From Hormiphora californensis (Eukaryota > Animalia > Ctenophora): a stretch of DNA of 64,000 bases. This document shows positions 1 through 64,000 of the stretch, in pieces. How positions within the stretch are numbered: position 1 is the stretch's first letter; each line of letters begins with the position of its first letter. Both the position numbers and the translations under genes were made by a program. The DNA lies in NCBI GenBank assembly GCA_020137815.1, contig CM035362.1, forward strand, positions 2,294,001 to 2,358,000. Reading direction: 5' to 3'. The notes beneath the pieces were generated by a model. The model saw only the letters and a program-made list of their open reading frames with translations. It ran no database searches and was not told where the DNA came from.

Positions 1-87
<87 letters not shown>

Positions 88-671
88 CCTCTCTCTCTAT
101 TGCGATGTTATGGCAAAGAACACGTGTAAACTTTTCCTTACTTTTGTGCGTGCAGGGCACATCGTGTGTTCTTACAAAAACGAAAGCCCTGTGACATTTG
201 AGAAGATTAAAAAACCACACCGTTTATTATTTCAAATAATTGAAGCATGCCAAAATCCTGAACAAATAAATCCTGAATATAATATTATGCATGGTCTAGT
301 ATGTATCACGTGTAAATTACGCCAGACGAACGATGTGTGAAACAATCATCCCCCCCCCCTCTCTCTCAAACTACACAATCCACTATTCCTCTCCCTCTCT
401 AATCCCATTGAACTTCCTACCTAGCTCCGTTTGTAGAAGATGGTAAAAGAGAGATTATGACACTTGGAAGGGTAGATTATTCAGCCGAGAACAACTTTAC
501 ACACCACCTCTACCTGGAGAAAATATTTTAGGAGCCCCCTTCTAACGAGACTACACATAATCCAGGGACATAATATATCACTGATCCTCCTGCTACTTCT
601 TGTCTCTTTTTCTCTCCAGTTGAGAGACAGCTCAGATTTGAGTCTTTGGAGATCAAAAAGACTGAATCACC

Positions 672-3600
672 ATGAAGACGTTCGCGAAGTTATGTGCGGT
701 CCTCTTGATCGCCTGTTTCTCCCTCATTTACGTGTTCACAATGCCAGCAGTCAGCGACCTCTCTCCCCTTGAACACGAGCGGAAACAACTCGATGTTGAA
801 GACATGGTTCAGAAAATCAAGAAGGATTACAATTCTGTGTCTATTGCACAGCAACACAAACAGCAACAGCAACAGCAACAACAGCAACAGCAACAGCAAC
901 ATCATGTTGTCAATATTGATAACGAAGACAGGACTGTCGATGAGAAAGCGTTGTATAACGATCCGTATATCAATGTGCAGTATCGAGTTGTTGATGATGG
1001 TGTGGTGGGAGTGAAGTTTGATGAAGTTAGTTATATTGAGGGTAGCCAGCATGATCCTGATCCCTTGAAGTTGAACAGTTTCGATCAGCAGAAGAGTGAT
1101 GCAATTGGTAAGTTAAACCTCGAGTTATACAGTCGGTCGTCGGACCCCGATTTACTAAATCTGGGTTCCGACTTTAGGTAAATCGGGGGCCAGTAAATCA
1201 AGGTTTCACTATATTGGGTGTTTTTGACATTTTCAATTGTCGGAAGATTTAGTGTCTGTTTAGATTCATAATCAGGCAATAAAATTTGTATAATTTGTTG
1301 TCGAATTTGTTGTCGATTTGTAGGTTGTTGTTGTCGAATTGTAGATGGCGTGTGTGCCCCAACTATGTGTGTGCAATGTTACTAATTATCATCCGGTCAA
1401 TTTGGAAAGTACTGGTGTTCACTGTCCTGTCAAGCTATGTCACACTGTTACCTCTCTATCTGTGTGTTTGTCTGTCTGTCTGTTTGTCTGTCTGTTTGTT
1501 GTGGTGCTAGTCTAATAGTTTTCATAACCTTTACTACAAAGACTTCTTTTTCCCTAATTGCCTCCCCCTCTTTAAGTATAACCCTCGCCTCTCCCATACG
1601 TAACGAACACCCTGTATAATAGCCCCTTCCTTCCCTACCAGGTTCAGACAGAGCGGTGCTAGATTCCCGGCACTTCTCCTGCCGTCAACACGCCCCCTGG
1701 GAAGCCATGGGTCTCCCTCCTACCAGTATTATCATGACCTTCCATAACGAGGCTCGGTCTGCTCTACTTCGATCAGTCGCGTAAGTAGTACAGGAAACAC
1801 TGGTCCCTGATTGGCTGATAACCAGTCACGTGACTTAAATAACGAGTTCTGATTGGTTGTTTACTTGTTTCGGTCGGTTCCTGGTAAGTAGTACAGTCGG
1901 ACCCCGATTTACCGGGATGCTCATTGCTCGGGGGAAAGGGTTTTGACCGGTAAATCGGGGTACCCCGTACCCGGTATATAATCGGGGTCAAACACCGTGA
2001 ATTTCCTATATTGGGAGAATTTTATCCTCCCGGTAAATCGGGATTCCGGTAAATCAGGGCCCGGTAAATCGGGGTCCGACTGTAGCTTTATATATCAGAT
2101 CATGATTGTGGGTGTAGTGCAGTAGGGAGAACATGTGTCTATCTGCATGTCTAGATGTCTAATCGGTGTCTCGTATCTCTTTATATGTATGATCTAATGT
2201 AATAATTAGAAGACTGGATGTGTTACATGTCGTATCTGAAGTCAACCCAATCCATAGACCAGGAGTTGTGTAGCTCAAACTGCACTTATTTCTCTGGGAG
2301 GCAGGAACCGACAGGAGATACTGGTCCCTGATTGGCTGATAACCAGTCACGTGACCTAAATAACGAGTTCTGATTGGTCGTTTACTTGTGTCGGTCGGTT
2401 CCTGCTGGGAGAGTTCGGCAGATGAATCCAGAAGATATAAAATAGTTGACTGCTATTATCAATGAACATGTTAGTAACAGTCTGTGTGATACTCACTACT
2501 GTTTCGAATACTAATGACTGCAGTAGATATCCCTTTGAGACCGCCGCTTTGTACACATTTAGTGAGGGAGAGAGAGGAGGGTTGTCTGTCATATACTGAG
2601 CTGTAATGTCGTGAAGTTATAAGTTTGTTGGATATTCTTTTCCCATTCTTTTCGTAAGTTTTCATAAACAATATAGCAGATCTTGGTAATGAAATTCCCC
2701 CTCTGCAATAATAGGGGTGACTTCGTAACCAATAGCGGATCTACCTTCCGAAAATACAAAATCCTAACTCTACAACCTCCATTATCAGGTCAGTGATAAA
2801 GCAAACACCGGAGAATCTGTTGTCAGACATCATTCTAGTTGATGATTGTAGTGATGATGAAGACACTGGGAGACTTCTTAGGGCACTGAACCCTAAAATA
2901 AAGGTACGGAGAGGGAGATTCGTCTTACCGTTCCCTGCAGAGTTTCATAAAGTTAGGTAACAGATAGTGAGTGAGAGAGCCACTGTGGTATGGAGAGGGA
3001 GAGAGTAGAGAGAGAGTAGAGGGAGAGAGAGGGAAAGCCGAGATAAAATAAAAACTAGATCTATACAGTAAGCAGTAGCCACGAGCCAGTATCTCGAGAC
3101 TCAATGATTTATCATAAAATGTCAAGAATCTTCATTTATTCGAACCTTTACTTGACTTTTTTATAATGAGCTTCAGATGTAACTTCGAAATAAAGTGATT
3201 CCTTCGAATGAGAGATTAAGTGACGTCAGATATTGAAATGTCACTTTGTACGAAGATCAAATGTTCGATGTACGAAGATTTTAAATCATAAAATGTTCGA
3301 TGGAACAGAAGAGACACTCTGTAGTAAGTTGGTCCTGCTACAGAGTTTCTCTTAATTTCTGTAGCACTGGTCCAGGTGTTTTACAATGGTGTGTCATTAT
3401 TATAGCAGCTGTTGAGCAGCTGGTGATGTATTCAAACAGCTAGAGGGATGGAGAATGGAACAGCTAGAGGGATGAAGAATAGAAGAGAGAGACATGCCGA
3501 GAGAGTTCTATCTAGACCTTTCTCTCGCTCTTTTCCCTTGAGAGAGTTTATATCAATTAAAGTTAGGACTGGCTAGAACTGGCTATAACAGTAACATGAT

Positions 3601-6600
3601 AATTGATTCGGAGATGTTACAGCTCTTGCCATTAGTTCTAAACCCACCCTGTCAACCGATTTTCTCTCTCTAACCACTTTCTCTAACCACGTTCTATAGT
3701 CTGTCCTAAACCGCCCAACTCTCTAACCACTAAACCACTCCTTCAGTTGTTACGGAACTACAAGCGAGAAGGACTAGTGAGATCCAGAATATACGGTGCC
3801 CTCAACGCCCAGGGACCTGTCCTAACTTTCCTGGACTCTCATATTGAATGCAACAAGGATTGGGTAAGTAGAGATCTAACACTTTTGAAAATGGTTGAAT
3901 GTTGATCTATGGTGATATTTGAAATTGGATTTTGTTAGTGATACGAACGGACCTTTTTATTAAAATATGTGTATCGGTTCAAATTAAATTAGTTTCAACT
4001 CTCCATGCAGGTTCAGCCGCTTCTAAAGCAGCTGAAAGACAAACCCCGGGGTATTGTGAGTCCCATCATTGATCCTATCAAAGCAGATAGTCTGGAGTAT
4101 AGGGTTGCCAGCAGTAATATTAAAGGTAATTAGGGGTCATTAGAGAGGTAATAAGGACTTAATTAGTAGGTCATTTTCACACAAAATATAATTTTAGTGC
4201 AGACCCTCTGTTTATTCCATCACATTTGTGTTTTTACATTCGTGGCATCTCTAAACCCTCCCTCACACAGGTGGTTTTACCTGGGCCCTTCATTTCACCT
4301 GGGTAGCCCTGACAGATAAAGACAAGGCTGAGAGGACTAAAGAGAGTGACCCAATTGTTACCCCAATGATAGCCGGGGGACTATTCTCTGTAGAGAAGGA
4401 ATGGTTCTTTGAGTAAGTGTTTTTATGTTTTTTTAAAGTTTCTAAAAACGATCCCCAAACGATCTACCTTACTTCTCCGTGACCTGGTTCGACCTATCAA
4501 GTCGACTACAAACATAATTGGCGTACATAATCAATTTATAACTTGAATTTTATTGTCATTGTCCGCGTCAACTTCTTTTCATTTCACCCAATTTCAGGTC
4601 TGGTTCATATGATACAAACATGGATATCTGGGGCGGGGAGAACTTTGAGATCTCCTTCAAGAATTGGATGTGCGGGGGATATCTATATATCATGCCCTGT
4701 TCCAGAGTGGGTCACATCTTCAGGAAGAAACACCCCTACACCTTCCCTGATGGTAAGTGCTGGTTAACTGTTACCCGGCTGATATTGGTGGGGATAAATT
4801 GGGCCTTGTTATGTTCTAACCCTCCTTTACAATTGCCGTTGCGGGGTCACGGAGAGAGAGAGAGAGGGCCAGGGTCGAACAAGGGAAATTGAGTAGACTC
4901 AAGACTGTAGACATGCCACTAGGAGATTTCTCAATTTTGTAAACCCCCTCCTTGTCAAATTTAATCCTTGTTCCATTTACCGCTATTTATTCCCTTTTGT
5001 CACATGTATTTGTCCCATTAATCCCCTCTTTTCATATTTAATCTCTCTTGTCGCATTTATTCCCATCAGTCCTATCATTAAATTTTGAAATGTCTAAAAG
5101 AGAGAATGAGGAATACATGGGGGTACTCAGACGGCCTTTCTCCCAATACATACGTCATTCATTTCTCTCTCTTCACTTTCATCCATATATTACCTTGGTA
5201 TCGAAGACACCTCACACTCTCACGGGCGACCTTCGCGTGCACTGGCAAGGGGTTACTTCGTAACCAATATATTACCCATATTTCTGATTTTCTTTGTACG
5301 GTTCAATACTTTCCAGTTCATAGTTCACCTTCATACCAGTTTGTGTACATTTTCCTGTGTCTTGCAGTAAACTGCTAGGTAAATAGCCTAGCCCAGTAAG
5401 TAGTGTGGCGTGTTTTCTCTTTTACAATAGACATTATAACACAAATAGAGCTGTAGAGGGGAATATGAATATGTTGGAGAAAGGGAGAGTTTAGAAGTGA
5501 AGTAAGTGAAGTTTATCGAAATAAAAAAAGAGAGAAAAGGGATGAGAGAGAAGGTGAGAGGGAGAGAAATGGAGAGAGTAAAGCGAGAGAAAAGAGATAG
5601 AGGAAGGCGATAGAAAAGAGAGAGTGGTAGTTAAAGGCGGAAGTATGTGTACGCTTCACCACACGAAAAGTGTTTTACAGTTTACCCATGCATCTCGCCT
5701 ATACTTCAATGGAAGAGACCCAGCCTCTCGGCACAAGGAGTAGAGATATATCTGGATATATTAGAGATAGACAATTAGACATAAATGAAAGATATTAGAG
5801 ATAGACATGGAGATATTATATGTAGGCATGGATGATATTAGGGATAAAAAAGATAGAAATAGAATGAGTTGTTAGAGATTATAGATAGTAGATGTTACAG
5901 AGAGGTGAGTAAAGTTGGGCTGAGAGAAGCTACATTTTAGGAGATGACATGTAATATTAGGAATATAGTTGTCAACTGAGAAATATGTGATGCCAGACCG
6001 AGAAATATATAGAGATCAAGAAATAGATGCATGTGTCATTAAAATTATGTAATTCGTGGATATTTTATTATAGTAAATTTGTCGATAGATGTTTCGTTTT
6101 AATTTGTCACCAAGGGGGATCCAATAGTAAAACGAGTAACGACATTAAATATTCATGTCCATGGATAAATGATAATGTCCATCTTCTCTCAATATTTCAA
6201 TTAACAGTTGAACAACAGACAGAACGTTACATAACAGTCGAATAACATAACATTACAATATATGAGCTAGCTGGATGAAACAGGAAATAAATTTGGAAAA
6301 ATTATGTTTATACGCCTTGTTGTTCTCTCCATTCATCTCTACACTGTCTATCTCTCCCTCTATCTGTTCTAGAATATATTCCGGTGTGTCGGTGTCAGGA
6401 CCATTGGTGGTGTGTATGTGTGTGGGGGTGGTGGTGGTCTGAGGGCTAGCCCACACACACACACACACATGACAGGAAGTGCTATGAATGAACATTAACC
6501 ATTATGATAATTTATCTCCCCCCTTGTCTGATCAAGCACAGGTCCCTATATTATCACTCACCAACCAATCTCTCTCTCTCTCTTTCTCTTCTAGTTAATC

Positions 6601-7983
6601 GGACTATTCATGTATGTAGTAAAGATGAGAGGTCCCCTATCCAGAAGATCATGGACCCATTATCTCTCTCTCCATCGCCCTCGGCCCTCACTATCACTCT
6701 CCCTTTCTCTCCCTGTCTCTCTCACTATCTATCGACCCATTCATCTATCGAATCTCTGCTTCAGGGAACGGTAAGACGTACAGTATGAATACTAAGCTGG
6801 TTGCCGAGGTATGGATGGACAATTACAAGGAGCTCTTTTACCAAAACAGACCTTCAGCGAGGTAAGTAGCTCACACTACATTTCATAAAATGATATCACA
6901 GAGCGAGCAATGGTAAAATCTGCGTTTCTGTATTTTAGCTGTTATCCATCCAATCTGCCCTTCTTCTTTTTTGGGAGTGTCGGGTTTGAAACCCTAATGA
7001 TTTATCGCGACTTTCGTCAATGCGATGTGGTCGATACTTATTTAGTGTGAGTTCTCGTGACCACCCTTTTCCCTGGTTTCTAAGCCTTGTTATGTCTGCT
7101 GAAACCCAATCCTACAAAGTACAAGTATGTGTCATACTAAGTATCTATCTATGAGGGATTTGCAACGTATCTCAAATCCTCATTTTCCATTGGTTACGAA
7201 GTCACCCCTGTTATTATATTGCATATGGGCTTTTGCGGAGGTGTAATTTCATTTTCCCACACAGGTTCAGTGAAATTGGTGATATAAGTGGCCGAAAGAA
7301 GATGCGAGATGACTTAAAATGTAACGACTTCCAATGGTAGGTAGTTCTGTTTAAAAGTAGATCTGTTTAGAAGGGCATTCCACATTCTAGAGAAACAAGT
7401 TCACTACTCAATGCAACATTTTGTGACAAGGCTATTTGAATACTTGGGTTCCACAGAATCTAATACAATATAGATGATTCTGCGGACCTAGACCTAGATT
7501 AGTTATAAATGAATACAAAGATGAGGGTGATGTCTCATATTTGACATATATAATCTTCACAATTCTAGAAATCAAATTTGACAGATTCGAGAATTTCAAT
7601 GGTCTCTCTTCCCTTTGGGAGGAGTTCTCGAAAAATACAATGTCCCCCATTTGGTGCATTATTCTGTCAAAGTAAATACTGGTGGCAATGCATACCATGT
7701 TTCTTTGATAGCCCCTCGAACCACTAAATACCTAATTTCTCTTTTGCCCGTCCTCTTCCCTCCATCCCTTTCCCTTTTTATGTCTCTCCCATTCTCTCTC
7801 TAAATCTCTCTTTCAATCTCTAAATCTCTCCCTTTATCTCTCTATATCTCTCCCTTTCTCTCTCTATGTGTGAAAGATGGTGCTCTGAAGGACAAAAGGC
7901 CAAGGAGCGCTCCACATGTTCACTGTTCAGCACTACACTAGCTCACAGCTGTCTTTACACAACATCTCTCTGTCTTTCTCCGT

Positions 7984-8058
<75 letters not shown>

Positions 8059-9025
8059 CTCTCAAAGAGAATTCAATTTTTCAACAATTAATCTCTTTGT
8101 CATTTCTCGCTGTACTATCTGACATTAAGATCCAGACCATGACGTGGAGGATGCGTACGTGTAGTTACGTGGCATAAAACATGTGTATCTTGAGACACAT
8201 ATTTTAATAATAAAATGTAGTCTATCTGTCGCCCTATTATGGCCTAATTTTCCTCCCCAGGTATCTAGACAACATCTACCCTCCCCTTTCCCCTCCCCCA
8301 GGTATCTAGATAACATATACCCGGAGCTCCACATACCCAAGACGACCCAAGTAACAATCTCTCAAGACGGCTGGTGTCTGGATAGTATGGGAGGGGGCGA
8401 CAATCTGGTTGGGCTGTACAAATGTCATCGGTCTGGAGGCAACCAGAACTGGGTAAGTGTGCGAGTGAGTCTGACAAATTCAACTTACCTACTACACTCA
8501 CTTTCTCTCGTGGTACCCCTCCCCCTTCAACTCCCCCTTTACTAATATCATGTATACCCCCTCCCCCTTTACTTACTGCAACCCCCCCCCCCCCCGCCTT
8601 TTACTTACCGCACACCATCTCTCACAGAAAGTGGATAGTGCCAACAAGAAGGTCCAACAGAATGATGATTGTCTAACAATAATGGAGGAGGGACTATCGT
8701 TGAAGGACTGCCAAACAGGCAACATGAACCAACAGTACGTACACAAACATCTTTTGAGTTCGTTGTAATAAACAAATCTCCCCTCTAAAAAGATCCTTCA
8801 GAGTTTTGAATGGAAAATCAATAAATGTCAATAAACTGTACAACACGATTCTAACTCCCACTTCCCCCAACTCCCCCACTCCCCCACAGGTTTGAAGTGA
8901 ACACAGAGTACAAATCCCTGTACAACAGCTACCATAACGTGTGCCTTACTATCAAGAATCCCCGGACGAAGTTTATCAGTGTAGGGGAGTGTAAAGAACA
9001 ACAGTGGGATATCAAAGATGTATAG
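672..9025 (+). CDS. GALNT: Polypeptide N-acetylgalactosaminyltransferase (GT27, GALNT2-like), 12 coding exons
   Basis: GT-AG exons at about 672-1107, 1642-1780, 2789-2903, 3747-3863, 4011-4125, 4271-4412, 4598-4752, 6765-6861, 7265-7335, 8302-8452, 8628-8734 and 8890-9025. The protein has an N-terminal signal anchor, [44 protein letters not shown] (DxH), [35 protein letters not shown] and a ricin-type lectin domain (CLD...CH..GGNQNW). TAG at 9023-9025. Confidence 0.95.
1894..2082. mobile_element. TA-flanked MITE (Tc1/mariner/pogo-type); fragments also at about 1138-1220 and 47191-47230
   Basis: ta|CAGTCGGACCCCGATTTACCGGG ... CCCGGTAAATCGGGGTCCGACTG|ta. Confidence 0.85.
2302..2404. mobile_element. 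hAT-type MITE copy in GALNT intron 2
   Basis: Same internal sequence and TIRs; near-TSD CTGGGAGG / CTGGGAGA. Confidence 0.8.
4803..4884. repeat. Short dispersed repeat family (copies about 14584, 24188, 24930, 36836, 59248)
   Basis: Recurrent tgttctaaccctcctttaca ... gggtcgaacaagg. Confidence 0.6.
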
Positions 9026-9994
9026 TTGGGGGAACTATTACATCTTTTGAATATATTGAGATTATATCACATTGGGACTAAGATAGTGTGTGTGGTTGAT
9101 ATATTTTGTGTCCTGTTTCTCGTACGGACCCGTGTAATTGCCCATTGTTTTGCAAAGCAAGATCTAGAGGACACTTAGAATTGTCCGAACGCTACACGGG
9201 ATAGTCTGGACAAACAGTCAGATATTACATGTTTATACCCGGGTTTATGCATTTTGTGGAATTTTGAAAAACAGAGGGAGTACTCTGCTTTTCTTTTTAA
9301 CAATAATAAATATACGAATATACTTTAACTGCCGGCATATGTACCTATACAACGACACGTCTGGGGTTATATTGATATTTTGAGATACTATCTAGGATGA
9401 TGATTATAATTTTTTCGAGAACAATATTATATTGATTTTGCATTGATTGTTTATGTGTTGGGAACTACAAATGAACATATATCTATTTTCTTAGACTTGT
9501 TACAAAGTTGGGTATTTTTCTTTCTATTTACACGACCCAGACAGTGCAACCCTGCTTTCCAGCTCACGACCTGCGGATATGAGATCTGAGGCATTGTTGT
9601 AAGGCGCGGTGACATAATCCCAGACCACACACCCTCGCGCTCAGACGAGCAACACGCCACGACGTATGGAGAGAAGCCATAGAATTGATGCGCGTTTCAG
9701 CACGTGCGCGGTAAAGTACTCAGTGCTGGCGGTGAATGCTTTTGTTACAGAGGCGAGGAGTTGAGGATCGCGCGTTACGTAAAATACAACGTTGGTTGCT
9801 AGGGATGGAAGTTTGGGACTGAGTGACGGACCTGTTGAAAAAGAGAAAGCGTTGAATGCTTTTTTGGGAAAACTTATTTAGAAAAGTTCAATAATAATAC
9901 ATCTGATAATACACGCAATATTTACATCTGTACAGTCTCTCTGAAATAGTTTTAAAGTCTCTGATATACCAACGGGGGGATGTTCTATGTATCG

Positions 9995-10346
9995 TTAGCT
10001 TGACTCAGCGGGGGCTTTGGCAGGGGCGGGAGGTTCTGGTCGGATCTCTCCCTCATCGCCAACAAACACTCCCTTCCCATCCACTAACTTCTCTATCTCA
10101 CTGGAGAGTTAGGGTGAGTTTAGAGTTAGAATCAAACAAATAGACATTAGACAGACAGACATACAGAGAGACAGACATACAAACAAACAAACAAACAATA
10201 TCCCCTATAACTCACGTAATTATGTATTGTATGGGGTCCTGTGGTTGATGATATACAATGTTGGCTGTAAGATTGTGGAACAAAGGTACCACATGATGCT
10301 CCTCAAGATACTGGAGAGCTTGACCGTAGGGATCTGAGTCAGTCAT
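9995..10346 (-). CDS. Small (~79 aa) RIIa/Dpy-30-like dimerisation-docking domain protein (TEX55/EFCAB10-like), 2 exons
   Basis: Exon 1 (10346-10216) encodes MTDSDPYGQALQYLEEHHVVPLFHNLTANIVYHQPQDPIQYII and ends at a gtgagt donor. Exon 2 follows ctccag and encodes TEIEKLVDGKGVFVGDEGEIRPEPPAPAKAPAESS*. The YLEEH..L..L....P.DP..YI pattern is typical of D/D domains. Confidence 0.75.
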
Positions 10347-10605
10347 AATGTGGTAGCTAGGGAACGACTTGGAATTAGGAAATGAAAAATTTATTGGGGA
10401 CAAGTTTAGACAAGACAAATTTTGTAAAATCACAGTTTTGGGCGGAAAAATGTCTTCAAAAAAAACCATACATCAAATGTAACGGGAATATATCGCAATC
10501 TTTTAAAAATCAAAATTAAATCCGGCACACATTTTCAAAACTCGTTGAGAAAATCACCAGATGTATTAAAACACACACTAAATCATGGATGGTTGGTCTC
10601 TGTCT

Positions 10606-13422
<2,817 letters not shown>

Positions 13423-14123
13423 GGCGGCAGTTCTGGGGCTGGGGGAGTGGCCGGTGAAGGATAGGGAAGTGGGGTAAGCAACTAACTTTAAATATGGAAG
13501 AAGAAAGCTTATTCAAAGCTGAGAAGGGTCAAGGAGGGAGTCTGGAGATACAAAGAAACGCGGATATGCAGGGGTAAAATAAATTATGTACACACATTTT
13601 ACAAGGAAAGAGCGACTAATAATTACACAAGAAGCTATACACTGATGAACATGATGTAGAAGTGCGAGAATCTGATGAGTGATGAACATGCAACATTAAT
13701 GAATAAAGCACCCAGAGAGAAATTAACGTTACTCTCTCACTAGGGGGTCCTATACAATGGAATGAGCAGGTGCAGAATACACACTGCTACGGGGTAATAT
13801 GAGAGAGAATGTACATAACACACAGAGCAAAATAGAAGGAAGGAGTAGTGCCAGCGTAATAACTGACCACTCTCTAGAAAAGTCTCTCTTCCTTTCCATA
13901 TTTAATTGCATGTTCTCCTTCTCTCTGTCTTTCATCTTCTCCGTCTCTCTACATCTCTCCCTATATCTCTCTTTCTGCGGACTGCGTGACCAGCACAAAT
14001 ACTTCTAGAACCCGCCAGAAGATCCAATCAACATGTATACTCTACAGCTCAGCCCTCTGATAAAGCTTGACCTCTGAAAATAAAATGAACCTCACTCTAA
14101 ATTCTCCATTGTCCACTCAATAT

Positions 14124-16389
14124 CTAAATGCCAGTAACCTCCCACAAACTCTCCAACGTGAATCCCTCTTTGATACTCTCAATAGCAAGCCCCAACTTTT
14201 CACAAAATACTGGCTCCCCATCTTCCTCCTTGTTCCCGTCAGCGTAGTATGCTGTAAAGGCGTCACTGGACGGGGCACTTCCCATTTCACCCGTTATCTC
14301 TATATCATCTTCTTCGTAGGATATCGTCAGTTGTTCCAGGGGCTCAATCTGTGGCAAAGGTGATTTTACTTGGTGGGAGATAAATAATTGGGGGCATGCC
14401 CAGGGGGGGGGATGAATTGTGAATTATGAGTGGTTGCTTCTGTGGTCAGATATCAAAAAATTTTACCTGGTCAAGTGGGTCATCGCCTGTCTGAAAATGA
14501 AGTGATATGTGTTGGTGATGAAATTGAAATATATGTACATGAAAACTGAAAAGTCTGAATAAACAAAGCACCTCCGGAATATCCTTGTTCTAACCCACCT
14601 AATTACAATTATTGTAAAAAGAGAGAGGGTCGAACTGCGAACAAGGCAAGAATATTACAACCCTTATCCCATTTTCCTCCTAACCTTATCCTCTATCTTG
14701 TACTGTACACCAAATATTGGGTTGGCACTGTATACCCGATACAGACTCTGTATCTCCTTCATGACCTCTTGAAGCCGGTCTACCGGGTCGATACGGAATC
14801 CTAGGACATACCCTCCTGCCTGAGAAATTGTGGAGTTAATTCCTGGAAATTGTATTTTTCAAAGATTTATAAAGGCAGAGGGGTGTTTGAAAAAGAAATA
14901 CGCGAATATAGAACAGCACCTAAAAAGCTCTTCCTACTTCTTACATTTCTTAGACTCTCCACTACCAGAGCAGTTCCGAACTTGCTGTCTCTGATCTTGA
15001 TAGCTCTCATTTGGACGTACGGGATACTGACCTGTGTTACAGGGGTGATGGGAGGGGGAGTTTGAGGGGATCCGGAAAATCGGGGTACGCAGGACCTTCA
15101 GGCGACAAGTCATGTTTGGTGAAAAATAATGGGGAGAAAGTGCATGGCAGCAATGATGTAGACTTACATTGAATGATTCATTGATTTCTGCGTGCCATAC
15201 CAGCCTAACATTTGTGATATAGAACGTTCCCAAATTACCCTGATCAGAGCTGAGGTTCCATACACCGTTTATCTGAAGAATAAGATATCATTATATATCC
15301 CACCTCACCAAGATCTAATTTAGTATGCAGATTAGGAAGAGGATGGGTGATTAGGAGAGACAGATAGTAAAGTGGCCGGGGGATAAACAAAATCAAAACA
15401 CACAGATGGAAAGAAAGGATCAAGGAAAAGACACCAAGATGTAAAAGAGTTATTAAACAAACCTTATCATAAACCTCCTCTAAAGGTAACAGCCTGAGTG
15501 TCTTGTTAGCAATGAGGGCACCCCTCAGTTTCAGATCTCGGTAAAGCTTGGAAGTTTCGTACGCTCTAATGGGAAGGTGTTTACAAGTGTGGGGTTTGGA
15601 ACAATTATTACAAACTTGCCTTTTTTTCTACAGCATATATAAATATCTCAGTCTCTATCCATTTCTATCATATTTAGTGAGTTTGTTCAATATTGTCGAG
15701 GTTTGCTTCTCAGTTTACTCACCTCTGTACAGCAAGTACACTGGTGAACAGTCTTGGTGTGTCGGGTACCAAGTTGGTGAAAATGAACTCAAATCGGGTA
15801 TTGTTACATCGAGTCAGAATGTAGAGGGCCTCTGTGTTACCACGCAGCTTGGATTCAACAGCCCGGGTTGAGATATTGATGACGGTACTGAACCCAACCG
15901 CTGAGGGAGGAGAGAAAATGGTTTTATTATCTGGGGTTCTGATAAGGTCAGTGGCCTAGTTGAATAGATTACATGTACTGATATAAACAATTTATAATCT
16001 GAACAGCTGAATGACACAACAATAATCACAAAATAACAGCTATGATCACTCACACAAGTTAATCCTGGGAAGGGTAGTTGAATGCCAAATGATCCTCAAG
16101 TTGGTCACCATTAACCTGCCCCTCTCTCCATTATTACCCTTGGTGTCCTCAATGCTGTCCAAATGATCAATCAACCTCTCACCAGATCTCATCTTCATCT
16201 GGCTGTAGGAATGGGATAATATGGGATAATAACTGTAAATAGGAGGGGTGAATAATGTAGTATCTCTTCGTTTCCTATTATAATATTTTCAGCTAATTTA
16301 ATTAACTTGGTTTATAATTACCTGAGTGGCACATCAAATCGGACATCTCTGTCCTCCCATAGCCGATCAGTGTCCAGTGTTGAATCCAT
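14124..16389 (-). CDS. BBS5: Bardet-Biedl syndrome 5 protein, 9 coding exons including a 24-nt microexon (14467-14490)
   Basis: [106 protein letters not shown] and C-terminal [18 protein letters not shown]. Confidence 0.96.
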
Positions 16390-17020
16390 ATCAGTTAAAT
16401 TGGGCAGTAGCCCTCCCTGATTTGCACTAACACGATGAAGATTTGGAACTTCGAATGGCATAAAAACTTGCTAGTTTTTGTATAAAACGAAAACTCTCTA
16501 CTTTTGGAATAGCACAAATCCTTGCTAGTACAACTCTAAATTAAGTTTCACCTCAATCAGTCGGTTTAGAGGTTCCAGCTTGATGCACGTGACACGTCAC
16601 GTGAACGATGGTTAGTTTGATGAAGGAGCAGCACCAATACAAGTTGAGTCGTGTCTGCTTAGGTTACTCGAGAGAGTTAGGAGGGGTATTCTAGACCAGT
16701 GACATTTCGCTATAAAAAGATGGAAAGTCAACATCATTGTTCAATAAAACCAAACATTGTTCTGAGCAAATTTACAATCTATGAAACATAATAATACTGC
16801 TTAATACCGTCATACTAGTTAGTTAAGAAAATATGTCAGATCAGAAACTGAACCCGCAGTTACTCATATAATATTGTCAGTAATAACACCTCTGGTACTT
16901 ATGAAGTCATGAAGTCCAAAATACAGTCGTTGGGATGATGTCATGAAGTGATTACTTGTTCGACCCTGTTTCAACAATTAGTGATTAGAAATAGCATAGT
17001 TTAATCTCAGATTACAGATG

Positions 17021-18128
17021 CTATTTCTTCTGTCGATTGACAACACCAGCTAATATCTCATGATAATTTAACTTGTTCCTTTTACACACCCCCTGCAACG
17101 TCTTCTCGTAAACCTTATTCAACTTAGCAGACTCTTGAAGAGCATACTTCAAATCTTCGACTTCCTCAAAAAAGTTTTTATCAATCCCCCGCATTTCCGA
17201 CCTCAATTTCTCGTACTCGTATCTAACAGAGTCTCTTTCTGCGGTGAGTTTAAAGATCTCTTCCTTGTTTTGGTTTAGTTTCCGTTCTGTTTGTTCCTTG
17301 AATTTCTGAAGGGCGATGGTTGATTTGTGTTCCTTTTCCCGAGTTGTCCGGAGTGTTGCCTCTAGTTTTGAGTTGGCTATTGTTAGGTTTGAGATGGTTT
17401 CCGAGTTGGACGTGTTTGCTGCCAGCTCCTTTTCATATTTCCTGAGGGGTGAAGGGGTGAGTATGGATACTGGGACAGCGAGATCAGAGTAATTATACGA
17501 AATTGCTAATAATAATGATGCGAACATCGCTAAAAAATGCTACATAAAACCATAATGTTTGAACGATAAACAAAAGTAATGGATCACAAACCTAAGGAGG
17601 GCTGCGTGTGTTTGAAGAAGTTTCGAGGTATGTCTCTCTTCCTCAATCCGCTTCTCACAGAACGTCTGAGTTGCTACATCTGTCATTGTGCAACGAGCAT
17701 CTACTCGCCTGTAAAACGACAAATTAATTTTATTGAAACTTGAATTCAATCGAACAAGTTGCGGAGTTTTGATTTGTACAGAATATGTAAATAGATACGA
17801 TTCGATTACTGAGTAGCTCACACTGCATTTTCACAACATAACATCACGCTCTGTGACAGTTTTCCAGATCCTACCTTGCTGGTTCTGGTGAGGACGGAAG
17901 GGCTGCAGAGGAGACAACTGCGTTACCTTGCTTTATCAAATCATTATATCTTCCCTTTAATCGCTTGTACTTGGCCGTTATCCTCTCATTCTCTGACTGC
18001 ATCTGGGATATAAACGTGATGTTTAGTGACGGATCTAGTATTTAGTTTCAACATAATCAATCAATTATTTACTTGCTTCAACTTACATAAAGGCACGAGT
18101 GGACAGAGTGCAGTTCACCTGTCGCCAT
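17021..18128 (-). CDS. Short coiled-coil protein with a CEP290 C-terminus-like motif, 4 exons
   Basis: Exons join in frame (MATGELHSVHSCLY | MQSENERITAKYKRLK... | RVDARCTMTDVATQT...HAALL | RKYEKELAAN...). The protein is rich in heptads and ends in FFEEVEDLKY, like the CEP290 C-terminus (FFEEIEDLKY). Confidence 0.7.
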
Positions 18129-18393
18129 GGTTTAATCTAAATGTGAAAAGTTAAGTCAGGGGAGGGGTGGCTAAAAATGATTATTGGAGCTGCTGTACTA
18201 GGGGAGCTGCAGTACTAGGGGGCTAGCTGTCACAAAAGAGAGGCTAGCCAGTCATGTAACAACAAGGAAATAACAGATAGAGACAGACCATTCTCTCTTT
18301 ATACTGTTTGTAGCTGCTTCACTTTGTTTTTCTTGCAATAATACCACTTTGCCAAATTGGTCAAACTCATATCCTCTTTAGTTGCAATAGATA
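18129..18393. promoter_or_regulatory. Probable bidirectional promoter region
   Basis: Only 265 bp separate the divergent start codons of the coiled-coil gene and the tetraspanin. Confidence 0.4.
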
Positions 18394-19161
18394 ATGGGCG
18401 TCCACGTTGGTCACATTGGAAGTCAGATTAGTGAACGACGACTTGAAAAACGTTGGAGATGGGGCTTCACATTTTCATCAATCTTTTCTACAATCGCAGG
18501 ATGTGTCCTAATTGGTACTTCCCTGACACTCTACTCAGATGGCCGGTACCAGGAATACTTTGATGATGCCCAACACCCAATCATAGCTCTCCTCTTCCTG
18601 GTATCATGGTGTGGGGCGTTAGCTGGGTTTCTGGGGGTTTGTATCATAACCGTCAAGAGCTACAGTGTGTTCTACTCCATGAACATTTTACTGGGCCTGG
18701 TAACGATGGCGAAACTAGCAGCAGTGTGCTTCACCCTCGTTTACAGGATGAAAAGCATGCACGCAGTTGAGGATCAGTTGGAAGTGAGGGTAACCAACTA
18801 TTCCACCCACATCCAGGCTCAATGGGATTTGGATCAGTTGCAGATGAGTGACGAGTGTTGTGGGGTAAAGTCACCACTAGATTGGGCCAATGGGACCCTT
18901 GCTAAAGGTTGGACGACAACAGATCTTCCAGATTCTTGTTGCACAGTGGTCGTGGAGGGGTGCGGGAAAGGAAAGGCTAGTGCGGCAGTTTTGGAAGGAC
19001 TAGATAGAGCAATTCACGAGATAGGGTGCTATGACAGGTTGGCAGTCTGGATTGATGACCGAATGTGGCTTATAGCGATTGTTGCAGCTGTTACATCGGT
19101 TGGTGAAGGAGTCATGGTGTTCATATCACAGAAATGGATTCAGTTTATTGAGTTAGATTAA
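18394..19161 (+). CDS. Tetraspanin (intronless, 255 aa)
   Basis: Four hydrophobic helices; the large extracellular loop has CCG, P.SCC and GC before TM4. Confidence 0.9.
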   Translation: MGVHVGHIGSQISERRLEKRWRWGFTFSSIFSTIAGCVLIGTSLTLYSDGRYQEYFDDAQHPIIALLFLVSWCGALAGFLGVCIITVKSYSVFYSMNILLGLVTMAKLAAVCFTLVYRMKSMHAVEDQLEVRVTNYSTHIQAQWDLDQLQMSDECCGVKSPLDWANGTLAKGWTTTDLPDSCCTVVVEGCGKGKASAAVLEGLDRAIHEIGCYDRLAVWIDDRMWLIAIVAAVTSVGEGVMVFISQKWIQFIELD

Positions 19162-19389
19162 AATCTGTAGAACCCGGATTAGTTAAATTACAAAGCACGT
19201 CCTTACTCTCGGGAGACTTTCACTGTTATGTTTAGCATGTATGATGTACAATTCAGCCTTGATGATATTTGATCACGTCAAGGGTAACAAAAAACTGTAA
19301 TATATCCAATGAATAGTATTATGAATAATATTCATAGTACTATTAGAATGCATCTATGGCGAAGTCTCTATATCACTAGGAGCCTGGTT

Positions 19390-20450
19390 TATGGTGTGCA
19401 CTACCAAAAAAGAACCCTGCACTAAAATGGCTCTAACCACCAAAGTCCAAACCGTGTTGGCTATTCCAAACTCCAAAGTTTGTTATATAGGAAATGTCAA
19501 GCCTTAGTCCCAACCCAAACACCAGCCCTAAGTTCTATCCTAACCCGTCCCTATTTTAGCACTAACCCTTAAAAACCGTGAGTGCTGACAATCAAAACAC
19601 CCAGATTTTAACGTTTCCCAATTTTCAATCAGGGCACCGTTACGATCTGGGTGTTTGCTGGTTACAGGTGCGTGCTGCCAAAAAGTACTTAGTACCCTGC
19701 ACTAAAATGGCTCTAACCACCAAACCGCTCAACCGTTTCGGCTAATCTAAAGTTTATCTGATAGGAAAATTCGAACCCTAAGCCCAACTCAAACCCCAGC
19801 CCTTACCCTAACCCTACTTTAGCCCTAACCCTAAACCGTGACTGCTGACAATCCAAACACCCAAATTTTAAAGCTGGCTTGCCAAAAAAGTACACCAAAA
19901 ACCACTTAAACTCGGATTTTTTAGTCAAGTCTTTTTGACATTATTTCAAACGGGCATATCTCCGGTTCATGATGAGATAAAGACTTGAAATTTGGTTGGG
20001 AAGATCATGCCAAGTTCTTCATAACCTCTAAATTTCAAGTCTTTATCTTATCAGGAACTGGAGATATGCGCGTTTGAAATAACGTCAAAAATACCCCCGC
20101 CCCCTGTCCCTTCATTAAAAAATTCGACCATAGACAGACTTTTTTCAAACGGCTATGCCACGCAACCACATGGCCGATTTGAGTAAACGCCAAACGGTAT
20201 CTGATAGAGAATCGATAGCCCTAACCGATAACCCCAAACAAAACCCTAAGTCCTAACCCGACCCTAACAACAGCCATAACCCGTCTCGAACGCCAAAATC
20301 GATGAAAAAAGACACCCAGATGGCAGATTTTAACGTTTTCCAACCCGAACAGCCATCTTGAAATGGACCGCTAAATTTTGAAGTCGCGCGGCTCATGTGG
20401 CGCGCCAGCGTAGACAAATTTGCGCGGCTCACCAGTCTTTTGCTCGCGCA
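19390..20450. repeat. Unclassified repeat with a ~270-bp internal duplication, degenerate CCCTAA runs and a ~60-bp-arm hairpin
   Basis: ccctgcactaaaatggctctaaccaccaaa occurs at about 19415 and 19694. Inverted arms lie at about 19931-19992 and 20029-20091. cctaaccc motifs are scattered through it. Confidence 0.55.
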
Positions 20451-20721
20451 GCTCAGTTTTTTTGTGCCGATTTTTTTATTTTGTACTTTCACTTTTCATT
20501 TTTTAAATTCCCAAACTGATCCTGTAACTGTTACACACAGCGCTTTTCAACTGTTACAGTGTAACAGTTGAAAAGCGCTGTGTTTGCCAACTGTAACAGT
20601 TGACATTGTCAACTTGTACTTGACAGTTCGAAGCCCGAAGGCCTCCAGGGGTGAGGGGACACAGGATATTATTTCCCGTTTACCTGTTAAATCGATTATC
20701 TACAAACTCATTTCAGTAGCA

Positions 20722-23406
<2,685 letters not shown>

Positions 23407-24057
23407 AAAACTAATGAGTATGAACCAGTATCCAAAAAAGAAATCTTTACTGTGAGAGTCAGCTCGTAGAAATGTATACTACTAATCTACACTAAAATTA
23501 TACCAAAGTATACCAGTTGGTAGATCGAGTGTTATTGATACTACTCAGAACTACTGCACAGCCCAGATGTTGTGGCGTCGCAACATTCAGGTTGTACTTC
23601 CCTTGTTGCCCTTCATGTACTGTACTGAGTAGTAGTGCAGTACATCTGTTAGTAGTTAACCCGGCATTGTTTACTCATTACTGTTTAGTCCTTACCACTA
23701 ATAAACACTTATTTGTCCTGTTTGGAGTTGGTGATAAATACGGTTATGTATGTAAGAACAAATAAAGGTTGAACTGATATTATATACCGGAGAGAATTTT
23801 GAATGGTTGGAAGTGTGTCTGTATATTTGGGTAATATTTGAGTGTTTGAGAGGTTTCAGAAATATCAGATCAGATGTGTGTTTTTGTATCAGAAAGTGTT
23901 ATACACGAGATATTTTATGTATAAATAGAACAGTAACTTTGTAAAATAAATAACTTACTTTATATTTGTTAAATCAACGTGTTTTACTTAAAGATTCTAC
24001 TCTGTAGACTCTCCTATTGTGTTTCTCTAACCTAACCCCATCTAATAAACAGACGTA

Positions 24058-27000
24058 ATGGTTGTTTTGACGAGTAACTTGGTTGCTGCTGCTCCCTCAG
24101 GAGCTGCCAGAAAGAAGCATCCTGGAAAAGCAGTCCTTGCAGGTACAGTGTTGTTATCTTCTAACCCTCCTTTACATTTGCGGTTGTTATGTTCTAACCC
24201 TCCTTAACAATATATTAACATTTACTGAGAGCCGGGAGAGAAGGCCGAACAAGGCAACTTGTTATTATCATTTCGAGAGGATTTTCTAGGATTCGCCACC
24301 AAGTATTTTGTGGACCCTTCAAAAACTACCATTGTTCAGGTGGTTTTGCTGGAGGTCTCGAGATTCTCTGTACCTTTCCTACTGAGTATGTGAAGACCCA
24401 GCTACAGCTTGATTCTCGTGCTGCTACACCCCGTTACACTGGTACGTGTGTTTTTTAAAACTACTCTTGTTTTTTAATACCTAAAATAATTAAACAATCA
24501 TTCAATAATTATAAGATCCTGAAGTAATCCATACCTGCAGGTACGTTACAGTTCTTTCCAACTCCTTCTTTTTCACATTCTCTCGCTTCCTAAACACCCG
24601 TCTGCTCATGTATGCATGTTAGACGATCTTACATTTTTCCTTCTCTCTCATTCTTCTACTCTCAAATCTCCGGTGCGGGCAATTTATCTCACTAGAAAAT
24701 GCATTGTTTACCTATTCTAAATGTTGTCCCGATAAAAAAAGAACTGATCCTGTGAGAACGGTTTTGTTAACACCTACCTCTCCACAGGTATCGGTGATTG
24801 TATTACCAAGACTTTTAAAACTCATGGAATGGGTGGGTTCTACCGTGGCCTCTCATCTCTCCTCTACGGATCCATCCCTAAAGCTTCTGTCAGGTGAGAT
24901 GCAACACCCAAACTGGGATATAACTTTTTATGTTCTAACCCTCCTTTACATTTGTAAAAAAGGGGGTCGAGCTAGTCAAGATATTATATACGCGGGTCTA
25001 AAAGTTGGGCTTGTAATGGGGTTCGAGTGGGATTTGGATCATCCCACTAGTCACTACGTTGTGATTGTGATATGGGGAATTTAACTCTGGTATGCAGGAT
25101 TTCAGTCCCACTGCTTAAATCATGTTATGGTAACTAAACAAGCAATACTGTTTGGTCTGCGTTTATGATCTTCTATCACGTAATGCATCTTGAGTCACGT
25201 GACCTAAACCGTGTATCTCCCACGTACAAATGCAAACTTCATTGACGGAGGGCGCGGGGTAACGAATGTAGCGAGTGTGGCGCGTTGGTGGGACGCGCGC
25301 GCAATGAGGTGGTCATCTTCTGGCGTGGGAATCTTCTGATTCTGTGGGCGGGGTGTTTGAAACGGCTTCTTCTGTTTCCTGTGATAAGTGTTATCAGACG
25401 CGGGTGAAGGAACCTAAATATGCAACATTTTGTAATATATTTCATGCAAGACACAAACATGCATGTGCAATATGTGCACAATTCAACATGATGGGGGCAT
25501 CAGCCATCACAAGCATTGCATTCTTTCTGAACATGCGTGCGAGAACACAAGTCATGTTGAACTGGAAGAGAAAGAAAATGACAGGAAGGTTTGAATAAAA
25601 GAGTCTTTCGTTATTCAATGAGATTTGGGGACTGTCAGGCCAATTGTCTGACCACAGTTCTCGCGCGAAACGAGAATGGGTCAGTGCTCTGACAGTTTGA
25701 GGACGAATAAAGTATGCCAGAAAACTGAAAAAGTTCTTGGTTTCACCAGCATGAGTCAGTTAACCCAATCTTCTTTTCTCCAGGTTCATGGGATACGAGG
25801 CACTAAGGAACAAGATGGTGGATAAGGATGGAAAACTAACTCAAACCAAAACTGTCCTCTGTGGTCTAGGTAAAACAGTCATTCCAGTGTGCTTTCAAAC
25901 CAGTATCTTCTCTCAATTCTAAATTGGTCACCAAATTGGTCACCACAACAGTAATTATGACATCAATTGAACAATTATAATCACGACATATCAATTACGT
26001 TTGTCAACAACCCCAATTATTAAACCCCCGCCTCCCCCCAGCAATCTAATAACCCCTCTCTCTATCAGGTGCTGGTGTATCCGAAGCGATCCTTGTTGTA
26101 TGTCCTATGGAGACAATCAAGGTGAAATTTATCCACGACCAAAACCAGGCTAATCCTAAATACAGGGGATTCGTTCATGGTGTTCGAGAAATCGTTAAAC
26201 AAGAAGGTATGTTTTTGGAGGGGGCTTCTTCATGCAGATCTTATCCATATCGGGGCGGTTCTGATCTAGTTTGCATGCGAGATATCGGTCAGATAATCTC
26301 GATCGGCCAATCACTATGGATCTCAAAGGGTTAATGTCTATCTGATATCATCCCATTTCTTGAATTGTTCATTCACGGACACAGTGTCAAGCTACTGAAC
26401 CCATTTCCAGGTATTCGTGGTACCTACCAGGGGCTCACTGCCACCATTCTAAAACAGGGATCTAACCAGGCAATCAGGTTCTTTACCTTTAACAACCTCA
26501 AGGAATATTTCCAGGTAAGTAGGGCTGTTGGAATTTGTTCATACTAGAGCGTTTCAGAAATAACTTCGTGTCGCGATATTTCGGGTTTGGTAAGAGATAG
26601 AGACTTCTACCTAGTTTTATCCCGTTCATTGGACAATTCTCTTCCTAGAAACATGTTCTGAATTATATATGACAACCTCAAGTACTCGAAATTTGGTTCA
26701 TTGACACCGTAAGTCGTGCTGCCGCTGCACGGGGCTACCAACTTTTTCTAAACGCCACTGGAAGAAATCGGGTAAAGATTTTTGACTTCCTGTAGTGCTC
26801 AATCGATAGCAAATCGTCTAAGGATGAGATATATATGTGATTTGGGTCTCGACGCGTTGACTAAAAACATTTAGAACAGTAGATGTAACATGAAAAAACG
26901 AAAAATTGCAAAATTTGACCTCAATTTTTGGCTTGTTTTAGGGGTGTGTTCGAAAACGTCAATTTTTGACTTCAATAAGCCGACGAAGCGAATAATTGAC

Positions 27001-28089
27001 TTCATATTGGCTTAGAGCTTACTTAGAACTATCTTTTGCTGCCAAGATATCGGTTATACGCCAGTCCTATAAAACGTGAAGAGACCCGGAAGTGAAAATT
27101 TCAAAATTTTGCCAAAGCTTTTCAAAGGTCCATTGCTCAGCAACGAATGAAGCTAGGACCTTCTATTACATCTTGAACGAAAGAGAATTGTCTAATGAAC
27201 AAGTATAATGCAATAAAATATCCCTTAGAACCCATTTTTGAGAAGTACAGCAGTTTCAGTACTATTCGCGTTTTTCCCGTGCAGCGGCAATTTGGGTAAC
27301 TTATATTTCCGGGTTCGCCGAGAGCCAACCCTGATCGAATTTGTCAAAATGACCATTGTTGTGTGTAGTCAAGAGGTCAAATAACATGCTAGAAAAGGTT
27401 TCGTGTAGATATCTTTTAGACTTTTGGAGATATCGGGACACGAAGTTATTTCTGAAACGCTCTAATATTTTTCTGTCGCCAGCTCTTTGGAGTATGGATT
27501 TAGGAGATGTTGGGACTTGTAAGGAGTCAGTGCTACGATTTGGTGTCAGTACAATATGATCCATCCAACCATCACCCACCCCTAGGACGGTGACAATACA
27601 AAAGATATTGGTGTTGCCAAGACATTCCTGTGTGGTGGTGTTGCTGGAGCTGCCTCTGTGTTTGGTAACACCCCTCTAGATGTGGTGAAAACTAGGATGC
27701 AGGGTCTGGATAGACATCTTTACAAGAACACTTTCCATTGTGCCCAGATGGTCCTCAAACACGATGGACCTAAAGGGTGAGTGATAGTTATGATAGTTTC
27801 AAATCTTAATTATAGTTTGATAATTCCTTTTATCATGATTATAATTTCCATATTTCTGAATCCTCTCAAACCTTAACCTCCCCCCTTCCCCTAGCTTCTA
27901 CAAGAATTAATATCGTTTCGTTTTATTTAGCATTATTTCTGACACGTCTTACCCCCCCCCCCCCCCCCCCCCAGTTTCTACAAGGGAACAGTGCCCCGGC
28001 TGGGACGTGTTGTGTTTGATGTTGCCTTCGTCTTCACCATCTACGAGCAGACAATGAAGGTCCTCGATTATGTCTGGAAGACCGACTAA
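24058..28089 (+). CDS. SLC25A1: Mitochondrial citrate (tricarboxylate) carrier, 8 exons
   Basis: [82 protein letters not shown] and [12 protein letters not shown]; three carrier signatures; TAA at 28087-28089. Confidence 0.96.
26547..27462. mobile_element. Non-autonomous TIR element (~916 bp), TA-flanked, in an SLC25A1 intron
   Basis: ta|GAGCGTTTCAGAAATAACTTCGTGTCGCGATAT ... ATATCGGGACACGAAGTTATTTCTGAAACGCTC|ta. Confidence 0.8.
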
Positions 28090-28276
28090 GAAGAGACGAA
28101 TCACAACATGAGAGGGGAAGGGAGATTGGATAAATGGTCTTACTTTTTTAGGGCAATGACCTTGAGAGTATGAACACTTTTTGAAATGCGATTGGTACGA
28201 GATATTATAAACATTGTATTACGAGTGTGTTGTAGTTCCCTTTGTTGTCTGGTTCGTGTGCCGTGTGTCTGTCCTC

Positions 28277-28380
28277 CTGTCAGGCCAATGCTCTGACCAC
28301 AGTTCTCGCGCGCTCCGCGTGCAGAACAGAGAGAGAGCGAGAATGGGAAGCGAGAATGGGTCAGGCCAATGCTCTGACAG
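28277..28380. repeat. Short dispersed repeat family (copies about 25632-25694, 46199-46237, 59325-59363)
   Basis: Shared tgtcaggccaatgctctgaccacagttctcgcgcg and CTGTCAG...CTGACAG termini. Confidence 0.65.
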
Positions 28381-28967
28381 CTGTCCTCTTGGTTGATCCA
28401 AGAGATATCTTAGTAATTTATGTTTTTTAGTTAGGGGTAGAGGCCTTCTTTTTAGTTCACGTTTGTTTTGACGTCTTAAACATTGATTTTCTTTTTTCGG
28501 ATTGGATTTGAATCTGGTAATTTAAATCCGGCCAATTACAAATGACGTGAGTTTGAAACAGGGTGGTTGAATGTGTGTTTGTGGACAAGTTGATATTGTT
28601 TAGTATAACTATTGAAAAAATGTGAAAAAGGGTGTTTTATTTTTTGAGCAAGTCCAAAACTGAAAGTTACGAACGAAACGTAACGCGCGATCAGTTCGAC
28701 AATAATTTGCAGTGGTGTACGCGCACGCGCGGCAAAGATTTATACTTGAAAATTTCAGAATTTAAAATTTCCCTCCAAAAAATTTACAAACTTTTCTTGA
28801 GACAAAAAAATTGCGTGACACGTTCGAACGCGTGACAGGGACACTTTCACAACTGATATTCACCATTAGTAACACTGAAAAGGACTCGAAAGACGGTGAT
28901 GAGTCCATTTCTTCCTTTGATCTGCGAGACAACTTTGGTTCGGTGGCGGTGCCCCCAGCCACAGTGA

Positions 28968-31900
28968 ATGGAGAACGTAGTGTGCGCAGAACCAAGTACC
29001 ATGCCTGTTTGTTACGATTTTCTGGAAACCCAAGAGGTAACGATTTGTACTTGTTTCCCAGCCTAGGGGTCTAGATCTAACTTAGGCACTAGGTTCTAGA
29101 AATCACATAGAAACGCTGAAACGGGAAAGGTACACCACTTTTCCGAGCACAACTTGCAGAAGGATCGATGATTTATCGATAACTTTAAATAAAAGAGTAC
29201 AGTTTGATAATTGTATCGTGTTCATTGGTTTGATATATCTCGCACCTCTGTGCCATACAATCACTTATCCCGTTTTAGTAGTATCGATCGATAACAATTT
29301 TAAAACTATCTTTACCAACAATTTCTCTCTCCCCGTCCCAGGTTCAATACGTTCGAGATTTCAATAAAGTAGGTGGGAGAGCAGACATCGTTGCCTTAAC
29401 TATTGGCAAGGTTCGTACTTCAAACTTTTCAACACTACTTTAAACAAATTAATTTGAGGTAGATATGGTGATGTGACAGCCCCTATGGGCAGACCGTACG
29501 ATATGACAGTTATTCCAGTACGTCAAGAGGAGCTGACTCAGGCTGATTTGGATTGGTATGCGAGCCGGATCCTGACCATGGTCAAGTATGCAGGGATTCC
29601 TTCACCGGATTTAACCAGAAAGTTAGGGAGTAGCCCTGAGGATATCAGGGAAATACCGACATCTTTCAATATCCACTCATCCCACACGAAACGTGATTTG
29701 GCATCTGTATTAGAAGATGTATTTATGTCGACCTTGCCACTTCTGAAGTACTTCCAACATCGTTTCAACGTCGAGAAGTCGCCTGAGTTGGAATTAAAGG
29801 AAGAAAGAGATGAACTGTTGAGAAAGAGTTTGGAGTTGCAGAAAAAAGAGGAGATATTGAGAGTTGAGAGGGACGACCTGTTGAGAAAGACTATTAGGTT
29901 ACAAGAGCAGGTCATTGAGCTTCAGGACACTCAACTACATCGAGTAACCGAAACAGTACAGAAAGATCTGCGCTCTTTCTCAACTGTCTTGACGCAGAAT
30001 TGTAGGTCTGCTCTTGCACCGAAAAATATCAAGAAAGATGAAGGGAAAGCTCATGGCAAAAAAGTTGATTCGAGTCCAGATCCAGACAGATCCAAAAATC
30101 TGATGGTGTTTGGTCTACCGGAAGTTGAGGCGGAATCTGAATCTGTGTTGAAATGTGAGATAGAGAATGTTTTGGCTGAGCTTGATGAGAAACCTATTGT
30201 TGTAGCTAAAAGGGTGGGTTTGAAACGGGAAGGAAGGGAGAGACCCGTGATCGTGAAGCTACAGAGTAGAGAAATGCTGCTGAGCCTTCTCCAGAAGGCT
30301 AGGCAGTTGAAACAGTCCGAATCGTACTGCGGTGTATACTTGTCAAGAGATATGTCACTCGCAGAGAGAACGGAGAGGAGGGAACTCCACCTTACATTGA
30401 AGGAGTTAAGGGAATCGAATCCCGAAAGACAATTTCGGATACGGAAAGGAGCGATAAACTTTTCATAGACTATCTTTATAAACTGGACTCTTAAATGGAC
30501 TCATATCTTTGATCAACCGTTTTTTGCCCACAAAAAGGGGCTGATAATTTTATACATCAAACTGTGTAAATTATTATATAGATTTAATAAATAAATAATA
30601 ATCGTACTACAGCTTTATTCCATTTTCCATGATGGGCTTACACAATTTAACAAACAGTAAAACTAACTGGCGGTATGCTTTAAAGGGGATTACAGAAACT
30701 TTTTTTTCAGGATGCAGCGATCGGTAAACCTTTAAATGACACTGAGAGGCGATTCTACGAGACGGCAGCCCAGAACCTGCCACGACCTCTTCACGAGTTT
30801 ATCCCCCAATACCGTGGAGTTGTCTTTATACACGATGGAAAGATCAGGAGGACAGACAAGGAGGGGGCTCAAAAAGAAAAGAAAAAAGACGCCTGTTATC
30901 TTGTTCTAGAGGATATAACTTTCAAGTTTTCCCGGCCGAGTATCCTTGATTTGAAAATGGGAACAAGACAGTACAGTGATACGATGAACAGTGATAAAAT
31001 AGCAAGGAAGAAACAGAGGACTCTTGAAACTACCAGTCATACAATGGGACTCCGTTTAGCTGCTGTCAAGGTACTAAATATATACCAGGTACTAAATATA
31101 TATACCAGGTACTAAATATATACCATTCATAGCATATTCAACCACGGCCATTATAAGGCCTGATTATCGCCGATAATCTAGGATTATCGGTGCTGGTATC
31201 ACTAAGTGATTGGCCCTCGTGCGTAGGGTCCCCGAAATGAATATTTGTACACGGCCTGTTTCAATTTTTCGGTCCTATTTTTATCTGCCAGGGCCTATTT
31301 CAATTTGTCAGGGCATATTTTAATCTTTCAGGGCCTATTTCAATTTTTCAGGGCCTATTTTAATCTGTCAGGGCCTATTTCAATTTTTCAGGGCCTACTT
31401 CGATTTCTCTTTTTTAGTAGATCTCGTAGCCAGCAATCTGTAATATTTCTCAATCCAATGAAGCTGGAATATTTTAAAACGAAATGTTTGTTTTCTGAGG
31501 AAAGCATATTTTCTTCTCTAATCTCCCCTCTCTCTCTCATCTCTTCTACAGTCTTCTCTCTCCCTATCTCCCTCTGAAGTTGCCAAACATAATTACAACC
31601 TGACGGTGTGTCTCCTGCGATAAGCGTTTCTCCTGCATTTTTGCAGTGTATATATACGCATCCTGTAAGAGACGAATGTTTTAACTCGTGCGTTGCAGTA
31701 CTGGCTACTGCATATATTGGGTTGAAAATATACTTTGGCCCACAACAATTTTTAGAACAGTAACTTGAATTAACAGCTAGGTTCCCAGGCAATTATATTT
31801 ACAAAAAACATGTGATTTTGGGAAGGTCCCACGGTCCTCCCTCTCATTCTAATCTCATATCCTGTCAGAATCTCTCTCCCCTGGGCCTTTCAAAATAACA

Positions 31901-32173
31901 TGTCATAGTGTTAAAAATCCTGGAAGAAGTAGAACTTGCATTGGCCATGCATATATCATATCGTGTCCGTCGTAATAATATTCTGTTTAGAGAATATTAT
32001 AGTCCACAACTACTTATGAGTATTGAGAACAGTGAATTTGGGAATGAGGCCGACACGTTTTTCATTTCACCCCTCATTTCAGAGTTATAACTGCAACGAA
32101 AGTAATGGATTTTATAAACTCCACAAACTGGAGGGAAGAGCTCTGAACCAGAGAGGGATCTATGACGCTTTCA
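28968..32173 (+). CDS. Inositol polyphosphate kinase (IP6K/IPMK family), 5' part; remainder not recoverable
   Basis: Exons at 28968-29036, 29342-29410, 30711-31070 and about 32083-32173. Motifs include KVGGR, ERRFYE, FIPQYRG, YLVLEDIT, PSILDLKMG (PxxxDxKxG) and TTSHTMGLR. Exon 4 has apparent frameshifts where sequence quality falls. Confidence 0.85.
29420..30601 (+). mobile_element. Retro-insertion: spliced-leader relic + LINE-ORF1-like ORF + (TAAA/TAA)n tail, TSD TCGTACT
   Basis: TCGTACT at 29413-29419 and 30602-30608. The 5' end reads TCAAACTTTTCAACACTACTTTAAACAAATTAATTTGAG and the tail is AATAAATAAATAATAA. The body is intronless. Confidence 0.8.
29485..30468 (+). CDS. LINE ORF1p-like protein (coiled coil + RRM/CTD-like), intact, no ORF2
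   Basis: The ORF is uninterrupted (first ATG about 29485). A coiled coil is followed by RSKNLMVFGLPE, RVG...RPVIVKL and GVYLSRDMSLAER...R, which are motifs typical of ORF1p from CR1/L2/Jockey-group LINEs. Confidence 0.75.
   Translation: MGRPYDMTVIPVRQEELTQADLDWYASRILTMVKYAGIPSPDLTRKLGSSPEDIREIPTSFNIHSSHTKRDLASVLEDVFMSTLPLLKYFQHRFNVEKSPELELKEERDELLRKSLELQKKEEILRVERDDLLRKTIRLQEQVIELQDTQLHRVTETVQKDLRSFSTVLTQNCRSALAPKNIKKDEGKAHGKKVDSSPDPDRSKNLMVFGLPEVEAESESVLKCEIENVLAELDEKPIVVAKRVGLKREGRERPVIVKLQSREMLLSLLQKARQLKQSESYCGVYLSRDMSLAERTERRELHLTLKELRESNPERQFRIRKGAINFS
31269..31397. repeat. 20-bp minisatellite
   Basis: Unit tcagggcctatttcaatttt, about 6 copies. Confidence 0.8.
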
Positions 32174-32999
32174 GGTATAATATCCTTGTTCCATAATCCA
32201 TTTCTTTGTTTTGTGACTCTGATCACCAAGTCAATAGGCTTTCTAGTTTCTATTTATAAATTGCGAACACTTTGAGACACACCTATAGATAGCCGAGGGG
32301 TGCAAAATACGATATATTAAGAGATTAATTTGTAGCATAAAGAATTCTTTCACTGAGACTTTAGGGCGTGTCTCGAAGTTTTCGCACCTTTGATTTGCGT
32401 CAATGAGACGTCAATGACATTATATGCAAGCACCATCTTTATTATTTTACTCGAATTTCATAAATCTCCATCAAAGTGTTACTTTTAAAGGAACTTTAAG
32501 ATTAACTTTAACCTAGATCAAATACACCATGGTCCCATGTGTGTATTATGCAATGATATCATGTAATTTGTAATATTCTATGGTCTAGGGTAGCTCAATA
32601 TGTTCCCGGGATGAACCTGCCTAGTGACTTGGCCGTCCATGCGGTAGTAAATTGATAGTAGGTAGCGATCCATGTTCGAAGGATTTTTCTAGAATTTCAT
32701 ATATGGGATTGTAAAAAATGCAATTAAATGCAATTAAACATTTATGCCCTGCAGCAGGGTCCCGCTCTGCTACTTCATTATCCGACAATTTCTGGAAAAT
32801 GATACACAAAATGAAATTTGTAGAAACGACCAGAGCTGAAAAAAAAAATCACCGATCTTTAAATACAATCCTAATAATAAAGTCAGTGTTTCTAAACAAG
32901 AACCCCATACCAGCAACATTTCACCTCTTGCAGGCAGTTTTTATTTCCCTTTCCACCCTCCCATACGGGGAAAGGATATTTCAAAACCTCCCTTCCCCC

Positions 33000-35620
33000 C
33001 CTTTTGCAGGCATATTTTCGATGGAAATAAATTAAAAAATTAAAAAACCGGGTTTTGGGGATTTGGGCCCTTTCCCCTAAACCCCAAAATCAAAACTTTT
33101 AGAGGTGAGAATTTTTTGGTTTTTTCACGGTTTTTAATTGTGGCGAAAAGTTTTTCCTTTGTGAGGGGGGTTTTGCCCAAAAAAAAGGGGGGGTTTCTAT
33201 GATTTTTGTTTGTTTTTTTTCATTTCTGTTTTTTTAAAAAATTTTGAAACGGTTCATTTTTTATTGGGGTTTAGCCTTTTCACGAAATAAGGGAAAATGT
33301 CCTCAAAAGTTGACTTTTTTTGGGTTAAAAATTTGTTAATGAAAAGCTCCATTTTTGTAGAGAGAGGGAAAAAATCTTTTTTATTTTCCCGGGTTGTGTT
33401 ATCTGTTTTTTAAATTTTTCCCCCTTTATCTAAAACAAACTTCCCTTTTTTCTAAAATTAACCTTTTTTTTTCCGGCCCCTCTCCTTCTATCCCTCTCAT
33501 CTCCCCAATCCCCCTCATTTTTCTAACAGATCCCTCCCTCATTGACAAAAAAGGTTTCCACCTCAGCCCTTTTCCTGCTGCCCCCCTTTTTTCTGGTTTT
33601 AACGGTGGGAACCTCAAAACCCCCCTCCCAAGGTAATAAAGGAGAGATTTTTGTGTAGCTCACGTTTTTCCCTTTTTCGTTTTATGACCCTGTGAGGGGG
33701 AATTGCCGTAGATATAAAAGATATCCCCTGCCGGAAGATTTTATATTTCTTTGCACTGTGGGGGGCCCAAGTCTGAAAAGACTCTTCTAGCTCAGGACTC
33801 TCACACTAAGAAGAGCTCTGCAGATAAAACCTCAGCTGTTTAAAACAATCTTTAAAGATATATTCACTGTAGTAAACTAGCTCCGGGGACACACACTTTT
33901 ATACGCTTTTTCTCATCCTCCCCTTTAGAGCACATTTGCTCCCCCCCTTGCACTGAAAAAGGGGGGGGGACAAAAGAAAAAAATTCACCCGAAACCCAAA
34001 CCCCCCCTCCCCTTTCCTCTTCTCTCTCGCGAATACCTTTCATCCGTTTTTTCCCGGTTTAGTCGACAATTTTTTTCCGAGCTCTTTTTCGGAAATCTTT
34101 TTTAAAATCTCAAAAAGGAAAAGAAAACTAAATATTAAGTAGTCTAATCTATTTTTTTCCCCCGGGGGGGCCCCCCTTTTTTTTTCCTTTCCTTCTTCTC
34201 TTTCTTTCTCTTTTATCCCCCTCCCCCTTCTCCCCCCTTTTTCCTCTCTCTTTCCTCTATCTTTTTCCCTCTGTTTTTTTCCCCTTTCTCCCCCCCCTTC
34301 CCTCCCCTTTTCCTCTAAATATTTTTAAGAATTCCCCCAATTTGGGCCAACCCCAAAAGGCCCGGTTTTCCCCGGGAAACCCCTTTTTTGGCTAAATTTT
34401 CCCCAAAAACCCCCGGGGGGCCCTGCAAAAATTTTGGGGGAACCCCCCGGGTTTGGGAAAAAACCCCCAAAGGCCCGGGAAATGAAACCCCAATATTTCT
34501 TCCCTTTTTCCCCTCGGAGCACCCCCCAATTTGTAAAAAATTACATCGTTTAGAGAGTGTGTTTAATTTTTAAAACACTTTTAGGGGAACTCTGTAAAAT
34601 TCAAATTAGCATTTTTACCCCGAATAATACCATTTTGGGCCCGGTATAATTTTTTTTAACCCCCCTTTTAATGAAAATTTGGGGGCAACCCCCAAAAAAA
34701 ACAAAAACCACAAATTGGTTTCCATTGAAAAAAGATTTTTTGGAACCAGGCCAAAAGGGTTTTTTGAAGCCGAAAAAAGAAAAATTTAAAACAAAAGGAA
34801 GAACATAATAAATTTAAATTTTACCAACAACCTTATTTTGGTTTTGGGAATTTTAAAAAAGGGAAACGGTGCACAGGGCCGGGGGCCGATTTTTTCCCCT
34901 TGGTTTAAAGGGATTATCATTTTTGAAATTTGAAAACTATTTAAAAGGAAAATTTTTCAATTTTAAATACCCCGACCATTTGGAAAAAAATTTTCTTAAA
35001 CGTTTTTATAATTTTTCCGAAATATTTGTTTCCTTTTTTTCCCAAAAAGGGGGGGGAAACGGGAAGAGTAGGAGGGGCCCCGGGAGCCCAATTTTCTTTT
35101 TTAAAAGGTTTGGGGGGCCCCTTAAATTGTTGAAAGGGGATTTTTGGGGGAGATAAAAAGAAATTTAAAACCCCCCATAAAGTTAAAGAGGGAAAAAAAT
35201 TTTAAATGAAAAAGGGGGGGAGAAACCCGATCCCCCTTTTTTTGGTTTTTTACAATTTTTTTTAAAAAAAAGGGATTTTGCCAGATTTCCCCTTTTCCCC
35301 TCCCTTCCCCCCCCCCAAAAATTTTGAAAAAACAACCCCCTACCCCTCCACCCTTCCCCAAACCACTCCCTTTACCTAGCCTTTTCTCCCCCCTTTTCCC
35401 CAATTGCCGAGTTGCGCTTTTCGCCGGCCTTTTTTTTAAAAAAGGGGGTGAAAATAAAAAAGGGGGCCCAATTTTAAATTGGGGGGTTTTCAAAAAAATT
35501 TTTTTTTTCCCCCCTGTAAATTTTAAAAACCCTGGAGGGTTTGTTAGGGAAATTAGGAAAGGGGGGGCTGAAAAAGGGCGGAAGGGGAAAGCCCAGGGTT
35601 TTTTGGGTTTTTTTTTTTTT

Positions 35621-35665
<45 letters not shown>

Positions 35666-35678
35666 TTTTTTTTTTTGG

Positions 35679-35726
<48 letters not shown>

Positions 35727-35737
35727 CCCCTTTTTTT

Positions 35738-35789
<52 letters not shown>

Positions 35790-38700
35790 AAACCATGGGG
35801 GGGGAGGGAGGGGGGGTTTTAAACAAAAAAAAAATTCTCGCAAGGGAATTTGTTGGCAAAAATCAAAATGGACAATGCAGTTTTGTTTCAAAAATTTTTA
35901 AAACAAAATAAGGCCAAGAGGGTGAAGAAAAAACAACAAATTTTCACTCCCCATTTTTCTTCCTGGCAAAAGGTGTTTCGGGCGCCCCGGGCCCCCGAAC
36001 CCCAAATGAAAAGAACATAACAAATTTTTCCCAAGGCCAAATAAATTCTTTCCCTTTAAAACCAAAAACCGGATCATGGTTTAAGGGAAAAACAAAAAAA
36101 AAGCCCCAAAAAGGGTTTTAAACCCTTTATCCCTTTTTTTTCTTTTCCCCAATTATTTTGGTATTTCACTTCACTTCCCCTCTTCTCTCCCCTTTTCTTT
36201 CTCCCCTCTCTTTTTCCCCTTCTCTCTCTCTTTTTCCTCTATAAACCTATCTTTCTTTCTCCTAATTCGCCTCTCGCTCCTAAACATACTTTTCTTTTCT
36301 CCCCCAAATGCCCCCCCTTGGGAAAGCCCCCCATTCTGTTTTTAAACCCTATACAAAACCCCCTCCCTTTTGTAGGTATTTTTAAACCCTTTTTTTTTTT
36401 CAAAAAAGGAAAGCTTCCAACATCTTCCCCGAAATGTTTAAAAGAAGATGAGGTTTAAAGAAGTTTGCACTTTTGTTAGACTTTAATTTATGTTCGGGTT
36501 CAACAAGTTAGTAAAATAAATGAAAAAATAAAGTTTCCACGGGCCCGTGTCAAATGTCCAAAAAAACTTTCAAACTTTCCTTCCCTGCCCGGGGCCAGGG
36601 AGGAGGGGGGGGGTGAGGGAGAAAAAGTGGGGGGGTTGGGGGGTTTAAGGGGGGTTTATGAGGTTCGGCGAGATTAGGGAGTTAGAAAGTTGAGAACATA
36701 AAATCGCTCCCCGGCCCAAAATTTCCCAAAGGAAAACCGAAAAAAAAACCCCGCAACATCAACCCCCAAACCCCTAACGGGCAACCCCCCCCACCTAACT
36801 ACTTCCCGCACCAAAACCCTAACGGCCCCTTTTCCCCTTGTTCGACCCTTCCTAAAATTTGTTTTGTTCAAACCTTTTGGGGAGGGAGGGTCGAACAAGG
36901 TAACCTAAAATAAGATAAAATAAAAACGGTTTGAACAAAACAACCAGCACTCACACCTAACGGGGTGAGGGGGTAAGGAGGGGATAAGAGAATGTGTGGG
37001 TTAGGAGGGAGTGAGAGATTAGGTGGGGGTTATGAATTATAAAAGGTAGGGGGGCCCCTGGGGTAGGTCGGAGACCAAATATGGGCATATCACGTGATGG
37101 AGAGAGGGAGAAAATTTGTTTGTATTTTGCGTGGGTCTTGTTATGTGGTGTAGTGTTTGAAACATAAAACCCCCTACACCCCGAAACAAAACATGCACAC
37201 GGGGGAAAGGATGTGGTGTGTGAGACACGGTTTGAAAATGTGTTTTACTGTGGAAAATTTACGGTGCTGAATGTTCAATGGGTTTCGGGGGGTATCTACA
37301 AAATTAATAATAGATCTAGTAGGGTGGGGGGGGGGTGTCTGGGTTGGGTCTGGGGGTTTTAGCTAAAATGACTAATAGTCTAGTGGGGGTTTTAGGGGGT
37401 CTATTTGGGCCCGGGGGTTTTATCTAGCTAGATTACTAAAAAATCTGTGGGGTTGAGGGGTTTTTTTTGGGGGTTTGGGGGGGTATTAGTTTAATCTACA
37501 AACTGGGATCTATTTGGGTTTCTGGGGGAAACCTAGTGGGCTCTGAGGGGTTTATCAAAAGGGGTTTCAAAGGGGGTTTTTTACCCGGGTCTGAGGGGAA
37601 ATTTGTTGAGGTTTTTGAGGGGTATCTTGCAGGGTCGGAAGGATATCTAGTTGAAATACCCGGGTTATTGTTGGGATCAATTGGGCCCCAAAGGGATGAC
37701 ACCCCCCCCCCCACGGGTTTGGGGGTAAAAATCTTTTTTTTATGGTTCGGGGAAAACCCATTGGGGAAATTTAGTGAAAGGAATTTGCTTTTCCCATATA
37801 AATTTCAAAACTTAAAGCACATTTCCAAAATTTTTCCCCCTCCCTCCTAACCTTCAAAAAAAATCCCCATCGCCCCCCAAAACCCCCCGGTCCCGGAGGG
37901 GTTGTGAGAAAAAGCTGCCCGTTTTTTCCATCTCAAGCCCGTGGAAAAATTTTTTGTTCATTATTGGGGGGGGGGGCACGTAAACCGTAACGTGCACAAA
38001 AAAATTTTTCACATTAAAAAAATGTTATTTAAAGTTTTTACAAATGTTATAAAGTGTTATAAAGTGTTACAAATTGTTACAAAGTGTTGTTTTGTTCAAA
38101 CCGGGGAGGGAGGGTCGAACAAGGCAAACAAAGTGTTGCAAATTGTTACAAAAAGTAAAATTGTTCGAAAGGGACCCCTTTTTAAACCTTTTTTAAAACC
38201 GTGGAAAACAGGGTAACACTATGGAACACTATGTAAAACCCCTTTTTAACACTATTTAACAATTTTTAACACTATGAACACTTTTTAAAATTTCAACACT
38301 TTCTAAAAACTTTCTAATGTTTGTGCAAAAAAAAGTTTTCTGGCCCCAGGTTTCGTGTGACCCCCTCCCTTTTTTTTACTAAAATTTTTGAAATGAACGT
38401 CCAGTCAATAAAACCCCATCTTCTTGAACCCGGATTTAGAGCAAGGGTTTTTGGGAACCAATTTTCCTTATTTAACAAAACACTACCCGAGAGAGATAGA
38501 GAGGAAAAGGGGAAAAGAGAGAGAGAGATAGAAGAGGAGAGAAGAGAGAGGCGAGAAAGGGGTGGTTTTGTTGGGTGGGAGAGAGAGAAAGGGAAAGTTT
38601 TCGCTTTCAGCGATTTTTATTTTTGTTTTTTGCAAGGGGGGGGGAAAGGGGGGAATCTTGTTTTTACGGGAAAGGGAAATCTTGTTTTATTTGTTTTTTA

Positions 38701-40700
38701 TACCAAACAAAAGTTTCCCAAAAAAAATTAGTTTTTGCATGGATTATGGATAAGGGGGTTTTTATTTTAATTTTCGGGGTTTTTGAAGGTTCACACCCCC
38801 CTTTTTGTGGGGGGAAAAGTTTTTTTTTGCGTTCCCCTTTAAAATGTTAAATTTCCGGGGTTTTGTTTGCGTCCCAAAATTTATAAATTTCACCTGGCCC
38901 GGGCTTTGGGGGGGGGGGATTGACAACTTAAAAAATCCCCTTTTGGGGGTTTTAACAACACTTAACGACAACATATGCCCGCCCCCAAAGGGAATAGAAT
39001 TTCAATTTGAGAGGAAAAGAGAGAGAACCTCTGTTTTAAGGGGGAGGGAAATCGTGTGGTTTTTAAAATCCGATAGTATTGTCAAAATGGTATTTGGGGC
39101 CCGGGCCTCCTCTTTTTCGCTTTTTAAAGGGTTCCCAACCCCCCCCGATGTCTCCTCACTAAAGTAGATAGTCCAAAAAATGGGTAAACCCCGTTTTTAA
39201 AAAACTCTTTTTCATCCCCAAAAAAAAAGCCCGGCTGCTTGGTTTTGATAAACTGAGGGGGATCCCCCCAAAAAAATTAACAAAATTTTTTGACTTGACG
39301 TAGGTTGTTGGTGCCATCCCTTAAAATCCTCCAGTCCAAAATTTTTCCCCAATAAGGGATCCCACATCTTTTCGACATGAAATGCTATTATTAGGTGATT
39401 AAATTTATTAGGATATAAATAATCAGGATATAACATAATAAACCGTGGGGTGCGGGGACTGGGGAGGGAGGGTCGAACGGTAAGTGGTAAATACTTGTTT
39501 TGTTTGTGGCGCGAAGAAAGATAGATTTGTTTGTCTTGTTTGTGGCGCCACTTAACGATTTCATAGCTTGTTTTGTTCGCGGGAGAGATCAGAGAACAAT
39601 ATCGAAAACGCCGAACAGCCAAAATTTGTTTGTTCAAACACGGGGGATAAACCCAAAAAAGCGTTTCGCTCTTGAAATTTCATTGGAATCGGGGTGATTT
39701 GCAAACCCCTTTTAAAATCCGTTTTTAAGCGACTTTACCCCTAATTCTTGGAATTTGGCCCCATTGGTTTTGTATTTTCAAAAGGGGGAAAACCGGGAAA
39801 TTTCCCCGGAATCTAAAGGGAAAATCGTTTGAAACCCCACTTAAAACTCGGGGAAAGAAAAGGAAAAAAGCGAAACTTAAAAAAAGCGAAACCCAAAAAA
39901 GCGAAAAAAAAAACGCTAAAATAAAAAAGCAAAAAAAAAAACGGCAAAAAAACAAAAAAAGCGAAACAAAAAAAACCCAAAAAAAAAACCCGAAAAAAAA
40001 AAGCGAAAAAAAAAAGCAAAGATGAAAAAACCCCACGGTTCTTTTTTTTTTAAAGGGGGCCGCCCGCCATTTTTTTGGCTTTTGGCTCTGGGGGCGGCGT
40101 CGTTTGCCGTTCCAAAATCAGTAAAACACAAAAAACCTTTTTTTTTTTTTAAAAAAAAATAAAAAGGGGGGAACAAAACAAACTTCCACGGGAATATATC
40201 ACAAAATAAAAGGGGCCCTGCAATCCATCATTTTAATATTCCCAATTTCCCCTTTTACCCCCCTACAAAAATTTTTAAGCTGGGTAGACCTAGATCTACT
40301 CAGAACCACTTGGGAACATTACCACGATCATTTTAACATTGCTTGAATTGGAGTTTTTGAATCATCTTCACCCAATACTTACGAAAAAACACCGAGGAGA
40401 ATTGAAAAACGGGGCTTAAAAAGAAATTTTTGTTTTTTTGCCTCTTTGCAGTTCTCGTGGATCCCCACCAAAAAACACCTTGCTGTGTTTCGGGGCTCTA
40501 GCTCTTACAGTTTTAGTTTAAGGGTGATCTAAACCCAATTTTATTTAAATCGATTTTACCGGACCCCCCCGATTTTACGGGGGCGGGGGACCCCCTATTT
40601 ACCCGGGGGTCCATGCTTGTTTTTTTTCCCCTTGGGGGGCAAGGGGAAAATTGGGGGTTTGGGCAGCAATTTTGGCCTTTGTCCCAAAACACGTACCAGG
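33000..40700. other. Low-quality, homopolymer-inflated sequence (probable unpolished consensus)
   Basis: Composition shifts abruptly to long A/T/G/C runs, with a poly-T-rich tract of about 190 nt at 35600-35790. It contains garbled copies of repeats that are clean elsewhere, e.g. ggaccccccccgattttacggg at about 40560. Confidence 0.75.
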
Positions 40701-41518
40701 AGAGTTATCTTGTTACAATTCCAAGACTACAATTATATACTAAGACTTTACCAAGATTTGAGACCGGCCTGTTTATGAACTCAGTATTTCGTGTAGATTT
40801 GAAGGAACTCTAAGATATATCATTATCAGAGATCAGAGAGAGAGATTTTTGACGAAAATAATAAAACATTTATATAAACAGTTCCTGGCCCCGATATATG
40901 GCGTGTACCGGGTACCGTCTCGGAACTATCTGTAACTCGTCAGGGGCAGTACCAATTGTAGTTTGCAAAGGTATTGAGCTATTATTATAGTCGTTACCAA
41001 ATAGAGTACTACCATGCCAGTAGTTAGGGTCTGAATGTGGTCTGAAACCCCCTAGGAGCACGGCGCTTTTCTGAAAGCACTCTTCGTTTCAGACCACAGT
41101 CAGACCCTACCAGTAGTACAAGGGATATTAATGTTACAATATATCGTGCTGAGCACGTACCATTAGTAATATCTTTTAGCAAATATTTGGGGTTATATTG
41201 TTGCATTGTAATTTTTCGGCAGTCGGCATGAGGCCGCGTTGAGCAGCCAGCGATTTCTACTATTCGATTATACAATTCATATGATTGAGGTATGCGATGG
41301 ACATATTTTGTTGTTGAAATCAGTTGAGCTGATTTCTTGAGTAGTTGAGTTGAGACGACAGCTTGAGAGACTTATAATGGGCCATTGGGGCCACACCACC
41401 CTCGGAAATATCCCTCGCTTACTATAATGTTGTTTTTATGTTTGGAGGGGGATCAGATTAATTACAGATCTGATGTAGCTGAGCTTATGGTCATTGGACT
41501 CTATTTACTATAACAGGA

Positions 41519-41549
<31 letters not shown>

Positions 41550-43199
41550 GGAAAGAGAGAAATAGAGAGCTCCTAGAGGTCGGGTTAATTCCCTTGACTC
41601 ATATGGATTTTAATATATGGCGTTTGGCTTTATACACTTTTGCCTACGCAGAGTTCGTTTTATTGGTATCTTTAGTCATAGGTGAATGTATTGTTTTCTA
41701 CATAGGGTTCAGACTTAATAAATTAAATTCGTGTGTACTGTTGTGTTCAGAGAGAGAGAGGGGGAGTTCAGAGGGATTTGTTTTTACCCGACCCATCTCC
41801 CACAAACTAGACTTGGGTAGGGTACAAGCAAGACAAATACAGAGGGAGATATACCATAGAAAATGATGGAGAGAAAATAATGTCAGATTTGTCAATCCAC
41901 CCGCTGCATAAATTATGGGGTCTTGATGATTTGGCAAATTTGTCAAGCGAAGACAAGTTGTACTATACAGAAAGAGTTATTGAAGTGTACGCGTTCTGTC
42001 GAAAGCATGATTTTTCCGCAGAACAAAAGGTTGTCGTTTTAATTGTTTTTTATCATTGAAAATAAAGCTACAGTCTCGATATATCCCGACCGATAATATG
42101 GTGACAGGTGAACATAAATTTGGTTGGTTTCAGAATTAAATTTGTCTGTATCTCTACTAAGTACTAATATATCGGACTTCGCTATTTAACAAACCTTGCC
42201 ACAGCTCAGTAGACTGTTGATCGACATAGACATGCAGACTGTAGCTTTATAACAATTTGGCTACCGATACATATCAAAATACACATAATATCTCTTGAGA
42301 TCTGTCTCTAGATAGAGACACGGATCTTGCTTGTAATTATTCTAGAAATTGTAGCATATAATGCGGTCAATATGCAGTGATTCCAGGGATATATCACATT
42401 GGATTGCTGAACTATTCAGATGTGATATTATAGTGATCTGTGTGCATAGTTTCGTATAGGCCACATATATCTTGAAACGTCCACAACTCACATGTGATAT
42501 GATTCATGTTTACGAGATATATAGTACACGTGATACTGATTTATATAAAGCAATGTCCTTGGTCTTCCATTGCATTGTTGAGTGGCATTATTATCTGGGG
42601 AACGACCATATGCTGTGTAGACCGAGAAAAGGCAGAAGAAGAAGGTGAATACATAGCTTAGACAGAGGCCTTTTATTGGAGACAAATTATATAATTCATC
42701 CTCCAGTCTGACTTGTATACTGAATGAGAATTATGAGTTTTTCTCATGCAATCGACCCTGGTCTCCCTTCATGCATGCAACTCCCAACATATTATTACAT
42801 GAAGTATGATCCAGTGTGGCTACTTTTCTCCAGAATTAATTACTTGCTTCTTCTTCTTCTTCGAGGCTGTTCCAGCCCCATACAAAGTAGCACAGGAGGC
42901 TACTTTCCCCAGTCTGGAAATAACTTGCTGGCTGGTATTTTATAGCTTTGACAGAGCTAGCGTCTCACTTGTCCAAAAAACTATATTTATTAGAGTAAGT
43001 CATAAATCGAGGACAATACCCACAATCCACGTGCTAGTTGTTGAGTAACAACAAGAAAGGAAGTTGATATGAAGAGTGATTGAACTTGAGATTGTCCTGC
43101 AGAAGTGTCATGTGAAAGTAGATCCTGAGTAGACACAGATTGTTCTATATATCTCACCAAGTGTTCAACTAAGGGCTGTGCTCTGTAATATCGATGTAG

Positions 43200-43308
43200 C
43201 AGGAATCGACCGAATCGGGAAATACTGGTCCCTGATTGGCTGATAACCAGTCACGTGACCTAAATAACGAGCTCTGATTGGTTGTTTACTTGTTTCGGTC
43301 GGTTCCTG
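43200..43308. mobile_element. 109-bp hAT-type MITE (other copies 1791-1883, 2302-2404, 57939-58047)
   Basis: TIR CAGGAA(T/C)CGACCGAA...TTCGGTCGGTTCCTG. The 8-bp TSD is CGATGTAG here, AAACGTAG at 57939 and CTGGGAG(G/A) at 2302. Confidence 0.88.
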
Positions 43309-43642
43309 CGATGTAGAAACTTTAACCTTGGCAAGTAGAATCTAGGATCTAAAGGTACTGAAGGAGAGGTTTCCATGGAAGGGTCGCCGCCCGTACGTAG
43401 CATGTATGTGATAAGATACCCCACCACCACCCAGTGTCAAGTTGTACATAATGTGAGTTTTCCTGGTTTGTTTAAACAACCCCGTACCGGGAGATTCTGA
43501 ACAATTCTCTTTGATAAACAAGGAAAATCACAGGGGAAAAGAGATGCATTTATTCGTCGCTTTTATGAAATTATACTAATGGACTAATGGTGTTTACTGC
43601 TAATGAAGGTTAATGAAGACGGTGGTGACAGATCACTGACAC

Positions 43643-43759
<117 letters not shown>

Positions 43760-45509
43760 CTAATGACGTCAATTGGCGGTAATCCAGACACTCAATACAC
43801 GAATCCGCGCCATGGAAATGCATGTACACTACTCAAACACCCTACGACTTCTATAACGTTCATGATTCTGCTCATTTAGTCTTGAAGGAGACAGTGTCTC
43901 TGAACAAGACATCCTACTCATGATCGGATATCAGCTTAGCCAATTGGGAGGATGACTGCAGACTGGTTTGGTTTGGTTTGGTTTGGTTTGGTTTGGGCCG
44001 CTCATCTGGGACTGTTAACAGTCAAACTGCAGACTGGTGTGAGAGTAGAGAGATAGAACAGACAAGTACTTGTCTGTTGTGAAGTGACAGCTAATAAATA
44101 AATCATGAACTTGAAATCTACGGCTGCTCATGACTTGGGTGGGTCCATTACAATTAATCAGTTCAAGCAGCCGATCTTATAAGGAGCTACTGAGCTGTGA
44201 TTTGGGGCGGGGGCACACAAATATCACATACAGATCCACAGGGGGCATGCAGATTTGGTTTGGAGAACTTGGGGCCGAGAGATCAGTAGGGGTAATATAA
44301 TAGGATGCAAATGTTCTGCTACTATAACCGCGGTGAAAGATCAAAGAAAGAGCTGGAGTATATTCTCTCCAGAACTGTAATGGTACAACTATAATAATGC
44401 TCGATAATGGAGTTATAAGAATAGTTTGTACCTGACCCTTCAATTTTCAAGAAGGGCCGTGAGTAAACTAGACAAATAGGCAGAGAAATCACGATATATG
44501 AAATTAACTGATACCGCATATACTGATCTGGACGCCGCTAGACAGGTACTTAGTTCAGTATAGCAATCTAGATAATGAGATGAGTGAAGCCTGGAACCCC
44601 TGCAGTAGCTCCCCTTGAAGCCCCTACAGCTGCAACTCCTCGATGAATATTTTAGTAAGTTCATGTTTCAAGTCCCTGGGGAATAATGAATTATATTTCT
44701 AGGGAGGCACGAGTACCCCCCGGGTTTTATAATCTGTCTTCGCATTTGTCACCCCTGGTATGAATCACATTAGATGTTCTTCGTGTGGGTGTGGTTAGAA
44801 AGATTCTAAAGTAAGACTATATATCCTCTCTGTCGTCATCATAAAATGAACGAGTCATAATTGATGATCACTACACTTGAATTGTGTTAAAAAGTGTCTC
44901 AGTCGTCAATTGACATCACATCTTTGTTCTATGACTCATATAATATGTTGTTGTAGGTCACCGATGATGGCAATTTAGCCGAAAGTACTTTTGGATGGAA
45001 ACCACTGCGTATTATCACATCTCAAAACCTCGTTCACATCATTGAGTGACAATTGTTCTTCACTGCATCTAAACTAGGATGTACTCGAAAGTCTTAACTT
45101 TTGTTTCCCAACTTTAAGTCCCATGGTGCGTACGGTCGTCTAATATCAAGACACGGAAATGTCGAAGAAAAAGGCCAAAAGGGGGCACACGTACATATTT
45201 CCCAGGGTCTGAAACAGTGAAACGGCGTGTCTTTAAAACGTTATAATATGTCGTTGAGACACACAGAAGATCCTTTGGACAGTGGTTATTTCGGGCTTAC
45301 ACACCTTTTGTTGGGGCAGTACATAAAGAGCTCTGCACTCTGAGAGTCAGCTAGACGTTGTGAGTTTGAGAAACAATGACATTTGTCTACTTAACTCCAG
45401 ACCTTTCCAAATGTAAGCTGTTCTGCAGCGAAGGTGAGAGAGAGAGAGGGTGAAAGAGAGAGGTGAGAGAGAGAGAGATAGTGAGAGAGAGGGAGTGAGC
45501 TGTGAGATA

Positions 45510-45622
45510 GAGAGACAGAGACAGAGACAGAGACAGAGACAGAGACAGAGACAGAGACAGAGACAGAGACAGAGACAGAGACAGAGACAGAGACAGAGAC
45601 AGAGACAGAGACAGAGACAGAG
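45510..45622. repeat. (GAGACA)n microsatellite
   Basis: Seen directly. Confidence 0.95.
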
Positions 45623-46360
45623 AGCGAAGATCATGAGAGGGCAAGTTAAACTTTGATCAAGTTTGCTAAAAAGATTTCTACTTATGGCTACTCAGTAAAA
45701 TTGTTTCTGTGGCCTACGCAGAACGCCAGAACGGAATATTCACCAATTTCCAAGTCGAAGGAAGAGAGTTGGGCACGTTTCTCCCCTCTGTGTTCTCACA
45801 CGAGAATCTGGCCACCTCCAGAGTCCAGACTCTAGATTAGAAATCCAATTGGATGGGGATATATATGGAAAGTATGGGTATTATAAAAACTCTCCATTAT
45901 ATGTTCCCTAAATATAATTTATTATGTTCTAACTCTTGGGGGCGAAGAGATAGACGGTCGAATATCCGGTGTTTGGAGTTTCATAGTAAGTAAGTAGGTA
46001 GGAGTTTCATATTTTATTAGGTGTCATATACTATACTGGAATCAGAAAGTTTCTGCAATGTAAAATAAACATTCTGCATGATGATGATCTGGGCCCCAGG
46101 GCCCTTCTCACGTACGGTAGATCGGGGGAGCTAGAACAAACTTCTAGAACTGCTTATTATATACCCTCTGTCAAAGCATTGGTGAGAACCACGGTCAGAC
46201 TGTCAGACCAATATGCTCTGACCACAATTCTCGCGCTCGAACTCAGAGCTTGTTGAGTTAGGGGAAAACTGTCTGGCCGTGGACCCCATCCGAGCACACT
46301 GTCGTGTATTTGAGGATCAGTTGAGGATCAAATCGGGGTCTATGGTGCCTACAAATAGCT

Positions 46361-46536
46361 GGTGAACAAATCAGAGCGTGTTCTGTGGTTGTTTGAGTAA
46401 GGGGTGAACAAGTCAGAGCGTGATATTATAAGTGCTCTGTGGTTGTTTGAGTAAGGGGTGAACAAGTCAGAGCGTGTTCTGTGGTTGTTTGAGTAAGGGG
46501 TGAACAAGTCAGAGCGTGATATAAAGTGTTCTGTGG
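46361..46536. repeat. Irregular 44-54-bp tandem repeat, 4 copies
   Basis: Unit ggtgaacaagtcagagcgtg...ttctgtggttgtttgagtaagg. Confidence 0.8.
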
Positions 46537-46864
46537 TGCTTGAATGGTACCGGAGAAACTAAAATGTACCGCTAATTATTCCCACAATATGATAATTCGT
46601 TACATGAGAGAAATGACCGAGAATAATGAATCATGAGATCAGGCGACTGGCGAGATTGCGGTAAATCTTGTTTTCTCTGGGATATTGCAACCACTCAAGT
46701 GATTCACATGTTACATAATATGTTATATTGTTACATATTATGTAGGAAATAACCTTGATTTATGTAATGCAAATGACGCTATAAATATCCGGTCATATTT
46801 AACCGCACTGTGTCTCTCCTGGACTTCAGTTGGCACCTTGGATAACTTCACCACGTACAATGCA

Positions 46865-47046
46865 CCCTGGATAACTTCACTGCACGGGGCACCACGTACA
46901 ACTGGTTACAAAGTCACCCCTGAATAACTTCACTGCACGGGGCACCACGTACAATTGGTTACAAAGTCACCCCTGGATAACTTCACTGCACGGGGCACCA
47001 CGTACAATTGGTTACAAAGTCACCCCTGGATAACTTCATCACGTAC
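46865..47046. repeat. 53-bp minisatellite, about 3.5 copies
   Basis: Unit ccctggataacttcactgcacggggcaccacgtacaa(c/t)tggttacaaagtcac. Confidence 0.85.
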
Positions 47047-47767
47047 ACTCGAGAACCGCAGTCAGGGCATCGACCTGACAACACTACCTAGACTTCACCA
47101 CAGCGACCTGTCTAACTTGCGTCAGACCTGCGTCAGAAAGGGTCGAGGCGTACGGCACCAGACAGCTGAGACTGCCTGGATAACCACATACAGTCGGACC
47201 CCTATTTACCGAGATCCTCGGGGAAAGCCATTTTACAAAGTGAAGACTAGTAGTCGGGTGCAAACTAGACAATGTTTCCCTGCAAAACTGTAGTTTGAAC
47301 GAAAAACTTGCTATACCACTGACCACTGTTTGGTAGCACAGTTCAGGGGTTTGTGGTGCCAGACAGAGAATCGAGGGGGTACAAACAAAATATTTCGTTA
47401 TTTATGGTTGCAAAAAAAGGATTCTGAAATCATGTTACATCATAGAGTTTACATTGCACTGAAATCATTGACTGACTTAATTTATCTCGACTTACTACAC
47501 AGAAAACCTACACACACACATTTGTACACACAAACAATTTCGCAATTTGGGCTAGCAAAGACTAGATCTGATCTAGTAGGTCATCTCACAACATGGTTTA
47601 AAAAGAGAGCAAGAGAGCGAAAGACTTCTACAACAGTCTGCTAAAAAACTTTTTCCCAATACAAGTCATTTCCTAGTCCTCTAAAATTCTCAACCTCTCT
47701 CTCTCTCCCAATTGTTCACAGGCTGTCTGATCAGGGTCATGCTGCTGGATCAGGTTTTCATGGGTTT

Positions 47768-48230
47768 CTACTCGCTGGAACCCTTGCCACTGTTCTCATT
47801 GGCTAGTAACACTCGGTAAAACCCAGTCCCCAGAGCCGTGGCCAGTTGGACAGCCATCGAGATAACAAACAGTACCCTGAGGGGGATATGAAGTGTGTTA
47901 GGAGATAACAAACAGTACCCTCAGGGGGAAATGAACATCAGTTAGGACTTAGGGCTGGGAGGGTGAATGCTACTGAATGGTGGCAAATCAGAGGGTACAG
48001 AGGATTTGGTATTTTTGTGTTGCAAAAAGGATTATAATGTTCATCAAACAAATGCAAATTCCAACTAACTCTAAATCCAACTAACTCTAAATCTAACTAT
48101 TGATCGTGTTTAGAAACTGGGGCATGGTTTGATGTCTCCTGAGTTGGAGGGACTGCGAGGAATTCTGTCCGGTCAATGATCTCAGAAGGTATTTTAAAAA
48201 CAAGCTATCTTACCAAGAGGAAGACTTCAT
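47768..48230 (-). CDS. Candidate 41-aa secreted peptide precursor, 2 coding exons
   Basis: ATGAAGTCTTCCTCTTG|gtaag (48230-48214) splices to ccctcag|G GTA CTG... (47876-47768), giving MKSSSWVLFVISMAVQLATALGTGFYRVLLANENSGKGSSE*. Confidence 0.45.
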
Positions 48231-48374
48231 TGCGTTGGTGGGTCCTCTGTTCTCTCAAATCTTAGGGAGCTGGTGAAACAGATTTGTTGAGGTTGATTTG
48301 AAACTGAGCTATTGCTCTTAACTATCCCTCTATTTGTACTATCCATAATACATCTAACACCTTCATCTATCTCC

Positions 48375-48457
<83 letters not shown>

Positions 48458-49140
48458 TCGCTCTATTGTTTGTATCGGGTCACTATATCACCACTTGTTA
48501 TACCCTCCGTTATTTGTAACAAACAAGCATCGTGTCTCTCCCACCGCGTACAAGCTATCTGTCTCTGTCTCTGTCTCCTCTCTCTTGGCTTGGTCTTGCG
48601 GAGAGGTGCGAGATGTTACGCGCGACAACTTGAAGACAAAGAAATGGCGCGCGGCACATATCACGTGGTCACGACGCATCGCGAGATACGATGCGAAAAA
48701 GGGATCACAATATCACATGATATTGATAACAAGATACCAGAGGTGTGATGCAGATGCTGCTTTTGCAGCAGCTTTTTTAAAGCGCTATTGGAATCGCTTG
48801 TAGGTGAGAAAAACTTGTGGGCTCACACTTGTTGAGTAAGGGGTGGACCCTTTACTTTGTTGAGTAAAGCACACCGCATATTATTTCGCTCTCTATGTGC
48901 CGCTCTCTGTGAGGGTTCGTTGCCTTCCTCGACCATATTCATGATGTTGTAACATTAAAAGTGTCCGGTAGATCAAAGAAAAACCAGCGAATAAGGGGTG
49001 TTTCAAAAAAATCCAAACATCATAATCAACATCAATTGGGTGTCCAGCTTTTTCACTGCCAGTGACTCTGACACAGTCACGAATTTATATACGGAAGTAG
49101 GCTCTCAATCATAAACAATCAATTAACATATCTTTCACTC

Positions 49141-52100
49141 TCATGTTGTATATTTCTGTTTGCGTAAAAAAGATTTTCCGAGTTTATGTTTTTTGTCCGT
49201 TAACTGAACCGAACTTGGTCTACTGACCCCACTGTCTGTCACTACCGCCCCCGAGAGTTCTTCTCTTAGACTCGAGCTGGATTTATACTTTTGGTTTGCA
49301 CGGAGAAGGAGTTTAGATTTTGAGGTTGTGCTGGGGGTGGAGGAGACGTAGGCTGCTCGACGCATTGCTTCAGTAACCAGGAACCCCGCCTCTCTGTCAT
49401 TTCTTACCTGAGAATAGTTGGAACCCGGGTCAAATTTAGAGTTCTGAACATAATGACCACATGTGTTATATATTAATAGGGATCTCTAAAAAAGTTCGAT
49501 AGTAGACAGTTGGGTGATCGGATAACTGTTTATTAGCCTCATGTTTGATATCAGAGTTTTGTTTATTCTCTCTGTGGCTGGACAATGAATCAGAAGGGTA
49601 TAATGACGCTACCAGTTTCGCGGATCTACCTCTTCATCGGCTACAAAAATAAATAGTGTGAATTATAAATATATATAAAAATTAAAATCACACACGTAAT
49701 CAAAAAATTATAAATCAGCACTAAATCATAAACTAACCACTGTAAGCAGGGAGCAAGTCTCATATGAACAGTACAGAGTTGAACTGAAGTACCGTTACAC
49801 TACAGCAGGTGAGGATTGAGTGATAAACCACTCATCCTCCCCCCGTTGATCTCAACCTACGATGCCCATCCACCACAGAACGCCTGGAATATTTTTTTTT
49901 TTTTGGGGGGGCTGCGGGGGGTTTGTGTTTTTGCTAACCCTACTATATTATTCAAAAACTATTTACAACCTCATTAACCAAAACCACATTACATATTTAA
50001 ACCAATCAATAAACACGTTTCACATAACAACTAACCAGTAACAAACCCTCAACAACAATTACTTAGTATAAAACAGGTACCTCCATAGATCGGCACTCTT
50101 GGAAGAGGACCACTAACCCACACCCCACCCCACACCAAGACACTGGGCAGAGGGCAGGCCCCCTGCACCACCCTCCCTTCGAGCTCATCGGATAGCGCTG
50201 CGTGCCATCTACCGCCCCACCACACATTCAGATTCCCCCATCCTCAGCATCCCCCCAGGACAACCAGTCATCCTTCCCCTTCATCTCCACCCCAGCCACC
50301 ATTTTACCAAACTTCACGTTCCAGCCCTAGTCCCAGCCCAGCTCATCTGAACCGACAGAAAACAGATGTGCCCACTGCAAGAGAACAATCAGGTCAACAC
50401 TACACCCAATTGAATGCACACATTCCACCCCCTTTCCATAATGTTGCACGAACAACCCAGCTCATTCCAGGAAGCAGTCCTAAGGGACAACCAACTGGGA
50501 ACGTGACCCTGCACAATCCGTCTCCGAGCCCAGAACGCTCCAACACCCACAATCATCACCCGAGACATCCATTAGTTGACGACCAGCACCACATCCCTTA
50601 GAATTATGCAGTGGAACTCTGGTGGACTAGCCCGGACAGCAGGCGAACTGAGGAAGAGACTGAATCCAGTTAATCGACATCTTCCATGATCCAAGACCAA
50701 ACTCAGAACAAGACATAACTCCCCACTTTCCGGTTTACTCGCCCCTCCCCAAGACAGTGCGAGGAATCGGAGGGGGGCTCCTTACGCTCATCCGCACGAA
50801 TCTCTTTTGAAGACCCGGTGGGCATCAGGACGGGACGGGAGGGTCATACAGGTGCAAGGATTAAGTTTGTGAGGAATCGCTGGGCGACCACTCGCAAATG
50901 TATACTGCCCCCCCAACAACTGTTAGGTTAGGCAGTAACCACACTCCTGAGAACCGACATCCTACCCACCGGACGAATACTCCATAATTGCAGGCGCCCT
51001 AAACCCCCTCCACCTCTGGGACTCGATCCCAGCCAGAGGACCAACGGGGTGGAGTCATTGAAGACCTAGCGTAGAGAGGATTGACACTAGCTTTAACGAG
51101 AGGAGACCAACAGGTGAACCCTGCACCGGCACTGAGACTCCCCGACCGTAACACTCGTGGGGAAGAATGGCTGATAGAGCAGACTGGCATCCCGACCAAG
51201 ACCTTGGATCTGATCACCTTCCCATCATATTCAACATCAAATCCAAACTCGCCTACAACACAATACAGTCGACCTCCCAAGTGGATAGCAAATGTTGACC
51301 TTTCCGCTTCACAGCCGAGCTAGAGAACGACTTCCTGGACTTGAGGAGGACCAACCATCCATAGAAGGGTGAGAAGATTACAGTAAAAGTGATCAAAAGC
51401 GGCAAACATATGTAGGGAAACAGTACCAGGAAAGAGGCGTAAGGGTACGATGAACCCCAGAGTAAGAGATCCGTGCAAAAAGGAACACCTTAGAGAGAAC
51501 GTGAAGACCACAGAGAAGAATGGATTGAGGCATGCCACAACGCCGCCAACCTGATGGACGAAGCAAAACTGGACCGGTGGGAGGAACTCTTGCTGAGCAG
51601 AGATGCATGATCCCCAGCTATTGGTAGGCTCGTGCCTCCCTCAATTGATGCCCGGACACCACCAACCCAACGAAGCCCTGTCTCCACAACGGCCGACCAT
51701 CACAACAATAGAGAGAAGGCCGATATTTGCTTCCCATTACGCCCGTGTTAGTTCCCTGAACATAACAGACCAGAACGTACAAGACCACCCTGAAGCTCAA
51801 CGGATCCTCGAGGAAAACCAACTGGAGAAGACGAAGTAAAGCTCCAGCTAGCTCCCCCTTTACACTGAAGAGCTAGCAGACTATAAAGAAAAGCAAGAAA
51901 AGGGCGCACCGGGCCCAGAGATACTACCACCTGCTTTCATCAAAGCCCTGGGAGCAACGCCCTGGAAGAACTCCTTTGCCATCTTTAACCAGTCCCTGCC
52001 TCCAACAATCTGCCCCATTTTGGAGGACTGCCTCGATCATCCCCCTGTTAGGCCTGGCAAGCCAGCCAAGTCCTACGTCATACAGGCCAATCAGCCTCAC

Positions 52101-55100
52101 TTCATTGTGTGGTGAAGACAGCAAGAGAATGATATCGGAGCAGAATCTACACCTCGCAGAGACGTAGGCTGGTTCCATCGCCTCCAGCTGGGTTCCGGAG
52201 AGGACGATGCTGTGAAGACCAGATACTCCGCGGTCCCAATCTATAGATGATGGCTTCCAATCCAAACCCTCCAACGAAACAGTATGTCACTACTAGACCT
52301 ATCCAGGCTTATGACAAGGTCTGAGGGATAAGCTCCTCCTGACCATGTACAACAAGGATTACCCAACCCCTTATTCGCTGGCTGCGATGCTTCCTGAAAC
52401 AATAGACTTGCCAGAGTTAACTACATAACTCCCACAGCCCCTACTACCTCAGGGCAAGGACTACCACAAGGGTCTGTTTGGCCCCACTGCTATTCTGTTT
52501 TATTCAACACACTTGCAGAGAACTCCCAGAGGACACTGTCACTCACGATTTGCTGACGATTGTACAGCACCGGTATCGGCTCCACACTCGGGAAGCCGCC
52601 CGTAGCTGCCGAGGGCGGTTACATGAGTAGTGGGGTGGTGCAGGGAATATAAGATGATACTGAGTGACAAGAGCGTCAGCACCTTCTTTACACATCGAGT
52701 AACGAAGCCACTGGAGACCCTCTCTGCAGCGGGGGAGATCATTCTTTCTTATGACCCGACACCGAGACTCTTGGGAGTTATCCTGGATAGACAGCCCCTT
52801 GGTCCTCACGTCAAGTCACTGAAGGAGAAGATACAACCCAAGTGTCGAATCCTAGCAGCCCTCAGAACACCACCTGGGGATGGAGGAAGACCAGTCTGCT
52901 AAAGGTGTACAATACGCACCTCCGAAGTGTACTGACTACCCGCTAGCGCCTGGCAGCCGTGGATTTCTGATACAAACAGAAAAAACCCTTGAAACCCTAC
53001 AGAACAAAGCTTTACGTCTAATCACAGGCCAGTACAGCTCCACCCCCTTGAGCTTTAAGACTAGAGCAGGAGTGCAAGCTACACAACACAATCCAAGAGG
53101 CTCCTGCTACGGCCAGCGAAAAGGCCCTCAGATCCCACAGGATCACCCGCGCCGGCTAGCGGTTGAGGGAAGTAGCACACGCTAAGTAGGCCTAGCTTCC
53201 GGACCAGATCTAAGACCTCCAATCCCACCTCCCAGCCACATTCGAGAATCAGAGAGGAGCTCTCCTACTCCACACCCCCCCTGGATGGGAGGGAACACAC
53301 GACCATCCACCAAACACCGGGCGGAGTGACAAAAAATACCCTCCCGCGGATGACCTGAGAACCCTCACACTGTCGACCATCGGTGCACAAGGCAGAGGTA
53401 ACGATATACACAGATGGATCGGCAGAGGAGGGTACGCCAACGGAGCATTGGTATGGTGGCAACCCTGGACCCCCAGAAACCCCACCGTCATTGACACCAT
53501 CAAGACTAGAGGAACGACCTCACACCCCTCATCTTTGGGAGGAGCTAGAAGCTATGAGGACAGCGCCTCTTGCTCCACTCCCCACCCCCAGTATTGGAGA
53601 GTGCTAATCTGTACCGATAGCAAATCACTATGCATACATGACAAGTACAAACCCAACATCGACAATTGCCGGTATTACTACACAGTATGGGTGGATGCAA
53701 AGCAGACATTACCATTCATTGGATCCCCAGCCATGGGATGTTCCCGGTAACGACATCTTAAGGCACCAAGGACGCAACCACCCTGGAAACGAGATCAGGG
53801 TGAGAGGCCAGTATCCTTCGCACGCCGTGAAGGCCCACATACGCGGTGATAAGGACGAGCCGGTACAACACCAGCGGACTGCAAACCTACAAAAACATAA
53901 TAAAGACACGACAAAGACATAACGACGAGAAAGACCAGGTACTCATAGCTCGTCCCGATCGGGCCACCACAATGGTTCCGAGCCTACCAACACCGGATGA
54001 TGAGGCCTGAGCCCGGAATGTCCATACTGTCCAGGACAACAACAGGACCTCAACATTGGATGCAGGACTGCTCCCGAACCTTGGCGAGAGAATGAGGTTA
54101 TTCGGGACGACTCGGACGACACTCGACCTACTTACGTCCGACCCGGGGAGATCAGTGGAGCTGGCGAGGAGGACTTTAGGCCCTCCTCGGCTCTAATCTC
54201 CCTAGAACAACAACAACAACAACAGCAACTAAATATTAAATTAAATATCTCGTAAGTTCGGAACATTCCTCTTTATTGTTCATACCAGGTCTCAGTTTCT
54301 GTATATACATGGCCTCTAAAATTTTCCTCTTTAAAATGTTTCTCTCGGTGGTTAATATCTTAAAACTGAGTTTAGGGGGTGTGTTTTTATGACGTGATGT
54401 GTAATGAATGGCTAGAGGGGTATCAATGTAGCTCGGCGCATTAGGATTGTTAGCATTGCGGGAATGTTCTGACAATCTGTCGTGTACCGACCTACAAGAC
54501 TCTCCCACATAGATTTCAGGGGGGGTTCCGGCCGGAATTTATGAGGATTTTTGAGGTCACCTCAAAAATCCTCATTTATTATTTGCTGGACAAGCCCTCA
54601 AAAATCCTCAATAATCCTCAAAAATCCTCAAAAATTTTTCGTTCTATTTAAACATAAACACAGCAAATGCCTGATAAAAACAATAATAGATTATATTTTA
54701 GAGGTATAAAATGCACTGATTATCAATTCAAGTGCTCTTGCCTGTGCTCTTTGGCTTCCCACACTTGAAGCACTGCTTTCTTTTAGCAAAGTTATTAACT
54801 TCACATGCTTGACAAGACCCCGGTGCCCAGATTTTCAAAATTTTAGATACATACGATTTTCAGTCAAATATGCGGCCAACTTTGTCCCAAAAATCAACGA
54901 TTTTGCTGCCTAGTAAGATAAATGTCTAGAAAATTTTTAGAAATCATTTATAAATAATTTATAAAGTTTTCAAAAATTTAAAAAAAGTGTCCCCACCCGG
55001 GCCTGGTCGGGAATCGAACCCGGGCCTCACGCGTCAGAGTGGAGGCAGCACAAATTTACCCCATATTTACATTGACGATTTCGCCTCATTTTGAGGACTT

Positions 55101-58100
55101 TTGAGGATGTTTTTAGGGCCATCACCAGGGTATCTGGGAAAATTGTCTAACTGTTTTACTCCTATTAAGGAATGTGTATGCCCAATAATATGCGTAATCG
55201 TCAAAACTGTTGTAAAAACTATAAAATAATTGTTGAGGATTGTTGAGGATTATTGAGGATTTTTGAGGATTTTTGAGGGCCCTCATTAATTCGAAAAACG
55301 CTGGACAAGACCTCATCCTCATTAATTATTGGCCGGCACCCCCCCAGATTTCACCACACAATAAACATGTTATCTGGTACACTGGTGACATGGTGTTACA
55401 CGAGCCCTTCTCGAGTCTTTCACAAATATTACAATTTTTCGCAAGACACTCTAGATTGTCGTGAGGTCGTGAGCTACATAGCATGTCTCTCAAGCGGGTG
55501 CCTGGGGTGAAGACTAAATCGATTGGCAGAGCTCTGGCGGTGATAAACTTACGTATTTCACCACTCACAGTTTCAGAAACATACGGTAATTTCAACATCA
55601 CATTGTTATTACCCTTTGTCAACCTACCCCGGGTTCTCTGTTCTCCAAATTGTCTGGGGTGTTCATACCCATTAGCTAAAAGAAGTCTGTCAGTAATGGC
55701 TAAGGACTGTTCCAATAATTCCGGGTTAGATGATGAGATCTCAGCAGTTCTGTAGAAGTTGCGTACTGTCTGCACTTTCGTTTCCAGAGGATGGTGAGAC
55801 CGGAAGTGCAGGGTGATGTCCTTTCTCGTACCTTTTCGATAGAACTTAGATTCCAGCTTATCATCAGTAATTCGAATCTCAGTGCCAAGGAATGGTGTAA
55901 AATCTCCGTCCTCAGGAAAATCCACCTCCCATTTTAATAATTCTCTCGGATCTTGTCGGGCAATGTTATTGAAAAGAGAGATGGCGGTTTCCCTGTTATC
56001 TGCGAGCGTCCAGGCATCATCAATGTACCGGCCGTACAATGATAAAGAGATGAATTTCACGTCGGTATATATGGTTGCCCTCTCAAATTTGTAAACTCGA
56101 ATAACTGCAGCAATAGGACTTGGTCGACAGCCCATAAACAAACCAACCAACTGTTTGTATACTCTACCACAGTAAGTGAAGTAGGAGTTAGTTAGCACCA
56201 ATTCCAGGATCTGGTGTACGTCACAGAGGTGCAACTCACGGAGATTCAGGAGCTCTCTATTCTCAGCAGCAAAGTCAATGACATCCTTCACACAATCCTC
56301 GATCACAAGATTGGTGTATAGAGCTGAAATGTCTGCTGAGCAGAAGTGCTTACCCTTCAGCTGTTCTGGTGGGAGTTCAGCTAACTGTTTGAGGTGCGTG
56401 TGTATGTTGCTCAGATGACTGGGGATCAGATTCAGGAGGGGACTCAGGATCTGGGTTACCAGAGCAGCCAATTTCTCCGAGGGGGATCCGACACATGACA
56501 CAATTGGCCGCACCTTCCCTTGCTCTAAGATGTCTGTTGGAGAGCATAGGGAGTCAGCATTGAACTTATGGGTCTTTACGAGAACATACATACATGGCAG
56601 ACGAGTGTTGGTCGTCTTTAGTGCCTTGTACATTTGATCCCCAAAACCTCTCGACACACAGATATCTCCCCACAGGTGCTGATTTATAATTTTTGATTGA
56701 CGTGTGTGATTTTAGTTTTTACTATATATTTATAATTAACACTATTTATTTTTGTAGCCCGATGAAGAGGTAGATCCTCGAAACTGGTAGCGTCATTATA
56801 CCCGTCTGATTCATTTGTCCAGCCACAGAGAGAATAACAAAAACTCTGAATACTAAAAAAGTTCAGTACATATTTACACCGCCGCTCTGGGTGTAACGAC
56901 TGTGTAAAGACTGTGTAAACGCTGTGTAAATACTGAACTTTTTTAGGCATCCCTATGGACAAACCAACAAAAAGTCAGACATAACAATGTCAGATAAACC
57001 AATTGGACACGTACCTGTTGTCTCTCCTCCGTTAACATGTCCATCCATTTCCGTTTCTCAGCGGGGTGTTTACAGAACAAGACTATCCATTTCTGTTTCA
57101 CAGGATTCTCCATTCTCCAACCATTACACACACCCGCCTCTGAAATGGGGGTGATAATCATGTCAGATATTATTCATGAGCTGGCCCCATTCCCTAAAGT
57201 CCTTAGCACGAATTTACTGAATACTGATAACCCTACAAAATACCCGAAAGCTATCCCAAAAGTATACCACCAACCTGAGTTATCTGGTAGATCAACTATT
57301 CGACACTGATCAATGTTAATCCGACCCTTGTACTGTAACCGTCCACTTCCCAGTAACTTCCTACAGTACACTAGCTGGTGGTCGAATAGGAAGAACCTCC
57401 TGGTCTGTTTGTTACCTGGATGGGAGAGAAGGTTCGGTTAAATGAGTCATCTGTAAGTTAGTACCTCATGACCTGTCTGGCGCCGCGACCCATCTGAGCG
57501 CACTGTCGCGCGCCCAATTTGAGAATCAAATGGGGTATAATGGCGCCGCCATACAGCTCATGACAGACTGTCTGGCGGTGCCGACCCGATCTGAGCGCAC
57601 TTTCGTGGATCAAAACAGGGTCTATCGTCGCCAGACAGGTAACACATGTAGTTATAACAAGAGCTCATAGCATAGCTTCAAGGATGAAAGTGGCAAAGTC
57701 GGGTGGTATAGATCTACCTGCACTAATTTTAGTAAGACTCCCACTGTGGATTAGTATAGAGGAATCCTTCAGCAGATCATCTCCCCTCCAATCTTCCACT
57801 GTGGCCTGCCACTGAGCCAGTTTGTTGATCCCCTCTGCCCTTCTTTTCCTCTCATTTACTGTTGTGGCCACCCCCTTCATTATTGACTCAGCTTCCAGTA
57901 CCTGTGGAGGTTAAAATAGTTGTATATTCCAAACGTAGCAGGAACCGACCGAAACAAGTAAACAACCAATCAGAACTCGTTATTTAGGTCACGTGACTGG
58001 TTATCATCCAATCAGGGACCAGTATTTCCTGATTCGGTCGGTTCCTGAAACGTAGGCACGGTGTGCTCTGCCGAACCCTCAGAGCGTAAAATAAAATGAA

Positions 58101-60179
58101 GTGTGAGCCACACAAGGGATCAGCTTGCCAAAATAATTTAACCCAATAAATGGGTCCCATCTTCCAAAGTTGGGGGCATAGTTGACCCCGTGCTAGAGTG
58201 TGACTTTGGATGATAGGCAACATGAACATACCTTATCATAATCACGGTGTTGTTGGTGGGTATGTTTCACCAGTTCTTTCAGTTGTAGCTGGTACTGGCA
58301 TATCCTCTGTACCGGCTTCAGAAGGAACCTGAGGTGATGTCGTGGTGAGAGTAGGTTACTAGGGCCGTTACTAAGGGTGGTTACTATGGTTACAATGGTG
58401 GGCGATATTGACTAGGAGCGGTTACTAGCAACTACAACTACGCTAGCAACTACAAATTACGATATATCTATCTAGACTCACCCATCTAGTTTGATGTTAT
58501 CCATATCTTGGAGGAGACGACACGATTCAAAGAAACTGCTGTATATCAGGTGTTGGGAAAGGAGGGTGAACTCTGCCAGCGCTGCACTGTGGTTGTTGCA
58601 GTACCTGGGAGAAGGGTGGTTACTAGGGTGGTTACTAGGGTGGTTAGTGGTTATTAGGGTGGTTAGTGGTTATTAGGGTGGTTAGTGGTTATTAGGGTGG
58701 TTAGTGGTTACTAGGGTGGTAAGTGGTTACTAGGGTGGTTACTAGGGTGGTTACTAGGGTGGTTAGTGGTTATTAGGGTGTATATATATATATCGGAGAG
58801 AAGGGTGAATTGCAGGAGAAAGAGAGAGTGATATGGGGAAATAAAGCCTTTCTTTATTTGAGGGATGAGGGTAGGACTACATAATATGTGTCGGTATACT
58901 CAGAAAGAAAAGTGATGAAAAGTATCAAACCTTTATAAGACGGACCTAAACCTACAAGCAATGAAACAAGATAAGGGGAGGAAAAGAAAGAGAGGAAGAA
59001 AGGTTAGGACTGTCAGCGTCTCCAAGACTGTCTTTATATGCAGTAGGTATATCATGTTAAAAAGGAAAAGGCGGTCGAGAGGTGATAAAGGCCTCGGTGT
59101 TGGTAAAATGCCAAAAACATTACTTTCCTATCTCCAAGGACATGTTGAACTTTTAAAATGTTTCTTTACAGTTTACAGAGAACCTCTCCAAATTATGCTT
59201 CCAGAAAACTCACATTTGACACATGAGCTGTCAGAAGTATTGGCCTTTGTTATGTTCTAACCCTTCTTTACGTTTGTAAAGAAGGGGCGCGCGAAACACA
59301 GTCTAGCTAGGCAAATTGGCCTGAAGGGGCGCGCGAGAACTGTGGTCAGAGCATTGGCCTGACAACACATGAGACAGTCAGTCACACTTACCGGCCGTAG
59401 ATTTCCACGAATCGGTTCTGGTTCCTGGTAAATACTTCCCCAATCTGGGAGGTGTGAATTATCCTCTCCAAACTGGACTTTAGTTGACCCAGAAAATCAA
59501 CCTGCAATTGGAAATGTTAGAACTCATAGACACACAGTTAGGTTGTTGTCTTATAAAAGACTGACGACAACCCTCTCCGAACCGGGCCTTGTCACAAGGG
59601 TCTTGTGGGGTATGATTGTAACTCGAGCTCCGTGCGGGACGTTACGATCATGTAGCATGACAATTATCAACCCACAGGAATAATTGTACTGCAAACACCG
59701 TAAATGACTGATCTGTCTTGCTTATATTTGTCCAAATATCACAAACCTGAAACTGGTAAAGTTCCTCAATGTTGCTGAATATCCTTACAATCTGCTCCTC
59801 ACTAAACAAGTCAGTCCTCAGTCGGGCTTGCTTCAGGGGGCCTGTAAATTTGTTAGTTAGAGAGGATGGTAGAAGAGAGGAAGGGGGGACATGATGTTGA
59901 ATCCGGGGGTTTTAAGCACACGACTTATCGTTTTAGGCTCTCTGTGACTAATTAGTAGATGACTAGACTAATATAATGACTGTCGTAGTAGTAGGTGCTA
60001 GTGATGAAATAAAGATGACACATCCTTGGAGATAGGGGGAGCTGGCAACTTATCATACCTTGTATAACGTCACGAAGGTTTCCAACGTAACTCTCCTCGT
60101 AATTAACTATCTCTTCAATGACTTTCTGTCGTACCCAATCAGGGTTCAGGCGGTTCCTGTTTGGTGCGGCCGCGGTCAT
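49141..60179 (-). CDS. DH-PH Rho guanine nucleotide exchange factor, collybistin/Asef (ARHGEF9/ARHGEF4/SPATA13)-like
   Basis: [112 protein letters not shown] and [13 protein letters not shown]; the last exon is 49409-49141. Confidence 0.9.
49727..54222 (+). mobile_element. I-group non-LTR retrotransposon (APE-RT-RNase H), frameshifted as assembled
   Basis: Fragments across frames: [15 protein letters not shown] and NVYCPP (APE); [22 protein letters not shown] and FADD (RT); [13 protein letters not shown] and WIPSH (RNase H); a terminal CCHC-like motif. The tail is (CAA)n, flanked by CAGCACTAAAT / CAGCAACTAAAT (probable TSD). Confidence 0.88.
54519..55345. mobile_element. Non-autonomous DNA transposon with G-rich TIRs and 8-bp TSD (superfamily uncertain, Merlin-like possible)
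   Basis: AGATTTCA|GGGGGGGTTCCGGCC ... GGCCGGCACCCCCCC|AGATTTCA, with subterminal TGAGGA/TCCTCA repeats. It splits the Penelope GIY-YIG motif. Confidence 0.88.
56755..56791 (+). ncRNA. Minimal hammerhead ribozyme motif in the inverted pLTR (second copy 49608-49643, minus strand)
   Basis: CCGATGA-A-GAGG-tagat-CCTC-GAAA-CTGG-TA: core, 4-bp stem II, GAAA, minimal near-palindromic stem III and UH. The core has C where U4 is expected. Confidence 0.6.
57939..58047. mobile_element. 109-bp hAT-type MITE, opposite orientation
   Basis: Same family as 43200-43308; exact TSD AAACGTAG. Confidence 0.88.
58614..58780. repeat. Telomere-like G-rich minisatellite in a RhoGEF intron
   Basis: Units ttactagggtgg and ttattagggtggttagtgg. 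Confidence 0.8.
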
Positions 60180-60441
60180 TCTCTGAAAATATAATAGCTG
60201 GTTAACGTATTTGGTGACCAGATTGTGATCTACCCGGACCGAGAAATGCATGTAATGAGAGACTCATGGTAAATGTGATCGGAAAGGTCTTTTAGTTGGT
60301 GAATTTATATTTTAAGACTATCAATGTGAGCTGTTGTTATAAAACATGTCCGGGTCATTACCGTTGATCCTTTCACCTCTGGCTCGTGTAATACCAGGAA
60401 CGATCTTCCATGGCATTAGGCATACCTATCGATATTCTCTA

Positions 60442-60568
<127 letters not shown>

Positions 60569-60768
60569 ACTACCCGATAAGGCTTCCACCCTCCTGATCC
60601 CACCTTATAACACACACATTGTTAGGCGATGGCTTGACGAGACAAATGCCAGGGTGGATTGTTCTAGAAGAATCGTTCAACTTGGGGAAAACAGTGCCTA
60701 TAAGTCTACTAAACTAGTCATACTGCTAGACAAACATAGTGGTTTGGGACGGAGCAAACTATACCAAT

Positions 60769-60925
60769 CTAAAGTCGGATTTTTTGAAGTTGTCACCCCA
60801 AAATGACCGTGCATGTGAAATTTATCAATTTTGACGCGCACACCACACGTTAACATGTGATGTGACGCGCAAAAACATTCCGCGCACGAGAAGGGGGGTG
60901 ACAACTTCAAAAAATCCGACTTTAG
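60769..60925. mobile_element. Small MITE with ~30-bp TIRs
   Basis: CTAAAGTCGGATTTTTTGAAGTTGTCACCC ... GGGTGACAACTTCAAAAAATCCGACTTTAG. Confidence 0.75.
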
Positions 60926-61200
60926 TATCTACTTTTTTGACAAAACTTAAAATCATTCTCGCCACCAGTGACCAGTATCTGGTAAAAGTGCTAGATCGAA
61001 TGAAGTGGGTATGAGCGGCCACTGTTTGAGTTTGATATAAAAAAGAGGAAGACTCTCGAGGGACCATGAAACATCACCGTACCTGTAAAATGGTCATTCG
61101 TCGTTCTGTTGATGGTGCCGGGAGACCTTTTAGTTCCTCTGAAGTCGCTTCGTGTGATATTCGTAACTGATGGGGAGGGGGTGTTACAAAAAACAAATAC

Positions 61201-61202
61201 AA

Positions 61203-61249
<47 letters not shown>

Positions 61250-61340
61250 AACAAACAAACAAACAAACAAACAAACAAACAAACAAACAAACAAACAAAC
61301 AAACAAACAAACAAACAAACGAACAAACAAACAACCAACC
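61201..61340. repeat. Compound (ACAG)n(ACAA)n microsatellite
   Basis: Seen directly. Confidence 0.95.
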
Positions 61341-62259
61341 AAACGCCAAACAACATACATCTGCATATTCGGTGCACACAAGTCTGCGTTTGGCGGCCCT
61401 CAGACTCCCCATCCCCTGGGTGTAGCTGACTTGGGGTATAAAGACACAGTCCTCACAACACCCACAGGATATAGGGTGGGAAGGAGGTGGTGGGGATGTA
61501 ATGGTGCTTCTTCTATAACTGTATCCCATTATTATCAGATGCTAGATCGTGTGTTTATAGTTTGTTACCCGGGCAGACAACCAAAACCGGAATGTTTCAA
61601 AATACAAAAAAGACACAAGTCTGATAAAAACGAAACAAATACACTGCTGTTGATTCTCTTTCCATTCTCTCAAGCTGCATGTCTCACACAATTGCACGTC
61701 TCCATGCTGCAGGTAGCAAAAGGGAGCCGCTGGGAATTGAAACATAGCAAGTGCAATAATATATCAGTGTGAGAGAATGTACCAATGCGATAGAGGGTGA
61801 CATTTGAAGGAATCGCATATTGACAATATGATATTGTGCACCAAATGCCAGTTGAAAGCACTTCAAATAATCCAAACGGTATGAAAAATAAAACAGACAG
61901 CATATATTAGAATAGTCGGAAAAACGATAGCAAGCAAAAAAAGATAAGACAGGGGAAGAAAAGACAAGAGAGAGATTTAGTCAGGAAAAAAAGTAAACAG
62001 TAGTACTCGAGAGAAGACCTACTGCGGGGAGTGAATTTAGTGCAATCTTAGGGGAGAGAAGAGAGACCAGTGAAAACTCGGAAAATAAACACGTGACATA
62101 TCGGGCAAACATTTAACATACTTTCTTCACGGCCTAACTCGGGACTATCTCTCTCTTGCTCTCGGCTCCAGACTTCGGCGAGCCGCTCGCTTCTCCGCGA
62201 CGTCGTCACGATCGTCGAGGGGGCCTCTCGCGTACTCTCGTACGTCTGACACACTCTTC

Positions 62260-62290
<31 letters not shown>

Positions 62291-62304
62291 TCTCTATCCT
62301 CACT

Positions 62305-62376
<72 letters not shown>

Positions 62377-63808
62377 TCTCTCTCTCCCTCTCTCTCTCCT
62401 AACAACTGTAACTGATACAGATCATACCAGAACAATGTGGAAGAAACAAAAGTAAAACAACTTCACCAGTGGAGTAACAAATGGTGAACTAACATAACCG
62501 TGAACTGACAAAAGAAAGGGACGGTTCAATAACAAACGAACAATAACCTCACTTTGTATCATACAATTAGTGCCAATTAAACAATGGTCCCAGCTATGAC
62601 TGTAAGGCCTTGTTCTGTGACTGTTGGATACAAGGTAAGCCAACTAAGCTAGATAGGTTAATTCTAGGGCCTTTAATTGATAGAAAGGCCCAATTGAAAC
62701 AGACAACACTAAGTATAAAAAGGCATCCAATTCTAATTGTATCGGTAAGGCATTCTCTAGAACAAACTGATACGGTTGCTAATTAGTTGTCTCACAAAAC
62801 TCAAAACTGCATGCCCCGAGTCCTATCGTGCGGGACGTTACAGTAATTGGACAACTTATTGGACAACTTGGGTACTCGACAGTAAAGCATTACAGGGAAT
62901 TGATTCTAACGAACTTGAAATTCTTGACTCTCATTCAACTACTCAGCCTCAGTTACAAGGGGTTGCAAATTACATCTGCAGAACGAGAGAAAAATACTAT
63001 TTTACTATTTTACTAATTAATAAGTTGGAATTCGAGCTTTCAAACGAGTTACTGCACACAGGGGTTTCTTAATGTGTAGCTCACACTGCATTTTATTTCA
63101 TAATAGAGCGAGCGTGCTATGTTAGGGTTCGGCTGTTGGCAGAGCAGGGTCTTCTTAGTAGTAAACAAGCTAAGAGCTAGGTTCATTTTGACACATAGGT
63201 CATTTTCCGAGAGGCACGTGCATGTTTGCCGGGGGAAGAAGCGAAAGAGTCCTTTGACAAACTGCTAGGTTGGATATAACGATTAGCTTAAGTTATGTCC
63301 GGGTGGTAATAGGTACTGGATAGTAGCCAACAAATGATATTGCGGATATTGAGCATAGAAGAACATTATATCCAATATCTTTCAGTTTTCTAATTCCTTT
63401 CATCTCACCGTCCTACTCCGACAAATTTATCAATTACAACTGGATACTCTGATTTCTGAACCGGATTATATGACAAAGCAAACTGAACTGGACTAACTTT
63501 ATGTGATCTGCTATCTGTGGATTTATATCTTCTCACGTATCCCCTCCCTCTCTTTATGATTATGAAACTTTATAACTCTCTCTTCTACTTTCTTAGAACT
63601 CTCTCCCTCTCTCTATCTCTCTCTCTTCCTGATTATGAAACTTTATAACTCTCTCTTCTACTTTCTTAGAACTCTCTGTCTTCACCCTAAGGTTATACTG
63701 AGATATTACGTTACAAGCATGCACAAGTATAAAACAGGACACAAAAGAAAGACCTTCAGAGAGAGAGAGGGAGGGAGGGGAAGAGAGAGAGAGAGGGAGA
63801 GAGAGAGG

Positions 63809-63944
<136 letters not shown>

Positions 63945-64000
63945 AAGAAAACAGATGCATGATTCATTGAGAACGCCACCCAGTCTACCATAAGGGTCGC

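Follow-up and report, generated by a model that had tools for sequence, protein, structure and literature searches.

The kinase intron and the insertion within it

The window analysed here, a 64-kb stretch of the Hormiphora californensis genome, carries on its plus strand a gene for an inositol polyphosphate kinase (PF03770, E 1.2e-16), whose exon numbering was deduced from splice motifs and the open frame. One intron of this gene (29411-30710) is 1300 bp long when filled by the element described below and 111 bp long when empty, and the element is oriented the same way as the gene. The inserted block occupies 29420-30601 (1182 nt) and lies between two plus-strand copies of TCGTACT, at 29413-29419 and 30602-30608, which are the longest repeat flanking it; an abutting 7-mer occurred by chance in 6 of 5000 random boundary pairs. 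The base T29419 can be assigned either to this duplication or to the leader sequence that heads the block. The 5' copy covers intron positions +3 to +9, the insert is placed after +9 and the donor is intact. The intron left after removal of the block measures 111 bp rather than the about 120 bp first noted. Targeting of splice donors by the element was considered and found to be without support, as one site only is available and its donor is unchanged. Elsewhere in the gene, inspection by eye showed that the start of the next intron is tandemly repeated three times (31070-31125), creating extra donor-like sites, and that a short GA-rich stretch lies between 18-bp direct repeats upstream of the gene (28280-28380).

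Four public runs were compared with positions 28800-31100, two of which do not cover the flanks. In the other two, the DNA runs X4 and X5, which come from different samples, contigs join 29412 directly to 30602 and skip 1189 bases: the element itself and one of the two duplication copies are missing, and a single copy is left in the empty allele. Since the duplication is accompanied by empty-site contigs in two samples, the insertion is genuine and polymorphic; the originally noted 7-bp duplication around a block of about 1.18 kb is thereby confirmed by both repeat search and empty site, and the suggested search for an allele without the insert was successful in X4 and X5. The contigs with the empty joint have depths of 56.9 (X4) and 421.5 (X5), and because these match the level of the other flank contigs in each run, both sampled DNAs look mostly empty at the insertion site. 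Duplication, tail and empty site, the marks of retro-insertion, are all present on the window copy. A duplication was seen for this copy only: no second copy with its own was found, and the related locus L001 has none, although its metagenome contig may join the flanks of different copies. Runs X9-X20, with small word shares, were left out as evidence, with the exception of X13.

The remainder of the window contains several unrelated features. From about 33000 to 40000 the sequence is rich in homopolymers (runs of at least five make up 175-455 bases per kb, against 6-63 per kb in 26001-33000), and the noisy stretch from about 33000 is likely to reflect poor assembly quality. On the minus strand, 55329-56711 is an open frame of 461 codons with a reverse transcriptase domain (RVT_1 E 2.5e-5), the motifs of which we take to be Penelope-like, and the sequence at 56676-56849 is also present at 49551-49721. 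An inverted repeat of 612 bp, with arms 97.7% identical and 83 bp apart, spans 11786-13092, and four dispersed copies of a roughly 100-bp repeat share 91-96% identity (1790-1891, 2302-2406, 43200-43316 and 57933-58047). An unbroken plus-strand tetraspanin frame of 256 codons (18391-19158; PF00335 E 6.7e-24) is possibly an intronless gene or a retrocopy.

Anatomy of the element

The block begins, on the plus strand, with a spliced-leader relic (29420-29458). According to the accessible parts of PMC8527503, the Hormiphora californensis leader is 44 nt long, is carried by 56% of Iso-Seq reads and has 718 occurrences in the genome; comparison by eye with the leader given there shows that the 39-mer of the window equals its positions 6-44. 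The 5' sequence had originally been taken for a ctenophore trans-spliced leader, and the leader it matches is one found on mRNA 5' ends. As the relic lies inside the duplications and is missing from the empty allele, the leader came with the element and not from the target site. It is followed by a 5' UTR of 26 nt (29459-29484), which can be aligned to that of L001 and lacks a CAG found right after the leader in X4 and X5 contigs.

An intact open reading frame of 327 aa (29485-30468) comes next. Pfam and PDB sequence searches with it gave nothing meaningful, and the ESM Atlas yielded only leads under 0.9, to ctenophore clusters without a name and to clusters of Baculo_FP_2nd. An AlphaFold2 model built on a 123-sequence alignment (mean pLDDT 84.3) has a helical N-terminal part, a long coiled-coil helix (100-176), an RRM (205-288) and a C-terminal domain of helix-hairpin type (292-326). 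Foldseek gave 11 matches at E <= 0.001, every one of them to human LINE-1 ORF1p (best 4.8e-7). In VIA-align, run against 48,161 chains, ORF1p chains took ranks 1-3 (Z 10.7, rmsd 2.6, 88 aligned; Z 10.1, rmsd 7.8, 122 aligned; Z 9.6, rmsd 14.1, 162 aligned), and the next, unrelated chain had Z 8.3. In addition, a family profile matched the first ORF of locus L010 (probability 98.6, E 1.1e-15), a distant relative on a long branch in the tree, in which the matched ORF precedes an 889-codon frame with a reverse transcriptase domain (RVT_1 E 3e-26) and, as judged by eye, what are presumably endonuclease-like motifs. The window ORF is thus predicted to encode an ORF1p-type protein, for which a chaperone role may be envisaged. 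The earlier description of an intact, LINE ORF1p-like frame agrees with these data, and the ORF is a multi-copy one rather than a single-copy host gene lacking ORF1p similarity.

Endonuclease and reverse transcriptase are absent between ORF1 and the tail, and only 133 nt separate the stop codon from the end of the tail in the window. The same layout without reverse transcriptase is found in L001, and an X4 contig runs unbroken over 30310-30591, so the proposed ORF1-only organisation held in both the window and L001. Downstream of the ORF, a subfamily-specific part of the 3' UTR (30469-30511) aligns poorly with L001 and varies among contigs. It is followed by a conserved 3' module with two predicted hairpins (30512-30585), common to X4, X8 and X13 contigs and L001, and by a short AAT/AAAT-repeat tail (30586-30601), present as originally described; other copies have (TAA)n tails. 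The X4, X8 and X13 contigs have the final 75-85 nt ahead of the tail in common but other sequence upstream, and in other copies AAT-repeat tails of varying length lead into other flanks. Five loose ends were seen upstream of the module, three like the sister UTR of L001 and two unlike it (by eye, 30 letters each). Run X6 yielded no contigs covering the 3' end, and X5 lacked them at 30417-30570, which may be an effect of filtering.

The folding z-score of the 3' module is -2.4 in the window and -1.9 in L001; covariation in the hairpins was absent from these two sequences, and Rfam found nothing real over 29300-30750. The module is likely to be the handle for the reverse transcriptase of a partner. 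The partner LINE was not found in ten related loci, in a search for fused proteins or in pattern searches of viral and prokaryotic collections, and ORF2 of L010 gave no match to the window or to the other nine loci. The absence of matches to the leader and 3'-motif patterns from the viral and prokaryotic collections is as expected for an animal element. One X4 contig is stop-free in one frame into the 3' module, ending at 30542-30547 (by eye), and its ten codons are too few to be read as the end of a partner ORF2. A second match to the 3' motif at 33171, with three mismatches, was rejected as lying in homopolymer-rich noisy sequence.

Copies, selection and the leader junction

The element belongs to a family. 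Word search returned 16 relatives and phmmer 878 clusters at 50% identity; EukProt supplied two close homologs of the ORF, one of which was traced to a gene model of Pleurobrachia bachei. A tree built on 34 selected rows places the window protein, L001 and both EukProt models in a 10-row clade with support 99/100. Among 10 related loci examined on metagenome contigs, L001 is the only one with this leader: ORF1 follows, then the 3' module known from the window and a tail of AAT repeats, ORF2 being absent, and its protein is 65% identical to that of the window. The idea of an element family is supported by this second leader-capped subfamily. The other nine loci are 31-38% identical and lack the leader, and no reverse transcriptase or endonuclease frame was seen in eight of them within the 28 to 3600 nt of downstream sequence. 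These eight, L002-L009, are distant ORF1 relatives without visible ORF2, several with TCAGT-rich or tandem 5' units. ORF1-only elements may accordingly be widespread in the lineage, with the leader head confined to one branch. The contigs of 28 full-length homologs have a median length of 1251 nt (23 of 28 at 1000-1450), which fits an element of 1.2 kb, but metagenome contigs are short anyway. A search for longer, fused proteins turned up none in 7992 candidates, a result of little weight.

In run X4, element contigs have depths of 308-442 (329 at the 5' end, 308 at the 3' end) against 48-57 for flank contigs, depth being a rough guide and not a copy number. Four X4 contigs, which cover most of the element, show a total of 4 differences from the window, and the left flank contig of that run differs at 10 of about 600 positions. 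Read roughly, the depths suggest that X4 contains several near-identical copies, most of them of full length. Several long-diverged subfamilies retain intact ORFs, and between the window and L001 the suggested dN/dS comparison gave 0.236 (bootstrap 0.16-0.34), with dS 1.02 and a codon-aligned identity of 71%. Purifying selection on the ORF is shown by this substitution pattern in one pair of sequences.

In the same single pair, 44 of 70 fourfold sites agree, whereas the leader shows no difference over 38 positions; the chance of such a leader match at the ORF's overall identity of 71% is about 3e-6. Identity of the leader despite synonymous divergence implies that it is either renewed from the host or under strong selection. 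In both copies the leader is short by 5-6 nt at its 5' end. Four forms of the junction were found right after the last AG of the leader. The window has no additional letters there; CAG is present in two X4 and two X5 contigs, TTTTAG in a single X8 contig and TTTCAG in L001. The X4 and X5 junction contigs include just the last 7-8 letters of the leader. Every extra piece terminates in AG, as would be expected from splicing that chose among neighbouring acceptors. The lack of CAG in the window may stem from a slip in a 2-nt microhomology or from an assembly error. Template switching onto leader RNA is unlikely, because all four junctions lie at the leader's last AG. No RNA contig joining leader to element was present among the matches listed, where the X7 element contig begins at 29479, and assembled contigs cannot reveal RNA ends.

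In a spliced-leader RNA gene the leader exon would run into a conserved GT intron, an arrangement not seen in the family: GT follows the leader in the window copy only, and in the sister forms the leader is followed by CAG, TTTTAG or TTTCAG and then by the element UTR. Beyond the family, X4 has 25 contigs that reach the leader through dissimilar upstream sequences (agreement 0.43) and 21 that continue past it into dissimilar downstream sequences (agreement 0.44), the majority not starting with GT; in X5 there are 11 entering and 15 leaving. Such contigs are not a count, since tandem leader genes would collapse to few of them. With unlike flanks on both sides and no GT majority, many genomic contexts of the leader are not leader genes, and many genomic copies may be heads of retro-insertions.

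Probable renewal of the leader, rival readings and known systems

The locus holds a multi-copy ORF1-only element whose insertion is polymorphic. On balance, this element is likely to spread as a non-autonomous retroelement, with a 5' end that is likely to be renewed by host trans-splicing. The cycle that we infer, with its transcription route, leader renewal, chaperone role and partner LINE, would begin with transcription of a copy by read-through from a host promoter, here within the kinase pre-mRNA. The final AG of the relic, which in the filled kinase allele is the first AG downstream of the donor, would serve as trans-splice acceptor, so that upstream host RNA and the old relic are removed and a fresh capped leader is joined. 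Cis-splicing of the kinase pre-mRNA to the relic AG would instead produce an early stop. Trans-splicing at this AG would rebuild the same 5' end, with occasional use of the next AG trimming a few bases. The capped element RNA could then be translated into ORF1p, which would coat that RNA; the endonuclease and reverse transcriptase of a partner LINE would bind the 3' module and copy the short RNA by target-primed reverse transcription, ending only a few bases short of the cap. We hold more tentatively, as a serious possibility, that this is a promoter-less family with a self-renewing leader head, in which the relic AG frees the element from the host transcript and supplies its new cap. If this were true, many of the 718 Hormiphora leader copies would be heads of retro-insertions and not leader genes, and insertion into an intron in the sense orientation would be the element's normal route of expression.

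The description of an ORF1-only, non-autonomous retroelement copied from a leader-capped RNA holds equally if the leader is renewed by trans-splicing, if it is added at a master locus or if it is an inherited head. With a master locus, each subfamily would have one or a few promoter-bearing sources with a bare acceptor, and leader-headed copies would mostly be dead ends. The perfect leader and the near-identical copies are explained equally well by such sources, as are the junction variants, since alternative (tandem) acceptors at one source locus would yield identical ones. However, long-diverged subfamilies with intact ORFs would require repeated new sources, and an upstream continuation of the element without the leader is absent among the loose ends listed; we consider a master locus rather unlikely. 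A leader captured once and now fixed, selected as an internal promoter or translation signal in the manner of a SINE's RNA-derived head, appears improbable. Strong selection could hold all 38 positions, the acceptor-like pieces TTTCAG and TTTTAG are retained behind the leader in sister subfamilies, and a promoter role has been proposed for dinoflagellate retrogene relics (PMC5585692, in its accessible parts). Nevertheless, the junction varies precisely at the last AG of the leader, both the window and L001 copies have lost 5-6 nt of its 5' end, and conservation extends to all leader positions rather than to a motif.

It is very improbable that the ORF represents a domesticated, ORF1p-derived host gene family, comparable with L1TD1, whose ordinary trans-spliced mRNAs left processed copies. 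A dN/dS of 0.24 would also be compatible with a host gene, and the many other leader-headed sequences in the same DNA runs suggest that ordinary mRNAs may be retro-copied. The tails, however, are AAT repeats and not poly(A), the 3' module is more conserved than the neighbouring UTR, and near-identical copies at high depth together with 878 related 50%-clusters are typical of a mobile family.

It is a basic problem how a non-LTR element regains its 5' end and promoter after each round, and known solutions include internal promoters, ribozymes and read-through from neighbours. Trans-splicing onto an inherited leader relic, if true, would be a further answer, and one in an animal. SLACS, CZAR, CRE and NeSL-1 also adjoin leader sequence, since they target leader genes, the leader being a target outside the element. 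The window element was rejected as a member of this group: its empty allele has no leader, and the leader leaves with the element. Trans-splicing onto leader relics also offers a testable explanation for the 718 leader copies of Hormiphora reported in the accessible text of PMC8527503, and may bear on the many nested intronic genes mentioned for this species. Genomic leader matches should not be equated with a count of leader genes.

No published leader-headed ORF1-only family was found in the literature searched, most subscription papers and Repbase lying outside the search, and none is described in the accessible parts of PMC2566580, PMC4233971, PMC6740152 and PMC4824033. As far as PMC5786205 was accessible, it lists Ag-Sponge (CR1 clade), HAL1 (L1 clade) and HeT-A (Jockey clade) as non-autonomous LINEs in which ORF1 is present. 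They resemble the window element in having a single ORF1p-type protein, no reverse transcriptase, a LINE-like 3' end and, as is likely for the window element, dependence on an autonomous partner; they retain 5' and 3' parts of a LINE after internal deletion, whereas the window element has a host leader as its 5' end and its parent LINE was not found. In Hydra, about 30% of Iso-Seq reads from transposons carry a leader (PMC12220107), which shows animal mobile elements using trans-splicing. The accessible portion of that report, however, concerns RNA only, with neither leaders in genomic insertions nor an ORF1-only family. Dinoflagellate retrogenes with DinoSL relics are similar in that a leader has been fixed in DNA through reverse transcription and that the relic AG can accept the next leader (PMC5585692, likewise in part). 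In contrast to those host genes with their tandem stacks of relics, the window family has one leader on a selfish, multi-copy animal element, and splicing at the last AG of the window relic would leave no leader stack.
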